Origin: Nitrososphaerota archaeon | Lineage (GTDB): Archaea > Thermoproteota > Nitrososphaeria_A > Caldarchaeales > Calditenuaceae | Length of the DNA stretch: 64,000 nucleotides | Direction: 5' to 3' | NCBI GenBank assembly: GCA_041641295.1 | Contig: JBEPYO010000001.1 | Coordinates: forward strand, 512,001-576,000 | Part shown: in pieces, positions 1 to 64,000 of the stretch | How the letters are laid out: each line of letters begins with the position of its first letter | How positions within the stretch are numbered: position 1 is the first letter of the stretch | The notes under the pieces: model-generated | Databases searched by the model: none | What the model was told of the DNA's origin: nothing | Seen by the model: the letters and a program-made list of their open reading frames with translations, nothing else | Translations under genes and position numbers: made by a program

Positions 1-1602
1 CGCAAAATGCGCGACGCCAGAGTCCAGCCATGTATCCAGAACAAAGGGCTCCCTATACATCTCGCCACCACACTTCTCGCACCTGAATACGACCCTGTCC
101 ACCCAGGGCCTATGCATCCTCAGGGGAGTCGGCTTTTTCTCAGCCATCTCAAGCTCAGCCTTTGAGCCCACGGCCCGCGTGCTGCCGCATTTACTGCAGG
201 TCCATATGTTGAGCGGAGTCCCCCAGACCCTTGTCCTAGATATGCACCAGTCCTCAGCGTTTTCGAGCCACTCCCCAAACCTGTTCTGCCCAGCCCAAGC
301 CGGATACCACTTGACCTTCGCATTCTCCTCTATCATTAGCCTCTTGATCCTGTCAATCCTCAGGAACCATTGACGGCTTGTCAGATAGATGAGCGGTGTC
401 CCACACCTCCAGCAGTGGGGGTAGGTGTGGAGTATCCGCCCCTCTTTAAGAAGCAATCCCTTATCCGCTAACACTCTTATCACCTTGTCAGCTGCATCCC
501 TATACCCGAGACCAGCGAACCTCCCACCCTCCTCCGTGAAGACACCGCTAGTGCTGATTGGGCAGAATACAGGCAGCCCGTGGCTTTTACCCAGCTCGAA
601 GTCCTCGGGCCCGTGGCCTGGGGCTATGTGGACCAGCCCAGTACCTTCTTCCATAGAGACGAAATCTGCCGGCAGGACTGTGTGGGCTGGAGGCACGTGG
701 CTTGAATGCGCGTTTACTTCCTCGCCGAGAGGGTGAACATATCTCAGACCCACTAGGCTAGCACCTGTGAACCTGCTCACGACACTGTATCTTGTTATTC
801 CCGCGTCGGAGCACACCTTTTCCAAGAGCTTCTGGGCAACAATCATCCTGCCAGCATCCGTCTCAAACTCAACATACTCTTCCTCCGGGTTGACTGCAAC
901 AGCCTCATTCGCAACTAGGGTCCAAGGCGTGGTTGTCCATATGACAAGATACCTCCCCCCATCGCCTTCAAGTGGGAACTTCACATAGATAGAGTAGTCT
1001 TCAACCTCTTCGTATCCCTGCGCCACCTCGTGGGATGAGAGGGGAGTCTCACACCTTGGGCAGAAGGGTACTACCTTGAAGCTGACGACCAGGTCTCCAC
1101 TCTCATAACACTTCTTCAACAAGTGCCACACATGCTCCATGTATCTCTCGTTCCGCGTCTGGTAGGCGGTGTCGTAGTCTAGCCATAGGCCTAGGCGCTC
1201 AGAAGCCTTCCTCCACTCATTGATATAATAGTCGACTAGGGCGTTTGCCTCTTCCACGAACCTCTCCATCCCAACAGCCTCGATCTCCTTCTTACTGCTG
1301 ATGCCGAGCCTCTTCTCAACCTCCAGCTCGGTGGGAAGTCCCTGACAGTCCCACCCAGCCCTCCGCCAGACATCAAGCCCCTTCATCGTCTGATACCTCA
1401 ATACGATGTCTTTGTAGACCCGCCCCCTAGCATGGCCTATGTGCATGTAGGAGTTGACGGTCGGCGGCCCTTCGAGGAAGGAGAAGACAGGGGCGCCACG
1501 ATTCATGTTCATGTGCTTCTTCGGAATATCATTCTCTGACCAGAACTTGGCTATCTCCTCTTCAACGCGTCTGAAGTCGTAGCGCGGTGGTAGCGCATAC
1601 AT
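1..1602 (-). CDS. ileS: Isoleucyl-tRNA synthetase, N-terminal part (runs off the window start)
   Basis: Manual translation from ATG at 1602: MYALPPRYDFRRVEEEIAKFW...FLEGPPTVNSYMHIGHARGRVYKD...GWDCQGLP...WTTTPWTL...GTGLVHIAPGHG...HCWRCGTPLIY. Has the HIGH motif and IleRS editing-domain motifs. Not in the ORF track because there is no stop inside the window. Confidence 0.95.
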   Translation of the reverse strand, partial: MYALPPRYDFRRVEEEIAKFWSENDIPKKHMNMNRGAPVFSFLEGPPTVNSYMHIGHARGRVYKDIVLRYQTMKGLDVWRRAGWDCQGLPTELEVEKRLGISSKKEIEAVGMERFVEEANALVDYYINEWRKASERLGLWLDYDTAYQTRNERYMEHVWHLLKKCYESGDLVVSFKVVPFCPRCETPLSSHEVAQGYEEVEDYSIYVKFPLEGDGGRYLVIWTTTPWTLVANEAVAVNPEEEYVEFETDAGRMIVAQKLLEKVCSDAGITRYSVVSRFTGASLVGLRYVHPLGEEVNAHSSHVPPAHTVLPADFVSMEEGTGLVHIAPGHGPEDFELGKSHGLPVFCPISTSGVFTEEGGRFAGLGYRDAADKVIRVLADKGLLLKEGRILHTYPHCWRCGTPLIYLTSRQWFLRIDRIKRLMIEENAKVKWYPAWAGQNRFGEWLENAEDWCISRTRVWGTPLNIWTCSKCGSTRAVGSKAELEMAEKKPTPLRMHRPWVDRVVFRCEKCGGEMYREPFVLDTWLDSGVAHFA

Positions 1603-1728
1603 TTCTCAGTCTAAGGGATTGTTGATGAATCTCGATATTTTAGTCTTTTAAAACCCCCGCCCCTAGCTGGCAGCTATGTAGGTTAACGTGAAACATTTAA
1701 AAACACGGCCCCCGTATTGAGAGGTGAA

Positions 1729-2529
1729 ATGGTGCTAACTCTCCAAGTGGGTGTAGGAACCATCATTGGCCTTATACTACTAATCATCATACTGATTATA
1801 ATCCTAGCTTCAGCGATCAGGGTTGTCAGAGAGTATGAGAGGGCTGTCATCTTCCGTCTCGGAAGGGTTATAGGGGCGAAAGGCCCGGGCCTAATACTTC
1901 TGATACCCATAGTCGACCAGCCCAGAATTATCGATCTCAGGATAATCACATTTGACGTGCCGCGTCAGCGTATCGTGACTAGGGATAACGTGACTGTGGA
2001 GGTTGATGCCGTAGTTTATATGCGGGTGGAGGACCCGCTGGCAGCTGTCCTGAGGGTGAGGGACTACCAAATTGCAACAAGCCTATTGGCTCAGACGACT
2101 TTGAGAGACGTGATAGGCCAAGTCGAGCTTGACGACCTGCTGGCGAGAAGGGATGAGCTCAGCAAGAAGATACAGATGATTTTGGATGAGGCGACGGAGC
2201 CTTGGGGGATTAAGGTGACCAACGTCTCTATCAGGGATGTCGTTCTCCCCGAGTCTATGCAGAGGGCTATGGCTAGGCAGGCAGAGGCTGAGAGGGAGAA
2301 GAGGAGCAGGATCATAATAGCTGAGGGTGAGCTCCTCGCAGCCCAGAAGATGGCGGATGCAGCCGCAGTCTATGCAACTAATCCCTATGCAATGAGGCTG
2401 AGGGAACTCCAGACTTGGGCCGAGATTGCGAGGGAGAAGAACTTGATAATAGTTACCGAGGGAGGGGGCGCGCTGGGAAGCCTAGTGGGAGTCGCGAGGG
2501 GCGTCGCCCAGGAAAGTCCGAAAAAGTAG
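1729..2529 (+). CDS. SPFH/band 7 (stomatin-like) membrane protein
   Basis: N-terminal hydrophobic helix, then YERAVIFRLGR, DNVTVEVDAVVY and AEAEREKR. ATG at 1729 follows the SD-like GAGGTGA. Confidence 0.95.
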   Translation: MVLTLQVGVGTIIGLILLIIILIIILASAIRVVREYERAVIFRLGRVIGAKGPGLILLIPIVDQPRIIDLRIITFDVPRQRIVTRDNVTVEVDAVVYMRVEDPLAAVLRVRDYQIATSLLAQTTLRDVIGQVELDDLLARRDELSKKIQMILDEATEPWGIKVTNVSIRDVVLPESMQRAMARQAEAEREKRSRIIIAEGELLAAQKMADAAAVYATNPYAMRLRELQTWAEIAREKNLIIVTEGGGALGSLVGVARGVAQESPKK

Positions 2530-2539
2530 CGCTTAGCCC

Positions 2540-3829
2540 TTGAGGACGGCATCAAGGTTAGCGGTTTCATCTATCCTCCTGCTCTACGTAGCCCTACTGG
2601 CACCTCTAGCCGCTGGGCAGGGGGAGATAATGTGGCTCAACATCTCAGGAAACATATCGCCGGCCACCGCTGAGTACATTACCGCCGCATTAGAGGGCTC
2701 CAGTGGATACAGAGCAGTTCTGATAACGATAGACACCTTCGGCGGTTTAGGCGACTCCACCTTCAAGATAATAGACGCTATGATGGCGTCGCCGACGCCT
2801 GTAATAGTCTACGTCTATCCGCCGGGGGGACAGTCCCTCTCTGCTGGGACGTATATTTTGATGGCCTCAAGCCTCGCAGCCATGGCTCCCTACACAACCA
2901 TCGGGTCCGCCCAACCCGTGGTTAACGGGGTTCCATCAAACGACACGAAACTCATCAACTTTCTCGTAGAGAAGATGAGAAGCATGGCCAGGCTACATGG
3001 TAGAAATGAGACACAGGCCGCCCGCTTTGTCACACACAATGATAACCTTGGGCCAGAGGATGCTTTGAGGTATGGTGTAATAGAGATAATTGCGGCCGAC
3101 ACCTCGGAGCTGTTGGAGAAGGCCGATGGGGCAGTAGTCAAGACCATCCACGGCGAAGTAGTCCTCAACACCCGCGGCGCAAGGTTGGTGAAGATTGACC
3201 CCGACGTTAGGATTCAGGTGCTTCAGTTTCTGAGCGACCCGCTGGTCTCCGGGCTATTACTTACCCTCGGCGTCCTGATACTCATAGTTGGCCTCTCCAC
3301 ACCCGGGTTCGGCGCGGAGCTCTTGGGGGGTGTGCTGATTGTTTTAGGGCTCGTGGGGCAGGGGTTCAACCTGAACTGGGCCGGGCTCGCACTAGTAATC
3401 CTAGGCTCGGTACTCATACTCTACGAGTTCTACTCCGGAGGAATAATGGCTGCTATGATAGGAGGAATCATTTTATTATCACTGGGGCTGATCCTTTTAG
3501 TGCGGGCGCCCCCCGGGGTGATTTACGTGTCACAGGAGTGGCTCAATGAGCTTCAAATTGCCATTGGCCTAGTGGCTGCCTTCGGGGGTGGCATAACAGC
3601 CTTCATACTCTACAAGGCGCTCCGGACGGTTAAGCGGAAGTCCTTCGAACTAGTGCCGGTGGCGAAAGTTGGGCGGTCTGTTGAGGATATTGACGCTGGC
3701 AAGATAGGCTACGTAGTCGTTGCTGGAGAGTATAGGAGAGCAAAGGCTCTAAAGCCTGTTAGGCAGAATCAAACAATAAAAGTTGTTGGTGTTGAGGACA
3801 GGATTCTCCTAGTCGAGCCTCTCGAGTAG
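2540..3829 (+). CDS. nfeD: NfeD-family membrane-bound serine protease (stomatin operon partner)
   Basis: Signal peptide, ClpP-like domain (DTFGG, SAGTYI, IGSAQPV), TM bundle, and C-terminal OB domain (GYVVVAGEYRRA). Adjacent to the SPFH gene. Confidence 0.92.
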   Translation: MRTASRLAVSSILLLYVALLAPLAAGQGEIMWLNISGNISPATAEYITAALEGSSGYRAVLITIDTFGGLGDSTFKIIDAMMASPTPVIVYVYPPGGQSLSAGTYILMASSLAAMAPYTTIGSAQPVVNGVPSNDTKLINFLVEKMRSMARLHGRNETQAARFVTHNDNLGPEDALRYGVIEIIAADTSELLEKADGAVVKTIHGEVVLNTRGARLVKIDPDVRIQVLQFLSDPLVSGLLLTLGVLILIVGLSTPGFGAELLGGVLIVLGLVGQGFNLNWAGLALVILGSVLILYEFYSGGIMAAMIGGIILLSLGLILLVRAPPGVIYVSQEWLNELQIAIGLVAAFGGGITAFILYKALRTVKRKSFELVPVAKVGRSVEDIDAGKIGYVVVAGEYRRAKALKPVRQNQTIKVVGVEDRILLVEPLE

Positions 3830-3834
3830 GGTTT

Positions 3835-4272
3835 TTACTCGCTACCGAACCTGGTGCGAGGCCCCCTAGGAGACCAGCCCCGCCGCCTGGCACCCCCAGG
3901 CCTCGACGCACCCTGATAGACTGTCTTCTCGGATAGATTGTTCTCAACGTTCACGTTGCCTAGCTCCTCATCGGTTATCTCGAGCTTACCATATCTCCCC
4001 AAGTTCAGCTGCATCTTGCCTCTGAAGACCTTTACAAATGCGTTCGAGATCTTGACTGTGTCTCCCTCGTTTACCTTGTTTATGTTCTCGTCCCACAGGA
4101 CTAGCTGTATTGCTCCTGTCTCATCGGCTATGAGCGACTCGGCGAGCTGGTGCTGGCTCTGGTCATACTGGCTTCCTACTGAGCGGGGCTCACTCTTAGA
4201 CACTACTTTCGCGACAATGTTTACGTTCCGAGAGTTTGGTGTTAGGTTTTCAATCTTGTCTACTCTTTCCAA
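3835..4272 (-). CDS. ssb: Single-stranded DNA-binding protein, single OB fold with Gly/Arg-rich tail (crenarchaeal type)
   Basis: IADETGAIQLVLWDE...NAFVKVFRGKMQLNLGRYG, followed by a G/R/P-rich C-terminal tail. Confidence 0.9.
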   Translation of the reverse strand: MERVDKIENLTPNSRNVNIVAKVVSKSEPRSVGSQYDQSQHQLAESLIADETGAIQLVLWDENINKVNEGDTVKISNAFVKVFRGKMQLNLGRYGKLEITDEELGNVNVENNLSEKTVYQGASRPGGARRRGWSPRGPRTRFGSE

Positions 4273-4402
4273 ACCTTTCCAACCACTTTAGGACGAGATA
4301 TAACGCCGCCCCCGCTATATAAGTGTATCAGGACCCGCCGTCGCGGCTGTAATCAGCGGCTTATTACCCAGGTTAAATATCTCAGGAGCCAATCCAGCCC
4401 CC

Positions 4403-5047
4403 ATGAGAGGGCGAGACCTCATCGAGGCTCTGCGCAGAGAGCTCGAGGCCCTGAACAGACGTATAGAGCATCATCCATTTCTCACCGATGCGGAGAAGGG
4501 GCATCTATCCAGAGACAGGTTGAGACTCTTCGTAGAGAACCAGTACTACATTGTTTATCACGATTTGAGGAGTCTGGCTGTTATGGTTAGCAGGGCATCA
4601 CACCACGACGAGGCTGATTACCTCTCACGCCTCCAGCAGGGAGACCTCACAGCATTCCAAGCACTACTCAGGCTCGGCGAGGAGTTGGAGGCGCCTTTCA
4701 GAGAGTTTAGTGAGTTGAGAGTCATGCCAGGTGCTGTAGCCTATACTCACTATCTCGCTTGGCTCGCCCTCTATGGTGGAGCTGGTGAGCAGGTGGCTGC
4801 GTTGATCGTGAATCTGCCGGTCTGGGGCCGAGCTTGTCAGAGACTTGCAACGGCACTCAGGAAGAACTATGGGATCAGGTCTACCGAGTTCTTAGATGCC
4901 TTCGCCAATCCACCAGGCTGGGTTGAGGAGGAGGGTGGGAGGATTCTGGAGAGATATATGCCTGGTATCGAGGCGAGGGCTCGTCTTGTCTCTAGGATGA
5001 TCCAGAGCTATGAGCTCGGCTTCTGGGACTCTATCTATGGTGGGTGA
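4403..5047 (+). CDS. TenA-family protein lacking the catalytic Cys (TenA_E-like)
   Basis: HPFL, AYTHYL and YELGFWD motifs. VNLPVW replaces LPCxW. Confidence 0.85.
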   Translation: MRGRDLIEALRRELEALNRRIEHHPFLTDAEKGHLSRDRLRLFVENQYYIVYHDLRSLAVMVSRASHHDEADYLSRLQQGDLTAFQALLRLGEELEAPFREFSELRVMPGAVAYTHYLAWLALYGGAGEQVAALIVNLPVWGRACQRLATALRKNYGIRSTEFLDAFANPPGWVEEEGGRILERYMPGIEARARLVSRMIQSYELGFWDSIYGG

Positions 5048-5054
5048 GGGGTAG

Positions 5055-5738
5055 GTGTTGAGCGGCTTCACCGACCGTTTATGGTCCTCGGTCAGAGACA
5101 TTTATGAGGCTATTCTGACACACCCGTTCCTAACAGGGCTAACTGATGGAAGCCTAGACTTGGAGGTCTTCAAGGGATACATAATTCAGGACGCCCTCTA
5201 TCTCAGTAGGTTCGCCAAGGCGGTTGCACTTGTAGGGGCCAAGGCGCCGGACGACGACGCAGCCCTCACACTCATCTCAGCCGCGCGCGACGCACTCTCG
5301 GTTGAGCGGGCCACACTCCACGACTTCCTCCTCACCCAGTGGGGCATCAAAATGACAGACCTCCAGCAATACCAGATGACGCCAACCAATAGAGCCTACA
5401 CGGACTTTCTCATCGCCTCAGCCTACGAGAAACCATTTCTCACCTGCTTGGCGGCGGTACTCCCCTGCTTCTGGGTGTACTTGGAGGTGGGGAGGGAATT
5501 GTTGAAGAAGGGATCGCCAGTCGAGACATATAGCCGTTGGATAGACACCTACTCCTCGCCAGACTATGAGCAGGCAGTGGGCCGCATAATCAGGCTGGCG
5601 GGAGAGGTTGGTGCGGGTGCTAGGGCGGCGGAGAAGGAGGAGGCGGAACTATACTTCAGGATTTCTACGATGTATGAGTATCTATTCTGGGACTCTGCTT
5701 ACCGGAGGGAAGACTGGCCCTTCGTGCCGAAGAGATAA
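5055..5738 (+). CDS. tenA: Thiaminase II / aminopyrimidine aminohydrolase TenA (TenA_C)
   Basis: HPFL, YIIQDALYL, LPCFWVY (catalytic Cys), WIDTYS, EYLFWD. Confidence 0.92.
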   Translation: MLSGFTDRLWSSVRDIYEAILTHPFLTGLTDGSLDLEVFKGYIIQDALYLSRFAKAVALVGAKAPDDDAALTLISAARDALSVERATLHDFLLTQWGIKMTDLQQYQMTPTNRAYTDFLIASAYEKPFLTCLAAVLPCFWVYLEVGRELLKKGSPVETYSRWIDTYSSPDYEQAVGRIIRLAGEVGAGARAAEKEEAELYFRISTMYEYLFWDSAYRREDWPFVPKR

Positions 5739-5745
5739 AGTCCGC

Positions 5746-5762
5746 CCATAACTGGGTTATGG
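5746..5762. promoter_or_regulatory. Perfect 7-3-7 palindrome just upstream of a TATA-like box (candidate operator, or terminator hairpin)
   Basis: CCATAAC-TGG-GTTATGG, then TTTATAT at about 5768-5774, about 27 nt before the MFS start. Confidence 0.45.
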
Positions 5763-5800
5763 ACCGCTTTATATGAAGCCAGACCACCAAACCCATCGAG

Positions 5801-7123
5801 TTGTCGCGAGAGGATATCCTGTCATCCCTTGAGTCTGCCGGTTGGAGGCGCCCGCACTGGTACCTTTTCACAGCAGTCTCCCTCAACTATCTGCTCGACG
5901 GAATAGTCTTCGCGATAGCTCCTCTGACGGCGGTCATCATCACACCAGACCTCGCCACCGTCATCTTTGCATCTAACCTTCTCGCGGAGACGGCGGGCTC
6001 GGTCTTCTTCGGATACTTGGCAGATAAGCGTGGAAGGAAGTTCTGCCTCCTACTGATAAACTCGATACAGGCCCTCTCGACAGGGCTCCTCTTCTTCCTC
6101 TACAAGAGCCCCATAGCCGTCCTAGTGCTGACCTCGTTGATGAGTTTTAGCGTGGGTGGCGACTTCGGTGCGTCCTATGCCGCCTTAGCGGAAGTGGTTC
6201 CAGCCAAGTATAGGGGGAAGGCCATCCTTCTCTCAACCAACTTCTGGAATGTAGGGAGCGCGGCAATTGCGGGCGCCGCGCTGGTGTTTAGGGCGATATA
6301 CTCCGACCCCGACATCCAGATTCAATACATCCTCCTCGCAACCATAGCGACACTCGGCCTTGTGGCGGTGATTAGGCTTATGGTCCCAGAGTCTCCGCGA
6401 TGGCTACTACATGTAGGCAAGGCAAGTGAGGCCGCCAAGGTCTCAGCAGAGATTGGCGCCCAACAGCCCCAACCTCCCCCAAGCCATGCCACAACTGTAG
6501 CAGGTAAGGCCGTCGGAGGCCCGGGTATTGGCTTCCTATACCGGTTCGCAATCCTCTCGATCATAACTGTTTCACAATACGTTACCTACGGGATGATGGC
6601 CTATTATGCGCCATACGCCAAGGGCTTCACCTTCGGTGCCGAGTCGGCGCCCCTAGTGATCTTTGTTGCTAATCTCGGAGCGTCGGTGGGCGCACTACTC
6701 CTGTGGCCGCTCATAGACAGGAGTAGGAGGCTATCCACCCTCCTATCCTTCCTATTCGGGACGGTTTTTGCAGCTCTAGTACTGCTAACGCACAACGCTG
6801 GACAGTTCCTATACTTCTACGCAACACTTCTCCTCTGCCTCGTCTTCTCGGAGTGGGCTTGGGGCTCTGTGAGCGCCCTCCAAAGCGAGCTCTTCCCCAC
6901 AGGCATCCGGGCCACCGCCGTAGGTGTTTTAACGGGATTGACAGGCGTCAGCGGCGCGCTGATGGTCCTAACACAGAATATACTCTCAGCGTCTGAGTTC
7001 CTAGCAGCCTCGGTGATACTCTGGGGCGCTGGCCTAGCGGCAACTCTGGCTTGGCTGGTGCGCGGGCTTGAGACCGCGAACAGGACTGTCGAAGAGTTGA
7101 GTGAAGGCTTAAAGACAGTTTAA
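5801..7123 (+). CDS. MFS transporter (sugar porter/NiaP-like), possibly for thiamine precursors
   Basis: 12 TM helices, LADKRGRK motif A, PESPRWL, ELFPTGIRA. Follows the tenA pair. Confidence 0.88.
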   Translation: MSREDILSSLESAGWRRPHWYLFTAVSLNYLLDGIVFAIAPLTAVIITPDLATVIFASNLLAETAGSVFFGYLADKRGRKFCLLLINSIQALSTGLLFFLYKSPIAVLVLTSLMSFSVGGDFGASYAALAEVVPAKYRGKAILLSTNFWNVGSAAIAGAALVFRAIYSDPDIQIQYILLATIATLGLVAVIRLMVPESPRWLLHVGKASEAAKVSAEIGAQQPQPPPSHATTVAGKAVGGPGIGFLYRFAILSIITVSQYVTYGMMAYYAPYAKGFTFGAESAPLVIFVANLGASVGALLLWPLIDRSRRLSTLLSFLFGTVFAALVLLTHNAGQFLYFYATLLLCLVFSEWAWGSVSALQSELFPTGIRATAVGVLTGLTGVSGALMVLTQNILSASEFLAASVILWGAGLAATLAWLVRGLETANRTVEELSEGLKTV

Positions 7124-7156
7124 GTATCTCTCAACACTTATCCTCTGCGAGTATCC

Positions 7157-7927
7157 ATGCCTCCACGCAGTCCTAGAATCGCATTACAGCTATACTCTGT
7201 GAGGGATGAGTGTTCGAAGGATTTCTTCAAGACACTTGAGGCCGTGGCCGATATGGGGTTTGAGGGCGTCGAGTTCGCGGGATACTATGGGAAGTCCGCA
7301 GGCGAGATCAAGGACAAGCTCAGGGACCTTGGACTGGATATTGCCGGAGCCCACGAGTCAATACAGAGGATGAGCGGAGACGAGTTAGAGAAGACTTTAA
7401 GATATAACAAGGAGCTCGGAAACAACAAGATTGTCATCCCCTGGCTTCCACCAGAGATGAGGGCCGACAAGCGAGGCTGGATAAACTCGGCCAGACTTAT
7501 CAGCGAGATGGCGGATAAAGCCTCCGCCCAAGGCTTCAAGATCGGATACCACAACCACCGCGAAGAGTTTACACCAGTCAATGGAGAATATCCCTGGCAC
7601 ATATTCTTCGACAATGCGAGTGGCACAGTCTTCATGCAGCTTGACACTGGGAATGCTCTGAGCGCGGGAATACCTGACACACTGCTGGTCGAGGTTTTAA
7701 GGAGGTATCCCAACAGAGCCCTGACAATCCATCTCAAAGACTACTCTCTCAGGCGTGGATTCGTCATCCTAGGGGAGGGGGATGTGCCTTTCAGGGAGGT
7801 GCTGGCTGCCTGCAGCGAGGTGGGAGGTACGGAGTGGCTGATAGTTGAGCAGGAGACATACCCCTACCCTCCTCTCGAGTCTGTCAGACGTTGCCTAGAA
7901 AACCTGAAAAAGATACTGCAGACATAA
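7157..7927 (+). CDS. Sugar phosphate isomerase/epimerase (xylose-isomerase-like TIM barrel)
   Basis: ALQLYSVRD, GVEFAGY, YHNHREEF, QLDTGN, IHLKD, IVEQE. Confidence 0.9.
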   Translation: MPPRSPRIALQLYSVRDECSKDFFKTLEAVADMGFEGVEFAGYYGKSAGEIKDKLRDLGLDIAGAHESIQRMSGDELEKTLRYNKELGNNKIVIPWLPPEMRADKRGWINSARLISEMADKASAQGFKIGYHNHREEFTPVNGEYPWHIFFDNASGTVFMQLDTGNALSAGIPDTLLVEVLRRYPNRALTIHLKDYSLRRGFVILGEGDVPFREVLAACSEVGGTEWLIVEQETYPYPPLESVRRCLENLKKILQT

Positions 7928-8006
7928 ACCGCTCAGCCGGCTTCTCTCAAATCTATTGACTGAGCAGAAGTTTATTAGTCATGATTTGAGTTAGCTCTGG
8001 GTTGAG

Positions 8007-9488
8007 ATGGCGAAAACTGTCTTAGAGAAGATTTGGGACGACCACGTCCTAGCCGTGCGCGGAGAGGACGAGTACCTCCTCTACGTTGATAGGCATTTGA
8101 CGCATGAGGTGACTTCGCCGATCGCCTTTGAGGGTCTTAGGACGGCTGGGAGGAGGGTTAGGAGGCCGGACCTGACCTTTGCCCTAATGGACCATAATGT
8201 TCCAACATCTGATAGGGCTCTGCCTGTAAGGGACGAGCATTCTCGGGAGCAGATGAGGGCTCTCGCCAAGAACGCTCGAGAATTCTCCATCACACTCTTC
8301 GACTACTTTAGTCCATGGCAGGGTATTGTGCATGTCGTGGGCCCCGAGCTGGGTTTGACGGTCCCGGGCATAACGCTCGTCTGCGGAGACAGCCACACCA
8401 GCACCCACGGCGCCCTAGGGGCGCTTGCTTTCGGTATAGGGACGAGCGAGGGTGAGCACGTCTTCGCAACCCAGACGATATGGATGAGGAGGCCGAGGCA
8501 GATGGAGGTTAGGCTGGAGGGGGATTTCAAGAGCCACACAACCGCGAAGGACGCCATACTCTACGTTATTCGGGATCTGGGGACCGGGGGGATGATTGGG
8601 CATGCAGCCGAGTTTAGAGGCGAGGCCGTCAAGAGGATGAGTGTGGAGGAGAGGATGACGATCTGCAACATGGCGATTGAGGGAGGAGCGAGGACGGCGA
8701 TAGTTGAGCCGGACGAGAAGGTCTACAGCTACCTGGATGGCGCCCCATACGCGCCCACGGGCGATGACTGGGAAGATGCTAAGAAGTATTGGGAGACGTT
8801 GAAGACGGATAATGGCGCGAAGTTCGACAAGAGCTATAGGCTAGACGTCTCCAAGCTGGAGCCCCAGATAACGTGGGGGACTAACCCTGCGATGTGTATA
8901 GGTGTGAGCGAGACAGTGCCTGAGCCGCGAATGTTTGAAGACCCTGCGAAGAGGAAGATGATCGAAAGGGCTCTCGAATACATGGGCTTGAAGCCGGGAC
9001 AGAAGATTGAAGGAACACCCATAGACGCCGTCTTCATAGGCTCCTGCACCAATGCGAGACTCTCCGACCTAGTAATGGTGGCTAGGCTGGTTAAGGGTAG
9101 GAAAGTTGCTCCGGGTGTTAGGGCCATGATTGTTCCAGGGTCGATGCTAGTTAAGAGGAGGGCTGAGAGGATGGGCCTCCATAGAATATTCCTAGAGGCA
9201 GGGTTTGAGTGGAGGAATAGCGGCTGCAGCATGTGTATAGCCATGAACGAGGATAGGCTTGGGCCGGGGGAGAGGGGAGTCCTGACGAGTAATAGGAACT
9301 TCGAGAACAGGGCAGGCCCGGGAAGCCGCGTCCACCTTGCCAGCCCACTGACAGCAGCGGCCTCGGCTCTAGAGGGAAAGATAGCAGACCCTAGAAAATA
9401 CAGCCTCGCAAGCATCGACGAACTCGAGCTCGAATGGGTCTCGCCATGGATAGAGAGGAATATTCTAAAACCCATGGGAGGTGGGTAG
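8007..9488 (+). CDS. leuC: 3-isopropylmalate dehydratase large subunit
   Basis: HEVTSP, DHNVPT, CGDSHTSTHGA, GSCTNAR, GCSMCIAMN, TSNRNFENR. Confidence 0.96.
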   Translation: MAKTVLEKIWDDHVLAVRGEDEYLLYVDRHLTHEVTSPIAFEGLRTAGRRVRRPDLTFALMDHNVPTSDRALPVRDEHSREQMRALAKNAREFSITLFDYFSPWQGIVHVVGPELGLTVPGITLVCGDSHTSTHGALGALAFGIGTSEGEHVFATQTIWMRRPRQMEVRLEGDFKSHTTAKDAILYVIRDLGTGGMIGHAAEFRGEAVKRMSVEERMTICNMAIEGGARTAIVEPDEKVYSYLDGAPYAPTGDDWEDAKKYWETLKTDNGAKFDKSYRLDVSKLEPQITWGTNPAMCIGVSETVPEPRMFEDPAKRKMIERALEYMGLKPGQKIEGTPIDAVFIGSCTNARLSDLVMVARLVKGRKVAPGVRAMIVPGSMLVKRRAERMGLHRIFLEAGFEWRNSGCSMCIAMNEDRLGPGERGVLTSNRNFENRAGPGSRVHLASPLTAAASALEGKIADPRKYSLASIDELELEWVSPWIERNILKPMGGG

Positions 9489-9492
9489 AGAG

Positions 9493-10122
9493 ATGCCGGA
9501 GCCTGTAAGGAGAATAGTGGGCAAAGCCGCACCACTCGAGATGGACGACGTCGATACTGACCAGATTATTCCAGCCCAATTCCTCAAAGTCCTCTCGAGG
9601 AAGGGCCTCGGCAAATATCTCTTCTACAGATGGAGGTTCGATGAGGATGGAAAGCCTAAGGAGGGGTTCGTCCTAGACCGGAAAGAGTTTCGGGACGCGG
9701 TTATCCTCGTCGCGGGGCGGAACTTCGGCATAGGCTCTTCGAGGGAGAATGCTGTTTGGGCCTTGATGGACTTCGGTATAAGATGTGTGATAGCCTCATC
9801 CTTCGGCGACATCTTCTACGGCAACTCCGTGAAGAACGGTCTCCTCTGCATTAGGCTGGATGAAGAGACCGTCAAGAGGCTAAGGAGCGAGGCGGCTAAA
9901 GGCGGCCTCACTCTAGATATTGACGTCGAGGCGGAGACGATTAAGCTGCCAAGCGGAGAGACCATCAACTTCAAGCTTGAGCCGAATGTGAAGAGGAGGC
10001 TGCTGGAGGGTCTGGACGAGATAGAGGCCACCTTGAGGGAGTATGGCGATAAGATCCGGGCATACGAGGCCAAGATGGCGCGGTTTAAGATGCCGAGGCA
10101 GACCACAGTACCACTCGAGTAG
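9493..10122 (+). CDS. leuD: 3-isopropylmalate dehydratase small subunit
   Basis: DVDTDQIIPAQFL, NFGIGSSRENA, SFGDIFYGN. Alternative start GTG at 9481. Confidence 0.95.
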   Translation: MPEPVRRIVGKAAPLEMDDVDTDQIIPAQFLKVLSRKGLGKYLFYRWRFDEDGKPKEGFVLDRKEFRDAVILVAGRNFGIGSSRENAVWALMDFGIRCVIASSFGDIFYGNSVKNGLLCIRLDEETVKRLRSEAAKGGLTLDIDVEAETIKLPSGETINFKLEPNVKRRLLEGLDEIEATLREYGDKIRAYEAKMARFKMPRQTTVPLE

Positions 10123-10126
10123 GGTT

Positions 10127-11260
10127 TTACATCCTTATTATCTGCCTAACAGCCACACCCTCTGCCAGCAGGTCAAGCCCCTCATTCAGCTCGTCGAGCG
10201 TTAGATACCCTGTCACAACCTCATCCAGCCTTATCACACCTTTTGCAAAGAGGCTGACCAGTATTGGGATGTCGCGGCGCGGGACGATGGAGCCCATGTA
10301 TGAGCCTATTATTCGCCTCTCCTCGCCCATTATCAGCCAGCTAGGCAGTTCCACCTTGTCCTCTGGCGATGTGACTCCGAGGATCACGGTTGTCCCACCT
10401 TTCCGCGTCGCTAGAAAGGCCTGAGCCATTACCCGGGTGTTTCCAGTGGCCTCGAAGCAGTATTCTGCTCCACGCCCCCCAGTCAACCTTCTAACCTCAG
10501 CCACAGGGTCCTGTCTCGAGGCGTTAACAATGTCTGTGGCTCCCAGTCGTGAGGCCTTCTCCAACTTCTCCGGAAAAATGTCCACCGCGATTATCTGCAT
10601 GGCTCCCACAATACTTAGGGCTTGTATAATGTTGAGACCCAGTCCCCCGCATCCGAAGACTGCGACACTTGAGCCCGGCTTGACCTGCGCCGCATTTATG
10701 ACAGCTCCGAAGGCAGTGGGTATCGCGCAGCCGAAGAGTGCTAGCCTCTCGGGAGGGAGTTCCGGGGGTACAGGAATCGCCGACGAGGATGGGACTACAA
10801 TGTATTCGGAGAAGGCTGAGACACCCAAGTGGTGGTGGACCTCTCTCCCATCTAGTCTGAACCTAGTCCCGCCTGTAACTAGTACACCCTCGTTATTGGC
10901 AGCCCTGCCCGCGTCGCAGAGCGTGGGCCTCCCCGAGAGACAGTAGACGCACTCGCCACAGCTCTGGGCGAATGAGAGGACAACCCTCTCACCCTTCCTA
11001 GACGGCGAGACGTTCTCACCCACATCCACTACCCTCCCCGCACATTCATGCCCAAGCACAATCGGCATGGGCGGCCTCCTCACACCCTCAATGACGGCCA
11101 AGTCAGAGTGGCAGAGCCCAGCAGCCTCTACCTTCACCAGAACCTCATTCTTTAACGGCCCTATCAGCTCCAGCTCCTTAACCGATACAGGCTTTGATGA
11201 TTGATATGGTCTGGGGAGTCCCTGCCTCTCAACTACGGCTGCTCTTGTTTTTAGGGTCAA
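10127..11260 (-). CDS. Zinc-dependent alcohol dehydrogenase (MDR, class III-like)
   Basis: CHSD, GHE, structural Zn site CGECVYC...C, and nucleotide-binding GCGGLG. Confidence 0.92.
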   Translation of the reverse strand: MTLKTRAAVVERQGLPRPYQSSKPVSVKELELIGPLKNEVLVKVEAAGLCHSDLAVIEGVRRPPMPIVLGHECAGRVVDVGENVSPSRKGERVVLSFAQSCGECVYCLSGRPTLCDAGRAANNEGVLVTGGTRFRLDGREVHHHLGVSAFSEYIVVPSSSAIPVPPELPPERLALFGCAIPTAFGAVINAAQVKPGSSVAVFGCGGLGLNIIQALSIVGAMQIIAVDIFPEKLEKASRLGATDIVNASRQDPVAEVRRLTGGRGAEYCFEATGNTRVMAQAFLATRKGGTTVILGVTSPEDKVELPSWLIMGEERRIIGSYMGSIVPRRDIPILVSLFAKGVIRLDEVVTGYLTLDELNEGLDLLAEGVAVRQIIRM

Positions 11261-11295
11261 ATCGAGTTAATCCAAACGTAGGGGGAAATAAGGGT

Positions 11296-11820
11296 TTAAG
11301 GCTCGGAGAGCTTCTCTAAAAGCTCAAGCAGCTGCTGCCCCTGCGGGCTCAAGACGTATAGTTTCTCGCCACCCTCACCGGGCTGCTCATGGATTAGACC
11401 ATAGCTCTTCAACAGCTCAACATTCCTGTCAATAGTCTTCCAGTCTATGCCGAGGGCCTTTGAGAGCTGGTACCTGTTCATCGGCACCTCGAGGCTCTTC
11501 AACATCTTAACACGCGTATTAGCACCCCTCATCTTCACCATAAGCCTGAAGACAGAGTAGTCGAACATGCTCCTAGACCACATGTGTCTCACAAGCCCCT
11601 TGTATGCGAGTGTAGCAGCAACACCTAGCCAAGAAGCCACGGATACCCAAGTAGTAACAGTCTCAGCGCTGAAGGCTAAACCCTCAGCCTGAGCCTCAGC
11701 CCTAAGGGAGGGAGCCGCGGCTGGAGCGACAGGGGCCGTGAAAGTTAGGTAGAGCCAGAAGACTGTAGAAGATGCCGCAATAATTAGAAGGATGATGAGT
11801 AGGAAGGTTGAGGGGCGCAA
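11296..11820 (-). CDS. Membrane-anchored winged-helix (ArsR-like) transcription regulator
   Basis: Two hydrophobic segments, then RGANTRVKMLKSLEVPMNRYQLSKALGIDWKTIDRNVELLKSYGLI...KLYVLS. Start uncertain (TTG 11820; the ORF extends to 11883). Confidence 0.75.
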   Translation of the reverse strand: MRPSTFLLIILLIIAASSTVFWLYLTFTAPVAPAAAPSLRAEAQAEGLAFSAETVTTWVSVASWLGVAATLAYKGLVRHMWSRSMFDYSVFRLMVKMRGANTRVKMLKSLEVPMNRYQLSKALGIDWKTIDRNVELLKSYGLIHEQPGEGGEKLYVLSPQGQQLLELLEKLSEP

Positions 11821-11856
11821 ACTCAGCCCTACTTTTCGCGAGACATATTTTAATCT

Positions 11857-13098
11857 TTGACAGAGCCTTCCAGAGACTCCCAAGATATAAAAACTGGGTG
11901 TTTCACTTCTGGTGCAGATTTGAGTATATCGCCCATCTCGGCTATGAGGCTTTGGAATCTGATGTTTTATTTCGCCATGGGTATTGCAGCACCCTATTTC
12001 CCCGTCGTTTTAGAGGAGAGCGGCTTAACGCCTAGTCAGATAGGGCTTGCCTTCACGATAAGTAATATCTCTTCAGGTTTCTCTTCATACTATATCGGGA
12101 GACTCTCAGACCGGGTCGGCAGGCTCAAGATACTACTATCATCAACCATTCTCACAGCCATCTCATATCTGCTACTCGCTGTGAAACTCAACCCTTACCT
12201 CACCGTGCTCTTATTCGCTCTCCTCATGGTGGGGCTGGGCTCGGCCAACACAGTAGTTACGGCCTACTCGATAGACTCGTTGGAGCGCGCGGGAATCTCG
12301 CGGGGAAGCGGGTTCGGGTCTATAAGGATTGGCGGGAGCATCGGCTGGATACCCGGCACTTTCCTCGGCGGAGCCTTGGTCAGCCTATTCGGTTTGAGGA
12401 GCATATTCCTATTGGCTCCACTCGTCATCGGCCTCTCGGTCCTAACCTTTTACAGGCTGGGAGAAGACAGAGTGTCTAAGAAACGGGATAGTGAGGATGT
12501 GAGCCCGCTTAGCCTCCTCAGGGGGGCACCAGGCGTGCTGCTTTTGACGATGACACTCGCTTTCGTGGCCAACTCATCCATAATGAGCTTCCTCTCACTT
12601 CACATGATCAATACACTGGGGGCCTCGCCACTGGAGGTCTCTACGGCCTTCGCCTTGATGGGGCTGACAGAGATACCTGCCATGGTGTATCTCGGAAAGC
12701 TATCCGACAGAGTTGGTAGAAGACCCGTGCTCCTACTCTGCCTATCGGCATTCCCCCTGAGGCTTGCTATCTCAGGACTATCACCCGATAGATACGTGGT
12801 CATACTTGCACAGTCTCTCAACAGTTTCACCTTCGGCGGCCTCTACGTCGTCTCCATAGCCTACGCCTCCGAACTCGTCCCAGAGCGTATGCGCGGCGCG
12901 TATATGGGGCTGTATGGAGCCACCTTCAGCGCGGGCGGCGTGATCGGGGGCTATCTCTGGGGGAGCATAGCTGAGGCAACATCTTACGCCTCTATGTTCC
13001 AATACTCAGCCCTCTTCTCGCTTATACCTGTAGCCCTGACAGGGATAGCTCTTAGGAAGCAGCGGCGCGAGGTCTACTCTGCTCCCGTAGCACCATGA
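11857..13098 (+). CDS. MFS transporter
   Basis: GRLSDRVGR in both halves, 12 TM helices. True start is probably 11920 or 11944. Confidence 0.88.
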   Translation: MTEPSRDSQDIKTGCFTSGADLSISPISAMRLWNLMFYFAMGIAAPYFPVVLEESGLTPSQIGLAFTISNISSGFSSYYIGRLSDRVGRLKILLSSTILTAISYLLLAVKLNPYLTVLLFALLMVGLGSANTVVTAYSIDSLERAGISRGSGFGSIRIGGSIGWIPGTFLGGALVSLFGLRSIFLLAPLVIGLSVLTFYRLGEDRVSKKRDSEDVSPLSLLRGAPGVLLLTMTLAFVANSSIMSFLSLHMINTLGASPLEVSTAFALMGLTEIPAMVYLGKLSDRVGRRPVLLLCLSAFPLRLAISGLSPDRYVVILAQSLNSFTFGGLYVVSIAYASELVPERMRGAYMGLYGATFSAGGVIGGYLWGSIAEATSYASMFQYSALFSLIPVALTGIALRKQRREVYSAPVAP

Positions 13099-13486
13099 TG
13101 AGGAGGGCTACGCCGGCGATCAGGAGCACTAGCCCCACGATCGGTGTGAAGAATCCCAGCATCGCCATGATTTTCTGAACCTCAGCAAGGCTCGATACAA
13201 AGCTCAGACCGATGAAGACCATTATAGTAGCCGCCACCGCCAGCACAGCCTTCTCTATAGGCATCCTTGCAGCACCCTTCTCGCTCTCCGAGGGCAGTAG
13301 AATGGCCGCAGCTACATAGAGCGCCAATGCTGCATAGAAGTTCAAGAAGAGGACGACCACGAAGATTAGCCTCAATATGTTTGGGTCGACGCCGAGATAC
13401 TCCGCTATTCCTCCGAGAACGCCCGCCACTATCCTGTGCCGAGACGATTTACAGAGCCTCTTCTGCCCAGCTCCCTCGCCTTCCAA
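13052..13486 (-). CDS. PspC-domain membrane protein
   Basis: KRLCKSSRHRIVAGVLGGIAEYLGVDPNILRL is the PspC signature; two further TM helices follow. Confidence 0.88.
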   Translation of the reverse strand: MEGEGAGQKRLCKSSRHRIVAGVLGGIAEYLGVDPNILRLIFVVVLFLNFYAALALYVAAAILLPSESEKGAARMPIEKAVLAVAATIMVFIGLSFVSSLAEVQKIMAMLGFFTPIVGLVLLIAGVALLIMVLREQSRPRAAAS

Positions 13487-13615
13487 GCCCTCAGTAAATG
13501 CAGGGGGGCCTGCCAGATATTAACCGTGTCTGCACGCACGTTTTAAAGAAAACCCCCAGATTTTTGCGAAGTGATTTATGGGTATCCGGCGTCTGGGTAA
13601 AAAGAGTATGATTTA

Positions 13616-15043
13616 ATGGTGGCGGAGAGGATAGTGGCTTGGCGAAAGGGTGTGTATACTGACGAGATAGTCTTCGCCCTGTTCTCCATCGGCCCTGTCT
13701 ACAGGGAGGGTGAGCTGGAGTTGGGGCCCGACGCCGTCATAGCGCTCGAGGGACTCGGAACGTTTCAGGGCGTTAGTATCCGAGACAGGGTCTCGGACGC
13801 CCTCTCGAAGGGAAAGGACCTCTCAAAGGTGGCCGCTAAAGTCCACAAAGAATCGACGAGGAGGGGACATGCTTCTCTGACGACTTCGGCTGTCATGTTC
13901 TGGGAGGTCTCTAACTGCAGCCGTCTATTGTCAATGCTGCTTGTGGCTCCTGTTTTCGGAAGCTATCTGCAGGAGAGCCAGAGAAGGGCCCCCTTGACTA
14001 GGGAGAGACTTCTAACACCGGTAGAGCTGAAGGGTGGGAAGCTCGAGGCAAGATATTCAGAGGGCATGAATAGGGTTTTCGAGGCCTATAAAACACTGTG
14101 CGAGGAGGGCGTCCCACTCGAGGATGCACGGTATCTGGCCCCCCTAGCCGCAGCAACCTCCCTTTATGCATCCCTCTCACTAGAGTCGCACATCTACTTT
14201 ATCCGGAAGGTCGAGGAGGGGATTGGGATAGTCCCCGGCGAGCTGAAGGCCTTCGTCGACAGGTTCCTCGAAGTAGCTAGAAGCAAATCACCACTGCTTC
14301 TAGACTCTAGGCTTAGTTTTAGGGCTCGATGGGGATACTACTCTGTTGCAGACCCCCTTAGAGGGCCTGACGGTCTGATTCAGGGTCTTTGCGGGGACAG
14401 GCCGTTGGAGGAGGCCGAGCTCCTGTCCTTCGATTATCCTAGAGGGATTGAGAGAATGGGCCTTGATGGTCTTGCTGCTGAGCAGGCCTCCCCTCTTGTT
14501 AGGGCGGTGACCGTTGAATCGCTCTCACTAGCCGCCTATCACCAGGCGATAAGGCATAGGACTGTGCCAACCGTTGTTGAGTCGCTGGTTGAGGCGGCTG
14601 AGAGGTGGTCTAGGAGTCCAGAGGCGGGTCTCGTCGTCCCTCCATCCATCAAGTCCAGCCCGAGGCTCCTGCGGGTGTTCACAGATGCTTGTGAAGAACT
14701 ACACTCCCTATACTCCACGCTTATGCAGGAGAATGAGGTTTCGGCGGCACTCTACACGCTCCCTAACGCGATGAGGATTAGGGTCGTCAGGAGCTATAAC
14801 CTCTACAATCTCCTCAGCCCCATGGGATTCCTAGCAACTAGGACCTGCAGCGCGGCCCAGTGGGAGGAGAGGGCGATAGCGTATAGGCTGTGGAGGGAGG
14901 TGGAGAAAACTGCTCCATGGTTAAAGGGTGCGATGGGCGAGAAGTGTAAGCACCTTGGGTATTGCCCCGAGAGGGAGTGGTGTCCAATCATTCTCAAGTA
15001 CTGGGAATACTCCGACGAGCTTCACAAGAAATATAACCAGTGA
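13616..15043 (+). CDS. thyX: Flavin-dependent thymidylate synthase, tandem two-domain form
   Basis: RRGHASL, QESQR, EDARYL in the N half; HQAIRHRT and RTCSAAQWEER in the C half. Confidence 0.85.
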   Translation: MVAERIVAWRKGVYTDEIVFALFSIGPVYREGELELGPDAVIALEGLGTFQGVSIRDRVSDALSKGKDLSKVAAKVHKESTRRGHASLTTSAVMFWEVSNCSRLLSMLLVAPVFGSYLQESQRRAPLTRERLLTPVELKGGKLEARYSEGMNRVFEAYKTLCEEGVPLEDARYLAPLAAATSLYASLSLESHIYFIRKVEEGIGIVPGELKAFVDRFLEVARSKSPLLLDSRLSFRARWGYYSVADPLRGPDGLIQGLCGDRPLEEAELLSFDYPRGIERMGLDGLAAEQASPLVRAVTVESLSLAAYHQAIRHRTVPTVVESLVEAAERWSRSPEAGLVVPPSIKSSPRLLRVFTDACEELHSLYSTLMQENEVSAALYTLPNAMRIRVVRSYNLYNLLSPMGFLATRTCSAAQWEERAIAYRLWREVEKTAPWLKGAMGEKCKHLGYCPEREWCPIILKYWEYSDELHKKYNQ

Positions 15044-15052
15044 GCAGAATGG

Positions 15053-15910
15053 CTATCTACGCAGGAAAGCTATCGATGCATAACCCACAACCGAGGACTT
15101 GTCGCCGCTCGTGTCTCCGCTTGTGGCATATTTGAGCAGTAGCGGGTTGGTGTATCCTTTCAGCTTTGCATAGCATATTAGAGCTCCTATTGCGCCGTAC
15201 CCGCAGAGAGTGGCCCTCTTATCCCTCATCTCTGTGTAGAACCCCTCTATGTCGAGCTTCAATATCTTATCAATGACTGCTCGGTCTCTTCTGACAGCCT
15301 CCTCATGTGGCTCATAGTGCGTAAAGTCGGAGCTCGCTATGACAAGATAGTCCTCGGCCCTATCTATGACCTTTGCGAGAACCTCTCCTACATGTTGAGC
15401 AGCCTCAATAGACTGGTTGAGCATACAGATGGGAACAAACTTCACGCGTCCGAAGGTGTATTGGATGAAGGGCAGCTGAACCTCTATGGAGTGCTCGTAT
15501 ACATGGCTGTACTCGTCCATCGAGATCAAGTCGCTAGACTCGACAATGCGGTTCACAATCTCCGAGTCAATCTCCACTTCTCCGAGCGGAGTCACCCACT
15601 GCCCGGGCGGATAGACGGATACCTCTGTACCCTCTCCATGATGGTTCGGCCCAATCACTACCACCGTCTTTGGCTGGGGGGCCTTCGAGGCTTGGGAGAA
15701 TCCGTGTGCCGCGACTGGCCCCGAGTACATGTAGCCTGCGTGAGGAGAGATGAGGAGTGTCTGAGGACCAGCGCCCCCCTTAGAAGGCATAGAACCCGGC
15801 CCATGCTCAGAAGTGAAGCACTGCTCGATCTGCTTCCTCAGACGCGCCGGATCTGACTCGTAGAAGTACCCAGCCACGGCGGGATACCTTTTAGGCACGT
15901 CCAGACCCAC
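15053..15910 (-). CDS. MEMO1 family protein (AmmeMemoRadiSam protein B)
   Basis: PAVAGYFY, PHAGYMYSG, GPNHH, EHSIEVQLPF, SSDFTHY, CGYG, VVGYAS. Confidence 0.95.
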   Translation of the reverse strand: MGLDVPKRYPAVAGYFYESDPARLRKQIEQCFTSEHGPGSMPSKGGAGPQTLLISPHAGYMYSGPVAAHGFSQASKAPQPKTVVVIGPNHHGEGTEVSVYPPGQWVTPLGEVEIDSEIVNRIVESSDLISMDEYSHVYEHSIEVQLPFIQYTFGRVKFVPICMLNQSIEAAQHVGEVLAKVIDRAEDYLVIASSDFTHYEPHEEAVRRDRAVIDKILKLDIEGFYTEMRDKRATLCGYGAIGALICYAKLKGYTNPLLLKYATSGDTSGDKSSVVGYASIAFLRR

Positions 15911-16136
15911 CTCCCCTACTGTTTGTGGAGAGCCTAGGGCGGGGGGCGGTCACGACAAGGTATCCCAAGACCCCCACCACGAAGAAGAAGGATACGGCCA
16001 AGAGGTAGACGGTTGCCCTAAGCACTAAGTCAGGGTCTAGCCCCCTCAGCAGCCCAAAAAACCACAGTGTATAAAACGTGAAGCCTATCGGCGAGAGAAT
16101 AACCATGAAATACCCTACTAGTTTAGAAGGGGACAT
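15891..16136 (-). CDS. Small 2-TM protein resembling DPM2/PIG-P
   Basis: VGYFMVILSPIGFTFYTLW and GVLGYLVVTAPRP. Overlaps the MEMO1 start, so probably co-transcribed. Family assignment is by recalled similarity. Confidence 0.6.
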   Translation of the reverse strand: MSPSKLVGYFMVILSPIGFTFYTLWFFGLLRGLDPDLVLRATVYLLAVSFFFVVGVLGYLVVTAPRPRLSTNSRGGGSGRA

Positions 16137-16318
16137 TATTGCCCACAAAAGGAGAGTCTGTACCCAGTAGATATAGCTTTATGGTGGCCTCTGAGCTGTT
16201 TCTATATATTGTCATCTGGACGGGGGTTTCTCCCGTTTTTAAGGCTTTGAGACGTAAATTGCCAGTATGCAATTGTCGAATAAGTTTTAAATTCTAGCCT
16301 AACTAGTAAAACACAACC

Positions 16319-17725
16319 TTGCCAACCGTCCTCCTCGACTCCACACTGAGGGAAGGCGAGCTCTACAAGGTGTTACCCATCCAGAAGAAGCTCAGGGTCG
16401 CCAGCCTACTGGTGGAGGCGGGCCTGAAGCGGGTTGAAGTGACTGTCGACTATCCTCCAAGGACGTCTTACGAGGACGGTGCAAAATTGGTCAACTTCTT
16501 GGGTGATAACGGCGTCCAGGTCGTGATGCATGGGCGCGCATATAGGAACGATATCGAGGCGATGAGTAGGTATAACCTGTACGGGGTTGCCCTATACTTG
16601 GCCGTCTCCCAACTGCACCTAGACTACAAGCTAGGTGGTATGAACTATGATGATGCTAAGACTAGGATGTTGGAGGCGGTTGAGCTTGTCAAGCCTTTGG
16701 GGCTCCAGTATGTCCGAGTGACCTACGAGGATGCGTCGCGACTCTTCACCGAACGCAACTTCGACGTCCTCGACGACCTACTCAGGTTTACCGGTGAGCT
16801 GAAGTCTGCTGGCGCGACACTTCTCAGCGTGCCTGATACAGCTGGTCTCATGACGCCACGCGATGCTAGGAAGTTCATAGAGTATTGTATCGAGAGGAGC
16901 CGCCTCCCAGTCGCCGCCCACTTCCACAACGACTATGGCCTCGCATCAGCTAACACCATCGAGTCTATACTTGCGGGGGCTGCTGAGGCGCATGTTACAA
17001 TTTTAGGTATAGGTGATAGAAATGGAATAGCGGACCTCTACGAGGTTGTAGCGCCGCTACAAGATGTCTATGGCTATGACCTTGGAGTGAGGCGGGAGGA
17101 GCTGGCGCGGATTTATCGCGAGTTCTCCAGGCTTACCGGTGTGCAGATTCCTTGGCGGCACCCCCTCTCAGAGGAGGCGAGGACCATCAGGGCGGGCGTC
17201 CACCAGTCCATGGTCATCAAGAGGCCTGAAGGATACATGCCGCGAAAGAAGCTCGAATATGATGTGGATGCCGTGAAATATGCTGTGAGCCCATACATGA
17301 GCCACAAGCTGATTCTCGAGATAGCTAAGCTAAACGGCCACGACTTGAACGAGGTAGATGCCAGGAGGATTGTAGAGGAGATCGTCAAGAGGGTTGCGGC
17401 TACTGGGAGGAAGGGCTCTCCAAAAGAGCTAGCCCGATACCTTAGCGAGGCCTTAGGACGCGAGATCAGAGAAGACCTGGTGAGACGATTCTTCGGAGAG
17501 GAGCGGGCCTACATCCTCCTAAAGCTCCGCCCACAAGCAGATGCGCTACAGATTGTTCAAGAGCTCTCAACATGGGAGGAGGTAGAGTCCATCGACGAAG
17601 TATACGGGGACGTGGACATCGTTATTAAGGGACGCCTCAGGATAAACGGGGTCAACCTAGTCGACAAGCTCAGATCGAGCTTCCAAGAAGAGATAGAGGA
17701 GCTCAGAGTATTAATCACAGACTAG
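16319..17725 (+). CDS. Homocitrate synthase-like DRE-TIM metallolyase with C-terminal RAM (Lrp/AsnC ligand-binding) domain
   Basis: DSTLREGE, PDTAG, HFHNDYG, GIGDRNGIAD, AGVHQ; C-terminal AYILLK...EVYGDVDIVIK. Confidence 0.8.
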   Translation: MPTVLLDSTLREGELYKVLPIQKKLRVASLLVEAGLKRVEVTVDYPPRTSYEDGAKLVNFLGDNGVQVVMHGRAYRNDIEAMSRYNLYGVALYLAVSQLHLDYKLGGMNYDDAKTRMLEAVELVKPLGLQYVRVTYEDASRLFTERNFDVLDDLLRFTGELKSAGATLLSVPDTAGLMTPRDARKFIEYCIERSRLPVAAHFHNDYGLASANTIESILAGAAEAHVTILGIGDRNGIADLYEVVAPLQDVYGYDLGVRREELARIYREFSRLTGVQIPWRHPLSEEARTIRAGVHQSMVIKRPEGYMPRKKLEYDVDAVKYAVSPYMSHKLILEIAKLNGHDLNEVDARRIVEEIVKRVAATGRKGSPKELARYLSEALGREIREDLVRRFFGEERAYILLKLRPQADALQIVQELSTWEEVESIDEVYGDVDIVIKGRLRINGVNLVDKLRSSFQEEIEELRVLITD

Positions 17726-17742
17726 CGCTTACCCGGTATAAA

Positions 17743-17750
17743 TTTATAAG
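17743..17750 (+). promoter_or_regulatory. TATA box of the stand-alone 23S rRNA transcription unit
   Basis: TTTATAAG, about 25 nt upstream of the structured pre-rRNA leader. Confidence 0.6.
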
Positions 17751-17860
17751 TAACAGCCCATACTACTCTATTGCGCACAGCGATGTTTGCCCTTCAGCCG
17801 TGAAGTCCTGAAGGGCATGAATGCGGGAGGAGGCTTAAACTTCCCTATGACCGCGCTGCA

Positions 17861-21003
<3,143 letters not shown>

Positions 21004-21086
21004 GTCTCTATTCTCTCTATTTTGCTGCCTTTAGCTCTGGCGGGGTTAGACATGTTTATATCATCTGGATTGGTGATTCCACGTAA

Positions 21087-22280
21087 ATGGTACAGGTTAT
21101 TGGTGGATATTCTAAGAGCGTCTACGCTGTCCTCGGCGCGGTGGGTTTCGTCGCATTAATTGATACGTCGATGATCTCTCCCGTGATAGCGTCTCATGCG
21201 AGGGCCCTCAACGCCGACGCATTCTGGGCTGGACTGATTGCAGGCTCCTACTCCATCATAGCAATACCCATGATAGTCCTCGCGGGTTATTTCTCCGACA
21301 TACTCGGCCGTAGGAGGGCCATGGTTATGGGCCTGGCCGGCGACCTTCTCGCAATGACTCTATATGCTGTCTCACCAGCCCCCAGCATCCTACTCGCTGC
21401 TAGGATTCTCCACGCGGTATTCGACTCCTTCATAGTGCCGTCAGCCCTAGCCTTGATAGGAGACCTCTTCTCTAAGAGTGTGGGACGCCCCTTAAGCTTC
21501 TTCTGGATATTTGTGGCCGTAGCCATAGTCCTAGGCTCAGGCTCGTCGGCCGGCTTGGTCTCCACTCTAGGATTCCATGCAGTCTACGCAGTGATTGGAG
21601 CACTGGTTGTAGCCAGTTTAATAGCTACTCTCAGGGGCCTGCCCTCACCACCGACCTCAAAGAATCGCGTGCGAGGTGGTGCGCGAATCGGTGGAGTTCA
21701 TGCGAGGCGTGTCGCCGTATCCATGATAGGCATGCTGAGCATGTACCTGCTGATTGGCGGGGTGGTCGGCACCCTCCCAACAATACTGATAGACAGGTTC
21801 GGGCTGGACGAGAGGGGCGCGGCCGCTCAGATAGGACTCTTCATGGCCGTCTCCACCGCCGTCTCAATCCCGATATTTCCAATATCGGCGAGGCTCGCCG
21901 AGAGAAGAACACCGCTAGTGCCTCTCATCATCGGCCTACTGGCATCAATGACAACGGCCCTCGCGCTAGAGTTTGGGGCCGGCGTAACTCTCACGCGAGT
22001 CATCTCCTCGATAATATTCGGCCTCGCGCTAGGGACAGTAATCTTCTCGTCAAGCTACCTCGTAGTAACGCTTCCCCAAGAGGTCAGGGGGCTTGGCTCG
22101 GGCCTCAACCAGTCAGCAAGCCTCCTAGGCGTTGCTCTAGGCGCTCCACTAACATCCCTCTACGTTGCGACGATTGGCTGGGAAGGCTTTTTCATCCTAT
22201 ACGGAGTAATACCTCCACTAGCGGCCGCGTTGATAGTCTTGAGTGTTTGGCGACGCGTGGCGCGGGAACTCAAGGAGTAA
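21087..22280 (+). CDS. MFS transporter
   Basis: GYFSDILGRR motif A, 12 TM helices. Confidence 0.88.
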   Translation: MVQVIGGYSKSVYAVLGAVGFVALIDTSMISPVIASHARALNADAFWAGLIAGSYSIIAIPMIVLAGYFSDILGRRRAMVMGLAGDLLAMTLYAVSPAPSILLAARILHAVFDSFIVPSALALIGDLFSKSVGRPLSFFWIFVAVAIVLGSGSSAGLVSTLGFHAVYAVIGALVVASLIATLRGLPSPPTSKNRVRGGARIGGVHARRVAVSMIGMLSMYLLIGGVVGTLPTILIDRFGLDERGAAAQIGLFMAVSTAVSIPIFPISARLAERRTPLVPLIIGLLASMTTALALEFGAGVTLTRVISSIIFGLALGTVIFSSSYLVVTLPQEVRGLGSGLNQSASLLGVALGAPLTSLYVATIGWEGFFILYGVIPPLAAALIVLSVWRRVARELKE

Positions 22281-22348
22281 CGCCTACCACTATATGATAC
22301 TAATCATTATGGAGGCCCGGCACCACCAGCCGGATAAAGTCTACGCGT

Positions 22349-23506
22349 TCAGGCCATTATCGAGTGGTACCAGCGGAGTATGTATTCCGGAAGCTTGAGA
22401 CCTCTCTCCTGCAGCCTGTCAACCAAGTATAGCGGGAGTGGGCTGGTGGCAAACGCGGCCTTTAGGTAGAAGTCGTTCGGCCGCCCAGGCGAGTATCTTG
22501 AAGGTATGTAGAGTGTTTGATCCGATAGGGAGCCTATTGTTGAGTCCTTAGCACCCACTATTGAGACGACGTATCCACCCATCTTCTTAAAAGTCCTACA
22601 CCAAGATGCGACGACCTCGGTCTCACCACTGTGCGAGATCGCGATGAGAATATCCCCAGCCCTTGGAGGCGGCACATTAGTATCCCCCGCCACGTAGACG
22701 TGGTCGCCAATCGCCCTCTTCACATGCCCAAGCCTCACGCCAGTCATCCTTGCTACCTCCTGACTACTACCAAGCCCAGCCAAGAAGCACGTATTCCTCC
22801 GCTCCAACAGTTCGACAATCCAGTGCATAAAGTCAGACTTTATCACATTCTCTACAACCTCGTTGGTCTCCACCATTAACTGGTTTATCTTCTCGGAGAT
22901 GTTGAGAGGGCCGCTGTCCTCATAGATACACTCCGCAACTGCTTGGAGGAGAACCGAGGCCCCCAGAATAAAGACGTCCTCAAGAATACCATACTGCTTA
23001 AACTCGGAGGTCGAGGAATTCTCCTCAGAGACAGTACGCCCCTTAACACGGGTGCACGACCCATACTTCTGACCAAGCTTGCCCAGAGGTGAGTCAGGAT
23101 CGCTTGTAACAACATCTATCGTATAGTCTCCCATCTTCTCGGACCTTGAGATCGCAAGCGCCAGCTTCTGCGCATCGACGAGGGGCATAAGCGACCTGCC
23201 GCTACCCGATAGTATCAAGAGGCTGACCCTGCCGAACCTCTGCTTAAGCTTGGGCGCTGCCAAGTCAAAACTCCGATCAGGAAAACCAACATCGCTCCTG
23301 TCAACGACAACCTTTCCGCGATCCATCTTCGCGAGCTCGCTGCAGATTATGCTTACGGCCCCCTTACTCCTTCCCTCACCGTGGGGTACAATTACTCCGG
23401 CCGACTTTAGGTCCCGGTATAGCTCCGCCGCCTGGTTCAGGTCTATCTCTGAGAGGTTTTGAATAACGCTGTTCATATAGCCGAGGCTACTCTTCAGTAA
23501 CACCAT
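22349..23506 (-). CDS. Tandem SIS-domain protein (duplicated 6-phospho-3-hexuloisomerase/HxlB-like)
   Basis: Repeat 1 has GEGRS and SGSGRS. Repeat 2 has GLGSS...RLGH, GDILIAISHSGET and DSTIGSLSD. Confidence 0.7.
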   Translation of the reverse strand: MVLLKSSLGYMNSVIQNLSEIDLNQAAELYRDLKSAGVIVPHGEGRSKGAVSIICSELAKMDRGKVVVDRSDVGFPDRSFDLAAPKLKQRFGRVSLLILSGSGRSLMPLVDAQKLALAISRSEKMGDYTIDVVTSDPDSPLGKLGQKYGSCTRVKGRTVSEENSSTSEFKQYGILEDVFILGASVLLQAVAECIYEDSGPLNISEKINQLMVETNEVVENVIKSDFMHWIVELLERRNTCFLAGLGSSQEVARMTGVRLGHVKRAIGDHVYVAGDTNVPPPRAGDILIAISHSGETEVVASWCRTFKKMGGYVVSIVGAKDSTIGSLSDQTLYIPSRYSPGRPNDFYLKAAFATSPLPLYLVDRLQERGLKLPEYILRWYHSIMA

Positions 23507-23551
23507 TCAAAGCGGAGAAGAGACTCGTGGAATAAAAATTTAATTCCCGAG

Positions 23552-24229
23552 CTAAGATTTGGTCCTACGGCGAATCAATGCGTGGGCGAGCCTCTTCTCA
23601 ACCCTAAAGTCCAGAACCTCGTTTCCCGTGATCCTGCTCCACTTCTCCAAGTCTCTCTCGGCTCCTTCATTATAGTCGGCCACTATGTGGATGATGCTCC
23701 CCTCCGGGAGCCCTTCAAGCCTGTCGGAGAGCACCATAAGGAGCTGGCTGCAGTCAATCCCAATCGCGGCGTGCACGTAGTCTGGAACTTCTCTGAAACA
23801 GACTATGCCCTTCTCGCTGATCATCCTCTCCACCTCTCCCCTTACCTCACTCCACCCCTTCAACCTCGTCAGGCAGTCATCCTTCAAGGCGGATACCTCG
23901 CAGAGCCAAGCAGCATCACAGAAGCCCCTCTGCAAAATCCATGGCCGTTCAACGGCCTCAGCATTGACCCGTTCTACCCTTAGGTCGAAGGGGGCCCTAA
24001 TATTCCCTAAGAATCTCCGGGATTCGATAAGGCATAGAGCCCTGTCCGCCGCAACCTCTTCACCGGGCTTCTTAACTCTTACAGAGGTTATCTTTCCCCA
24101 AAGGGTCTGAGTAATTGGAAGTATTCCGACTTGGAATACTCTGTCACGAATAGGGGTGAGCCACAGCATCTCTTCGAGAAAGTAGAGGTTGTTTCTGGAG
24201 AATCCGCAGCCGTGGATCTCCTCTATCAC
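23552..24229 (-). CDS. GcvH/LbpA-like domain (lipoyl-Lys absent) fused to a TusA/SirA-like domain
   Basis: H-protein pattern W...VG...Q...GKITSV...G..V...IESRR...RAPF...VN...P...W, then a TusA-like region IGIDCSQ...LPEGSIIHIVAD...AERDLEKWSRITGNEVL...IRR. Confidence 0.75.
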   Translation of the reverse strand: MIEEIHGCGFSRNNLYFLEEMLWLTPIRDRVFQVGILPITQTLWGKITSVRVKKPGEEVAADRALCLIESRRFLGNIRAPFDLRVERVNAEAVERPWILQRGFCDAAWLCEVSALKDDCLTRLKGWSEVRGEVERMISEKGIVCFREVPDYVHAAIGIDCSQLLMVLSDRLEGLPEGSIIHIVADYNEGAERDLEKWSRITGNEVLDFRVEKRLAHALIRRRTKS

Positions 24230-24254
24230 GATCTGAGATACCTGCTTCTTTGAC

Positions 24255-25100
24255 TTATTTTTCTATTGGTGTGCCAACTACGTTACCCCACTCGCTCCAG
24301 CTTCCATCATAGTTTCTGACTTTGGGGTATTTGAGCAGCTCCTTCAGAACGAACCAAGTTACGGATGACCGCTCACCTATTCTACAGTAGGTTATCACCT
24401 CTTTGTCGGGAGTCACGCCCAAGCCCTGGTAGAGCTTTCTCAACTCCTCGACTGGCTTGAATGTGCCGTCCTCGTTAAGGGCCTTAGCCCACGGTATATT
24501 CACCGCGCCAGGTATGTGGCCTCCCCTTTGCGCGTGCTCTGTAGGATACTCGGGAGGCGCTAAGATTTTGCCAGTGTACTCGTCAGGAGACCTCACATCA
24601 ACTAGGGCCACTGTGGGGCTTCCAAGCCTTGCGCGGACATCAGGTAGTAGAACCCTATACTCATACCGTACCTTGGTAACCTTGTAGGTGGTCGGGGCTG
24701 GGTTTGGTACCTCCTTCACCAGCTCCCTCTCCTCGGCTATCCACTTCTTCCTCCCGCCATCCATTATGCTCAGCTTCTCGTGGCCGTAAAGCCTAGCAAC
24801 CCAGAATGCGAAGGCAGCGAACCAGTTATTGAAATCTCCGTATAGGACTATGTGCGTGTCGTTCGAGATTCCACTCCGCGAGCAGAGAAGCTCGAACCCC
24901 TCCTTGCTTATGATGTTCCGCTCTATGGGGTCGTTGATGTCCTTCTTCCAGTCCCACAGGACTGCACCTCGGATATGCCCCTGGTAATAGGCTGTCTGAG
25001 GGTCGTAGTCGACTTCTACAATCCTGACGTCGGGCCTATCTAGGTTCTTCGCAACCCACTCAGTGGAGACGAGAACCGGTGATTCCTGCCTTTCGCTCAT
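24255..25100 (-). CDS. Tandem-domain rhodanese / thiosulfate sulfurtransferase (CysA/SseA/TtuD-like)
   Basis: LVSTEW, GHIRGA, DVRSPDEYTG, GHIPGA, active-site CRIGERS, YDGSWSEWGN. Confidence 0.95.
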   Translation of the reverse strand: MSERQESPVLVSTEWVAKNLDRPDVRIVEVDYDPQTAYYQGHIRGAVLWDWKKDINDPIERNIISKEGFELLCSRSGISNDTHIVLYGDFNNWFAAFAFWVARLYGHEKLSIMDGGRKKWIAEERELVKEVPNPAPTTYKVTKVRYEYRVLLPDVRARLGSPTVALVDVRSPDEYTGKILAPPEYPTEHAQRGGHIPGAVNIPWAKALNEDGTFKPVEELRKLYQGLGVTPDKEVITYCRIGERSSVTWFVLKELLKYPKVRNYDGSWSEWGNVVGTPIEK

Positions 25101-25242
25101 GGGCTATCGTATTAGGTCTGTATTATAGAAATATTTAAACCACATATATCTACACGAATATGGTTTAACAATAACCCTGCATACACATGGTGGAGCCGGT
25201 TGATGCATTTAATAGCCCGTCGATCAGCATTAAAGACAGGGC

Positions 25243-26001
25243 TTGAGGGAGACAAGGCTTAATAAGCTTATCCAAATACCGTCGGACGACGTAGAGTATA
25301 CAATCGTTGATGCAGGCGGCGGGCCTGGAGTCGTTGCACTAATTGTCTCAAGCATTTTGCAGGAGAGTTTAGAGACTGTTAAGGCTGCGGAGATCCTCTC
25401 ACCTCACTTCCCCCAAGTAACCTTGATAAACAACGAGGGGGTCGCCGCCCCACCCAAGATCGAGATCTACCTAGCGAGACCACCCACAAACCAGAGGCAG
25501 GCATTACTTATTGTGACGAGGAACTTCATAGTTGAGACAACCGAGGTTGGTGAAGAGATTTCTGAGATTCTGCTCAACTATCTCCCATCATCAAGGGTCA
25601 GCGCCCTTGTAGTCCTAACAAGCGGGCGGGTTAATGCTTCAGGCGAGGTCTACGCATCATCCACGGATATGGAGAGGGTTAGACGGCTGATCCGCCTAGG
25701 GGCAAAAGCTGCAACGAACATAGACACGCTGCCCGTGGATAGGCTCACATCCTCGCTGATGCTACGATTCCACCTGCACCGCATCCCCATGGACCTCCTA
25801 ATATCAGACACCTTGGGCCTCGCACCAGACCTAGCGTCTGCGAAGAAGGTACTGTCGATACTATCCGGATATCTAGGGATACCAGTCGATACGTCTAAGT
25901 TAGACGCCGAGATTGAGAAGCAACAGCAACTCCTAAGAGAGGCCAGCAGGTTCTTCGAAGAGATGGAGCGGAGGGGAGGGGCCCCCTCCTATATCGGCTA
26001 G
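25243..26001 (+). CDS. PAC2-family proteasome assembly chaperone-like protein
   Basis: GGPGVVA, AEILSPHFP, PDLASAKKVL...LGIPVDTSKL, C-terminal YIG. Confidence 0.75.
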   Translation: MRETRLNKLIQIPSDDVEYTIVDAGGGPGVVALIVSSILQESLETVKAAEILSPHFPQVTLINNEGVAAPPKIEIYLARPPTNQRQALLIVTRNFIVETTEVGEEISEILLNYLPSSRVSALVVLTSGRVNASGEVYASSTDMERVRRLIRLGAKAATNIDTLPVDRLTSSLMLRFHLHRIPMDLLISDTLGLAPDLASAKKVLSILSGYLGIPVDTSKLDAEIEKQQQLLREASRFFEEMERRGGAPSYIG

Positions 26002-28142
26002 GCAGTAATCTCGTAGATGTATACATAAGCTAAGCTAGAGTAGGGCGCCGATGATGAGAATACCAGCCTATAACCCTCCACTTTAGGCTCCTCGTAATAG
26101 TATGCGGTGATGATATTTCCGAACTGGTCTGTAGTCTGCCTGGGCTTGAACGGTATCAGCCTACCGAGCGTGGTATCCGTCCAGAACTTGTCTGTAGGAT
26201 TCGTAGGATCCCGGTTGGGGCCGAGGAGCGACTCCTCATCTATTGGCGTCAGTCCGAGCTCGCGTGCATGTTGATTGGCTATCCTCAGCATCCAGAACCA
26301 TTTAGACTCGTCCCCATAGTAGAGGAGCCTAGGATAGTCTCCAGCCCCCGTCTGTGGCCTGTGAGTGATGAATATGAGGACATGCGTCGCGCCCAACTCT
26401 TTGAAGATCCTTAGACTAACGTTGGTCGGCGACATGAATGCATACCCTACTTTGGCTATTTTTAGGCTGTCTATTGTCGTGTTATCTACCAGCGAGGTCT
26501 TGTTAGCCACTATCGATATCCAGTTGCCATAGTCCCACCATGCCGCTACGACTGCGTTGTCTGGAAGGTTGTTCCTCATCCACTCAACAGCACGCACCCA
26601 GTCATTCAACACATAGTTCCGGCCTGTCGGAAGCGATGCAGAGGCTATCGTACTGGGTGTATAAGCGGCGTCGAGAGACGAGAATGCCCAAGTGTTCCCC
26701 ATGGCCTGGGGGAGATAGTGTGTCGATATCAAAGCCATGACAATCAGCGGGACGGCGATCAAAAACCTCCTCTCACTCGTCTTCCTCAGCCGAGGTCCAC
26801 GGGGTGGGGCGAGATTTCGCGAGGCGAGTGCAAGCATCTCGGTTAGGACAAAGCCGGCCAAGATTGCTACGATGGGCGAGGTGGGTAGGGCCAGCCTAAC
26901 GAGCGAGGATGCAAAGTACAGAGAGAGGACAGCGTAAAGTGTGAAGAACAGGTCTCCGTCTCCGGCCCTCCTGATCAGGAGGTAGATCCCAAAAGGCACT
27001 AGCATTAACGTTGGTCCAAAATCTGTGAAGAGTGTAGACCAAGTAGCGGCCTGGTTCTCGGCCACCGAGGCTATTATCACGAGCTCGCTCCTCAGCTGTG
27101 GGAACACGACTGAGAGGAACTTCAGCCCTGGAAGATTGGCAACAGCTGCGACAACCAAGCCAGCTACAAGCAGTATGAGGCCTAAAGCAACCCCCCTCAG
27201 GGCTATTACCGCTCTCTGAGATCCCAGATATCTGTAAAGCACCTCAGCCAACACAACATATGCCAGTGACAGATATCCTGAAAGAAGCGTGATCTCGAAA
27301 AGGTACGAGAAGCCCAGCTTAGGGACACTTGTCAGTATTATTGATGTTGCGGCTAGCAGTGGTATGAAGCTGGCTAATAGCTGCCTCCTATACCGCCCCA
27401 TGAATACGAGCAGCGCAGTGAAGAGGAAGACCATCATGACTGGAAGCCTGTGTGCACCCCACGTAGCGCCTGTGTAGCCAAGTAGAAGCCCCGTAAGCAA
27501 TCCCAAGACGATGGATCCCTTCATAGACCTCTTCTCGTTTATCGATGCGAGATATGTCAGGAAGGCTGCATGCATGAGCGGGATAGCAAGAGCCTCGTCA
27601 TCAAGCCACCCCAGATGCGTCCTAGATATGTGTGCATAACTTATGGATAGGAGTAGGGCCGAGGCTATGGCCGGCCCTGTACCTAAAACGTATCTAGCGA
27701 GTAAGAATGCGACTACCACCGCTATAACTCCATATACTACCGGGAGGGTGGATGCGAGTTCGATTAAATTCACATTAACTCCGATGGAGGAGAGGGCAAG
27801 ATAGATGAAAGCTAGTGTGAATGAGACTCCGGGATAGAAGGTCTTGCCAACTTGGAGTCCGGTCGGGTACCAGCTCTTATTGTCGACGAGGCCTGCGAAT
27901 TCAAAAAAACCAGCCCAACCCCTCTCAATGATCATGGTGGCTGTCTTGAAGTGCCACCAGGGGTCGAACTCACTTAAAATGAAACCCCACCTAGCAGGCA
28001 GTGACCTAGACATGAAGGTGACTGCAAGCGCTATCAATAGCACCGCCAGAGGCGCGTAGAACTCTTTGCCACCGATCCTCCTGTCCAAGCCTGTGAAGAC
28101 GCCCGACGCCCTTCCGAGGAAAGCCCTCACCGAGCCGGCCAT
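25998..28142 (-). CDS. aglB: Oligosaccharyltransferase catalytic subunit AglB (STT3-like)
   Basis: EFDPWWH, GWLDDE, SVAENQ, WWDYG, NKTSLVDNTT, GDESKWFWMLRIA; about 13 TM helices. Confidence 0.95.
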   Translation of the reverse strand: MAGSVRAFLGRASGVFTGLDRRIGGKEFYAPLAVLLIALAVTFMSRSLPARWGFILSEFDPWWHFKTATMIIERGWAGFFEFAGLVDNKSWYPTGLQVGKTFYPGVSFTLAFIYLALSSIGVNVNLIELASTLPVVYGVIAVVVAFLLARYVLGTGPAIASALLLSISYAHISRTHLGWLDDEALAIPLMHAAFLTYLASINEKRSMKGSIVLGLLTGLLLGYTGATWGAHRLPVMMVFLFTALLVFMGRYRRQLLASFIPLLAATSIILTSVPKLGFSYLFEITLLSGYLSLAYVVLAEVLYRYLGSQRAVIALRGVALGLILLVAGLVVAAVANLPGLKFLSVVFPQLRSELVIIASVAENQAATWSTLFTDFGPTLMLVPFGIYLLIRRAGDGDLFFTLYAVLSLYFASSLVRLALPTSPIVAILAGFVLTEMLALASRNLAPPRGPRLRKTSERRFLIAVPLIVMALISTHYLPQAMGNTWAFSSLDAAYTPSTIASASLPTGRNYVLNDWVRAVEWMRNNLPDNAVVAAWWDYGNWISIVANKTSLVDNTTIDSLKIAKVGYAFMSPTNVSLRIFKELGATHVLIFITHRPQTGAGDYPRLLYYGDESKWFWMLRIANQHARELGLTPIDEESLLGPNRDPTNPTDKFWTDTTLGRLIPFKPRQTTDQFGNIITAYYYEEPKVEGYRLVFSSSAPYSSLAYVYIYEITA

Positions 28143-28234
28143 TCTCTTAAACCATTAGAGCAGCACCATATAAAGAGATAATCATGCAAACACCCTTCAC
28201 GCGGTAAACTTCTGTTAGTGGGCTAGGAGTTAGG

Positions 28235-29005
28235 TCAAGTATCTTTAGGAGTAGAGAGGGGGTACTTGACCCCTTTAATCTCGACAAGCTCACGAAGTGG
28301 TGGGATGGAGTTGAAAAGCTCTTGTGAAAGTATTCGCCAGTCTATTCCGAGCGGCTTACCTAAGGCCCTCTCAACCCTAATCGTCCTCGTAGGCGTCACG
28401 ATGTAGTCGACGATGGTGTCATGGTGCGAGTAGGGAAAGTCTGTCTCTACAACTTGGCAGTCATGTGCCACTGCGATTATTGGCGTCTCGTCATTAACCA
28501 TTCCCAACTCCCTGAAAATTGCCCACTCTATGTCGAAAAATCCAGTACCCTTGCCATACCTAACTCCTTTAGTATTTACGACTGAGACACCCGTCACAAG
28601 CAAGTCTAGGTGTCCCAACTTCATCATCTGTCTAAGGGTTAGTGGTTTTGCGAAGCGTTCGACTCCGTCGAGCGTTGCGGCCAGTGCTTCCATTCCCCGC
28701 GGAACACGTCTCGGATCTACGTAAAAGAAGTCTCTCTTAATCGCGTATGGGGTCATTAGGAATCTCTTCTTATCTCTTATGCATGCCTCTCTTAACCGCT
28801 CGAGACAGTTATCAGGAGTGATGAATAATAGTTTCGCCGTCTTATAGATTGGTAGACGTCTTATCCTTTCCACACACTTTTCACTCCCCTTGAAGTCTGG
28901 AATAAACTTTGAGAAGTCCCAGTGAAAGCGTGAGTCGGGGCGCGCATATTGTTTAAGCCTCTCCCATACATCGAGCCTGTATCCAGTCTTCACTCCGGTA
29001 TCCAT
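28235..29005 (-). CDS. 5-formyltetrahydrofolate cyclo-ligase-like protein (MTHFSD/COG0212-type)
   Basis: IPDFKGSE, FITPDN, DLLVTG, GVRYGKGTGFFDIEW, HDTIVDYIVTPTR. Confidence 0.85.
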   Translation of the reverse strand: MDTGVKTGYRLDVWERLKQYARPDSRFHWDFSKFIPDFKGSEKCVERIRRLPIYKTAKLLFITPDNCLERLREACIRDKKRFLMTPYAIKRDFFYVDPRRVPRGMEALAATLDGVERFAKPLTLRQMMKLGHLDLLVTGVSVVNTKGVRYGKGTGFFDIEWAIFRELGMVNDETPIIAVAHDCQVVETDFPYSHHDTIVDYIVTPTRTIRVERALGKPLGIDWRILSQELFNSIPPLRELVEIKGVKYPLSTPKDT

Positions 29006-29008
29006 GGT

Positions 29009-30709
29009 TCATTCACCGAGCCGAATCATTGACGCTGCCTCATAAACCGTGAGAGGGCTGAATTGCTCGCCGACCAGTACGTGTCCCAGTTGAGTTATCT
29101 GCGGGGGAGTTATCAGGGCTTCCTTAAGCCTCGCAGGCTGGGAAAAAACCCACCTAGGCTCGCCGTCCAAGATGATGTTTCCCGCCTTCATCACTACCAC
29201 GCGTTCTGCGTATTCGGAGACTAGGCGCATATTGTGCGTCACTATTATAACAGTTCTTCCCTCGCCGTGAAGTGACTTAAGTAGGTTCATTATGCTTAGT
29301 GATTGGGCCATGTCTTGTCCTGTCGTCGGCTCATCCACGATAACAACTTCAGGGTCCATCACAAGTACTGAGGCTATCGCTAGCCTCTGTCGCTGACCCT
29401 TGCTGAGGAGGAATGTCTCTACACTCTCCAGCCCACCGAGCCCGACTTTCTCGAGAATATCTCCAACCCTCTTTTTTATCTCTGATTCTCCTAGGCCTAG
29501 CATTCTTAGCCCATATGCACACTCCTCATATACTGTCTGGCAGAATAGCTGGTGGTCAGGGTTCTGGTAGATATAGCCAATCCTTGTAGCAATCTCTTTA
29601 ATACTCATCTCCGTTGTTTTCTTACCGAAGACTCTTACCTCCCCCCTCGTCGGCTTCAACAACCCCACGATGTGTTTGACGAGCGTGGTCTTTCCTGAGC
29701 CGTTCTGACCAATGATTGCTACAAACTCTCCCCTGTAGAAATCTATGTTTATCGAGTTGAGCGCAAGTGTCCCGTCAGGATAAACGAACGAGGCATTATT
29801 GAAAGAAATTACCGGGTCACCGGCATTCCGTACATAATGCTCTCCATCGAATACCTTCACAGCCCTAGCTCCCATCTCTCTAAGCCAATCAACCGCCTCC
29901 TCCAACGTTATAGGTAGTTCACTGTTTACTCCGTTACTTCTTGAGAGCAGGTGTGCCAACTCGGTTACTTGGGGAGGATATATTCCCATTGACTTTATTT
30001 TTTCGACATCTCCAAGAACCTTCCGAGGAGACCCATCAACAGTTATTTTGCCCTCCCTCAACAGGACTATTCGATCGGCATATTTCGCAGCCTCTTCCAT
30101 GTTGTGTTCGACCAGTATTATTGTTCGGCCAGACTTTTTCAGCTCGGCCAGCATCGAGAATATCTCCGCCTTGCCAACCGGGTCGAGGTCTGAGGTCGGC
30201 TCGTCTAACACTAGTATCTCAGGCTCGAGGGCAAGTATAGAGGCTATAGCAACCCTCTGCTTCTGGCCTCCAGACAACTCATGTGGATACTTGTCTCTGA
30301 GATCGAGTATCTTCGTTGACTCCATCGCTTTTCTAACCCTCTTGATCATCTCCTCTCGGGGTACGCCATGATTCTCCAGCGGAAAGGCTACTTCATCTTC
30401 CACCGACATGGTTACGAATTGCGTGTCTGGATCCTGAAAAACGATTCCGACAATCTTGGTTATCTCGCTCAGCCTCATCTTCCTAGTATCCCGCCCATTG
30501 ATTATCACCTCTCCCCTGTAGTAACCGCGTAGGAAGTGTGGAATTAATCCACACAATGCTAGGCAGAGCGTTGACTTACCAGCCCCGCTTGGGCCGACTA
30601 TTACTAGAAACTCACCCTCTCTTACTGTCAGATCCACCCCCTTTAGTGTCCAGTCCTGGCCCAGCCCATACCTCCACCACAGATCCCTTATCCTTACAGC
30701 CTCGCCCAT
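29009..30709 (-). CDS. ECF transporter fused double ATPase (EcfA-A')
   Basis: Two ABC cassettes: GPSGAGKS/FQDPD/LSGGQ and GQNGSGKT/YQNPD/LSKGQ. Confidence 0.93.
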   Translation of the reverse strand: MGEAVRIRDLWWRYGLGQDWTLKGVDLTVREGEFLVIVGPSGAGKSTLCLALCGLIPHFLRGYYRGEVIINGRDTRKMRLSEITKIVGIVFQDPDTQFVTMSVEDEVAFPLENHGVPREEMIKRVRKAMESTKILDLRDKYPHELSGGQKQRVAIASILALEPEILVLDEPTSDLDPVGKAEIFSMLAELKKSGRTIILVEHNMEEAAKYADRIVLLREGKITVDGSPRKVLGDVEKIKSMGIYPPQVTELAHLLSRSNGVNSELPITLEEAVDWLREMGARAVKVFDGEHYVRNAGDPVISFNNASFVYPDGTLALNSINIDFYRGEFVAIIGQNGSGKTTLVKHIVGLLKPTRGEVRVFGKKTTEMSIKEIATRIGYIYQNPDHQLFCQTVYEECAYGLRMLGLGESEIKKRVGDILEKVGLGGLESVETFLLSKGQRQRLAIASVLVMDPEVVIVDEPTTGQDMAQSLSIMNLLKSLHGEGRTVIIVTHNMRLVSEYAERVVVMKAGNIILDGEPRWVFSQPARLKEALITPPQITQLGHVLVGEQFSPLTVYEAASMIRLGE

Positions 30710-30723
30710 GTCTCAATCACCCT

Positions 30724-31545
30724 TTACACGGAGGGAAGCCAACCTGGAAAGGCCAAGAACCCCACATAGTATCTAAGGACATAGGCACACAGAACGCCAG
30801 CGATAAGCGTCAACGTAATGACCACGTCGCTGATCCTTAACTTGTATTCCCTGTAGTAGGTTCTCTTGGGGGCTGCTCCGAATCCCTTTGCCTGTAAGGC
30901 ATATGCTATCTCCATTATTCTCCTAAGCGCGATGACTATCATAGATGTGAAGACATTCGCATATTTTCTGGCTCTCTCGAGTATTGAGCCTTCACTGAAG
31001 TTTGCACCACGAAGAATCATAGCATCCCTGACTCTTATGAAGTCCTCAACAAATATGGTCGTTGTCCTGAATGCGAGGCTCATCATTAATGCGATAGTGT
31101 GGGGAAGTCTAAATGCCGCTGCCCCATAGACGATGTCCCTGCTGGTCGTTGTAGCAAGTATAAGAGTCGAGCCAAGCAGCATTGATGTGTATCTCATAAT
31201 CATTGTCGCGGCGTAGAGGAGTGTCATGTCGGAGACATATGCCCCCCATGGATATGTGTAGTACACTTGTGAACCAGGAATCGAGCTGCCTAGAAGGTAG
31301 GAAATAAGGACGGCCTGACTCGCGATTAAGACAACTATTACGAATTTCTTAAGTCCGATTAGAGGTACGCGCAGGAGCTTGAAGCTCAGTGCTAACATTA
31401 TCGTTAAGAGAAGTAGGGGTATTGGCGCCTCTATTATGAGAGCGACTAGGTTTACGGATAGTAGCAATGTCACCTTTGGCAAGGGATGTAATCTGACCAG
31501 CGGCGAGTCTCCCGCTACGTAAGTAAAAAAAGTTCTCTGGCTCAT
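30724..31545 (-). CDS. ecfT: ECF transporter transmembrane component EcfT
   Basis: DSPLVRLHP, TM helices, AMILRG and ALQAKGF coupling motifs. Confidence 0.9.
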   Translation of the reverse strand: MSQRTFFTYVAGDSPLVRLHPLPKVTLLLSVNLVALIIEAPIPLLLLTIMLALSFKLLRVPLIGLKKFVIVVLIASQAVLISYLLGSSIPGSQVYYTYPWGAYVSDMTLLYAATMIMRYTSMLLGSTLILATTTSRDIVYGAAAFRLPHTIALMMSLAFRTTTIFVEDFIRVRDAMILRGANFSEGSILERARKYANVFTSMIVIALRRIMEIAYALQAKGFGAAPKRTYYREYKLRISDVVITLTLIAGVLCAYVLRYYVGFLAFPGWLPSV

Positions 31546-31557
31546 GCCAAGCCCTTT

Positions 31558-32148
31558 TTAAAGTAGCCGGCCGGTAACATAGAAAGGACTTGTCTTCACC
31601 CATTTAGTTGCTACTCTTAGAAGGATTGTGCCTATTGTAAATACTGCGAGAGAGTCGCCTATCGTGTAGGCTATGACTCCCCAGACCCATGCCCCAAACG
31701 TGATTGTTCCGAAGGAATAGTTGACGAAGTGTATCCACATCGCTGCGAGGCAAGTGGCTATCGGTACAGAGACAAGCCAGACAGCATAGTCCCTCCTCGT
31801 CTTTAGCTCTGGGTCAGCCTTGAAGAGTAAGAAGAATGCCCTACAGATAAGCGGCGCCATGAAGTCTCCCAGCGCTCCGTCAGCCCAGACCTGGAAGGTC
31901 CAGCCGAAGAATGGGCCCATACCTATGAAGGTTCCGATATGCCCTGCAAGTGCTCCATAGAGGCCGAACCAAAGCGTTAAGGCGAAGTAGAGTGCTGCTG
32001 GAATCCAGAATCCAGACCCGCCCGGAATGCCTGGTAGTGGAATAATGATTATCGAGAACAGCGCGGCGGTAGCGCATACACCCCCGAAGATTCCAGAGAT
32101 GATTGCTAGTTTCATCTTGATGCTAGCTTGAGTAACCACCTCACTCAT
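31558..32148 (-). CDS. ECF transporter substrate-binding S component (substrate unknown)
   Basis: Six-TM protein with LWFGLYGALAGHIGTFIG, directly upstream of ecfT. ATG at 32148. Confidence 0.75.
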   Translation of the reverse strand: MSEVVTQASIKMKLAIISGIFGGVCATAALFSIIIIPLPGIPGGSGFWIPAALYFALTLWFGLYGALAGHIGTFIGMGPFFGWTFQVWADGALGDFMAPLICRAFFLLFKADPELKTRRDYAVWLVSVPIATCLAAMWIHFVNYSFGTITFGAWVWGVIAYTIGDSLAVFTIGTILLRVATKWVKTSPFYVTGRLL

Positions 32149-32149
32149 C

Positions 32150-32362
32150 TTAGAACCACCCCATGAATGTTGCCTGTGCCACGTATGAAATGACAAGACC
32201 CACCAATACTATCGCCATGAATATCGTCATCCCCCTTACGAAGCCGTAGTAGGCGCTACTCCTACTCATCCTTCTCAGCAACATGTATAGTCCCACCATG
32301 ATGACCACGTCGATAGCGATTACCAGTTGGAAAAACGCCGGGTAAGGTATTGGAAGACTCAC
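32150..32362 (-). CDS. Small 2-TM hypothetical protein heading the ECF operon
   Basis: About 70 aa from GTG 32362, two hydrophobic helices. Its stop abuts the S-component ATG (TAAGATG). Confidence 0.6.
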   Translation of the reverse strand: MSLPIPYPAFFQLVIAIDVVIMVGLYMLLRRMSRSSAYYGFVRGMTIFMAIVLVGLVISYVAQATFMGWF

Positions 32363-32598
32363 GTAATCCGCGCAAGAATGACCGCAAAATATACCGATAC
32401 TTACATGATCGTTTAAATTTTCAGTGAGGTGTACAAAAATTACGAGCGAGTACATGTGAAGCAGGCCCAGTGTCTCCTGAACTCTGTAAGAAGATAATGG
32501 CTTCTAATCTGTTTGTACTGACTTTGGGGGTAAACGCATTGTCTCCGTCATGCAGGGTCGTTTAGGGTTATATTTGAGACGCTTGCACTTCATGGGGG

Positions 32599-32973
32599 TT
32601 GGAGAGGGTTAAGAGGACTCTGGGCACGGTGCTCTCGCTGAGCTGGGTTGTTAAGGGGCGGGGGGTGCTGGCAGCCATTTTGATGTTCACCGTGATACTG
32701 GTCACGAGCGGTGTGGTCTTCGTCACACTAAACCGGGTTGCGACTTTCTGGGGCCGCCAGATCTTCGCTCCCACACAGACTTTACAGACAGTCGCTGAGT
32801 TTATAGTCGTCTCACTCTACTACGCTCTGGGCTTGACCGGGCTAACCCTGTTCTACTTTGCCGCCACTGGGCGTCTAACTGATAGGGCAGCAGGATACGC
32901 CGCACTTGGCGCATCACTTCTCATACTCTTATCGGCTCTTGGACTTTTCGCGGGATATACGGCTAAAATATGA
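32599..32973 (+). CDS. 3-TM protein resembling OSTC/DC2 (OST3/OST6 family)
   Basis: LVTSGVVF...IFAPTQTLQTVAEFIVVSLYYALGLTGL...KI follows the recalled DC2 pattern LITGGIIY...FLA...QYIMEG...LFTMGGLG...KL. Confidence 0.65.
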   Translation: MERVKRTLGTVLSLSWVVKGRGVLAAILMFTVILVTSGVVFVTLNRVATFWGRQIFAPTQTLQTVAEFIVVSLYYALGLTGLTLFYFAATGRLTDRAAGYAALGASLLILLSALGLFAGYTAKI

Positions 32974-33627
32974 CTAATCCTCCATAATCCCGCCCTCAAA
33001 TATTCTAACACGGAGCGATAATGATTGATCATTTATGCGCAGCCTCAATAACCGTCTACCGGCTGCAATAGACTGTAGCCACAACTCACTATCCGCATAA
33101 TAGGAGACGATCGCGCTGGCTACTGGCTGCGGCTGGCCTAGGCCAGGCCTCTCATGAATGTCTGAGACGACTATTGAAGTGACGTTGCGGGACCGGGTAA
33201 CCTCTTTAAGGAGGGCAGACTGGAAAGCGAGCATTTTATAGATCCACTTGTCATGAGGCAGGACGCCTGAAGCTTCCACCCTATGGAGGTATGTGAAGTC
33301 GTCCACAACTATTAGTCCCGGTTCTTGGGCGTAGTCGCAAGCCCAAATTATTAGCCGCAGCTGCTCAGAGAAGGTCTCAGGGGTGGAGATCCTAATTTTA
33401 GACAAGTCTGCACCCCAGTGGCTTGCCAGGGCCCTTAGCCTGGCAGGATGCAGTCTACCGCCACAGTCTAGCCAGAGGACCTCAAACCCCATTCCGGAGG
33501 CTATTGAAGCAACCTGTAGCGCGAGGGTTGTCTTCCCGCTCTTCTCCTCTCCAACGATTAGGTGGAGCCGCCTAGCCTCTAGCCCCCCACGCGTCGAATC
33601 TAGGCCACTTATGCCTGTGGCAAGCAT
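32974..33627 (-). CDS. radB: RadB-like RecA-family ATPase
   Basis: TGISGLD, Walker A GEEKSGKT, Walker B LIVVDD; no N-terminal HhH domain. Confidence 0.75.
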   Translation of the reverse strand: MLATGISGLDSTRGGLEARRLHLIVGEEKSGKTTLALQVASIASGMGFEVLWLDCGGRLHPARLRALASHWGADLSKIRISTPETFSEQLRLIIWACDYAQEPGLIVVDDFTYLHRVEASGVLPHDKWIYKMLAFQSALLKEVTRSRNVTSIVVSDIHERPGLGQPQPVASAIVSYYADSELWLQSIAAGRRLLRLRINDQSLSLRVRIFEGGIMED

Positions 33628-33815
33628 GTCTACGCTCTGCCTAGCTCGGGGGCCCGTGGCGTCTCACCCTAAAAATTAGCAGTGCCGACCAGCTAATAAT
33701 ATCAGATTTGCGTGTAGTCTTATAAGGGCGGCGGGCTAACTGACAGGCGTATTATATTGCTTAGCTGTTTAAATAAATTTTAAATCAAAGTATATCGAAA
33801 TATATTCAGAAGCAT

Positions 33816-34241
33816 ATGATGAGGGGACCGGCCACCGCGAGGGTCATTACAACTCTTAAGAGGTACGGGCCCTTACCTGTTCCCCTAATCGCACGTAAAG
33901 CAAAGTGTAAGGTTGCGACAGCCCAAGCAACGCTGAATAGGCTTGTTTACGACGGTCTGCTGAGTTTTGTGGAGGTGAGGCTGGGCAGGTTTGCAAGGCC
34001 TCGGGGACGGATTGGAAGCAGAAGGCTACTCAGACTATACTACATCCCCAAAATCCACAGCAACAATCGCGTATACCAGACTATAAGGAGACTGGTAATT
34101 TTTAAGAGACCTGTCAACGTCTATGAGAGGAGAGCGTTTGGTATGTGGCTTTCGTCATCAATTCTCCCAAGCCAGGTGAGAGAGAGCATAATTACTTCAG
34201 TCTTTGAGCATAAGCATAGAGCTGCACATGTAAGGGATTAG
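33816..34241 (+). CDS. Basic winged-helix-like hypothetical protein
   Basis: VITTLKRYGPLPVPLIARKAKCKVATAQATLNRLVYDGLL is a wHTH pattern; strong AT-rich promoter upstream. Confidence 0.6.
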   Translation: MMRGPATARVITTLKRYGPLPVPLIARKAKCKVATAQATLNRLVYDGLLSFVEVRLGRFARPRGRIGSRRLLRLYYIPKIHSNNRVYQTIRRLVIFKRPVNVYERRAFGMWLSSSILPSQVRESIITSVFEHKHRAAHVRD

Positions 34242-35977
34242 TTCATTATAGCGGGCCTGCTCTTGATCTCCTTGAACCGCTCTCTTAGCTTGTTGAAGTC
34301 GGTGCCTTTCGAGTAGACTGTGGTGTAGTTTTTAGCCTTCTCGATTGCCCTGCCCGCCTCGGGGTTAACCTTTCTGAAGTAGCGCTCAATAGAGTTTACC
34401 CAGAAGTTGGCGCCGAATGTGAGTATACCACCTGTGACAAGCTTAAGTATCGGATTGTCGCTCCCGAGCCTCCACGCCAGAAGCTCGGCCATCCTCCGCG
34501 TATTCCTCCAGCTGACGTAGATTAGTGCTGCCTGCGCCGGGGTTAGGCTGGCATACACATCGGTGAGGGATTGGTTTCCGCGGAGGGAGCCGAGGCTTAC
34601 TAGCGCCATAGGCGTGACTGTGAAGAGGAGCCCTTGGGAGGCCATGTAGTTTATCAGGCCGATGGTGTCCCAGATGTCGTCATCCGTCTCACCTCCGAGT
34701 CCAAGTATTATTGTGTAGGCCGGTAACCAGTATGCAGCGTTTAGAGCCTTCTGCCCTTCAATAACTATCTCAGACCAAGTCGCATCCACGCCAACCCGGA
34801 AGGGTAGGGCCTTCCTAGACATGTGTTGCAGAATCAGCTTGTCACTCCCTGTCTCCAAGCCTATCTGAACACCGACGTGCTTCCCCGGACCAGCACCTAC
34901 TATCTTGGAGATCATCATGGGCAGCTCTGGGTCTGCAGCCGGTGGAGCAAGCGTCGCGTGCATCGGGTTTGCATGTGTCACACCGTTCTGCGACATGACG
35001 GTTCTGTAGAGTTTTTCGATCGCCTCCCTGTTCGGCCAGTAGTCAGGGTCTCTCAACATGTAGGCCCACTGATTATCTGTAATAAACCAAGCGTTCCTCA
35101 CACCATATCTCAAGTTCACCCTAACCTCCTCTAGGACCTTCTCCGGTGGATAATAGCGGAGCGGACGCGTCGTAACCTCGCAGAAATCACAGTCAAGACC
35201 GCAACCTCTCATGATCTCGACCTGGCCGCTAATAGTGCCACCGACTATGGTTGGAATATCGTCTATCTTGGGGAGCCTATACCTAGAGAATGGGTGACGC
35301 GTAATGAAGCGTCCACGCGGATCTTTCACATAAGTTACTGTGGCGCGTCCATGCTGGTTGAAGACTGTTGTTCTGAAACCATGAAAGAATATAGAATTGT
35401 CGATACTGTCCTCAATCAATCCCTCGAAGAGAATGTGTATTATATCGTCCATCTCGCCCTGAACTACGTGGTCGATCCCGAACGCATCTATCATCTCCGG
35501 CCTAATCTCAAACTCCCATTCACCCGCACCACCCACTATAAGCTTGGCCTTGGGGCATCTATTCCTACGCAGAACATTTATAGTATGTATGAGGGACTCA
35601 AACTCCTGCGCGACCCAAGACTTCTCACGCCCACAGTTGTTAAACATTATCGTTAGGGGCCCGATACCCAACGGATCCATCGTGTTAACAGCTATTATCT
35701 TGGTATCTTCTCTGATGTGTCTATCCAAGTGGTTGGGGTGGATGACCTCGGCCCGTAACTTCGACTTCGTCTTGAGACATGCCTCAATCTTTCTGATCCC
35801 GTAGGGTGCTAGGACGGCGCGTCCATATTCGTCTGCGGGAACATCCGGCTTGCTCAGATACCTGTATATCGGTGGTGGGACGTATCTGACCGGCGCGCAG
35901 GGGAGAAAGCTGAGGAGCGGAAAATTGTGAAACATGTGTCCCAATGAGGGATCGTATGTTAGCACTACCTGCGTCAT
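34238..35977 (-). CDS. B12-binding radical SAM protein, GDGT ring synthase (Grs) family
   Basis: CGLDCDFC plus Grs-type motifs GRAVLAPYGIRKIE, MDPLGIGP, IVGGAGEWE, IGLETGS...HM..K.LP, ETDDD. Confidence 0.75.
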   Translation of the reverse strand: MTQVVLTYDPSLGHMFHNFPLLSFLPCAPVRYVPPPIYRYLSKPDVPADEYGRAVLAPYGIRKIEACLKTKSKLRAEVIHPNHLDRHIREDTKIIAVNTMDPLGIGPLTIMFNNCGREKSWVAQEFESLIHTINVLRRNRCPKAKLIVGGAGEWEFEIRPEMIDAFGIDHVVQGEMDDIIHILFEGLIEDSIDNSIFFHGFRTTVFNQHGRATVTYVKDPRGRFITRHPFSRYRLPKIDDIPTIVGGTISGQVEIMRGCGLDCDFCEVTTRPLRYYPPEKVLEEVRVNLRYGVRNAWFITDNQWAYMLRDPDYWPNREAIEKLYRTVMSQNGVTHANPMHATLAPPAADPELPMMISKIVGAGPGKHVGVQIGLETGSDKLILQHMSRKALPFRVGVDATWSEIVIEGQKALNAAYWLPAYTIILGLGGETDDDIWDTIGLINYMASQGLLFTVTPMALVSLGSLRGNQSLTDVYASLTPAQAALIYVSWRNTRRMAELLAWRLGSDNPILKLVTGGILTFGANFWVNSIERYFRKVNPEAGRAIEKAKNYTTVYSKGTDFNKLRERFKEIKSRPAIMN

Positions 35978-36121
35978 CTTCTGGAATCGAGTGCATCTAC
36001 TGATAAATAACCTTTATCCACCGAAATTAACCGGTGAAAGGGCTATGTGTCAAGGCCCTACACAATTGTTGTGAGGCTGGAATTCATATATATCGCGGGC
36101 TTTTTTAGAGGATGGATAAAG

Positions 36122-37051
36122 ATGCCATACAAGTCTCTGGCTGAGGCAATTGCTAAGCTGGAGGCTGAGAGACGCCCTTACGCTGTAGCTACTGTCGTCC
36201 GGGTTTCCGGCTCAAGTCTAGGGAAGCCCGGGTTTAAAATGGTTGTTGACGATCGGGGAGAGATCGTCTATGGGACTCTGGGGGGAGTCTGTCCGGAAGG
36301 CCCCATCATCTCTATAGCGCTAGAGTGTATAAGGGAGGAGGAGCCCAGGTTGGTTAAAGTGCATCTCGAGAGCACGGAGGAGGCGGTAAAGGGCATGGCC
36401 ACATCGGGGAGCAGGGATGAGATATTTGTCGAGACCTTCTGCGGCGGTACTATGGAGATTTTCGTAGACCCCATCACACCGGCGAGGCGCCTATTCATCA
36501 TAGGACAGGGAGGGAAGGACGACGTGGAGGAAGCCTTGGTAAGGTTTGGGAAGATCCTTGGCTTTGAGGTCTGGGTCATAGACCCTATGCCTATGCTGGA
36601 GGCTGAGCCTGACAAGTTGATATCGGATATAGACTTCGACCTCTCCAAGCTCGATATAGGGCCCCGGGACTGTGTCGTGGTCTTGACTAAGGGAGAGAGG
36701 GATGTTAAGGTTCTTGAAGCCATCTCGGATAAGACACCCATCTACTTGGGGCTTATGGCCAGTAGGAAGAGGGCTCTGCGGAACCTAGAGCTTCTCAGAG
36801 AGAGGGGAGTGCCTGAAGAGTTCATAGCAAGGATAAGCACGCCCGCGGGTATCGATATAGGCGCGAAGATGCCGGCGGAGATTGCTCTATCAATAATGGC
36901 CGAGGCCGTGGCTAGAATCAGGGGCGTACCTGTGGCTAGGAAGGCCGAGACCGCAGCCCAGCCCCAAACAACCCAAGAGGCTAGGACATCAATATCTCTA
37001 AGAGGGCTGTCCTGCGACGTCCCCGCCGCCACCCTCAAGGACAAGGGATAA
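36122..37051 (+). CDS. XdhC/CoxI-family molybdoenzyme maturation factor
   Basis: AVATVVRVSGSS, GTLGGVC, FCGGTMEIFVDP, YLGLMASRKR, PAGIDIGAKMPAEIALSI. Confidence 0.9.
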   Translation: MPYKSLAEAIAKLEAERRPYAVATVVRVSGSSLGKPGFKMVVDDRGEIVYGTLGGVCPEGPIISIALECIREEEPRLVKVHLESTEEAVKGMATSGSRDEIFVETFCGGTMEIFVDPITPARRLFIIGQGGKDDVEEALVRFGKILGFEVWVIDPMPMLEAEPDKLISDIDFDLSKLDIGPRDCVVVLTKGERDVKVLEAISDKTPIYLGLMASRKRALRNLELLRERGVPEEFIARISTPAGIDIGAKMPAEIALSIMAEAVARIRGVPVARKAETAAQPQTTQEARTSISLRGLSCDVPAATLKDKG

Positions 37052-37077
37052 ACCCTCCCCCAACCATCCTATTAGTT

Positions 37078-37384
37078 GGGGGCGAGCGGCTGGGCGGGCC
37101 ACGGGGCACTCCCGAGGAAGTTCCTCCCCCCCAACCGGTGCAGTCAGCCACCGCGAGGTGGGCGGGGAGACCCGCGGCAACGCCACAGAAACGAGACCCC
37201 TCCACCGCAGATGAGTATGACCCGCCAACCCGAGGCGGCGACAAGTGGTGGAGAATGGATGAAACGGGCGACCCTGACGGGGAAAGGCGCGCCGGGCCAA
37301 TGAGACGCGCCGGCGAGGCCCGCGTGGAGCCGAGAAGACCAATCCCGCCTAAAACAGAAGGAGGACTATGGGCCGCACGCCCCC
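37078..37384 (+). ncRNA. rnpB: RNase P RNA (archaeal type A)
   Basis: P4 halves GAGGAAGTTCCTCC and AAAACAGAAGGAGGACT; CR-II/III GCAACGCCACAGAAACG and TGAAACGG; P1 GGGGGCG/CGCCCCC. Confidence 0.93.
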
Positions 37385-37610
37385 TTTGGACAGTAAGCCT
37401 TTCCGCAAGCTTGAAACCAGCTTCTCGCCTGTTTAGAGAGTTTTCTGCACGGTCGCTAGGCTCAGGTCCATGAGGAGATGATAGTGGGATCACATATGCT
37501 AAGAGGTGATATTGTCTAACAGTCCACGAAGGATGTTATTGCTCCATTGGTTTTGGCTGATTGCTGTGAGATAAGTCTTATAGGGGACTTGGGGCGCTTT
37601 ATGGCCGCGC

Positions 37611-38909
37611 ATGTCTCCACACTCTTTAAAATATGCTTGGTTTGTAGCGATAATCTTATTCCTCTTCCAATCCCTCCACGTTGCCGACATCTATGTTATC
37701 TCGGTCGTCTTCCCCCAAATCTTGGACGAGTTCCAGATCACCTATGTCTATGGTGGTGCGCTAATCACAGCTACCACCGTCTTGTCTGTGTCTCTCTTCC
37801 CTGTCTGGGGGTATCTGTTCGACAGGTATTCAAGGAGGCTCCTGATAAGCATCGCAGGCATCATATGGGGATTCACCACGTGGCTTAATACATTGCCACG
37901 AAGCTTCACAGAATTTTTTATAACAAGGACGTTGACGGGGGTAGACAATACACCTCCATCCGGCATTGAGAGTCTGATCGGCGACTACTTCCCACCGAAG
38001 AAGAGGGGTAAGCCCCTTGGGCTTATCGGAGCAACGGGAGCAACCGGCGCATTAGTTGGGACAATACTTGGAGTCCTGATAGGCTACACGTATGGCTGGA
38101 GATTCCTTTTCCTGATTACGGGGGGTCTAGGTATATTGACTGCAATAATTGTATACCTTGCTGTAAAGGATGTTCCGCGGGGAAGCTCGGAGCCTGAGCT
38201 AGCGGGTCTGAGAATAAGGGAGGAGCTATATAGGATAAGGTTTAGGGAGATATTTGGCCCGCTGAAAAAGCCGTCCATGCTATTCCTCAGCCTACAGGGG
38301 TTCTTCGGGGTATTTCCTTGGACAACACTCCAAGCCTGGATTTTCACATATATGTTGAGGGAGAGACTGTTCGATGAAATAACGGCACTCTATGCGATGT
38401 TCATCTGGCTAGTTATAATGATACTCGGTAATTTCGCCGGAGGAGCTATTGGCGACGCCCTTTTCTCAAAGACACCTCGTGGACGGGCAATAGTGGGTGC
38501 GGTAGTCGTGTTTCTGTCCGCACTGACCATCTACATCACATTGACGTGGCCCGTTGAAGATGTCAACGGGTTCATAGTTCTGGGAGCGGTCACCTCATTT
38601 ATTCTGCCGATGGCCGGTCCAAACGTGGCCGCATCAGTCACGGACGTGACACAGCCGGAGGCGAGGAGCTCCGCATTCTCTCTCCTCTCGATATTCGAGT
38701 CTGCCGGCTCGTCGACAGCACCGCTCATAGCTGGGTATCTGGCCGACCTATACGGCCTAGGATTCGGAATACTCTACATCTCCGCCTCCACATGGGTTGT
38801 CTGTGGAATCTTCTTCACGGTGCTTGCACTCGTTATACCTAGGGATATCAGCGAGTTGAGGAGGCTGATGAGGGAGAGGGCTGAGAAACTCAAGGAAGGG
38901 CCCGACTGA
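37611..38909 (+). CDS. MFS transporter (spinster-like)
   Basis: GYLFDRYSRR, DYFPPKKRG, GWRFLF, DVPRGSSE; 12 TM helices. Confidence 0.88.
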   Translation: MSPHSLKYAWFVAIILFLFQSLHVADIYVISVVFPQILDEFQITYVYGGALITATTVLSVSLFPVWGYLFDRYSRRLLISIAGIIWGFTTWLNTLPRSFTEFFITRTLTGVDNTPPSGIESLIGDYFPPKKRGKPLGLIGATGATGALVGTILGVLIGYTYGWRFLFLITGGLGILTAIIVYLAVKDVPRGSSEPELAGLRIREELYRIRFREIFGPLKKPSMLFLSLQGFFGVFPWTTLQAWIFTYMLRERLFDEITALYAMFIWLVIMILGNFAGGAIGDALFSKTPRGRAIVGAVVVFLSALTIYITLTWPVEDVNGFIVLGAVTSFILPMAGPNVAASVTDVTQPEARSSAFSLLSIFESAGSSTAPLIAGYLADLYGLGFGILYISASTWVVCGIFFTVLALVIPRDISELRRLMRERAEKLKEGPD

Positions 38910-38980
38910 AAAGCCACAGTTCATGTGGCACCATCTGTACCGGCTTTTCTCCACCATCTTAAGGGAGAGGTGTTTAGGGG

Positions 38981-40240
38981 CTAGACCACTATCTGGGCCT
39001 GTTTGTTAACTTTCCGCCACCGGATATTGTATAGGAAGGGCTGTCTTGTGGGGGTTATCAATTTATCCCACCTCTCTATCAGCTCCCTCTCCTTCTCAAA
39101 GGCTAGTCTGAGCGGCGTGGATAGGTCGGCGCCTCCTCTAAATTCTTTGACAGCCTCCAGCACCATCCTCTGCACGTCGTCCCTCTCCTGTGAGAACTGT
39201 TGTATGTGGGTGTAGTTGGCTTGGAACTTGCGGTGGAATCTCTCGACACTCCACCAATAGTTGTTGGGGTTGTATTTGTTGGTGGGCTTCTCTCCCATGG
39301 GTGGCAGCTCCGTCTCAAAGGTTAATGGCTTGAAGATGCTTAGGCATGGGAGCGAGGTTCCGGTGAACCAGTGGATGCTTGTGTCGCTGAGTTCGGATAC
39401 TTGGGATGCGGCAGTCTGGCTCGGCCTCGTCAAGCCTCCATAGTGCATACAGACATCCCTCATCGAGCCTCTACTCGGTGAGTAGGGCTCGAAGCTGTGG
39501 GACCTCATTATATCCATCATGTATTCGAGGGTTATGTCGCCCTCCCTTTCCTTTAGCTTTCTGTATGTGTAGGCTCGCCTATCCCTTCCATGGGCAAAGT
39601 ATGTGTAGAATCTGTCTGAGAAGTGTCTGGCGAAGCTGAAGCCTCCCTTCCTCGCTAGGCTCTCGACACTGTCGGAGGCTAGGTCCCATTCATCCTCTAT
39701 TGTCAGCGCATTAGATATTGAGTATACACTCTCGATCTTCTTGGCTGCCCAGTGTCTGCCTGCCGTCTCCAAAACCCACGCCTCCCTCGGGTCGGCGATT
39801 ATGAAGGAGTTGCTGTAGAATAGCCTGTGCTCGTAGCTTCCACTACCGCCCTGATTCTCAACTATATTTGTTATGAGTTTTAAAGCCTCTTCAGAGTTTC
39901 TAGAACGCTCCAAGGCCAGCCTCACAATATCCATTCCGAGGATTCCCTTCCCAGGTAGCTTCTCTCGACAAAAGATGGCGGTGTTCCCCACCGCTAGGCC
40001 GAACTCGTTCACCCCCATCTCAGCACCCCAGGTCCACCACGGGCGCGAGACAATTATGGAATAAGTCTCCCCCACCTGTGGGAACTCTACATAGGTTAGC
40101 CTAACCTCCCCCTCCTCATGCCTCTGCCGGGGGATGAGCTCCAAGACTTGGGCCTCGTTGGGATCCCTGTCAGAGTTTTTCGCGAACAGCATTACCTTCT
40201 CCCTAGTCGCCCTCGGTGTTGCTACGAGAATGTCACACAT
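38981..40240 (-). CDS. Peptidase C69 / secernin-family Ntn hydrolase
   Basis: N-terminal nucleophile M-C-D, FAKNSDRDPNEAQ, WGAEMGVNE, CMHYGG. Confidence 0.92.
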   Translation of the reverse strand: MCDILVATPRATREKVMLFAKNSDRDPNEAQVLELIPRQRHEEGEVRLTYVEFPQVGETYSIIVSRPWWTWGAEMGVNEFGLAVGNTAIFCREKLPGKGILGMDIVRLALERSRNSEEALKLITNIVENQGGSGSYEHRLFYSNSFIIADPREAWVLETAGRHWAAKKIESVYSISNALTIEDEWDLASDSVESLARKGGFSFARHFSDRFYTYFAHGRDRRAYTYRKLKEREGDITLEYMMDIMRSHSFEPYSPSRGSMRDVCMHYGGLTRPSQTAASQVSELSDTSIHWFTGTSLPCLSIFKPLTFETELPPMGEKPTNKYNPNNYWWSVERFHRKFQANYTHIQQFSQERDDVQRMVLEAVKEFRGGADLSTPLRLAFEKERELIERWDKLITPTRQPFLYNIRWRKVNKQAQIVV

Positions 40241-40355
40241 AGCGACACCTCTATGTGAGAGGAGCAGAGGCGCTTATAAGAGTAGCCGGCATACTCTTCC
40301 ACGCTAAACAATGCCTAGCTGAGATTTCCGTGGAACGCGTTGAATCGTGTAGGGA

Positions 40356-41618
40356 TTGCTGAGATTTATTTTGACGCTTGAGGTCTGGTTGGCGGTCTTG
40401 GAGGCGAGGCTCCGGTCTGCCCGGCTCATACTCATACCGGGTGTGGCGTTGGCGACGGTTAGCGGCGTTCTGGGGGCTGTTGTGGGCGCGGTTTGGCTTC
40501 TCTCGCTTTCGAGCGCCCTACCCTTCACACCCCTAGTCTTGTCCCACCCCAAACTCATGCTCTTCGGATTCGTCTACGTGTTCATCGCCTCCGTGGCTAT
40601 GGTCCTTGTCCAGCGCTTCAGGAATGAGGAGCACACGAGCTACCTCCGCCTCAGAGCCGCTTCACCGATAGCTATAGCTTTAGGCGTGTTGCTCTCAGCC
40701 TTTGCTGAGCCGGGCACTGTTGTCTGGCTCCTCAGCTACGCGGCCTCAGTGGCCGGCGCTTCCTCTGCGGCATTTTACTCTGTGAGGGTGCTGGGTAGGC
40801 CGTCGGGCCCCCTGGCTGCAGCCGACCCACTAATATCGTCCTCGATGATTCTTATGCCTCTCTCCCTAGCCCTAACCATGTTCGCGGAGCTCGATGGTGG
40901 CCACGTCTTCGGCAGGCCCGGTCTGCCGTTGCTACTCCTCCTTGGGACGCCTGCTGGGATGGTGATGGGTGTTGGGATAAAGACGGTCCACTTCCGGGTG
41001 GATATTAGGTTGAGGAGGAGGGCTTGGTGGCTTCTCACGCCCCTTCATGTCGCATCTTCCGCCGCGGCTTCTGCCGCTGTGCCGCTCCGAAGTGAGGCTC
41101 TGGAGCTGGCCGCATCCCTGGGATACCTACTGGCATCCGTTGTCTGGGTGGTTTCTGTCGACGCCCTCAGACGGGTCAAGTCGGGTGAGCAGTATGCTAG
41201 GATGAGGGAGAGGGACAGGGTCAGGTACCTCTACTTCTCGGCGCTCTATAGGGCTGCCTCAATCTGGCTCCTAGCAGGGTGTGTCTTGGCGGCGGTGGGC
41301 TCGGCCAGCCTGCTGCTGGCCCATCCATTCTGGTATGTCCTCAGAGACGCATACATACACTCCTTAGCCGTCGGGTTTGTAGGCAACATGATCCTCGCAT
41401 ACGCGCCAATCCTGATGCCCGGCCTCATGTCGGCGAGAATGCCCTACACTGGTCTCACACTCTATCCTGCAGCCCTTCTCAACTCTGGCAACGTGCTGAG
41501 GATTGCATGGTTTCTAGCAGGGTCGCCGGGCGTGCCACTAGCAACGATAGCGGCCTCGGCCCTCTACCTGAGCAGCATAGTAATGACGCTCCATATGATG
41601 CATAGCCTGGGCGAATAG
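40356..41618 (+). CDS. NnrS-like polytopic membrane protein
   Basis: About 12 TM helices with HPKLMLFGF and DAYIHSLAVGF, His motifs typical of NnrS-like proteins. Confidence 0.6.
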   Translation: MLRFILTLEVWLAVLEARLRSARLILIPGVALATVSGVLGAVVGAVWLLSLSSALPFTPLVLSHPKLMLFGFVYVFIASVAMVLVQRFRNEEHTSYLRLRAASPIAIALGVLLSAFAEPGTVVWLLSYAASVAGASSAAFYSVRVLGRPSGPLAAADPLISSSMILMPLSLALTMFAELDGGHVFGRPGLPLLLLLGTPAGMVMGVGIKTVHFRVDIRLRRRAWWLLTPLHVASSAAASAAVPLRSEALELAASLGYLLASVVWVVSVDALRRVKSGEQYARMRERDRVRYLYFSALYRAASIWLLAGCVLAAVGSASLLLAHPFWYVLRDAYIHSLAVGFVGNMILAYAPILMPGLMSARMPYTGLTLYPAALLNSGNVLRIAWFLAGSPGVPLATIAASALYLSSIVMTLHMMHSLGE

Positions 41619-41625
41619 TGGGGGT

Positions 41626-43122
41626 TTAGACCGTATCACTTATGTAGTGATGTGGCTTACTCAGGGACTTGAAGAGCTGGGCTAGGAATATGGCCTGAGC
41701 CGCTGCGAGGAGTACCCCGAAGCCTACAAGGCCCAATACACCAGTATCGCTGGGTATTGGGAGTGGGTATGCTCTTCTGGGTGTTCCCGCACCTCCCATG
41801 AAGGCCATGAAGTAGAATAGGCCTAGCGCCGCCACAGCCGTCAATATTATGTGGATGTATGCCAGCTTCTTGTTCACTTCTGTTCCAAAGAGGAGCCTGT
41901 AGCTGTGGTAGAGGGCGCCTATCCAGATCAGGGATACTGCGAGGAGTATTGTCATTAAGTGGGCGGTTACCGCATAGGTTCCGTGGAGCCTGTAGGCCCA
42001 GCCAATTGTCCCCAGCTGCATCGCGAGGAAGCCATCGACTATGTAGACGGCAAAACCGAGCATGGCCGCTAGGGAGGCCGGAGTGAGCCTCAGACCAAAG
42101 GCATACGCAGTTGCAAGGACGTTAAAGACGGAAAAGGCCGCCCCAAAGCCTGTCAACCAGCTGGCTATCTGGCCCGTGTAGCTAAGCCCTGCCGGCTGTG
42201 ACGTGGGCATGGTGAAGAGGTGGTGTGGAAAAGCTATTACCGCCGCGGTTGAGTAGAAAACTATTGCGAAGATTCCCAGCTTCTCACTGTAGAGCCTCGG
42301 CTCCACAACTTCAGAGCTTCTCAATACCGCGGTATACCGCGGGATTAGCCAATAGACAGTCCCTATCGCCATTATACCCATCGCCTCCATCAAGTTGTGA
42401 GCCCAGATCCAGAAGGGATAGTTGAAGTTTAGGGGGTGTAAGACCCAGCCCGCCGAGCTTAGGGGGATTGCGCCGAGGAGCGCGAGTCCTATTGTTACTG
42501 CTCCAATGGCGATTGCGGTGCCGAGTGGGGGGATGATGAATATGTAGGGGAGCATACCCGCCATACCCGCGGGATTGAGGGTTCCCACGAACCGCTCTAG
42601 CACGAAGGCTTCCTGGGTCTTTCCACCGAACATTAGTCTCGCGAGCGACGCAGGATATAATGTAATGATAACGGCAAGGACTAGGATTATGCCCCAAACA
42701 AATATAGTGAGGCCCTCGAGGGACCAGAGCCCCTTCAATGCACCTGAAGCGGGAAGAGGGAACATTAACGTATAGCTTGTCCTTACTCCGAAGACGAATA
42801 TTGCTGCGAGTATTAGAAGAAGCCCAACGTTAAGGGTGAAGTATGAAGCTTTCACGAGAGGCCCCTTTACAGATTTACCGTAGCAGAATCCTACCCTCAG
42901 TAGGGATAGGCCCATCATGAGCTGGAAAAGTCCTCCGAAAGGCATCACAACTCCGTGGAATGTGAGGAGCATGTTGTAGTCCGCTATTCTTAGAGCGCCT
43001 GTTAGATGAGCGAGCACCATTGCAAGTCCTGCGGCTCCACCAGCGAAGAACCAGGCAATCGAGGAGAGAATCATCAGTCTCGGATAATATGTCAGGTCCT
43101 CAAGCCTGATTTGCGAGGCCAT
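41626..43122 (-). CDS. Heme-copper superfamily subunit I, nitric oxide reductase type (nNOR-like)
   Basis: FHG in helix II; WIWAHNLME (no cross-linking Tyr, Glu at +4); PHHLF; TAHLM (His/Met); GTPRR. Confidence 0.85.
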   Translation of the reverse strand: MASQIRLEDLTYYPRLMILSSIAWFFAGGAAGLAMVLAHLTGALRIADYNMLLTFHGVVMPFGGLFQLMMGLSLLRVGFCYGKSVKGPLVKASYFTLNVGLLLILAAIFVFGVRTSYTLMFPLPASGALKGLWSLEGLTIFVWGIILVLAVIITLYPASLARLMFGGKTQEAFVLERFVGTLNPAGMAGMLPYIFIIPPLGTAIAIGAVTIGLALLGAIPLSSAGWVLHPLNFNYPFWIWAHNLMEAMGIMAIGTVYWLIPRYTAVLRSSEVVEPRLYSEKLGIFAIVFYSTAAVIAFPHHLFTMPTSQPAGLSYTGQIASWLTGFGAAFSVFNVLATAYAFGLRLTPASLAAMLGFAVYIVDGFLAMQLGTIGWAYRLHGTYAVTAHLMTILLAVSLIWIGALYHSYRLLFGTEVNKKLAYIHIILTAVAALGLFYFMAFMGGAGTPRRAYPLPIPSDTGVLGLVGFGVLLAAAQAIFLAQLFKSLSKPHHYISDTV

Positions 43123-43123
43123 C

Positions 43124-43678
43124 TTAACCCACCACCTTGAACTTTGATAGCATCGCCGAGTGCCCGTCCCCGCAGAACTCCAAGCACCTGATGACATACT
43201 CGCCCGGCTCCACTAGATTTAGGACCAGTTCCTCCCTCATGCCAGGCAACAGCATCACAGTAGCTAGTATCTCCCCGCGCGGCGAGTAAATTGTTAGACT
43301 GTGGATGGTGTCATGTGCCCTCGCCACAAACTTCACAGTCCCGGCCTTGACCTCGTAGGTGTCGATCGTGTAACCCCACATGAAGGCTTCAACGTTTACG
43401 GCCTGCACGGGCTCTGAGGGTGTCTGACCCGGTGTGGCTGCTAGTGGCTGGAGCCATGGAATCCAAGGTATGCTGACCAAGTTAATCACTGCCCAAGCTA
43501 TGCCAACCCCCATCAGCCAAGCTACCTCCATCCCCCGAGCTGCCTTCTCGCCCAGAACCGCACCAGACAAGCTCCTACCCCTCCTGAAGGCGAGGAGCAG
43601 TAATAGTGTGAAGATGACTAGGAATGGCGCTGTTAGGTAGAGCAGGAGGAGTATTGCACCCCATCCCGTGCCCAGCAT
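43124..43678 (-). CDS. Heme-copper subunit II with CuA site
   Basis: Two TM helices, AFMWG, DTIH, CLEFCGDGHSAM (complete CuA ligand set). Confidence 0.92.
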   Translation of the reverse strand: MLGTGWGAILLLLYLTAPFLVIFTLLLLLAFRRGRSLSGAVLGEKAARGMEVAWLMGVGIAWAVINLVSIPWIPWLQPLAATPGQTPSEPVQAVNVEAFMWGYTIDTYEVKAGTVKFVARAHDTIHSLTIYSPRGEILATVMLLPGMREELVLNLVEPGEYVIRCLEFCGDGHSAMLSKFKVVG

Positions 43679-43819
43679 TACAGGACAGCCTGTTGAGGGG
43701 CCATTATATTAGTATTATCTTAGTTCTCGTCAATAGCCATCTTAGTCTGGACATATTAAAGGTTTGGACGAAATAGAGCAAGCCCCCATAAATGTGTAAA
43801 TGCTGCCTACGCCATATGG

Positions 43820-44482
43820 ATGGGTGGACGGGGCTTGAGGGTTCTTTTCCGCGACAGGGTCGATGCGGGTTTGAGGCTTGCGGAGGAGTTGAAGGACTAT
43901 CTGGGGCCAGGCTCAGTGGTCTATGGTATTGCGCGGGGCGGGGTCGTGGTTGCGGGTGTTGTGGCTCGAAAGATTGGCTGCGCCCTCGACGTCATAGTCG
44001 CGAAGAAGATTGGCGCCCCCTTAAACCCCGAGCTGGCAGCCGCAGCAGTCACCGAGTTTGGAGATGTGGAGGTGGAGAATGAGGTGGCGGCCTTCTATGG
44101 GATTTCGCGAGAGACGATAATGAAGAGGGCATCTGAGCATCTTCCCGAACTCCAGAGGCGGGCGGCGAGTTATAGAGGTGGCAGAGGGTTCATAGACCCG
44201 GCGGGGAAGGCTGTAGCCATCATAGACGACGGCCTCGCCACAGGCACAACAATGCTGGCGGCTGTCCAGTCAATAAAGAAGATGAACCCTTCAAAACTGA
44301 TAGCCTCGGCGCCAGTGGCCTCCACTACTGCCGCCTCTAGGCTCAGACCACTTGTGGACAAGATAGTATGCCCCTATGTGGAGGAGGAGTTCTACGCTGT
44401 AGGAGAGTTTTATGAAAATTTCTCACAAGTAACCGACGCTGAGGTTGTTAGATATTTGAGAGAAGGTGGGAGTCTCTATTAG
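43820..44482 (+). CDS. Phosphoribosyltransferase family protein
   Basis: FRDRVDAG, ARGGVVVA, KKIGAP, PRPP loop IIDDGLATG, FSQVTD. Confidence 0.92.
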   Translation: MGGRGLRVLFRDRVDAGLRLAEELKDYLGPGSVVYGIARGGVVVAGVVARKIGCALDVIVAKKIGAPLNPELAAAAVTEFGDVEVENEVAAFYGISRETIMKRASEHLPELQRRAASYRGGRGFIDPAGKAVAIIDDGLATGTTMLAAVQSIKKMNPSKLIASAPVASTTAASRLRPLVDKIVCPYVEEEFYAVGEFYENFSQVTDAEVVRYLREGGSLY

Positions 44483-45228
44483 GTGGTGTTTAGCGCTGCG
44501 TAACCCTTCTTCTCAAGCTCCTCGGCCAGCTCAAAGCCCCCAGACGCTATTATCCTCCCATCATACATAACATGCACAACATCGGGTTTTAGATAGTTTA
44601 GAATCCGCGCATAGTGGGTTATGACGAGGAATCCTGTCCCCTTCTCTCCGTTTATCTTCTTGATAGAGTTGGCCACAATCTTCACACTGTCTATGTCGAG
44701 TCCTGAGTCTGTTTCGTCTAGTATCGCGATGCGTGGGTTGAGCGTGGCGAGCTGGACGATCTCGCTCCTCTTCTTCTCTCCACCCGAGAAGCCCTCGTTC
44801 AAGTATCTCTTGGCGAAGGACTCATCCATCTGTAGTAGCTTGAAATTCTCGACGAGCAGCTTGTGGAACTCCGAGACCGAGAGCTTCTTTGTGCTCTCGC
44901 CATGGATTGAGAGGTAGGCGCGCCGGAGGAAGTTAGCCATAGTGACGCCGCTTATCTCCACCGGATACTGGAATGCTAGGAACAATCCGCGCTTCGCCCT
45001 AGCGTCGGGTGAGAGGCCGAGTATGCTCTCTCCGTCAAGGAGTATGTCGCCCTTCTCGACGGTGTATTTCGGGTGACCCATAATGACCTGCGCGGTCGTG
45101 CTTTTCCCGCTTCCATTCGGACCCATGAGAGCAGCTATCTCTCCCTCCTTTACTACTAGGTTCACACCTTTCAGTATCGTCTTCCCCTCGATGCCAGCCC
45201 AGAGATCCCTCAGCTCCAATATAGCCAT
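44479..45228 (-). CDS. sufC: Fe-S cluster assembly ATPase SufC
   Basis: GPNGSGKST, LAFQYPVEI, NEGFSGGEKKR, LDETDSGLDID, ITHY. Confidence 0.95.
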   Translation of the reverse strand: MAILELRDLWAGIEGKTILKGVNLVVKEGEIAALMGPNGSGKSTTAQVIMGHPKYTVEKGDILLDGESILGLSPDARAKRGLFLAFQYPVEISGVTMANFLRRAYLSIHGESTKKLSVSEFHKLLVENFKLLQMDESFAKRYLNEGFSGGEKKRSEIVQLATLNPRIAILDETDSGLDIDSVKIVANSIKKINGEKGTGFLVITHYARILNYLKPDVVHVMYDGRIIASGGFELAEELEKKGYAALNTT

Positions 45229-45409
45229 CTCCGGTAGCTACGGTGGTTGAGGCACGATAAAAACCCCAATCAATAACACGCGCCGCGTCAGATTACTCGG
45301 ACGATAGGGTCTCATAGTTGCGGGGTTTAGGGGCTGGAGTCGTAGCAGACCCTCTGCCCATATCCGGGGAAGTGTGGATATATATCCACGCTCTTCGATT
45401 TTGTTGAGC

Positions 45410-47905
45410 ATGACCATCATCTACCCCTACTATAAGCCGGGCCGCGGATTCGCCTACCCTGAATACGTTTCCCGGTTTCCACCCGTCAACAATTTCCGGG
45501 TGGGTCATCTGAGGCTGGAGCTTTGGATAGACTTTGAGGGGGAGTCGCTTAGGGGTTTGGAGGAGGTTGAGGTTGAGCACAACGCTGGTGGTGGATGGAT
45601 TGTTTTTGATGCTTGTGAGATGTGGATTGACGGTGTCAAGGTTGATGGGAAAGCGGCAGAGTGGAGGTATGATGGGGAGAAGCTACGAGTCCGGCTGGAC
45701 TCTGGGAAGGGCAGGGTGGAGATTGCATATAGAGCTAAGCCGAGGAAGGGCTTCCACTTCATAAAGCCTGACAAGGCCAATCCGGGGAGAGCCCCCCAGG
45801 CCTGGAGTCAGGGCGAGACCGAGTATAACAGGTATTGGCTGCCACTGGTCGATCACCCCTCACATAAACACACCTCTGAAATCATAGTCTATGTCCCACC
45901 AGGCTTCATAGCAGTCTCTAATGGAGACTTGGTATCTAGGGGCTCGAGGGAGGGGTGGGACTACTGGCACTGGAGGATGGATAAGCCCCACTCGCCATAC
46001 CTCATCAGCGTTGTCGCCGGTGTTTTCGAGGAGTATGGCGAAGAGTTTAACGGTGTGAAGTTGAGCTACTATGTCCCACCCGGCTATGGAAAATACTACC
46101 GCCTCAGCTTCGAGAAGACGCCGAAAATACTCGAGTTCTTCTCCAAGTACCTAGACTATCCATACCCCTATAGCAAGTATGCGCAGGTCGCCGTCTACGA
46201 GTTTATTTTCGGAGGGATGGAAAACACAACAGCAACTACCCTGACCGAACTCACACTGCATGATGAGAAGGCTCACGTCGACTTCTCCAGCGACCCACTC
46301 GTAGCTCATGAGGCGGCCCACCAGTGGTTCGGAGACCTCGTCACGTGTAGAGACTGGCCCCACATCTGGCTCAACGAGAGCTTCGCCACATTCCTAGAGA
46401 ACCTGTTTGTGAGGTATGATAAGGGTGAGGACGAGTTCGTCTACGAGAATATTAGGGACATGGACGCATACCTAAGCGAGTATAGAGAATACTATGCGAG
46501 GCCTATAGTGACGCGCGTCTACAGGTATGCTGCCGAGCTCTTCGACGCACATGCGTATCCGAAGGGTGGGGTCATACTCAATATGCTCCGAGCACTCCTA
46601 GGCGAGGATACTTTCAGAAAGGGGTTGAACCTATTTCTAAAGAGGTATGCTTACTCTGTCGCTGACACGGAGGACTTCAGGAAGGTCATGGAGGAGGTCT
46701 CGGGAAGGAGTCTGGAACAGTTTTTCGAGCAGTTCTTCTACAATGCGGGACACCCGGCGATCAGGGTGGAGGAGGAGTGGAGGGATGGGACTAGGCAGCT
46801 GGTGCTGAGGTTTAAGCAGACCCAGGGCGACGACTCCCTCCCAGTCTACCACCTAGACATACCTGTGAGGGTCAAGACAAAGACCACCGAGAAGTTATTC
46901 ACCGTGGAGCTTAGGGAGAGGGAGGTTACACACGTAATAAGTCTGGACGAGCAGCCGGAGCTTGTCTGCATAGACCCACGCTTTGAGGTCTTTAAGACTC
47001 TAGAATTAGCGCGGGGGGTTGAGCAGCACATCAAGGTCCTAGAGTCGGATGAGCATGTCTATTGTAGGGTTTTGGCGGCGCGGGCGCTTGGCAGGCTTGG
47101 CGGGGCTAAGGCGGTCGAGGCGTTGAAGAAGAGCGTTATTGGGGATAGGTTCTGGGGTGTCTCGGCCGAGGCGGCTAAAGCCTTGGGAGAACTCAGGACA
47201 GAAGAGGCCAAGAATGCGCTGCTGGAGGCACTATCCACTGTCACCAACGCGAAGGTGAGGAGGCCCATCTGTGAGGCGCTGGGAAACTTCAGGGGGCGAG
47301 ACGTGGTGGATGCCCTCTCAAAGGTCCTCTCAAACGATGAGGAGAGCTACTACGTCAGACAGGCCGCAGCCATGAGCCTTGGGAAAACCAAGGAGGAGGG
47401 CGTCTACGATATCCTCCTCAGATACATCGACACACCATCCCACGCTTCTGCGATAACCGTGGGGGTTTTGAGGGGGCTTGCGGAGCTGGGCGGCGAGGAG
47501 GCTTTGAAGATACTGTTGAGGTATGCGGAGGCTGATAAGCAGTCGCCCGTGAGGGCTGCGGCAGTTGCGTCGCTCGGCAAGTTCCCGGGGCGGAGAGAGG
47601 TGGTGGAGGCTCTCCGGCACTATGCGCGGGACCCGAACTACAGGGTTAGGCGGGCTGTGGTGGCGGCCTGCAGAGAGTTGCTCAGCGCAGAGGCGATAGG
47701 GATTCTTGAGGATATTGCGCAGAACGATGTCTATGAGATGAACCGTAGAGCTGCCCGCGACGCTGCGGAGAGGGTTAGGAAGAGCTTGGAGAGGGGTGTC
47801 GAGTATAAGGAGCTGAGGGAGGAGCTTGAGAGGATAAAGGAGGAGAACAGAAGACTCGTGGAGAGAGTCTCGATCCTTGCTGGGGCGATAGAGTCTAAGG
47901 CTTAA
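45410..47905 (+). CDS. pepN: M1-family aminopeptidase with C-terminal HEAT repeats and coiled coil
   Basis: GGMEN, HEAAHQWFG...WLNESFA, YPKG, HEAT repeats. Confidence 0.93.
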   Translation: MTIIYPYYKPGRGFAYPEYVSRFPPVNNFRVGHLRLELWIDFEGESLRGLEEVEVEHNAGGGWIVFDACEMWIDGVKVDGKAAEWRYDGEKLRVRLDSGKGRVEIAYRAKPRKGFHFIKPDKANPGRAPQAWSQGETEYNRYWLPLVDHPSHKHTSEIIVYVPPGFIAVSNGDLVSRGSREGWDYWHWRMDKPHSPYLISVVAGVFEEYGEEFNGVKLSYYVPPGYGKYYRLSFEKTPKILEFFSKYLDYPYPYSKYAQVAVYEFIFGGMENTTATTLTELTLHDEKAHVDFSSDPLVAHEAAHQWFGDLVTCRDWPHIWLNESFATFLENLFVRYDKGEDEFVYENIRDMDAYLSEYREYYARPIVTRVYRYAAELFDAHAYPKGGVILNMLRALLGEDTFRKGLNLFLKRYAYSVADTEDFRKVMEEVSGRSLEQFFEQFFYNAGHPAIRVEEEWRDGTRQLVLRFKQTQGDDSLPVYHLDIPVRVKTKTTEKLFTVELREREVTHVISLDEQPELVCIDPRFEVFKTLELARGVEQHIKVLESDEHVYCRVLAARALGRLGGAKAVEALKKSVIGDRFWGVSAEAAKALGELRTEEAKNALLEALSTVTNAKVRRPICEALGNFRGRDVVDALSKVLSNDEESYYVRQAAAMSLGKTKEEGVYDILLRYIDTPSHASAITVGVLRGLAELGGEEALKILLRYAEADKQSPVRAAAVASLGKFPGRREVVEALRHYARDPNYRVRRAVVAACRELLSAEAIGILEDIAQNDVYEMNRRAARDAAERVRKSLERGVEYKELREELERIKEENRRLVERVSILAGAIESKA

Positions 47906-48191
47906 GAGGTATCCGTCTTACAGCTCCGCACGAGCCACAGGTCACGGTGACTGTTAAGCCCGCCCGCCCTCTCCTCACCCTGACCCTTGACACGTCAAAC
48001 CTGTACGGTGTCATACACTTCCTACAAATCAGTAGGCTGAGCCTCCTCGGTATCCTTACCCTGAAGCTCCTAGAGAGCTCCACGGCGTGGGCCATAGCCT
48101 CTCTCCTAAGCGTTTCATCGGTTGTGGAGAGGGCTATCTCTAAGAGCCTAAGCACTTCGCCCACCGCAACCCCGCGAACATCCCGCCTCAA
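47895..48191 (-). CDS. rnp4: RNase P protein Rpp21 (component 4)
   Basis: RVRIPR...ICRKC...RVRV...TCGSCG..RRIP. Start uncertain (TTG 48191). Confidence 0.85.
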   Translation of the reverse strand: MRRDVRGVAVGEVLRLLEIALSTTDETLRREAMAHAVELSRSFRVRIPRRLSLLICRKCMTPYRFDVSRVRVRRGRAGLTVTVTCGSCGAVRRIPLKP

Positions 48192-48302
48192 CGATACTAC
48201 ATTATCGAGGAACAGCTCGGAATTTTTTGATATTGCTCCTGCTTTGGGGTGGACACCGTGTGTATAGGGTTTATATGCTGAGAGAGATGACATGGGACAG
48301 CG

Positions 48303-48914
48303 ATGCCATCAAAGATCACATTGGGGCTTATACTCTCTGCCGCCGGTATGATAATCTCGTTGGCAGCGCCCCTCATACATATAGCCCTAGTCTCCAGCGG
48401 CGTGGAGAGTTTTTTAGCACTTGAAACTGTGCCAGGACTTCCACTCCACCTACTCCTCTCGGTAGTTGGGGTTCCAATTGCCCTGTCAGGTCTCTTCCTC
48501 TTCAGGAGGGGGGTTAGGGAGGAGCTCTCAGCCGAGAGGATGATCTCGCTGGACAGGGAGTCTGTTATCCAGAGCCTTGAGGAGAGAGGTGTGATAAGGG
48601 AGAGGAATGTGAATACGCTAGAGGAGCTCCCACGCACCTCCGAGGCAGAGTCTCTGAGGAGGGGGATAAAAGTGAAGAGTGCGGGGCTCTCCCTCATATG
48701 CCCGAAATGCGGTTTTGAGACACCCCTGGGTGAGAGTAAATGCAGGAATTGTGGGGAGAAGTTCACCCAGAGCAGCGACCCAGTTAGGGCTTGCCCAATA
48801 TGTGGCGGAGACCTAGCGAGTGCTCGAAAAATGGGGGGAGACGTCTACGTGTGCGGGATCTGCTTCAGTGAGCTCGAGATTGACGAGCAGACGGCCCGGA
48901 GGATATTCGTTTAG
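48303..48914 (+). CDS. Membrane-anchored multi-zinc-ribbon protein
   Basis: Two TM helices, then CPKC/CRNC and CPIC/CGIC. Confidence 0.75.
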   Translation: MPSKITLGLILSAAGMIISLAAPLIHIALVSSGVESFLALETVPGLPLHLLLSVVGVPIALSGLFLFRRGVREELSAERMISLDRESVIQSLEERGVIRERNVNTLEELPRTSEAESLRRGIKVKSAGLSLICPKCGFETPLGESKCRNCGEKFTQSSDPVRACPICGGDLASARKMGGDVYVCGICFSELEIDEQTARRIFV

Positions 48915-48923
48915 GCGGTTACC

Positions 48924-49223
48924 ATGAATAGTGAGCCGCACCCCGAGGATATTGAGATAGACTCTGCTGAGACAAGGGGGAGGGTCAGTACTTTCACAGG
49001 CAGCTTCCTCCTCGGAGACAACAGATACAGGTTCAACGGCATAGCCGTCATGACAATCGGCGGCCCGACAGTGGGTGTCTCATTATCGAGCGAGACGGAG
49101 GCTGAGCTTCTCTCCAAGGGTTTTTCGAGGGAGCAGATTGAAAGCATTCTGGCAGAGGTTCAGCGACGCATCGTAGAAGGTAGTTTCAGGGTCAGTGGAG
49201 ATATCCGATTCCTCGAGGAATAG
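48924..49223 (+). CDS. Hypothetical protein
   Basis: Compact acidic ORF between co-directional genes; no motif recognised. Confidence 0.6.
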   Translation: MNSEPHPEDIEIDSAETRGRVSTFTGSFLLGDNRYRFNGIAVMTIGGPTVGVSLSSETEAELLSKGFSREQIESILAEVQRRIVEGSFRVSGDIRFLEE

Positions 49224-49270
49224 GCTGTGGAATATGGGGGACGGATGTTAAAGCTATATCCGAGGAGTAG

Positions 49271-49708
49271 ATGCGCAGTCCCGTGAGCACCCTAGAGAAC
49301 GAGGCAGTGCAGACACTTACCGCCGTCCTCGAAGCCATCAAAAATAAGGACCACACCAGGCTACTGGACCTCCACTCAAGCAAAGGTTACACACTCTACA
49401 ACGACGCCCCTCCATACCAGCTATTAGAGGATGAGATGGCCCTCAGACTGAAGCTCAGCCTACTGAACCAAGTCCAGGACATCTCATACCAGCTGCGGGA
49501 CCTACACCTCAACATCTACGGCGATGTGGCTTACGCCGCGTATGAGCTCGAGATGAGCGGCATACTTGTCTACCAGTACAGGTTTGAGGGGCAGAGGTGG
49601 GTGAGAAGGGCGCGGTGCACGACGATAATGGTGCGCGAGGAGGGTTCGTGGAAAATTGTACACGAGCATTTCTCACCCATAGGGCCTAGCTCGTCAGCCA
49701 CTTTATGA
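49271..49708 (+). CDS. NTF2/SnoaL-like fold protein
   Basis: YGDVAY...RCTTIM..EEGSWKIVHEHFS. Confidence 0.85.
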   Translation: MRSPVSTLENEAVQTLTAVLEAIKNKDHTRLLDLHSSKGYTLYNDAPPYQLLEDEMALRLKLSLLNQVQDISYQLRDLHLNIYGDVAYAAYELEMSGILVYQYRFEGQRWVRRARCTTIMVREEGSWKIVHEHFSPIGPSSSATL

Positions 49709-50075
49709 GACCCTCCACATCGTCAGTCTCAATCTCCAAGCTGATGTCGCCTAGGCCGGGCCTCTCATCCTCGTCGAGAATAGACGCCACTCCGACGTAG
49801 GCGGCGTGTTTGCTTAGCCGGGCCCTAACCACTCCCCCGCTCGATCCTGAGCGTAGGAGCCTCCCGGCGGCGGCCCTCACCCTCCTCATCCTCCAATTCT
49901 CCTTGAGATACTTCAGTGCTGAGAGCTCCGTCGACTCGGCCTCTACGAAGGTCCTCCCACCCTCCTCCGAGACCCTGAACTCGAGGGTTGGGAAAATCTT
50001 CCGAACAGCCCTCAATACACGCTCCACATCCTCCGTCGGAAAAACCTCCGCCCTAACGCTCACCCTCACATACAT
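49686..50075 (-). CDS. DUF54/UPF0201 RNA-binding-like protein
   Basis: AEVFPTEDVERVLRAVRKIFP...LSKHAAYVG...LGDI...IKWL. ATG at 50075. Confidence 0.88.
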   Translation of the reverse strand: MYVRVSVRAEVFPTEDVERVLRAVRKIFPTLEFRVSEEGGRTFVEAESTELSALKYLKENWRMRRVRAAAGRLLRSGSSGGVVRARLSKHAAYVGVASILDEDERPGLGDISLEIETDDVEGLIKWLTS

Positions 50076-50187
50076 ATTCCCGCCAATCCAGAAGGGCATC
50101 CTACGAATTAAATCCTGAGGGGCTCCCTCGTCCTTGCCGGGAGCGCTCTCAGTTATTAACAGGCAGCCTGTGTATATCCTTTGACGG

Positions 50188-50874
50188 TTGAGAAACTCCA
50201 CATTTATCGCGGTTTGGGAGGGGACGGACGGGTCAGGGAAGACAACGCTGATGAAGCGTGTAGCACGAGTACTCTCTAGGCGCGGCTTCAAGGTAGTCAC
50301 ACACAAGACGCCGGGAGCCATGCAGAGCGGAAGATTCGCGGTCTCATACGGCAACAGCCCAAGAATCTCACCCCTGAGCAGGATGATGCTCTTTCTCGCC
50401 AACACGGTCGACGAGACAGGCGCGATGGTCAGAAAGGTCATGCGGTCGAAGCCGGACTTCCTCTTCATAGACAGGTACTATCTCTGCTCCGCTGTCTATG
50501 GTCTCGCACTGATAAGGCATCGGCGGGGGCTCCAAGACCTGCCATCTATAGTTGAGCTGGTTGGTCTCTTGGAGAGGCTTGGTAGGTCCGACTACTTGGC
50601 TCCCGATGTCTATTTGATAGTGGATGTGGGTGAGGAGGAGAGGCTTAGGCGGCTTCGAGGCAAGCGGGGCCGTGAAGGCGTGCTCGAGAGGGATACCGTC
50701 TTCCAGAACATGGTGAGGGAGATATACGACGAGTTCAGCAAGTCTAGGCCCGGCCAAGTAATCAAACTTCTAAACGAGCCAAATAGGCTCGAGGAGCTCG
50801 CAGATTCAACCGCAAGTAAGCTGGCTGAGCTGAGGGCACAGGCATTATCGGCGCAACAGGCGCAAAAACCTTAA
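50188..50874 (+). CDS. tmk: Thymidylate kinase family protein
   Basis: EGTDGSGKTT, LFLAN, IDRYYLCSAVYG, PDV. Confidence 0.85.
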   Translation: MRNSTFIAVWEGTDGSGKTTLMKRVARVLSRRGFKVVTHKTPGAMQSGRFAVSYGNSPRISPLSRMMLFLANTVDETGAMVRKVMRSKPDFLFIDRYYLCSAVYGLALIRHRRGLQDLPSIVELVGLLERLGRSDYLAPDVYLIVDVGEEERLRRLRGKRGREGVLERDTVFQNMVREIYDEFSKSRPGQVIKLLNEPNRLEELADSTASKLAELRAQALSAQQAQKP

Positions 50875-50917
50875 TCTTAAAGCCAGTCAACTCCTCTTCC
50901 CGAAGAGTGTAATCCGC

Positions 50918-51493
50918 ATGTCGTCGCATCTCATACGGAGTTTCGTGGCAGTTGACGTATTCTCGCCGGAGATTGTCAGAGGAGTTAGGGCTATTCAGCA
51001 GGAGCTGATAGAGGCCGGGGTCTTGGGTAAGCCGGTGGACCCTGAGAGCCTCCACATAACTCTCATCTTCTTGGGCGAGCTGGAGCCTCCGGTTGTTGAG
51101 AGGGTTAAGGAGCGTTTATTAGGGATTGAGGTTAGGCCGATGCGCCTATTGTTGAAGGGTGTTGGATACTTCCCGGGCGGTTCTAGGGTAAACGTCATCT
51201 GGATAGGCGTCGAGGATGTTGATTCTCAGCTTACGGCGGTCCAGCGTGAAGTGGTTTCGAGGCTCTCCGAGCTGGGATTCACACCCGACAAGGACTTCAA
51301 GCCCCACATAACAATCCTAAGGGTCAAGGGCGTCAGAAACAAGTCGGAGGTCCTATCAAAGCTATCCCGGCTCTCCACCCACACTGTGGGAGAGATCGTA
51401 GTAGATAGGGTCAAGCTTAAGAAGAGCACACTCAGGCCTGAAGGCCCGATATACGAGGACCTACACGTCTATGGGCCTACCCAGTCTGCTTAA
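50918..51493 (+). CDS. thpR: RNA 2',3'-cyclic phosphodiesterase (2H, LigT/ThpR)
   Basis: RSFVAVD, LHITL and PHITI (two HxT motifs), GPIYE. Confidence 0.93.
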   Translation: MSSHLIRSFVAVDVFSPEIVRGVRAIQQELIEAGVLGKPVDPESLHITLIFLGELEPPVVERVKERLLGIEVRPMRLLLKGVGYFPGGSRVNVIWIGVEDVDSQLTAVQREVVSRLSELGFTPDKDFKPHITILRVKGVRNKSEVLSKLSRLSTHTVGEIVVDRVKLKKSTLRPEGPIYEDLHVYGPTQSA

Positions 51494-51857
51494 TAGCCAG
51501 CCTAATCTCCTCGCTCTTCCTCAAGACGCTTAGAAGGGAGTCTATAGTCCTCGCGGTCTCCTCTATCTCGCTCAGGTCCACAGACTCGGCAAGCCTGCCA
51601 GTCAGCTCGTCTATCTTCCCGACTACAACACCCTCGAGGCTGGTTAGGACGATGGGTAGGAGGGCTCTCCCAGACTCTGCCTGATCCCTCACAACCACTA
51701 CTGGCTTATCACAGGCAACGCATCTAAGCTCCCCTCTTATCTCGAAGAGCGGGTTGCCGCAGGCAGGGCATGTCTGTGCAAGCATCTTCCCCCCGGCCTT
51801 CAGCACCTCGCTCATCCTCTTTACAACGTCGTCCCTGCTCAGAGCCACCACCCTCAC
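51477..51857 (-). CDS. UPF0148 / autoantigen p27-like zinc-ribbon protein
   Basis: GGKMLAQTCPACGNPLF...CVAC. Confidence 0.85.
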   Translation of the reverse strand: MRVVALSRDDVVKRMSEVLKAGGKMLAQTCPACGNPLFEIRGELRCVACDKPVVVVRDQAESGRALLPIVLTSLEGVVVGKIDELTGRLAESVDLSEIEETARTIDSLLSVLRKSEEIRLAIKQTG

Positions 51858-51891
51858 CTAGCCTTGGGCGCGGAGGATATAAACACGATAT

Positions 51892-52563
51892 TCACACTCC
51901 GCCTGTTTCCGAGCCCTCTACGAGCTTCTCAACCTGCTCCAACGCCTCCAGAATGTCCCCCGCGTGGACATCTGCCCAAATACTTGGCCTACCCCCCACC
52001 TTAACAGTAAACATCCCCATAATCTTCGCCGTCCGCAGCTCCGCTATCGCCCTATCTCCCACATATATGCACTCCTCAGCCCTACAGCCGGCGGACAGTA
52101 GGAGAAGCTCGTAGCCCTGTGGGGAGGGCTTCGGCGCCGCGTCCTCGCTGGTCACTATGATGTCGAAGAGGTCTGGTTTTAGGCCGAGGGCGGAGAGGAC
52201 CTTCTTGGTCAAAGCCCTTCCAGCGTTGGTGTGTAGGGCGATCTTGACTCCGCGGGCCTTAATCCTTCTTAACACATCTTCAACTCCTATACGAGGCTTT
52301 ATGTGGCTGGCCGGCTCCACCATGCGGGAAAGCCTCTCATAGAACTCTGAGCGTGGAATCCCGAGAAGGTCGAGGCTCGCGCTGGTGGTGAGGACGCGGC
52401 TCTTCGCCTCCGCCAGCCTCCTAGCAGCTGCCTCAGAGCTCACGCCAAGCATCTCAGCGACCAAGGCGACAATAGCCTTCTCCAGCTCCTCCACATAGCT
52501 GCGGGAGGAGTAGAGCGTCCCATCCATGTCCAGAGCTAGGAGCCTAAACCTCCTCCGACCCAC
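51892..52563 (-). CDS. HAD-superfamily hydrolase
   Basis: DMDGTL, TNA, KPSP, YVGDR. Confidence 0.92.
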   Translation of the reverse strand: MGRRRFRLLALDMDGTLYSSRSYVEELEKAIVALVAEMLGVSSEAAARRLAEAKSRVLTTSASLDLLGIPRSEFYERLSRMVEPASHIKPRIGVEDVLRRIKARGVKIALHTNAGRALTKKVLSALGLKPDLFDIIVTSEDAAPKPSPQGYELLLLSAGCRAEECIYVGDRAIAELRTAKIMGMFTVKVGGRPSIWADVHAGDILEALEQVEKLVEGSETGGV

Positions 52564-52636
52564 CCGGCCAGACCTCCTCTAGAGCCAGAGGATTCGGCGA
52601 CATAAGCATATAAAAGACCACCACCACGTATACCTT

Positions 52637-52828
52637 GTGAGTACAGGCCAGCGAGTCCTATACCAATGCGTAAAGTGTGGGAAAGTCTTCGAGAGGGAGC
52701 GGGTCTTCAAGGGGACAGGCATTAGATGCCCCTTCTGCGGCTTCCCAGTCCTGAGGAAGGCTAAGCCAGAGACCGCCAAACTGATAAAAACATCTAAACT
52801 ATCTGAGGAGCAGAAACTCTTCTTCTAG
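52637..52828 (+). CDS. rpoP: DNA-directed RNA polymerase subunit P (Rpo12)
   Basis: YQCVKCGK...IRCPFCGFPVLRK. Confidence 0.88.
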   Translation: MSTGQRVLYQCVKCGKVFERERVFKGTGIRCPFCGFPVLRKAKPETAKLIKTSKLSEEQKLFF

Positions 52829-53310
52829 AGCTTGGAATAGATCTTGTCCCACTCTTCCTCGTCCTCAACCTCATCCTCGAGGAGTTCCTCAAAGAGCTCG
52901 TGAGTAACATAGTCCGTGTCCCTATACTTCCTGACCATCTCGTTGTAGAACTTGATGGCGCAGGCCTCACTCTTCAAAACGTCTTCGACCAGTTGCTTGA
53001 TGTTGGTGGGGTCTTTGGGTGGAGGTATGTATCCGCAGCCAGAGGTTGCGAGGAGCTTCGCGAAGTCTAGAACCGGCTCGCCTCCTAGCTGGATTATCCT
53101 CTGAGCCAGCTTCTCGGCATGCTTCAGCTCGTCTTCAGACTGTTTGAGGAGAATAGGCCTCAGCGTATCCGCGTCAATCCCCCTGATCCACTGGGCGGCA
53201 ACCCAGTACTGGTAATGCGCCAGCCACTCATCGGCATAGGCCTTCAGCAGGTCTGACAAGACCTCGTTAATATCTGCCTTAACTATAGAACGACCTGTCT
53301 TACCCAACAC
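52825..53310 (-). CDS. Dps-like (DpsL/thioferritin-type) ferritin-superfamily protein
   Basis: DEWLAHYQYW, ELKHAEKLAQRIIQLGGEP, Cys pair SGC and EACAI. Start uncertain (53307-53340). Confidence 0.85.
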   Translation of the reverse strand: MLGKTGRSIVKADINEVLSDLLKAYADEWLAHYQYWVAAQWIRGIDADTLRPILLKQSEDELKHAEKLAQRIIQLGGEPVLDFAKLLATSGCGYIPPPKDPTNIKQLVEDVLKSEACAIKFYNEMVRKYRDTDYVTHELFEELLEDEVEDEEEWDKIYSKL

Positions 53311-53447
53311 CGATACACCAACTAAATCACCCCACCCCAACTAAAAAAGACTTCCCCAGACTACAAGACACTGAAGGAGCCGTCTAAACACGCCCTTTGG
53401 AGGGGATATCGTAATATTTATCCCCCTCAAAAATAGAGCTTGGAGAG

Positions 53448-53532
53448 GCGGGGGTCGCCAAGTCTGGTCAAAGGCGCAGGGCTGAGGCCCCTGTCCCGTA
53501 GGGGTTCGTGGGTTCAAATCCCACCCCCCGCA
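53448..53532 (+). tRNA. tRNA-Leu (anticodon GAG), long variable arm, no intron, CCA not encoded
   Basis: Acceptor GCGGGGG/CCCCCGC, anticodon arm CAGGG-CTGAGGC-CCCTG, T arm GTGGG-TTCAAAT-CCCAC, discriminator A. Confidence 0.96.
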
Positions 53533-53641
53533 CTGCCTTGCTAGTGAATTGTTAATTCGACTAGATGGGGTGTCCCATGGTGAGTGGTGTTTATTTGGGT
53601 TTGCAGGTTGGCCGTGTATCTCTTTGCCAGTGGAGGGTTCG

Positions 53642-54775
53642 TTAGATTTCCGGCAGGTCAGCTAGGAAACGCTTGTTCAATGCATAGTAGGCCGTTGTCA
53701 TGAAGCCTACGATGAATATTATCAGGACTCCTAGGACTGCGATGACTAGCATGTATGGTATCTCTATGTAGAGGTTTGAGAAGACGAGTGGAGGTAATCC
53801 TTTATCTCCGAGCAATACGAGGTAGGGAAATCGTCCGGCGTCGTTGATGTATTCGCCGAGTATCACCACCAGAATTGCTAGTGGTCCGAGGCCGAGGGCG
53901 AGTCGTGTGACCTCACCAAGTCCCCGCTTGACTCTCCTCCAGATGACAAGAGACAATGCTGCTAGTGACGCTATGACCACCAGTTTACCGGTGAACATTG
54001 GTAGAAGGTTATATGTAGCTTGCACCCCTCCGAGGATGTTATTGTAGAGTAAGGGGGCTTTCTCGCTGAGGGATAATAGGTACCAGAGTCCGAGGATAGG
54101 CTGTAGTGCGAGGAATAGAACTCCGTGCCAAAGGCCAATCCACAGGAATTTCGGCGAGGTGTTACCCCTGATAGCGAAGAACGATGCAGTTATGAATCCT
54201 CCAACAGACATGGCCCCAGCCACCGTGTGGAGTATTAGGGGCGGGTAGATCGGGTTGAGGAAAACTTGGAGCCGCGCCAAGTCTCGTGAACCCTCTAGCG
54301 CCGCAGCGATTCCATACGGAGATGTTATTTCGGCGAAGATGTATCTGAAGCCCATGGGAACCGCGAAGCCTGAAACCGCCATTATGAACCCAATAACTAC
54401 GTGAATACTGGGCTTGACTTTGCCCCATGTATACCAGAACAGGGCTATGCTAGGTATCCGGATTATTATCGCAGAGAGTGCGATGAGGATTGGGTAGAAG
54501 AGAGTGTCTGTGGCGATGGCTAGGAGGGTTGGGAATAGCCCTGCAAGGATGACGGTAATGATTGTCCCCCATACACCGCTGAAAAGTTCATGCACGATAA
54601 GGATTTTGAATACACGTCTCGCCATGATTTCGAGTGAGGGGTCACTTCGACGCCACGCCAGATAACGGGCCATCGCAGATATCCAGCCCGTGCCTATTGT
54701 AATGTTGACGAAGGCTATGTGAACGAGTGTAGCCAATCCTAGGAGATTAAAGCTGAAAAGCTCTGACGTGTTCAC
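53642..54775 (-). CDS. Cytochrome bd oxidase CydA' (CydA-homologous second subunit)
   Basis: LVHIAFV, SGVWG, ILHT, GEYINDAGRFPY. Degenerate CydA fold overlapping the cydA stop. Confidence 0.8.
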   Translation of the reverse strand: MNTSELFSFNLLGLATLVHIAFVNITIGTGWISAMARYLAWRRSDPSLEIMARRVFKILIVHELFSGVWGTIITVILAGLFPTLLAIATDTLFYPILIALSAIIIRIPSIALFWYTWGKVKPSIHVVIGFIMAVSGFAVPMGFRYIFAEITSPYGIAAALEGSRDLARLQVFLNPIYPPLILHTVAGAMSVGGFITASFFAIRGNTSPKFLWIGLWHGVLFLALQPILGLWYLLSLSEKAPLLYNNILGGVQATYNLLPMFTGKLVVIASLAALSLVIWRRVKRGLGEVTRLALGLGPLAILVVILGEYINDAGRFPYLVLLGDKGLPPLVFSNLYIEIPYMLVIAVLGVLIIFIVGFMTTAYYALNKRFLADLPEI

Positions 54776-56346
54776 TCCTCAACACCCGCCCCTCTTCTCA
54801 GTAGTTTAACAAATTCGAGCGGCTTAACTGCGACGAGGTACATCCCATAGAGGCCACCCAAGGCCATGGCTGCGAAAAGAAGCGTAAAAGCAATGATAAC
54901 AGGGGTGGAAAAAGATACCGGCGTTACAAGCTCTTCAGGATATAGGAGCCCGTAGACCGTCCACGGCTTTCTGCCAACCTCGCGAACATACCACCCAAGG
55001 GCCGAGGCTAGAATAGAACCCAGCAGAGTCAGCAGGGCTAAAAGGAATAACAGGTTCTTCCCACCCAAGCGCTTCTCTATAATTCGTACAACACTAGAAA
55101 TAAGCCCCAAGTTGTGGACGGAGCCAGATAGTGCCACAACCGAGACGAGAGCTATGACGCCTGCGGCTATTTTTGTGTAGTACGCCGCGTGTATTGTAGG
55201 TAGCCGTTTCTCAGCCTTGGAGAGGTCTTGGAGGCAGAGGTCTGAGAGCCTGATGCTTCCGGAGGGGCCTGGTCTATAATCTGGAACAACTTCGTAGGCT
55301 ATATCCGCAATAGTCTCGTCCCCGTGCTTTCCGCATGCTCGCCGGAGCTCATCAAATCCTTGAATCGGTCTAGACGGGTCTCCATAGGCGAGGAAGGCTA
55401 GTAAGGGGTTTTGGATGGTTGTTTCGGCTCCCTCCATCATGGCAAACTTAGTGGGCATGAAGGCTGCGACGGCTTTCCCCATGTTGTCACCGAAGACGAT
55501 CGGCTGTATAATGAGTAGTACTAGCAGAATGGGTAGGAAAGACTTGAGGAGTTTTACGTATTTCTGGTCCCCTGTCCTGAAGTGTTTGTACGAAAATGCG
55601 GCGGCTGCTAGTGCTATGCCAATGATGACGGCTGCTGTTACGTTGTGGAGCACGCTCGCTAGAGCATATGGGGACGAGAGGGCGATATATGGGTCGCTTA
55701 GCGATAGGCCGACTGCCTTGGCTATCTCAGGGTTCTGCAGTATCTGTGACGCTGTGCCAACTGTGAGGAGGCTATCAACTAGGGCTAGCTTGACAGTTAC
55801 AAGAACGGGTATTTGGAATGCGGCTGGACCGTATTCAGGGAGGAAGGGGTAGAGGACGGAGGCCAGCGGACCAGTCCCCCACGGTACGTTCAGCCAGCTG
55901 TTAACCATTGTTATCAGCATCCCGGAAAAGGCTGCAAAGACGAAATACCCAGCCATTAAGCCGATGCTGACCCACATCCTCACCCATCTCAGGGTCACGA
56001 TAAAGGCTATGAGGAAAACGATTTCTCCGATGAAGGCAGCCAACTCTAGTACTAGGGGTGTAAAGGCTACGGTTGATATTGCATAGATGGAGCCAGGCCA
56101 TGCCTGAACAAGCCCAAACTCAACCAGTGTGCCTGTTATGGCCCCGAGGGCGAAGTTGACGGCTAAAACACCTGTCGCAATCCGCGCAGCCACATAGTAG
56201 TCATTATCCTTAGTCCTAGCCCATTTGTATAGAAACGCTGAAATGACGAAGGGAAAACCCAGCGTCACGGATACGAAGACCGCGTGTAGATAGATTCCTA
56301 GGATGCTTACGGGCATCAGAGCAGAAACGTTATCATAGGCTGCCAC
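54772..56346 (-). CDS. cydA: Cytochrome bd quinol oxidase subunit I
   Basis: YLHAVFV, FALGAITG, ELAAFIGE, NSWLNVP, LHN, PTKFAMMEG, GWYVREVGRKPW. Confidence 0.92.
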   Translation of the reverse strand: MAAYDNVSALMPVSILGIYLHAVFVSVTLGFPFVISAFLYKWARTKDNDYYVAARIATGVLAVNFALGAITGTLVEFGLVQAWPGSIYAISTVAFTPLVLELAAFIGEIVFLIAFIVTLRWVRMWVSIGLMAGYFVFAAFSGMLITMVNSWLNVPWGTGPLASVLYPFLPEYGPAAFQIPVLVTVKLALVDSLLTVGTASQILQNPEIAKAVGLSLSDPYIALSSPYALASVLHNVTAAVIIGIALAAAAFSYKHFRTGDQKYVKLLKSFLPILLVLLIIQPIVFGDNMGKAVAAFMPTKFAMMEGAETTIQNPLLAFLAYGDPSRPIQGFDELRRACGKHGDETIADIAYEVVPDYRPGPSGSIRLSDLCLQDLSKAEKRLPTIHAAYYTKIAAGVIALVSVVALSGSVHNLGLISSVVRIIEKRLGGKNLLFLLALLTLLGSILASALGWYVREVGRKPWTVYGLLYPEELVTPVSFSTPVIIAFTLLFAAMALGGLYGMYLVAVKPLEFVKLLRRGAGVEE

Positions 56347-56565
56347 ATACAGCGAGAGTGATGCTAATACACATTAACATTTTACCTCTGTTTTACAAAT
56401 TAAAATTTAGACATATTCATGTTTATTTAATTGCTCAAGACTACACTCCAGACATCATAGCGTTTTGGGGTGTTGGATAGAGCCCTCTATTTTTGGTTGT
56501 TATTGGTTTTTAGATGCCTCGAAAAATTGTGTATCGATTATACTGTCGGGATGGTAGGGTAGGAT

Positions 56566-56862
56566 TTAGGAGGCTCCGAGTATGAAGAATGCGATGGCTA
56601 TTCCGTAGATGGCTAGGGCCTCTCCGAAAGCGGCGATGATTATTGCCACCGTCCTGACTTCGGGCCTCTCGGCTGATGCTGCGAGCCCGGCCGATCCTGC
56701 TCGGGATATGGCGAAGCCGGATGCGAGGACTGCTGCGCTGAAGGCTATGGCGGCGGCGAAGACCTTGCTGAAGATGTCGGACGTAGCCTCAACAGCGAAG
56801 ACAGCCGGTAGCAGCGACATGGCCAGTAGCGCACCATTGATTATGTGTATTCTCGTATTCAA
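56566..56862 (-). CDS. atpK: A-type ATP synthase proteolipid subunit K/c
   Basis: AERPE loop and FGEALAIYG (ion-binding Glu); N-terminal signal-like helix. Confidence 0.9.
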   Translation of the reverse strand: MNTRIHIINGALLAMSLLPAVFAVEATSDIFSKVFAAAIAFSAAVLASGFAISRAGSAGLAASAERPEVRTVAIIIAAFGEALAIYGIAIAFFILGAS

Positions 56863-56998
56863 GGTGCTTCGGCTCTAAAGATAGGTACTCACATATATAC
56901 CGTAGGCACAGGCTATCCCGGCGCCCCCGCGCCTCTTTTGTAGCAGGCGAGTAGTGTGGAAAAATAGAAATTATGCGTCGCAGAGGAGGGGGGGCGGT

Positions 56999-57472
56999 AT
57001 GCCTGTCAAAGTTGGGGACAAGGCTCCGGATTTCTCGCTGCCCGACCAAGACAGGAATCTGAGGAGGCTATCCGACTATCGCGGCAAAAAGGTTGTATTG
57101 GTCTTCTTCCCAGGCGCCTTCACCTCTGTATGCACGAAGGAGATGTGCACCTTCCGGGACAGCCTCTCCCAGTTCTCAAAGCTGAACGCAGAGGTCATCG
57201 GAATAAGTGTTAACGACCCCGTCACGCTGAAGGCCTTTGCTGAGCATAACAAGCTCGGCTTCACGCTGCTCTCGGACTATTCGAGGGAAGTTGCCAAGAA
57301 ATATGCAGGGCTCTATGAGGATTTCCTCGGGTTGAAGGGATACTCGGTGGCTAAGAGATCAGTCTTCATAATCGATAGGGATGGTGTCGTGAGGTATGCT
57401 TGGATTTCTGAGGACGCTGGTAAGGAGCCGGACTACAGGGAGGTAGCGGCGGCTCTCGAGAAGATTAGCTGA
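56999..57472 (+). CDS. bcp: Peroxiredoxin (BCP/PrxQ family)
   Basis: [30 protein letters not shown]. Confidence 0.93.
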
Positions 57473-58232
57473 GCATTACGGTTCCGCCGTCCACCACTAT
57501 CACCTGCCCGTTCACGTAGCTGAATAGGTCTGAGGCCAGTGCGAGGGCCACGGTAGCGACTTCCCGCGGCTCCCCCCACCTCTTCATCGGAGACTCTTGG
57601 GCGAGCCTCCTCCTCTCTGCGGGTTTGAGGCGTCTATAGGTCGCGCTGGTTCTGATGTTTCCAAGCGCTAGGGCGTATGTCCGTATTCTGAGCCTGTCGT
57701 ATTCCGCAGCTATCAACTTCATAAGCCCGATCAGTGTGAGCTTGGCTAGAGAGTAGGCGGCTCCATACCTGTACCATGTGAGGGCTGGTGTGGAGGATGT
57801 GAAGATCATTACTCCTCCTCGCCTACTCATTATCGGTATGGCTGCCTGGGCTAGGCTTAGGGCTGTGTAGAAGTCTGCGGCCATTATGTCTCTTATGGTG
57901 TTGATGTCTAGCTTGTCTATGCTTTTATACCATGTTGATGGTTTGAGTCTGGCTCCTACGTAGCTGACTATTATGTCAAGCCCGCCTAGTTTTTGGGCCG
58001 CGGCCTTCACCACCTTGGCCGCTTCGCCCGGCCTGGTTAGGTCTGCCGGGATAGGTATCGCCTCTCCTCCCCGCGACTTTATCTCTGACGCCAGACCCCT
58101 CAACAGGCTTGCGCGCCTCGCCACCAGTGCGAGCCTCGCCCCGTGTTCTGCGAAGACCCTCGCTGTCTCCTGCCCTATCTCGCTCGTCGCCCCCGCTACG
58201 AGCGCCCGCCTCCCTTCTAGGAGCATAACCAT
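57465..58232 (-). CDS. Short-chain dehydrogenase/reductase
   Basis: [32 protein letters not shown]. Confidence 0.92.
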
Positions 58233-58689
58233 CTACTTCAGCCGGGTCTCGTATAGCTTTATCATGGCCAGATGCCTCGGCACTTTCCAGCGAGACATGG
58301 ACAGTATCCTCAGCGCCTACTTCGCGGAATATCCAGCCCCTCCCCAGAAACCTCACTGCGAGGACTGGCTTGGGGTTGAACTCACCGCCGCAATGAGGGC
58401 ACCTGATCCTAAAGAGCTCTGTGAACCTGAGCAGCCTCTCAAGCTGGTCGGGCCTGACGTATATAGAGGCCCTGTTCGTCGACTTCACCTCTATTGCGTA
58501 GAGCTCCCCATCCTCGACTACTAGTAGGTCGGGCTTGTATGTCTTACCTGTCCCACTCCCGGGTGTCCTCACCGCATAGTAGCCGGGCTTGTTGAGGGTA
58601 GTGAACTTCTTCATCAGATAGTATTCGCCCTCGTAGCCTATTCGGAGCCTGTAGGACCTCTTGAAAGGGGAGGCCGGCCTCCGCGGCAT
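57976..58689 (-). CDS. hjc: Holliday junction resolvase Hjc (PD-(D/E)XK), ORF extended over the SDR gene
   Basis: GYEGE, VRTPGSG, KPDLLV, AIEVKST, LAVRF. Confidence 0.8.
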   Translation of the reverse strand: MPRRPASPFKRSYRLRIGYEGEYYLMKKFTTLNKPGYYAVRTPGSGTGKTYKPDLLVVEDGELYAIEVKSTNRASIYVRPDQLERLLRFTELFRIRCPHCGGEFNPKPVLAVRFLGRGWIFREVGAEDTVHVSLESAEASGHDKAIRDPAEVDGYAPRREAGARSGGDERDRAGDSEGLRRTRGEARTGGEARKPVEGSGVRDKVAGRRGDTYPGRPNQAGRSGQGGEGRGPKTRRA

Positions 58690-58890
58690 GAATATCAACC
58701 ACGCTCGGGGAGGCTATAAGGAGTTCACAACTCAAGGCTAGGAGAGGCTACGCTGGTCATAACCCGGATTGATTCGCATTCTGAGAATTTAATCGAATTA
58801 TACCCTATTCACGGTTCATGCATTGCCGTGAAAAGGTGTGCATGATTGTCTTCCAGTTTAATACCGTCTTAGGGGATGTGGGCTTGGTGA

Positions 58891-59244
58891 GTGGCCTTGG
58901 CATGCTTCATCACACCTCTGGTTGTAGCAATTCTGTTGAGCATGGTTGGAAGGGCTGCTCCGAGCTGGGGGAGGCGGCTTGGGCCCCTCAGTCTACTGAT
59001 GTGGGGTGGAGCAGTTGGTCTTATGGCAGACCATGTCGTAAATGGGGAGCTGGCTCCTCGGCCGCCATTCCTGACAGGCTGGAACCCGGCGGCTGGCCTA
59101 TATCCTCTCCTCGAGGAGGTGCTGTTTACCGGCGGTCTTATAACCGCGTCGATATCCACTCTCTGGATGTTCGCTCTCTTGATTCATAGGTCCCGCGCCG
59201 CAGCTAGTTTTACTAAGATTCGAGGCCCGTTTAGGAGCAGCTAG
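58891..59244 (+). CDS. Conserved 3-TM hypothetical protein
   Basis: (M)ACFITP...LMWGGAVGLMADHVVNGEL...PPFLT. Start probably TTG at 58897. Confidence 0.7.
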   Translation: MALACFITPLVVAILLSMVGRAAPSWGRRLGPLSLLMWGGAVGLMADHVVNGELAPRPPFLTGWNPAAGLYPLLEEVLFTGGLITASISTLWMFALLIHRSRAAASFTKIRGPFRSS

Positions 59245-59318
59245 ACATGCCAGCTGGTTCGCGACACCCTGTGGACTAATGTTTAAATGTGAATTTTATT
59301 GTCTAGCGGCTAACTAAC

Positions 59319-60491
59319 ATGAGTAGGGCTAGGCAGCTCACTATACTCTCTCTGAGCCACTTCGTCAACGACCTGTACGGCAGTGTCCTCCCACCGCTCT
59401 ACCCATTACTGGCTAGTATCTACAGCCTCACCTATGCGTCTGCAGGACTCTACACCGCGGCCTACCTCTTCTCCAGCGCCCTCCTCCAGCCCATATTCGG
59501 ATACGTCTTCGACAAGTATAGGTGGTGGTTCATGCTTCCCCTCTCACTTGTCCTCGGCGCCGTCGGTATAGGTGCGGTAGGGTTGGCCGCGGGGTTTGAA
59601 GCCTCGCTTCTATTCGTCGCAGTTGCTGGGACAGGCTCAGCAATATTCCATCCAGTAGCCTCGGCCTACTCCTCCTACAGCTCCGCTAGACGAGGCCTCC
59701 TCTTCTCCGTGTTCATGATAGCTGGCAGGATCGGCGCGGCCGTGGCTCCCTTCCTCGCTCTGAGGGCCACGGATGAGTGGGGTCTCTACGGCTTGGCAGT
59801 GTTTGCTATACCCGCACTACTCATCCTATACTTCACCATCAGGATTGGGGAGTATGAGGGGACTAGGCCTAATGGAGCATTCGTAGAGGGCGGTAGGCAT
59901 GAGACAAGGTTACTAGCGAGGGGCAAGCTTCTAATCCTCACAGCGCTCGTCGGGCTTACGGGCATAGGCGCACAGATAGCAGCTAATGGTGTCGTCAGTT
60001 TCATCTCATTCTTGGCAGTTGCAAAGGGGCTTGGACAGGGGTTCGGCGGCCTACTCCTGACGGTTCATTTCGTTGGAGCGATAATTGGTGTTCCCTTGAC
60101 CAGCTACTTATCCGACCTTAAGGGCAGGTATGTAGTCTCGATATTTTTGCTGGGTGTGGCCTCCCTCCTCCTCATGCCCCTCCCCCTCCTCGACCCAAGC
60201 GGCATGGTCCTCGCCTCTGCAGTCCTAGGCGCCTGCTTCATATCACTCCACACCCTCTTAATCCTGATTATGCACGAGATTATGCCGGAGCACAAGGGCC
60301 TGGCCACCAGTGTGATATACGGGGTTGCACTGGGTGGTGGTGGACTCCTGACACCCGTGATAGGTTACATGATAGATGTGGGCGGCTTCACTACTGGATA
60401 CACGGTCCTATCGGTAATCGGCCTGCTCTCACTGATGCCGCTGGCGGCCGTGTGGCGGCTAAGAAGAGGGGTTAGCCCTATTCCTCCCTAG
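59319..60491 (+). CDS. MFS transporter (Fsr-like)
   Basis: SHFVNDLY...LPPLYP, LQPIFG, GSAIFHP, LSDLKGR. Confidence 0.9.
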   Translation: MSRARQLTILSLSHFVNDLYGSVLPPLYPLLASIYSLTYASAGLYTAAYLFSSALLQPIFGYVFDKYRWWFMLPLSLVLGAVGIGAVGLAAGFEASLLFVAVAGTGSAIFHPVASAYSSYSSARRGLLFSVFMIAGRIGAAVAPFLALRATDEWGLYGLAVFAIPALLILYFTIRIGEYEGTRPNGAFVEGGRHETRLLARGKLLILTALVGLTGIGAQIAANGVVSFISFLAVAKGLGQGFGGLLLTVHFVGAIIGVPLTSYLSDLKGRYVVSIFLLGVASLLLMPLPLLDPSGMVLASAVLGACFISLHTLLILIMHEIMPEHKGLATSVIYGVALGGGGLLTPVIGYMIDVGGFTTGYTVLSVIGLLSLMPLAAVWRLRRGVSPIPP

Positions 60492-61464
60492 AGTAGGGTT
60501 TTCCCAGGGCTGCTGGAGCCGGAATCCGCCCCTTGCTGGCCAGCGAGATCAGTACTAGTGTCACAATTGTTATGATGTAGGGGAGCATCATTATGAGCTG
60601 AGGAGTCTCAGCACCGAAGCCACGAAGCGGTATGCGGAACTGGAGGCTCTCGACACCGCCGAAGAGGAAGGAGGCGGCTATGGCTCTGAGGGGGCTCCAT
60701 GAGGAGAGGATTACGAGGCTGAGGGCTATGAATCCGCGGCTCCGTGTCAGGTTCTCGACCCAGAAGGGCTGGTAGCCTATGAACAGGTATGCGCCAGCCA
60801 CGCCAGCAAGCGCCGAGCCTATTACCACTGCGAGGTATCTGATGGCGAAGACGTTTACTCCGGCGGTATCTGCTAGGGCCGGGTTCTCACCCACGCTCCG
60901 CAGCGACAACCCCCACTTGGTCCTGAAGAGGATGAACCAGAGCAGGACGGCTGAGGCGAGGCCGGCGTAGACGAGGGCGTTCTGTGAGAAGAGGGCCCTG
61001 CCAATAATCGGGATGCCTGCTAGGAATTCCACCCTGACCTCAGGCAGCCTGGGAGCTTGCTTAAGCTCCGCCAGAAACTCGGGCACAGAGGGGTTCAGAG
61101 CCTTCAGCAGCTCCCTAGCCACTTCAGGCGCACCCATGAAGGCGCTCAGCCCTAGTCCGAGCCAGGTTATCGCCAGGCCCACCACTATCTGGTTCAGCCT
61201 GAGTGAGACCGAGAGGAAGGCGTGGAGTAGTCCGAAGACTGCTCCCACCAGGGCTGCCGCTAGGATTGCCGCCAAGTGGCCGTAGGCGAGTGTGATGATG
61301 AAGGATGTTATCGCTCCCATCGCCATTATGCCCTCGAGGCCAAGGTTTATCACCCCAGACCTCTCAGTTACGCACTCACCCACAGACGCTATGAGATAGA
61401 TTGTACCTGCTGACACGGCGCTAGTCAATATCGCCTCTATGAAGGATAGAGACTCTAGGGTCAT
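60478..61464 (-). CDS. Nucleoside/sugar (BMP-type) ABC transporter permease 2
   Basis: GECVTERSGVINLGLEGIM, RSVGENP, GFIAL, APAALGKPY. Confidence 0.92.
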   Translation of the reverse strand: MTLESLSFIEAILTSAVSAGTIYLIASVGECVTERSGVINLGLEGIMAMGAITSFIITLAYGHLAAILAAALVGAVFGLLHAFLSVSLRLNQIVVGLAITWLGLGLSAFMGAPEVARELLKALNPSVPEFLAELKQAPRLPEVRVEFLAGIPIIGRALFSQNALVYAGLASAVLLWFILFRTKWGLSLRSVGENPALADTAGVNVFAIRYLAVVIGSALAGVAGAYLFIGYQPFWVENLTRSRGFIALSLVILSSWSPLRAIAASFLFGGVESLQFRIPLRGFGAETPQLIMMLPYIITIVTLVLISLASKGRIPAPAALGKPYSREE

Positions 61465-62588
61465 GCCACCCCTTCACCACGCCCAACCACGATGGTGAGG
61501 CGATGCCTCTTCACAAACTCCGCGACAATAGTGGCCAAGAAGATCATAGCCATTATGATCTCCACCCCCGACTTGGGCATCTGGAGGCCTGCCTGGAGGA
61601 GGTCGCCGCCAGTCACGAGCATTCCGAAGAGGATTGATGAGAAGAATACCGCGGGTGGGTAGAGGCCGCCCAGCATGGAGGCGATTATTGCGTGGTAGCC
61701 GTAGCCCGGGGAGGCTCCCGGTCTAAGCCTACCTATCAGGCCGCTGACCACGATAAGCCCTGCCAAGCCCGCCAAGGCCCCGCTGATGAGGACACCTCTA
61801 ACCAAGATGGAGCTTATGCTGAGCCCAGCATACCTCGAGGCATATATGTTGAGGCCCACAATTTTGGACTCAAACCCAAAGACTGTGTACTTGAAGACCA
61901 AGAACGTTAGGACTGTCGCGGCCAAGGCTATGGCTAGGTATGCCACCGCGTCTGGGACGCCTGGGATTGATATCTTGGCGGCTGCTGGGAACTGGACCGT
62001 CTGTGCAAATCCGTACCCGGCCGGGTCCTTCCAAGCACCATGTACTAGAAAGTCCGCGAGTAGAATGGCTGTGTAGTTAAGCATTAGGGTTGTTATTATC
62101 TCGTTGGCGCCGAACCTGACCTTTAGGACTGCCGGGATTAGGCCCCACGCGCCTCCAGCCATCATGGAGGCCGCGACCACCGCGGGCAGCAAGAGCTGCT
62201 CTCCGGGACCATATCCGGCACTGTGTAGGACGATGACACCGGTAGCGGCTATCATCCCCATGTATAGCTGCCCCTCGGCTCCTATGTTCCAGAAACCCAT
62301 CCTATACGAGTAGCATAGGCCTATGGCCGCCAAGATTATGGGGGCAGACCTCCTGAAGACCTCCTCGAGCATTATGGGGCTCAGGAGGGTTGTGAAGAAG
62401 GACCTGTAGATGTGGAGCGCGCTGAAGCCTAGGAACTGGAAGATGATCCCCGAGGCTAGGAAGGCGAAGAGCAGCATCCCGAGAGAGACGATTATCGAGT
62501 AGCGCGGGGTTACTTCAGGCCTCCTCTCAACCCTCACGGATAGCCTGAGGCCGCCGGGGAGGCTACGCCGAAGCACTGGCAGCCACAC
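61461..62588 (-). CDS. Nucleoside/sugar (BMP-type) ABC transporter permease 1
   Basis: WNIGAEGQ, NEIITTLMLNY, SGALAGLAG, GYGY. Start uncertain. Confidence 0.92.
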   Translation of the reverse strand: MWLPVLRRSLPGGLRLSVRVERRPEVTPRYSIIVSLGMLLFAFLASGIIFQFLGFSALHIYRSFFTTLLSPIMLEEVFRRSAPIILAAIGLCYSYRMGFWNIGAEGQLYMGMIAATGVIVLHSAGYGPGEQLLLPAVVAASMMAGGAWGLIPAVLKVRFGANEIITTLMLNYTAILLADFLVHGAWKDPAGYGFAQTVQFPAAAKISIPGVPDAVAYLAIALAATVLTFLVFKYTVFGFESKIVGLNIYASRYAGLSISSILVRGVLISGALAGLAGLIVVSGLIGRLRPGASPGYGYHAIIASMLGGLYPPAVFFSSILFGMLVTGGDLLQAGLQMPKSGVEIIMAMIFLATIVAEFVKRHRLTIVVGRGEGVA

Positions 62589-64000
62589 CCCTTGACATCA
62601 TAATTCCGAGAAGCTCCGGGGTGGCCTCACCCCGCCTAACCACACCCACAACCCTGCCACCATACATTACAACAATTCTGTCGCTCAGCTCAAGAATCTC
62701 GTCCAAGTCCTCACTCAGCACTAGAACCCCAACACCCTCTGACCTCAATCTTGAAAGTATCCGCCTAACCTGTTCGGAGGCAGCTATGTCCAGCCCCTTT
62801 GTTGGGTAGGCGGCCACCAGTAGTGAGGGCTTTGAGGTTGTGAGTTCTCTGCCAAGTATAAGTCTCTGGACATTCCCACCTGAGAGCGACCCTGCCCTAC
62901 TCTTTATGGAGGAAGTATCGACCCTGAACTCCGAGACGACTTTTCCCGCCACCTCAGCGACCTTCCTCCAATTTATCACACCCATCCTCGAATAGGGCTT
63001 ATACCTCGCAACACGTAGCGCCACATTCTCATAGATGCTTAGCTCCGGAACGATCCCCCACTTCTTACCTTCCGGTGGGATGTAGGTTAGGCCGAGCTCC
63101 ATCAGCCTCCTAGGAGAGGCACCTGTCACGTCTAGACCGTTGAGCATAATCTTGCCGCGGACTGGCTTCCTGAGACCTGCTATCGCCTCGACAAGCTCTA
63201 TCTGTCCATTACCGCTCACGCCGGCAATGCCGACAATCTCTCCCCGATTCACTGTCAGGTCAGCATCTCTCACCGCTAGGACTCCCTCATCACCCATTAC
63301 TGAGAGGCCTGAGACCTGTAGTGTAGGCGCATCAACAGCAGGATAGGTGGGCCTCTCCTCTAAGCCCGCATTCCCAATAAGCTGCCCCCCAACCATCGCT
63401 GCCGACAACTCCTCGATGGTGGCCTCCCTAGTCGGCTTGGAGAGGACAATTCTACCGCGCCGCATCACAGTGACCCTGTCGCTAACACTCATCGCCTCGC
63501 TCAGCTTATGAGTTATGAGGACGATGCTCTTCCCCTCTTCGGCCATCCTCCTCATGGTCTTAAAGAGGACCTTTGTCTCAATTGGTGTTAGGACGCTGGT
63601 AGGCTCATCGAGGAGGAGGATGTCCGCTCCCCTGACGAGGAGTTTGAGTAGCTCGACCTGCTGCTTCTCACCGGGTGAGAGGTCGCCCACCCTAGCCCTA
63701 GGATTCAGCCGCCAGCCATAGTTCGACGCTATCTCCTCAAGCCGAGACTCGAGGGCCGACCACTTCGGAATAAAGCCCAGGCCATCATAGTTGAGAAAAA
63801 CATTCTCCACGACCGTGTGGGCCTCTATGAGCCGGAAGTCTTGGTGGACCATACCTATCCCGAGCCTGATGGCGTCGCGGGGACTCCTCAGCCTAACCGG
63901 GACCCCCCGGACCCTTATGACACCGGCGTCGGGCGTGTAGATGCCGTATAGAATATTCATCAGGGTTGTCTTCCCAGCCCCATTCTCACCGAGCAGGGCG
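62563..64000 (-). CDS. Nucleoside/sugar ABC transporter double ATPase, 5' end outside the window
   Basis: LLGENGAGKTTLMNILYG at the window edge; LDEPTSVL, ITHKL, LSGGNVQR, SEDLDE. Confidence 0.93.
   Translation of the reverse strand, partial: ALLGENGAGKTTLMNILYGIYTPDAGVIRVRGVPVRLRSPRDAIRLGIGMVHQDFRLIEAHTVVENVFLNYDGLGFIPKWSALESRLEEIASNYGWRLNPRARVGDLSPGEKQQVELLKLLVRGADILLLDEPTSVLTPIETKVLFKTMRRMAEEGKSIVLITHKLSEAMSVSDRVTVMRRGRIVLSKPTREATIEELSAAMVGGQLIGNAGLEERPTYPAVDAPTLQVSGLSVMGDEGVLAVRDADLTVNRGEIVGIAGVSGNGQIELVEAIAGLRKPVRGKIMLNGLDVTGASPRRLMELGLTYIPPEGKKWGIVPELSIYENVALRVARYKPYSRMGVINWRKVAEVAGKVVSEFRVDTSSIKSRAGSLSGGNVQRLILGRELTTSKPSLLVAAYPTKGLDIAASEQVRRILSRLRSEGVGVLVLSEDLDEILELSDRIVVMYGGRVVGVVRRGEATPELLGIMMSRGVAASASA

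Follow-up and report, generated by a model that had tools for sequence, protein, structure and literature searches.

The window analysed here, a stretch of 64,000 nucleotides, encodes on its reverse strand a rhodanese followed by a 225-aa protein in which a domain resembling the lipoate-binding protein LbpA is joined to a TusA-like domain, and this LbpA-TusA fusion is real, widespread and apparently undescribed. Judged by analogy with known sulfur-transfer systems, the fusion protein has about an even chance of being the dedicated persulfide acceptor of the rhodanese, independent of lipoate and of the sHdr pathway, with Cys160 taking the sulfur and Cys8 and Cys144 resolving or relaying it. A first-pass annotation of this DNA had described a rhodanese with a CRIGER loop and, 25 nt further on, a 225-aa fusion; both ORFs were confirmed, the fusion ORF lying downstream of the rhodanese ORF. 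The annotation knew of no description of such a fusion, and none was found in a search of the openly available literature; no mention of TusA was found in the accessible part of PMC10332631. The features of the locus are as follows.

24255..25100, reverse strand: tandem-domain thiosulfate sulfurtransferase (rhodanese), 281 aa, CysA2/SseA-like (Pfam PF00581, E 6e-37, two stretches).
24369..24386, reverse strand: CRIGER active-site loop with catalytic Cys239, read from the sequence; a TST-type motif according to PMC6856128.
23552..24229, reverse strand: LbpA-like::TusA-like fusion, 225 aa, GTG start (Pfam matches, AlphaFold, purifying selection).
23795..24229, reverse strand: LbpA-type H-protein domain, residues about 1-145 (GCV_H, E 1.5e-12; Z 17.8 to E. 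coli apo-H).
23564..23797, reverse strand: TusA-fold domain (residues 145-222) in which G-x-[DE]-C stands in place of CPxP, with conserved His181 and His216 (structure match, Z 12.0 to E. coli TusA).
24206..24208, reverse strand: Cys8, N-terminal LbpA-type cysteine (136/136 distinct fusions; 195/197 in the wider set).
24014..24016, reverse strand: Arg72 (AGA) at the lipoyl-lysine position (alignment with the lipoyl-Lys of GcvH structures).
23798..23800, reverse strand: Cys144, the C-terminal cysteine of LbpA type, where the two domains join (136/136; 196/197 in the wider set).
23750..23752, reverse strand: Cys160, at the position of the persulfide cysteine of TusA (197/197).

By its sequence, the rhodanese belongs to the ordinary TST-type enzymes, with two rhodanese domains and a loop of the CRxGx[R/T] form, and thiosulfate:cyanide sulfurtransferase activity is predicted for it. 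Its best PDB match was 1uar (E 4e-95), followed by 3aax and 3hwi. The two rhodanese domains and the CRIGER loop are shared with CysA2, CysA3 and SseA of M. tuberculosis and with PDB 1uar (E 4e-91 to 1e-78), and the loop was unchanged in 24/24 aligned rhodaneses. No second two-domain rhodanese turned up in the genome, where the one other rhodanese-domain match was a MoeB-like protein, identified by eye, with a C-terminal rhodanese domain.

The fusion protein matched GCV_H over residues 15-119, above the Pfam cut-off, and TusA over residues 157-220 with an E of 2.1e-5 (24.7 bits, under the cut-off of 28.6). The full-length AlphaFold model had a pLDDT of 94.9 and a pTM of 0.88 (92-95 and 0.86-0.88, respectively, over two models), and the pTM suggests that the two predicted domains may pack rigidly; covariation over 197 sequences, of low depth (Neff 81), returned no consistent inter-domain surface. 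The model aligned with H-proteins over 127 residues (rmsd 1.8) and, in a separate range, with E. coli TusA over 77 residues (rmsd 1.9), as well as with YeeD (Z 10.7), and it places the start of a helix of the TusA domain at residue 160. Across six pairs from four genomes of the genus, dN/dS ranged from 0.11 to 0.18 in the H domain and from 0.01 to 0.07 in the TusA domain. A read-through product, named in the first-pass annotation as an outcome that would undo its proposal, and an assembly artefact were both ruled out by contigs from three DNA runs, which covered the fusion stretch with 0 differences (the runs are possibly the window's own source), and by full-length homologues, present in 32/76 class genomes. 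A scan for sigma-70 promoters and terminators gave chance-level matches, sigma-70 models being ill-suited to archaea.

As described in Cao et al. 2018 (PMC6067878), LbpA is the lipoate-binding protein of the sHdr pathway, defined by a lipoyl-lysine and a Cys pair. The H-protein fold, the N- and C-terminal Cys pair and an aromatic-x-Gly after the lysine site are common to LbpA and the fusion, both of which keep company with TusA and a rhodanese; the fusion also has an LbpA-like pI of 6.8, against 4.6 for the genome's own GcvH. Unlike LbpA, with its strictly conserved lipoyl-lysine and its context of an shdr cluster and a lipoate ligase, the fusion has a variable residue at the lysine site (Arg in the window copy), is joined to a TusA domain and lies outside shdr clusters, in a genus in which no lipoate ligase was found in 8/8 genomes. 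The TusA-like domain has the fold of TusA, YeeD and SirA (PF01206) and, like them, an invariant Cys that begins helix 1; it differs from them in lacking PxP after the Cys and thus the CPxP motif, in carrying His181 and His216 on its sheet, in its position behind an H domain and in its score below the Pfam cut-off. GcvH has the fold in common with the fusion, whereas the window copy lacks the lipoyl-Lys of ESxK and scored far under the cut-offs of the NCBIfam GcvH models (48.9 against 117 bits and 32.1 against 115.85 bits), and its genome, 93.8% complete, had no match to GcvP (PF02347). An orphan GcvH of the ESVK type, separate from the fusion, is encoded in the genome. The fusion is often named 'glycine cleavage system H protein' in databases.

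The three Cys motifs that had been annotated, IHGCGF, KGIVCF and IGIDCSQL, are all present in the fusion ORF, and their cysteines, Cys8, Cys144 and Cys160, were kept together in 136/136 distinct fusions taken from loci. After the Cys of the TusA domain, PxP is missing throughout the fusions, the commonest residues there being SAV, AAT, TAV and SQL (CSQL in the window copy), and its loss, a point against an acceptor role, may have altered the reactivity of this Cys. At the lipoyl site, the annotation was right that Arg stands in place of the lysine, while nucleotides 24014-24025 proved to encode ESRR, the I of the annotated IESRR lying one codon earlier. With Arg at residue 72, as read from the codon, the copy in the window cannot take lipoyl there. 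The Arg72 codon is one base away from a Lys codon (AGA/AAA).

Lysine loss did not hold up as a hallmark of the family. Position 72 was K in 76, R in 57, N in 2 and V in 1 of the 136 distinct fusions, and retention of the lysine by orthologues was an outcome that the annotation itself had said would count against it, so this part of its case was partly overturned. Weighted over 197 sequences, the frequencies were 0.57 for R and 0.35 for K; the pooled K:R ratio is skewed, as the single-protein metagenome query took in one soil clade only (80/99 matches kept). The lysine site is a basic residue with drift, variable between K and R. The Glu of ESxK was also gone in 13/16 fusions of family f2. Among 30 loci of family f58, a lipoate ligase exceeded the cut-off in 3/10 Lys-bearing and 5/20 Arg-bearing genomes (one of the five being the unpublished G492); because the lysine does not go with the presence of a ligase in these genomes, we can still infer that the fusion works without lipoate. 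The 76/136 homologues with Lys do count against an acceptor role of this kind, since some members could be lipoylated.

A word-based search returned 19 fusion proteins, and an exhaustive search returned about 30 clusters at 50% identity with both domains covered. Some of the 10 clusters looked up hold members labelled Ca. Nitrosocosmicus, and relatives at 87-89% identity carried the labels Calditenuaceae or uncultured archaeon, which places the host among Caldarchaeales-type archaea of hot springs. In the ESM Atlas, clusters with 76-135 members bear the automatic name GCV_H/TusA, and a single-protein query yielded 80 metagenome loci with the fusion from a further soil clade. Within the 76 class genomes, the 32 full-length fusions belonged to families f1 and f2, and none was found in families f3 and f4 or in genus g2; 5/341 other genomes sampled from the phylum carried one. 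Family f58, which we identify, by inference, with the soil ammonia oxidisers of Nitrososphaeraceae, had the full-length fusion in 97/121 genomes (two unpublished genomes, G492 and G514, included), and it was not found in 13/13 genomes of its genus g174. None of the 56 genomes of family f5 yielded a full-length fusion. Family f5 is taken to be aerobic, in which case oxygen respiration alone would fail to explain the range of the fusion.

In a tree built by a quick method from 119 H domains (148 columns), in which 53/116 inner branches were open, 37/37 fusion domains fell on one side of a branch with an SH-aLRT of 91, eight stand-alone rows within the fusion group being treated as probable fusion fragments. 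The fusion H domains adjoined Cys-bearing proteins of the ESGKWVGP (LbpA) type, apart from ESVKA GcvHs, with modest support. The LbpA kinship put forward in the first-pass annotation thus agrees with the tree, and the derivation of the fusion from LbpA, by the joining of such a domain to a TusA domain, is supported at the modest strength of its branches. The sHdr clusters of the class, where a Lys-bearing LbpA, a ligase and a CPxP TusA of their own lie side by side and separate from the fusion, are a plausible source. A profile of the fusion TusA domain scored sHdr-linked TusAs at 44-48 bits, the DsrE/SQR-linked TusA at 45 bits and the YeeE-linked TusA at 11.5 bits; as it does not separate the sHdr-linked from the DsrE/SQR-linked kind, it gives an sHdr origin of the TusA domain no support.

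A CRIGER rhodanese was located within 700 nt of the fusion in 110/136 loci, upstream in tandem in 26 and downstream in convergent orientation in 84, while 13/136 loci had no nearby rhodanese and 13/136 ended too early to tell. An orthologue of the rhodanese was present in 32/32 fusion-positive and 3/44 fusion-negative class genomes, counts that come from related genomes, are not independent and have a few events behind them. The rhodanese linkage that had been annotated is a strong one. Against a dedicated pairing, fusion and rhodanese are both present and unlinked in genus g3, and the rhodanese occurs in three fusion-less genomes, in one of which (G044) it precedes sufC-sufB. The rhodaneses of g174 (five loci in 4/13 genomes) and g157, two fusion-less genera, formed a separate clade (SH 100) that includes a paralogue from a fusion-positive genome; the position of the g174 rhodaneses in this paralogue clade suggests that the linked orthologue was lost together with the fusion in g174. 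Other neighbours vary by lineage and include a tRNA intron endonuclease, EF-2, TFIIB, NADH dehydrogenase and a GlmS-like gene, and no biosynthetic gene was a conserved neighbour among the fusion loci compared across lineages. The genes xdhC (36047-37051) and sufC (44482-45228), which the annotation had brought into connection with the pair, are real and lie about 11 and 19 kb from it; the connection is unsupported, flanking genes differing between lineages. YeeE was rejected as an obligatory partner, since several fusion-positive genomes gave no match to it and the fusion-less genus g2 has it.

On these genetic grounds, a partnership between rhodanese and fusion is highly probable. The predicted complex of the two scored 0.46 against 0.00 for the best control, with a contact agreement between runs of at least 89% and a partner pLDDT of at least 86. 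The mark applied to this score was reached by 116/157 solved pairs and 2/215 mismatched pairs, and at scores of 0.60 or less by 18/157 solved pairs and both of the passing mismatches; the predicted complex lends the pairing weak support. COX1 was matched strongly and over its full length (E below 1e-100) in 34/35 rhodanese-positive genomes and 1/41 others, a pattern that points to oxygen-respiring cells and is confounded by kinship.

If the fusion is the acceptor of the rhodanese, Cys239 would, as the enzyme family suggests, be loaded with the sulfane sulfur of thiosulfate, polysulfide or 3-mercaptopyruvate, and this sulfur would then probably pass to Cys160 of the TusA domain. Transfer from rhodanese to TusA, with the Cys of CPxP as the sulfur site, is described for Allochromatium in 10.1101/2023.12.18.572138. 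Somewhat less confidently, Cys8 and Cys144 might serve as an internal dithiol, taking the persulfide over or resolving it in the way that dihydrolipoate accepts sulfur from rhodaneses in vitro, according to PMC6067878. In LbpA, a model places this Cys pair close enough for a disulfide, and lipoylation does not need the pair (10.64898/2026.10.01.755906). The first strand of the TusA fold lies between Cys144 and Cys160, a topology that counts against the scheme because the two may be too far apart for transfer in cis. The genome's two ordinary TusAs, encoded beside DsrE/SQR-like and YeeE genes, could be alternative sulfur acceptors. Either sulfide would be released and a disulfide formed, or the sulfur would be handed over to a sulfur-consuming pathway, several sinks being possible. 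The most likely setting would be sulfane-sulfur handling in oxygen-respiring cells. That Cys8 and Cys144 are a redox-active dithiol replacing lipoamide, so that rhodanese and fusion together would make a two-protein, cofactor-free thiosulfate or sulfane-sulfur reductase, is a tentative extension of this scheme and a doubtful one.

Cys160 might instead carry sulfur alone, with Cys8 and Cys144 forming a stabilising disulfide or a metal site, possibly Cys2His2 completed by His181 and His216, and the H domain docking onto the rhodanese or onto a Moco, tRNA thiolation or SUF enzyme. His181 was present in 170/197 and His216 in 176/197 homologues, where the sHdr-linked stand-alone TusAs have Glu and Arg, and 181-216 ranked sixth among the coupled pairs in the covariation analysis of low depth (Neff 81); the rigid two-domain packing suggested by the pTM of 0.88 would also suit such a carrier. 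Candidate sinks are encoded in the genome (MoaE, a SufS-like desulfurase, a CysK-like enzyme and the MoeB-rhodanese), and rhodaneses of the CysA2 type occur near molybdenum genes in M. tuberculosis, according to PMC6856128. However, the histidines were replaced in 27 and 21 of the 197 homologues while the cysteines stayed, and the absence of any biosynthetic gene among the conserved neighbours also speaks against such a carrier. The Cys pair also occurs in mesophilic soil lineages, so that thermostability alone is no explanation for it. A carrier of this kind is rather unlikely on present evidence.

It is improbable that the fusion, rather than being a stoichiometric carrier, activates the rhodanese allosterically or senses sulfane sulfur for it. 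A precedent exists in M. tuberculosis, where the CRIGER rhodanese SseA is activated by the product of the neighbouring gene, the SufE-like Rv3284 (PMC12375888). That pair and the archaeal pair both combine a CRIGER rhodanese with a neighbouring gene's product as partner, SufE-like in the one and an LbpA-TusA fusion in the other (PMC6856128, PMC12375888). The predicted complex (0.46 against 0.00) also speaks weakly for an activator, but three invariant cysteines, one of them at the TusA persulfide site, exceed what an activator needs. Activator and carrier roles can coexist.

A role in sHdr-type sulfur oxidation as a lipoylated LbpA, with the Arg copies as degenerate forms, is very improbable for the fusion. 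The grouping of the H domain near LbpA-type proteins, the lysine retained in 76/136 homologues, the true sHdr clusters with LbpA, ligase and TusA in the class and an HdrA-like/CCG/Etf cluster in the genome would all fit it. However, sHdrB1 was found in 4/76 class genomes, and the three of these that carry the fusion (3/32 fusion-positive genomes) have their own Lys-bearing LbpA and CPxP TusA, so the feed into sHdr sulfur oxidation entertained in the annotation was not borne out. Its proposed check of the genome was carried out, and neither lipoate ligase (LplA, PF21948) nor sHdrB1, nor LipA, had a match (genome 93.8% complete). Further, the Arg copies are under purifying selection, lysine and ligase are uncoupled (3/10 against 5/20), and the Glu of ESxK is lost from most family f2 fusions (13/16). 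A decayed GcvH restricted to one lineage, or a chance adjacency, for which the closeness of the Arg and Lys codons and the TusA score below the Pfam cut-off might speak, is refuted by the spread of the fusion (32/76 class and 97/121 f58 genomes), residue conservation, purifying selection (dN/dS 0.18 or lower) and adjacency to the rhodanese in two orientations.

Should rhodanese and fusion indeed form a cofactor-free reductase, it would span Caldarchaeales and most soil ammonia-oxidising archaea, and the fusion would be a natural experiment on the role of the unexplained cysteines in all LbpA proteins. Since the fusion is a small, soluble natural protein that keeps the LbpA cysteines, has dropped the lysine and brings its own TusA domain, the question of what these cysteines do in LbpA becomes directly testable. 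As an acceptor, the fusion would give the widespread archaeal CRIGER rhodaneses a physiological partner for their sulfur, and its recognition would correct a common mis-annotation as glycine cleavage H protein in a family carried by 97/121 sampled f58 genomes.

The pair of the tandem CRIGER rhodanese and the 225-aa fusion of an LbpA-type H-protein domain to a TusA-fold domain was followed by a double-SIS gene, which in the window is located at:

22349-23506, minus strand: double-SIS protein of 385 aa, hexulose-phosphate isomerase-like (below cut-off)

The double-SIS gene comes after the pair in seven of the eight genomes of the genus, whereas in the eighth it is 2 kb more distant; it also lies close to the pair in G036. 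In one relative (L033:8883-11625, the same genome stretch as L001), approximately 3 kb of extra ORFs separate the fusion from the SIS gene. In some of the soil loci (L102, L104, L110, L112, and others), the gene adjoining the fusion, which falls in one sequence cluster with EF-2, encodes about 1,260 aa, compared with 729 aa for EF-2; we would guess that an intein or another insertion accounts for this length. One fusion homologue, P0180, carries a Saccharimonadales bacterium label while the rest of its cluster is archaeal, and this label is probably due to mis-binning.

Other genes of the window were as follows:

16319-17725, plus strand: HMGL-like TIM-barrel protein of the homocitrate/isopropylmalate synthase type, whose C-terminal part weakly matches an Lrp/AsnC ligand-binding domain (E 0.006)
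41626-43197, minus strand: divergent COX1-family protein (E 1.5e-34)
53642-56346, minus strand: tandem pair of genes resembling cytochrome bd subunit I

Elsewhere in the host genome (G000), the following genes were located on contig C1:

730233-736504, minus strand: 1128-aa HdrA-like protein, CCG-domain protein, and EtfA/B-like genes
754352-756629: DsrE2-TusA-SQR-like-ArsR operon (SQR and ArsR labelled by eye)
1023730-1025307: YeeD-like TusA gene and a divergently oriented gene for a YeeE-type transporter
1134767-1135210, plus strand: canonical-looking GcvH with an ESVK motif
1457593-1458861, plus strand: fusion of a MoeB/UbaA-like adenylyltransferase with a rhodanese domain (CHSGQR), resembling Uba4/MOCS3 as judged by eye

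Although the ESVK-type GcvH is present, lipoate ligase, LipA, and GcvP were all unmatched in G000. The ESVK-type gcvH is retained across the host genus despite zero matches to lipoate ligase in all eight genomes. The HdrA-like, CCG-domain, and EtfA/B-like genes of G000 gave no match to sHdrB1 of the sHdr sulfur-oxidation pathway.

The CRIGER rhodanese is directly upstream of sufC-sufB in G044 (L207:691-4005), a fusion-less genome of family f4, and this gene order hints at Fe-S assembly as a sulfur sink.

Clusters resembling sHdr were present in a few Caldarchaeales genomes, namely at L079, L080, L081, and L077 (G006, G018, G026, and G411) and in G007, and are shared by two families in a patchy distribution. 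They contain dsrE, lbpA, lipoate ligase, tusA, hdrC/B/A-like genes, and ArsR, with a molybdopterin oxidoreductase nearby and, in some, YeeE as well. The Caldarchaeales carrying these clusters are possibly sulfur oxidisers.
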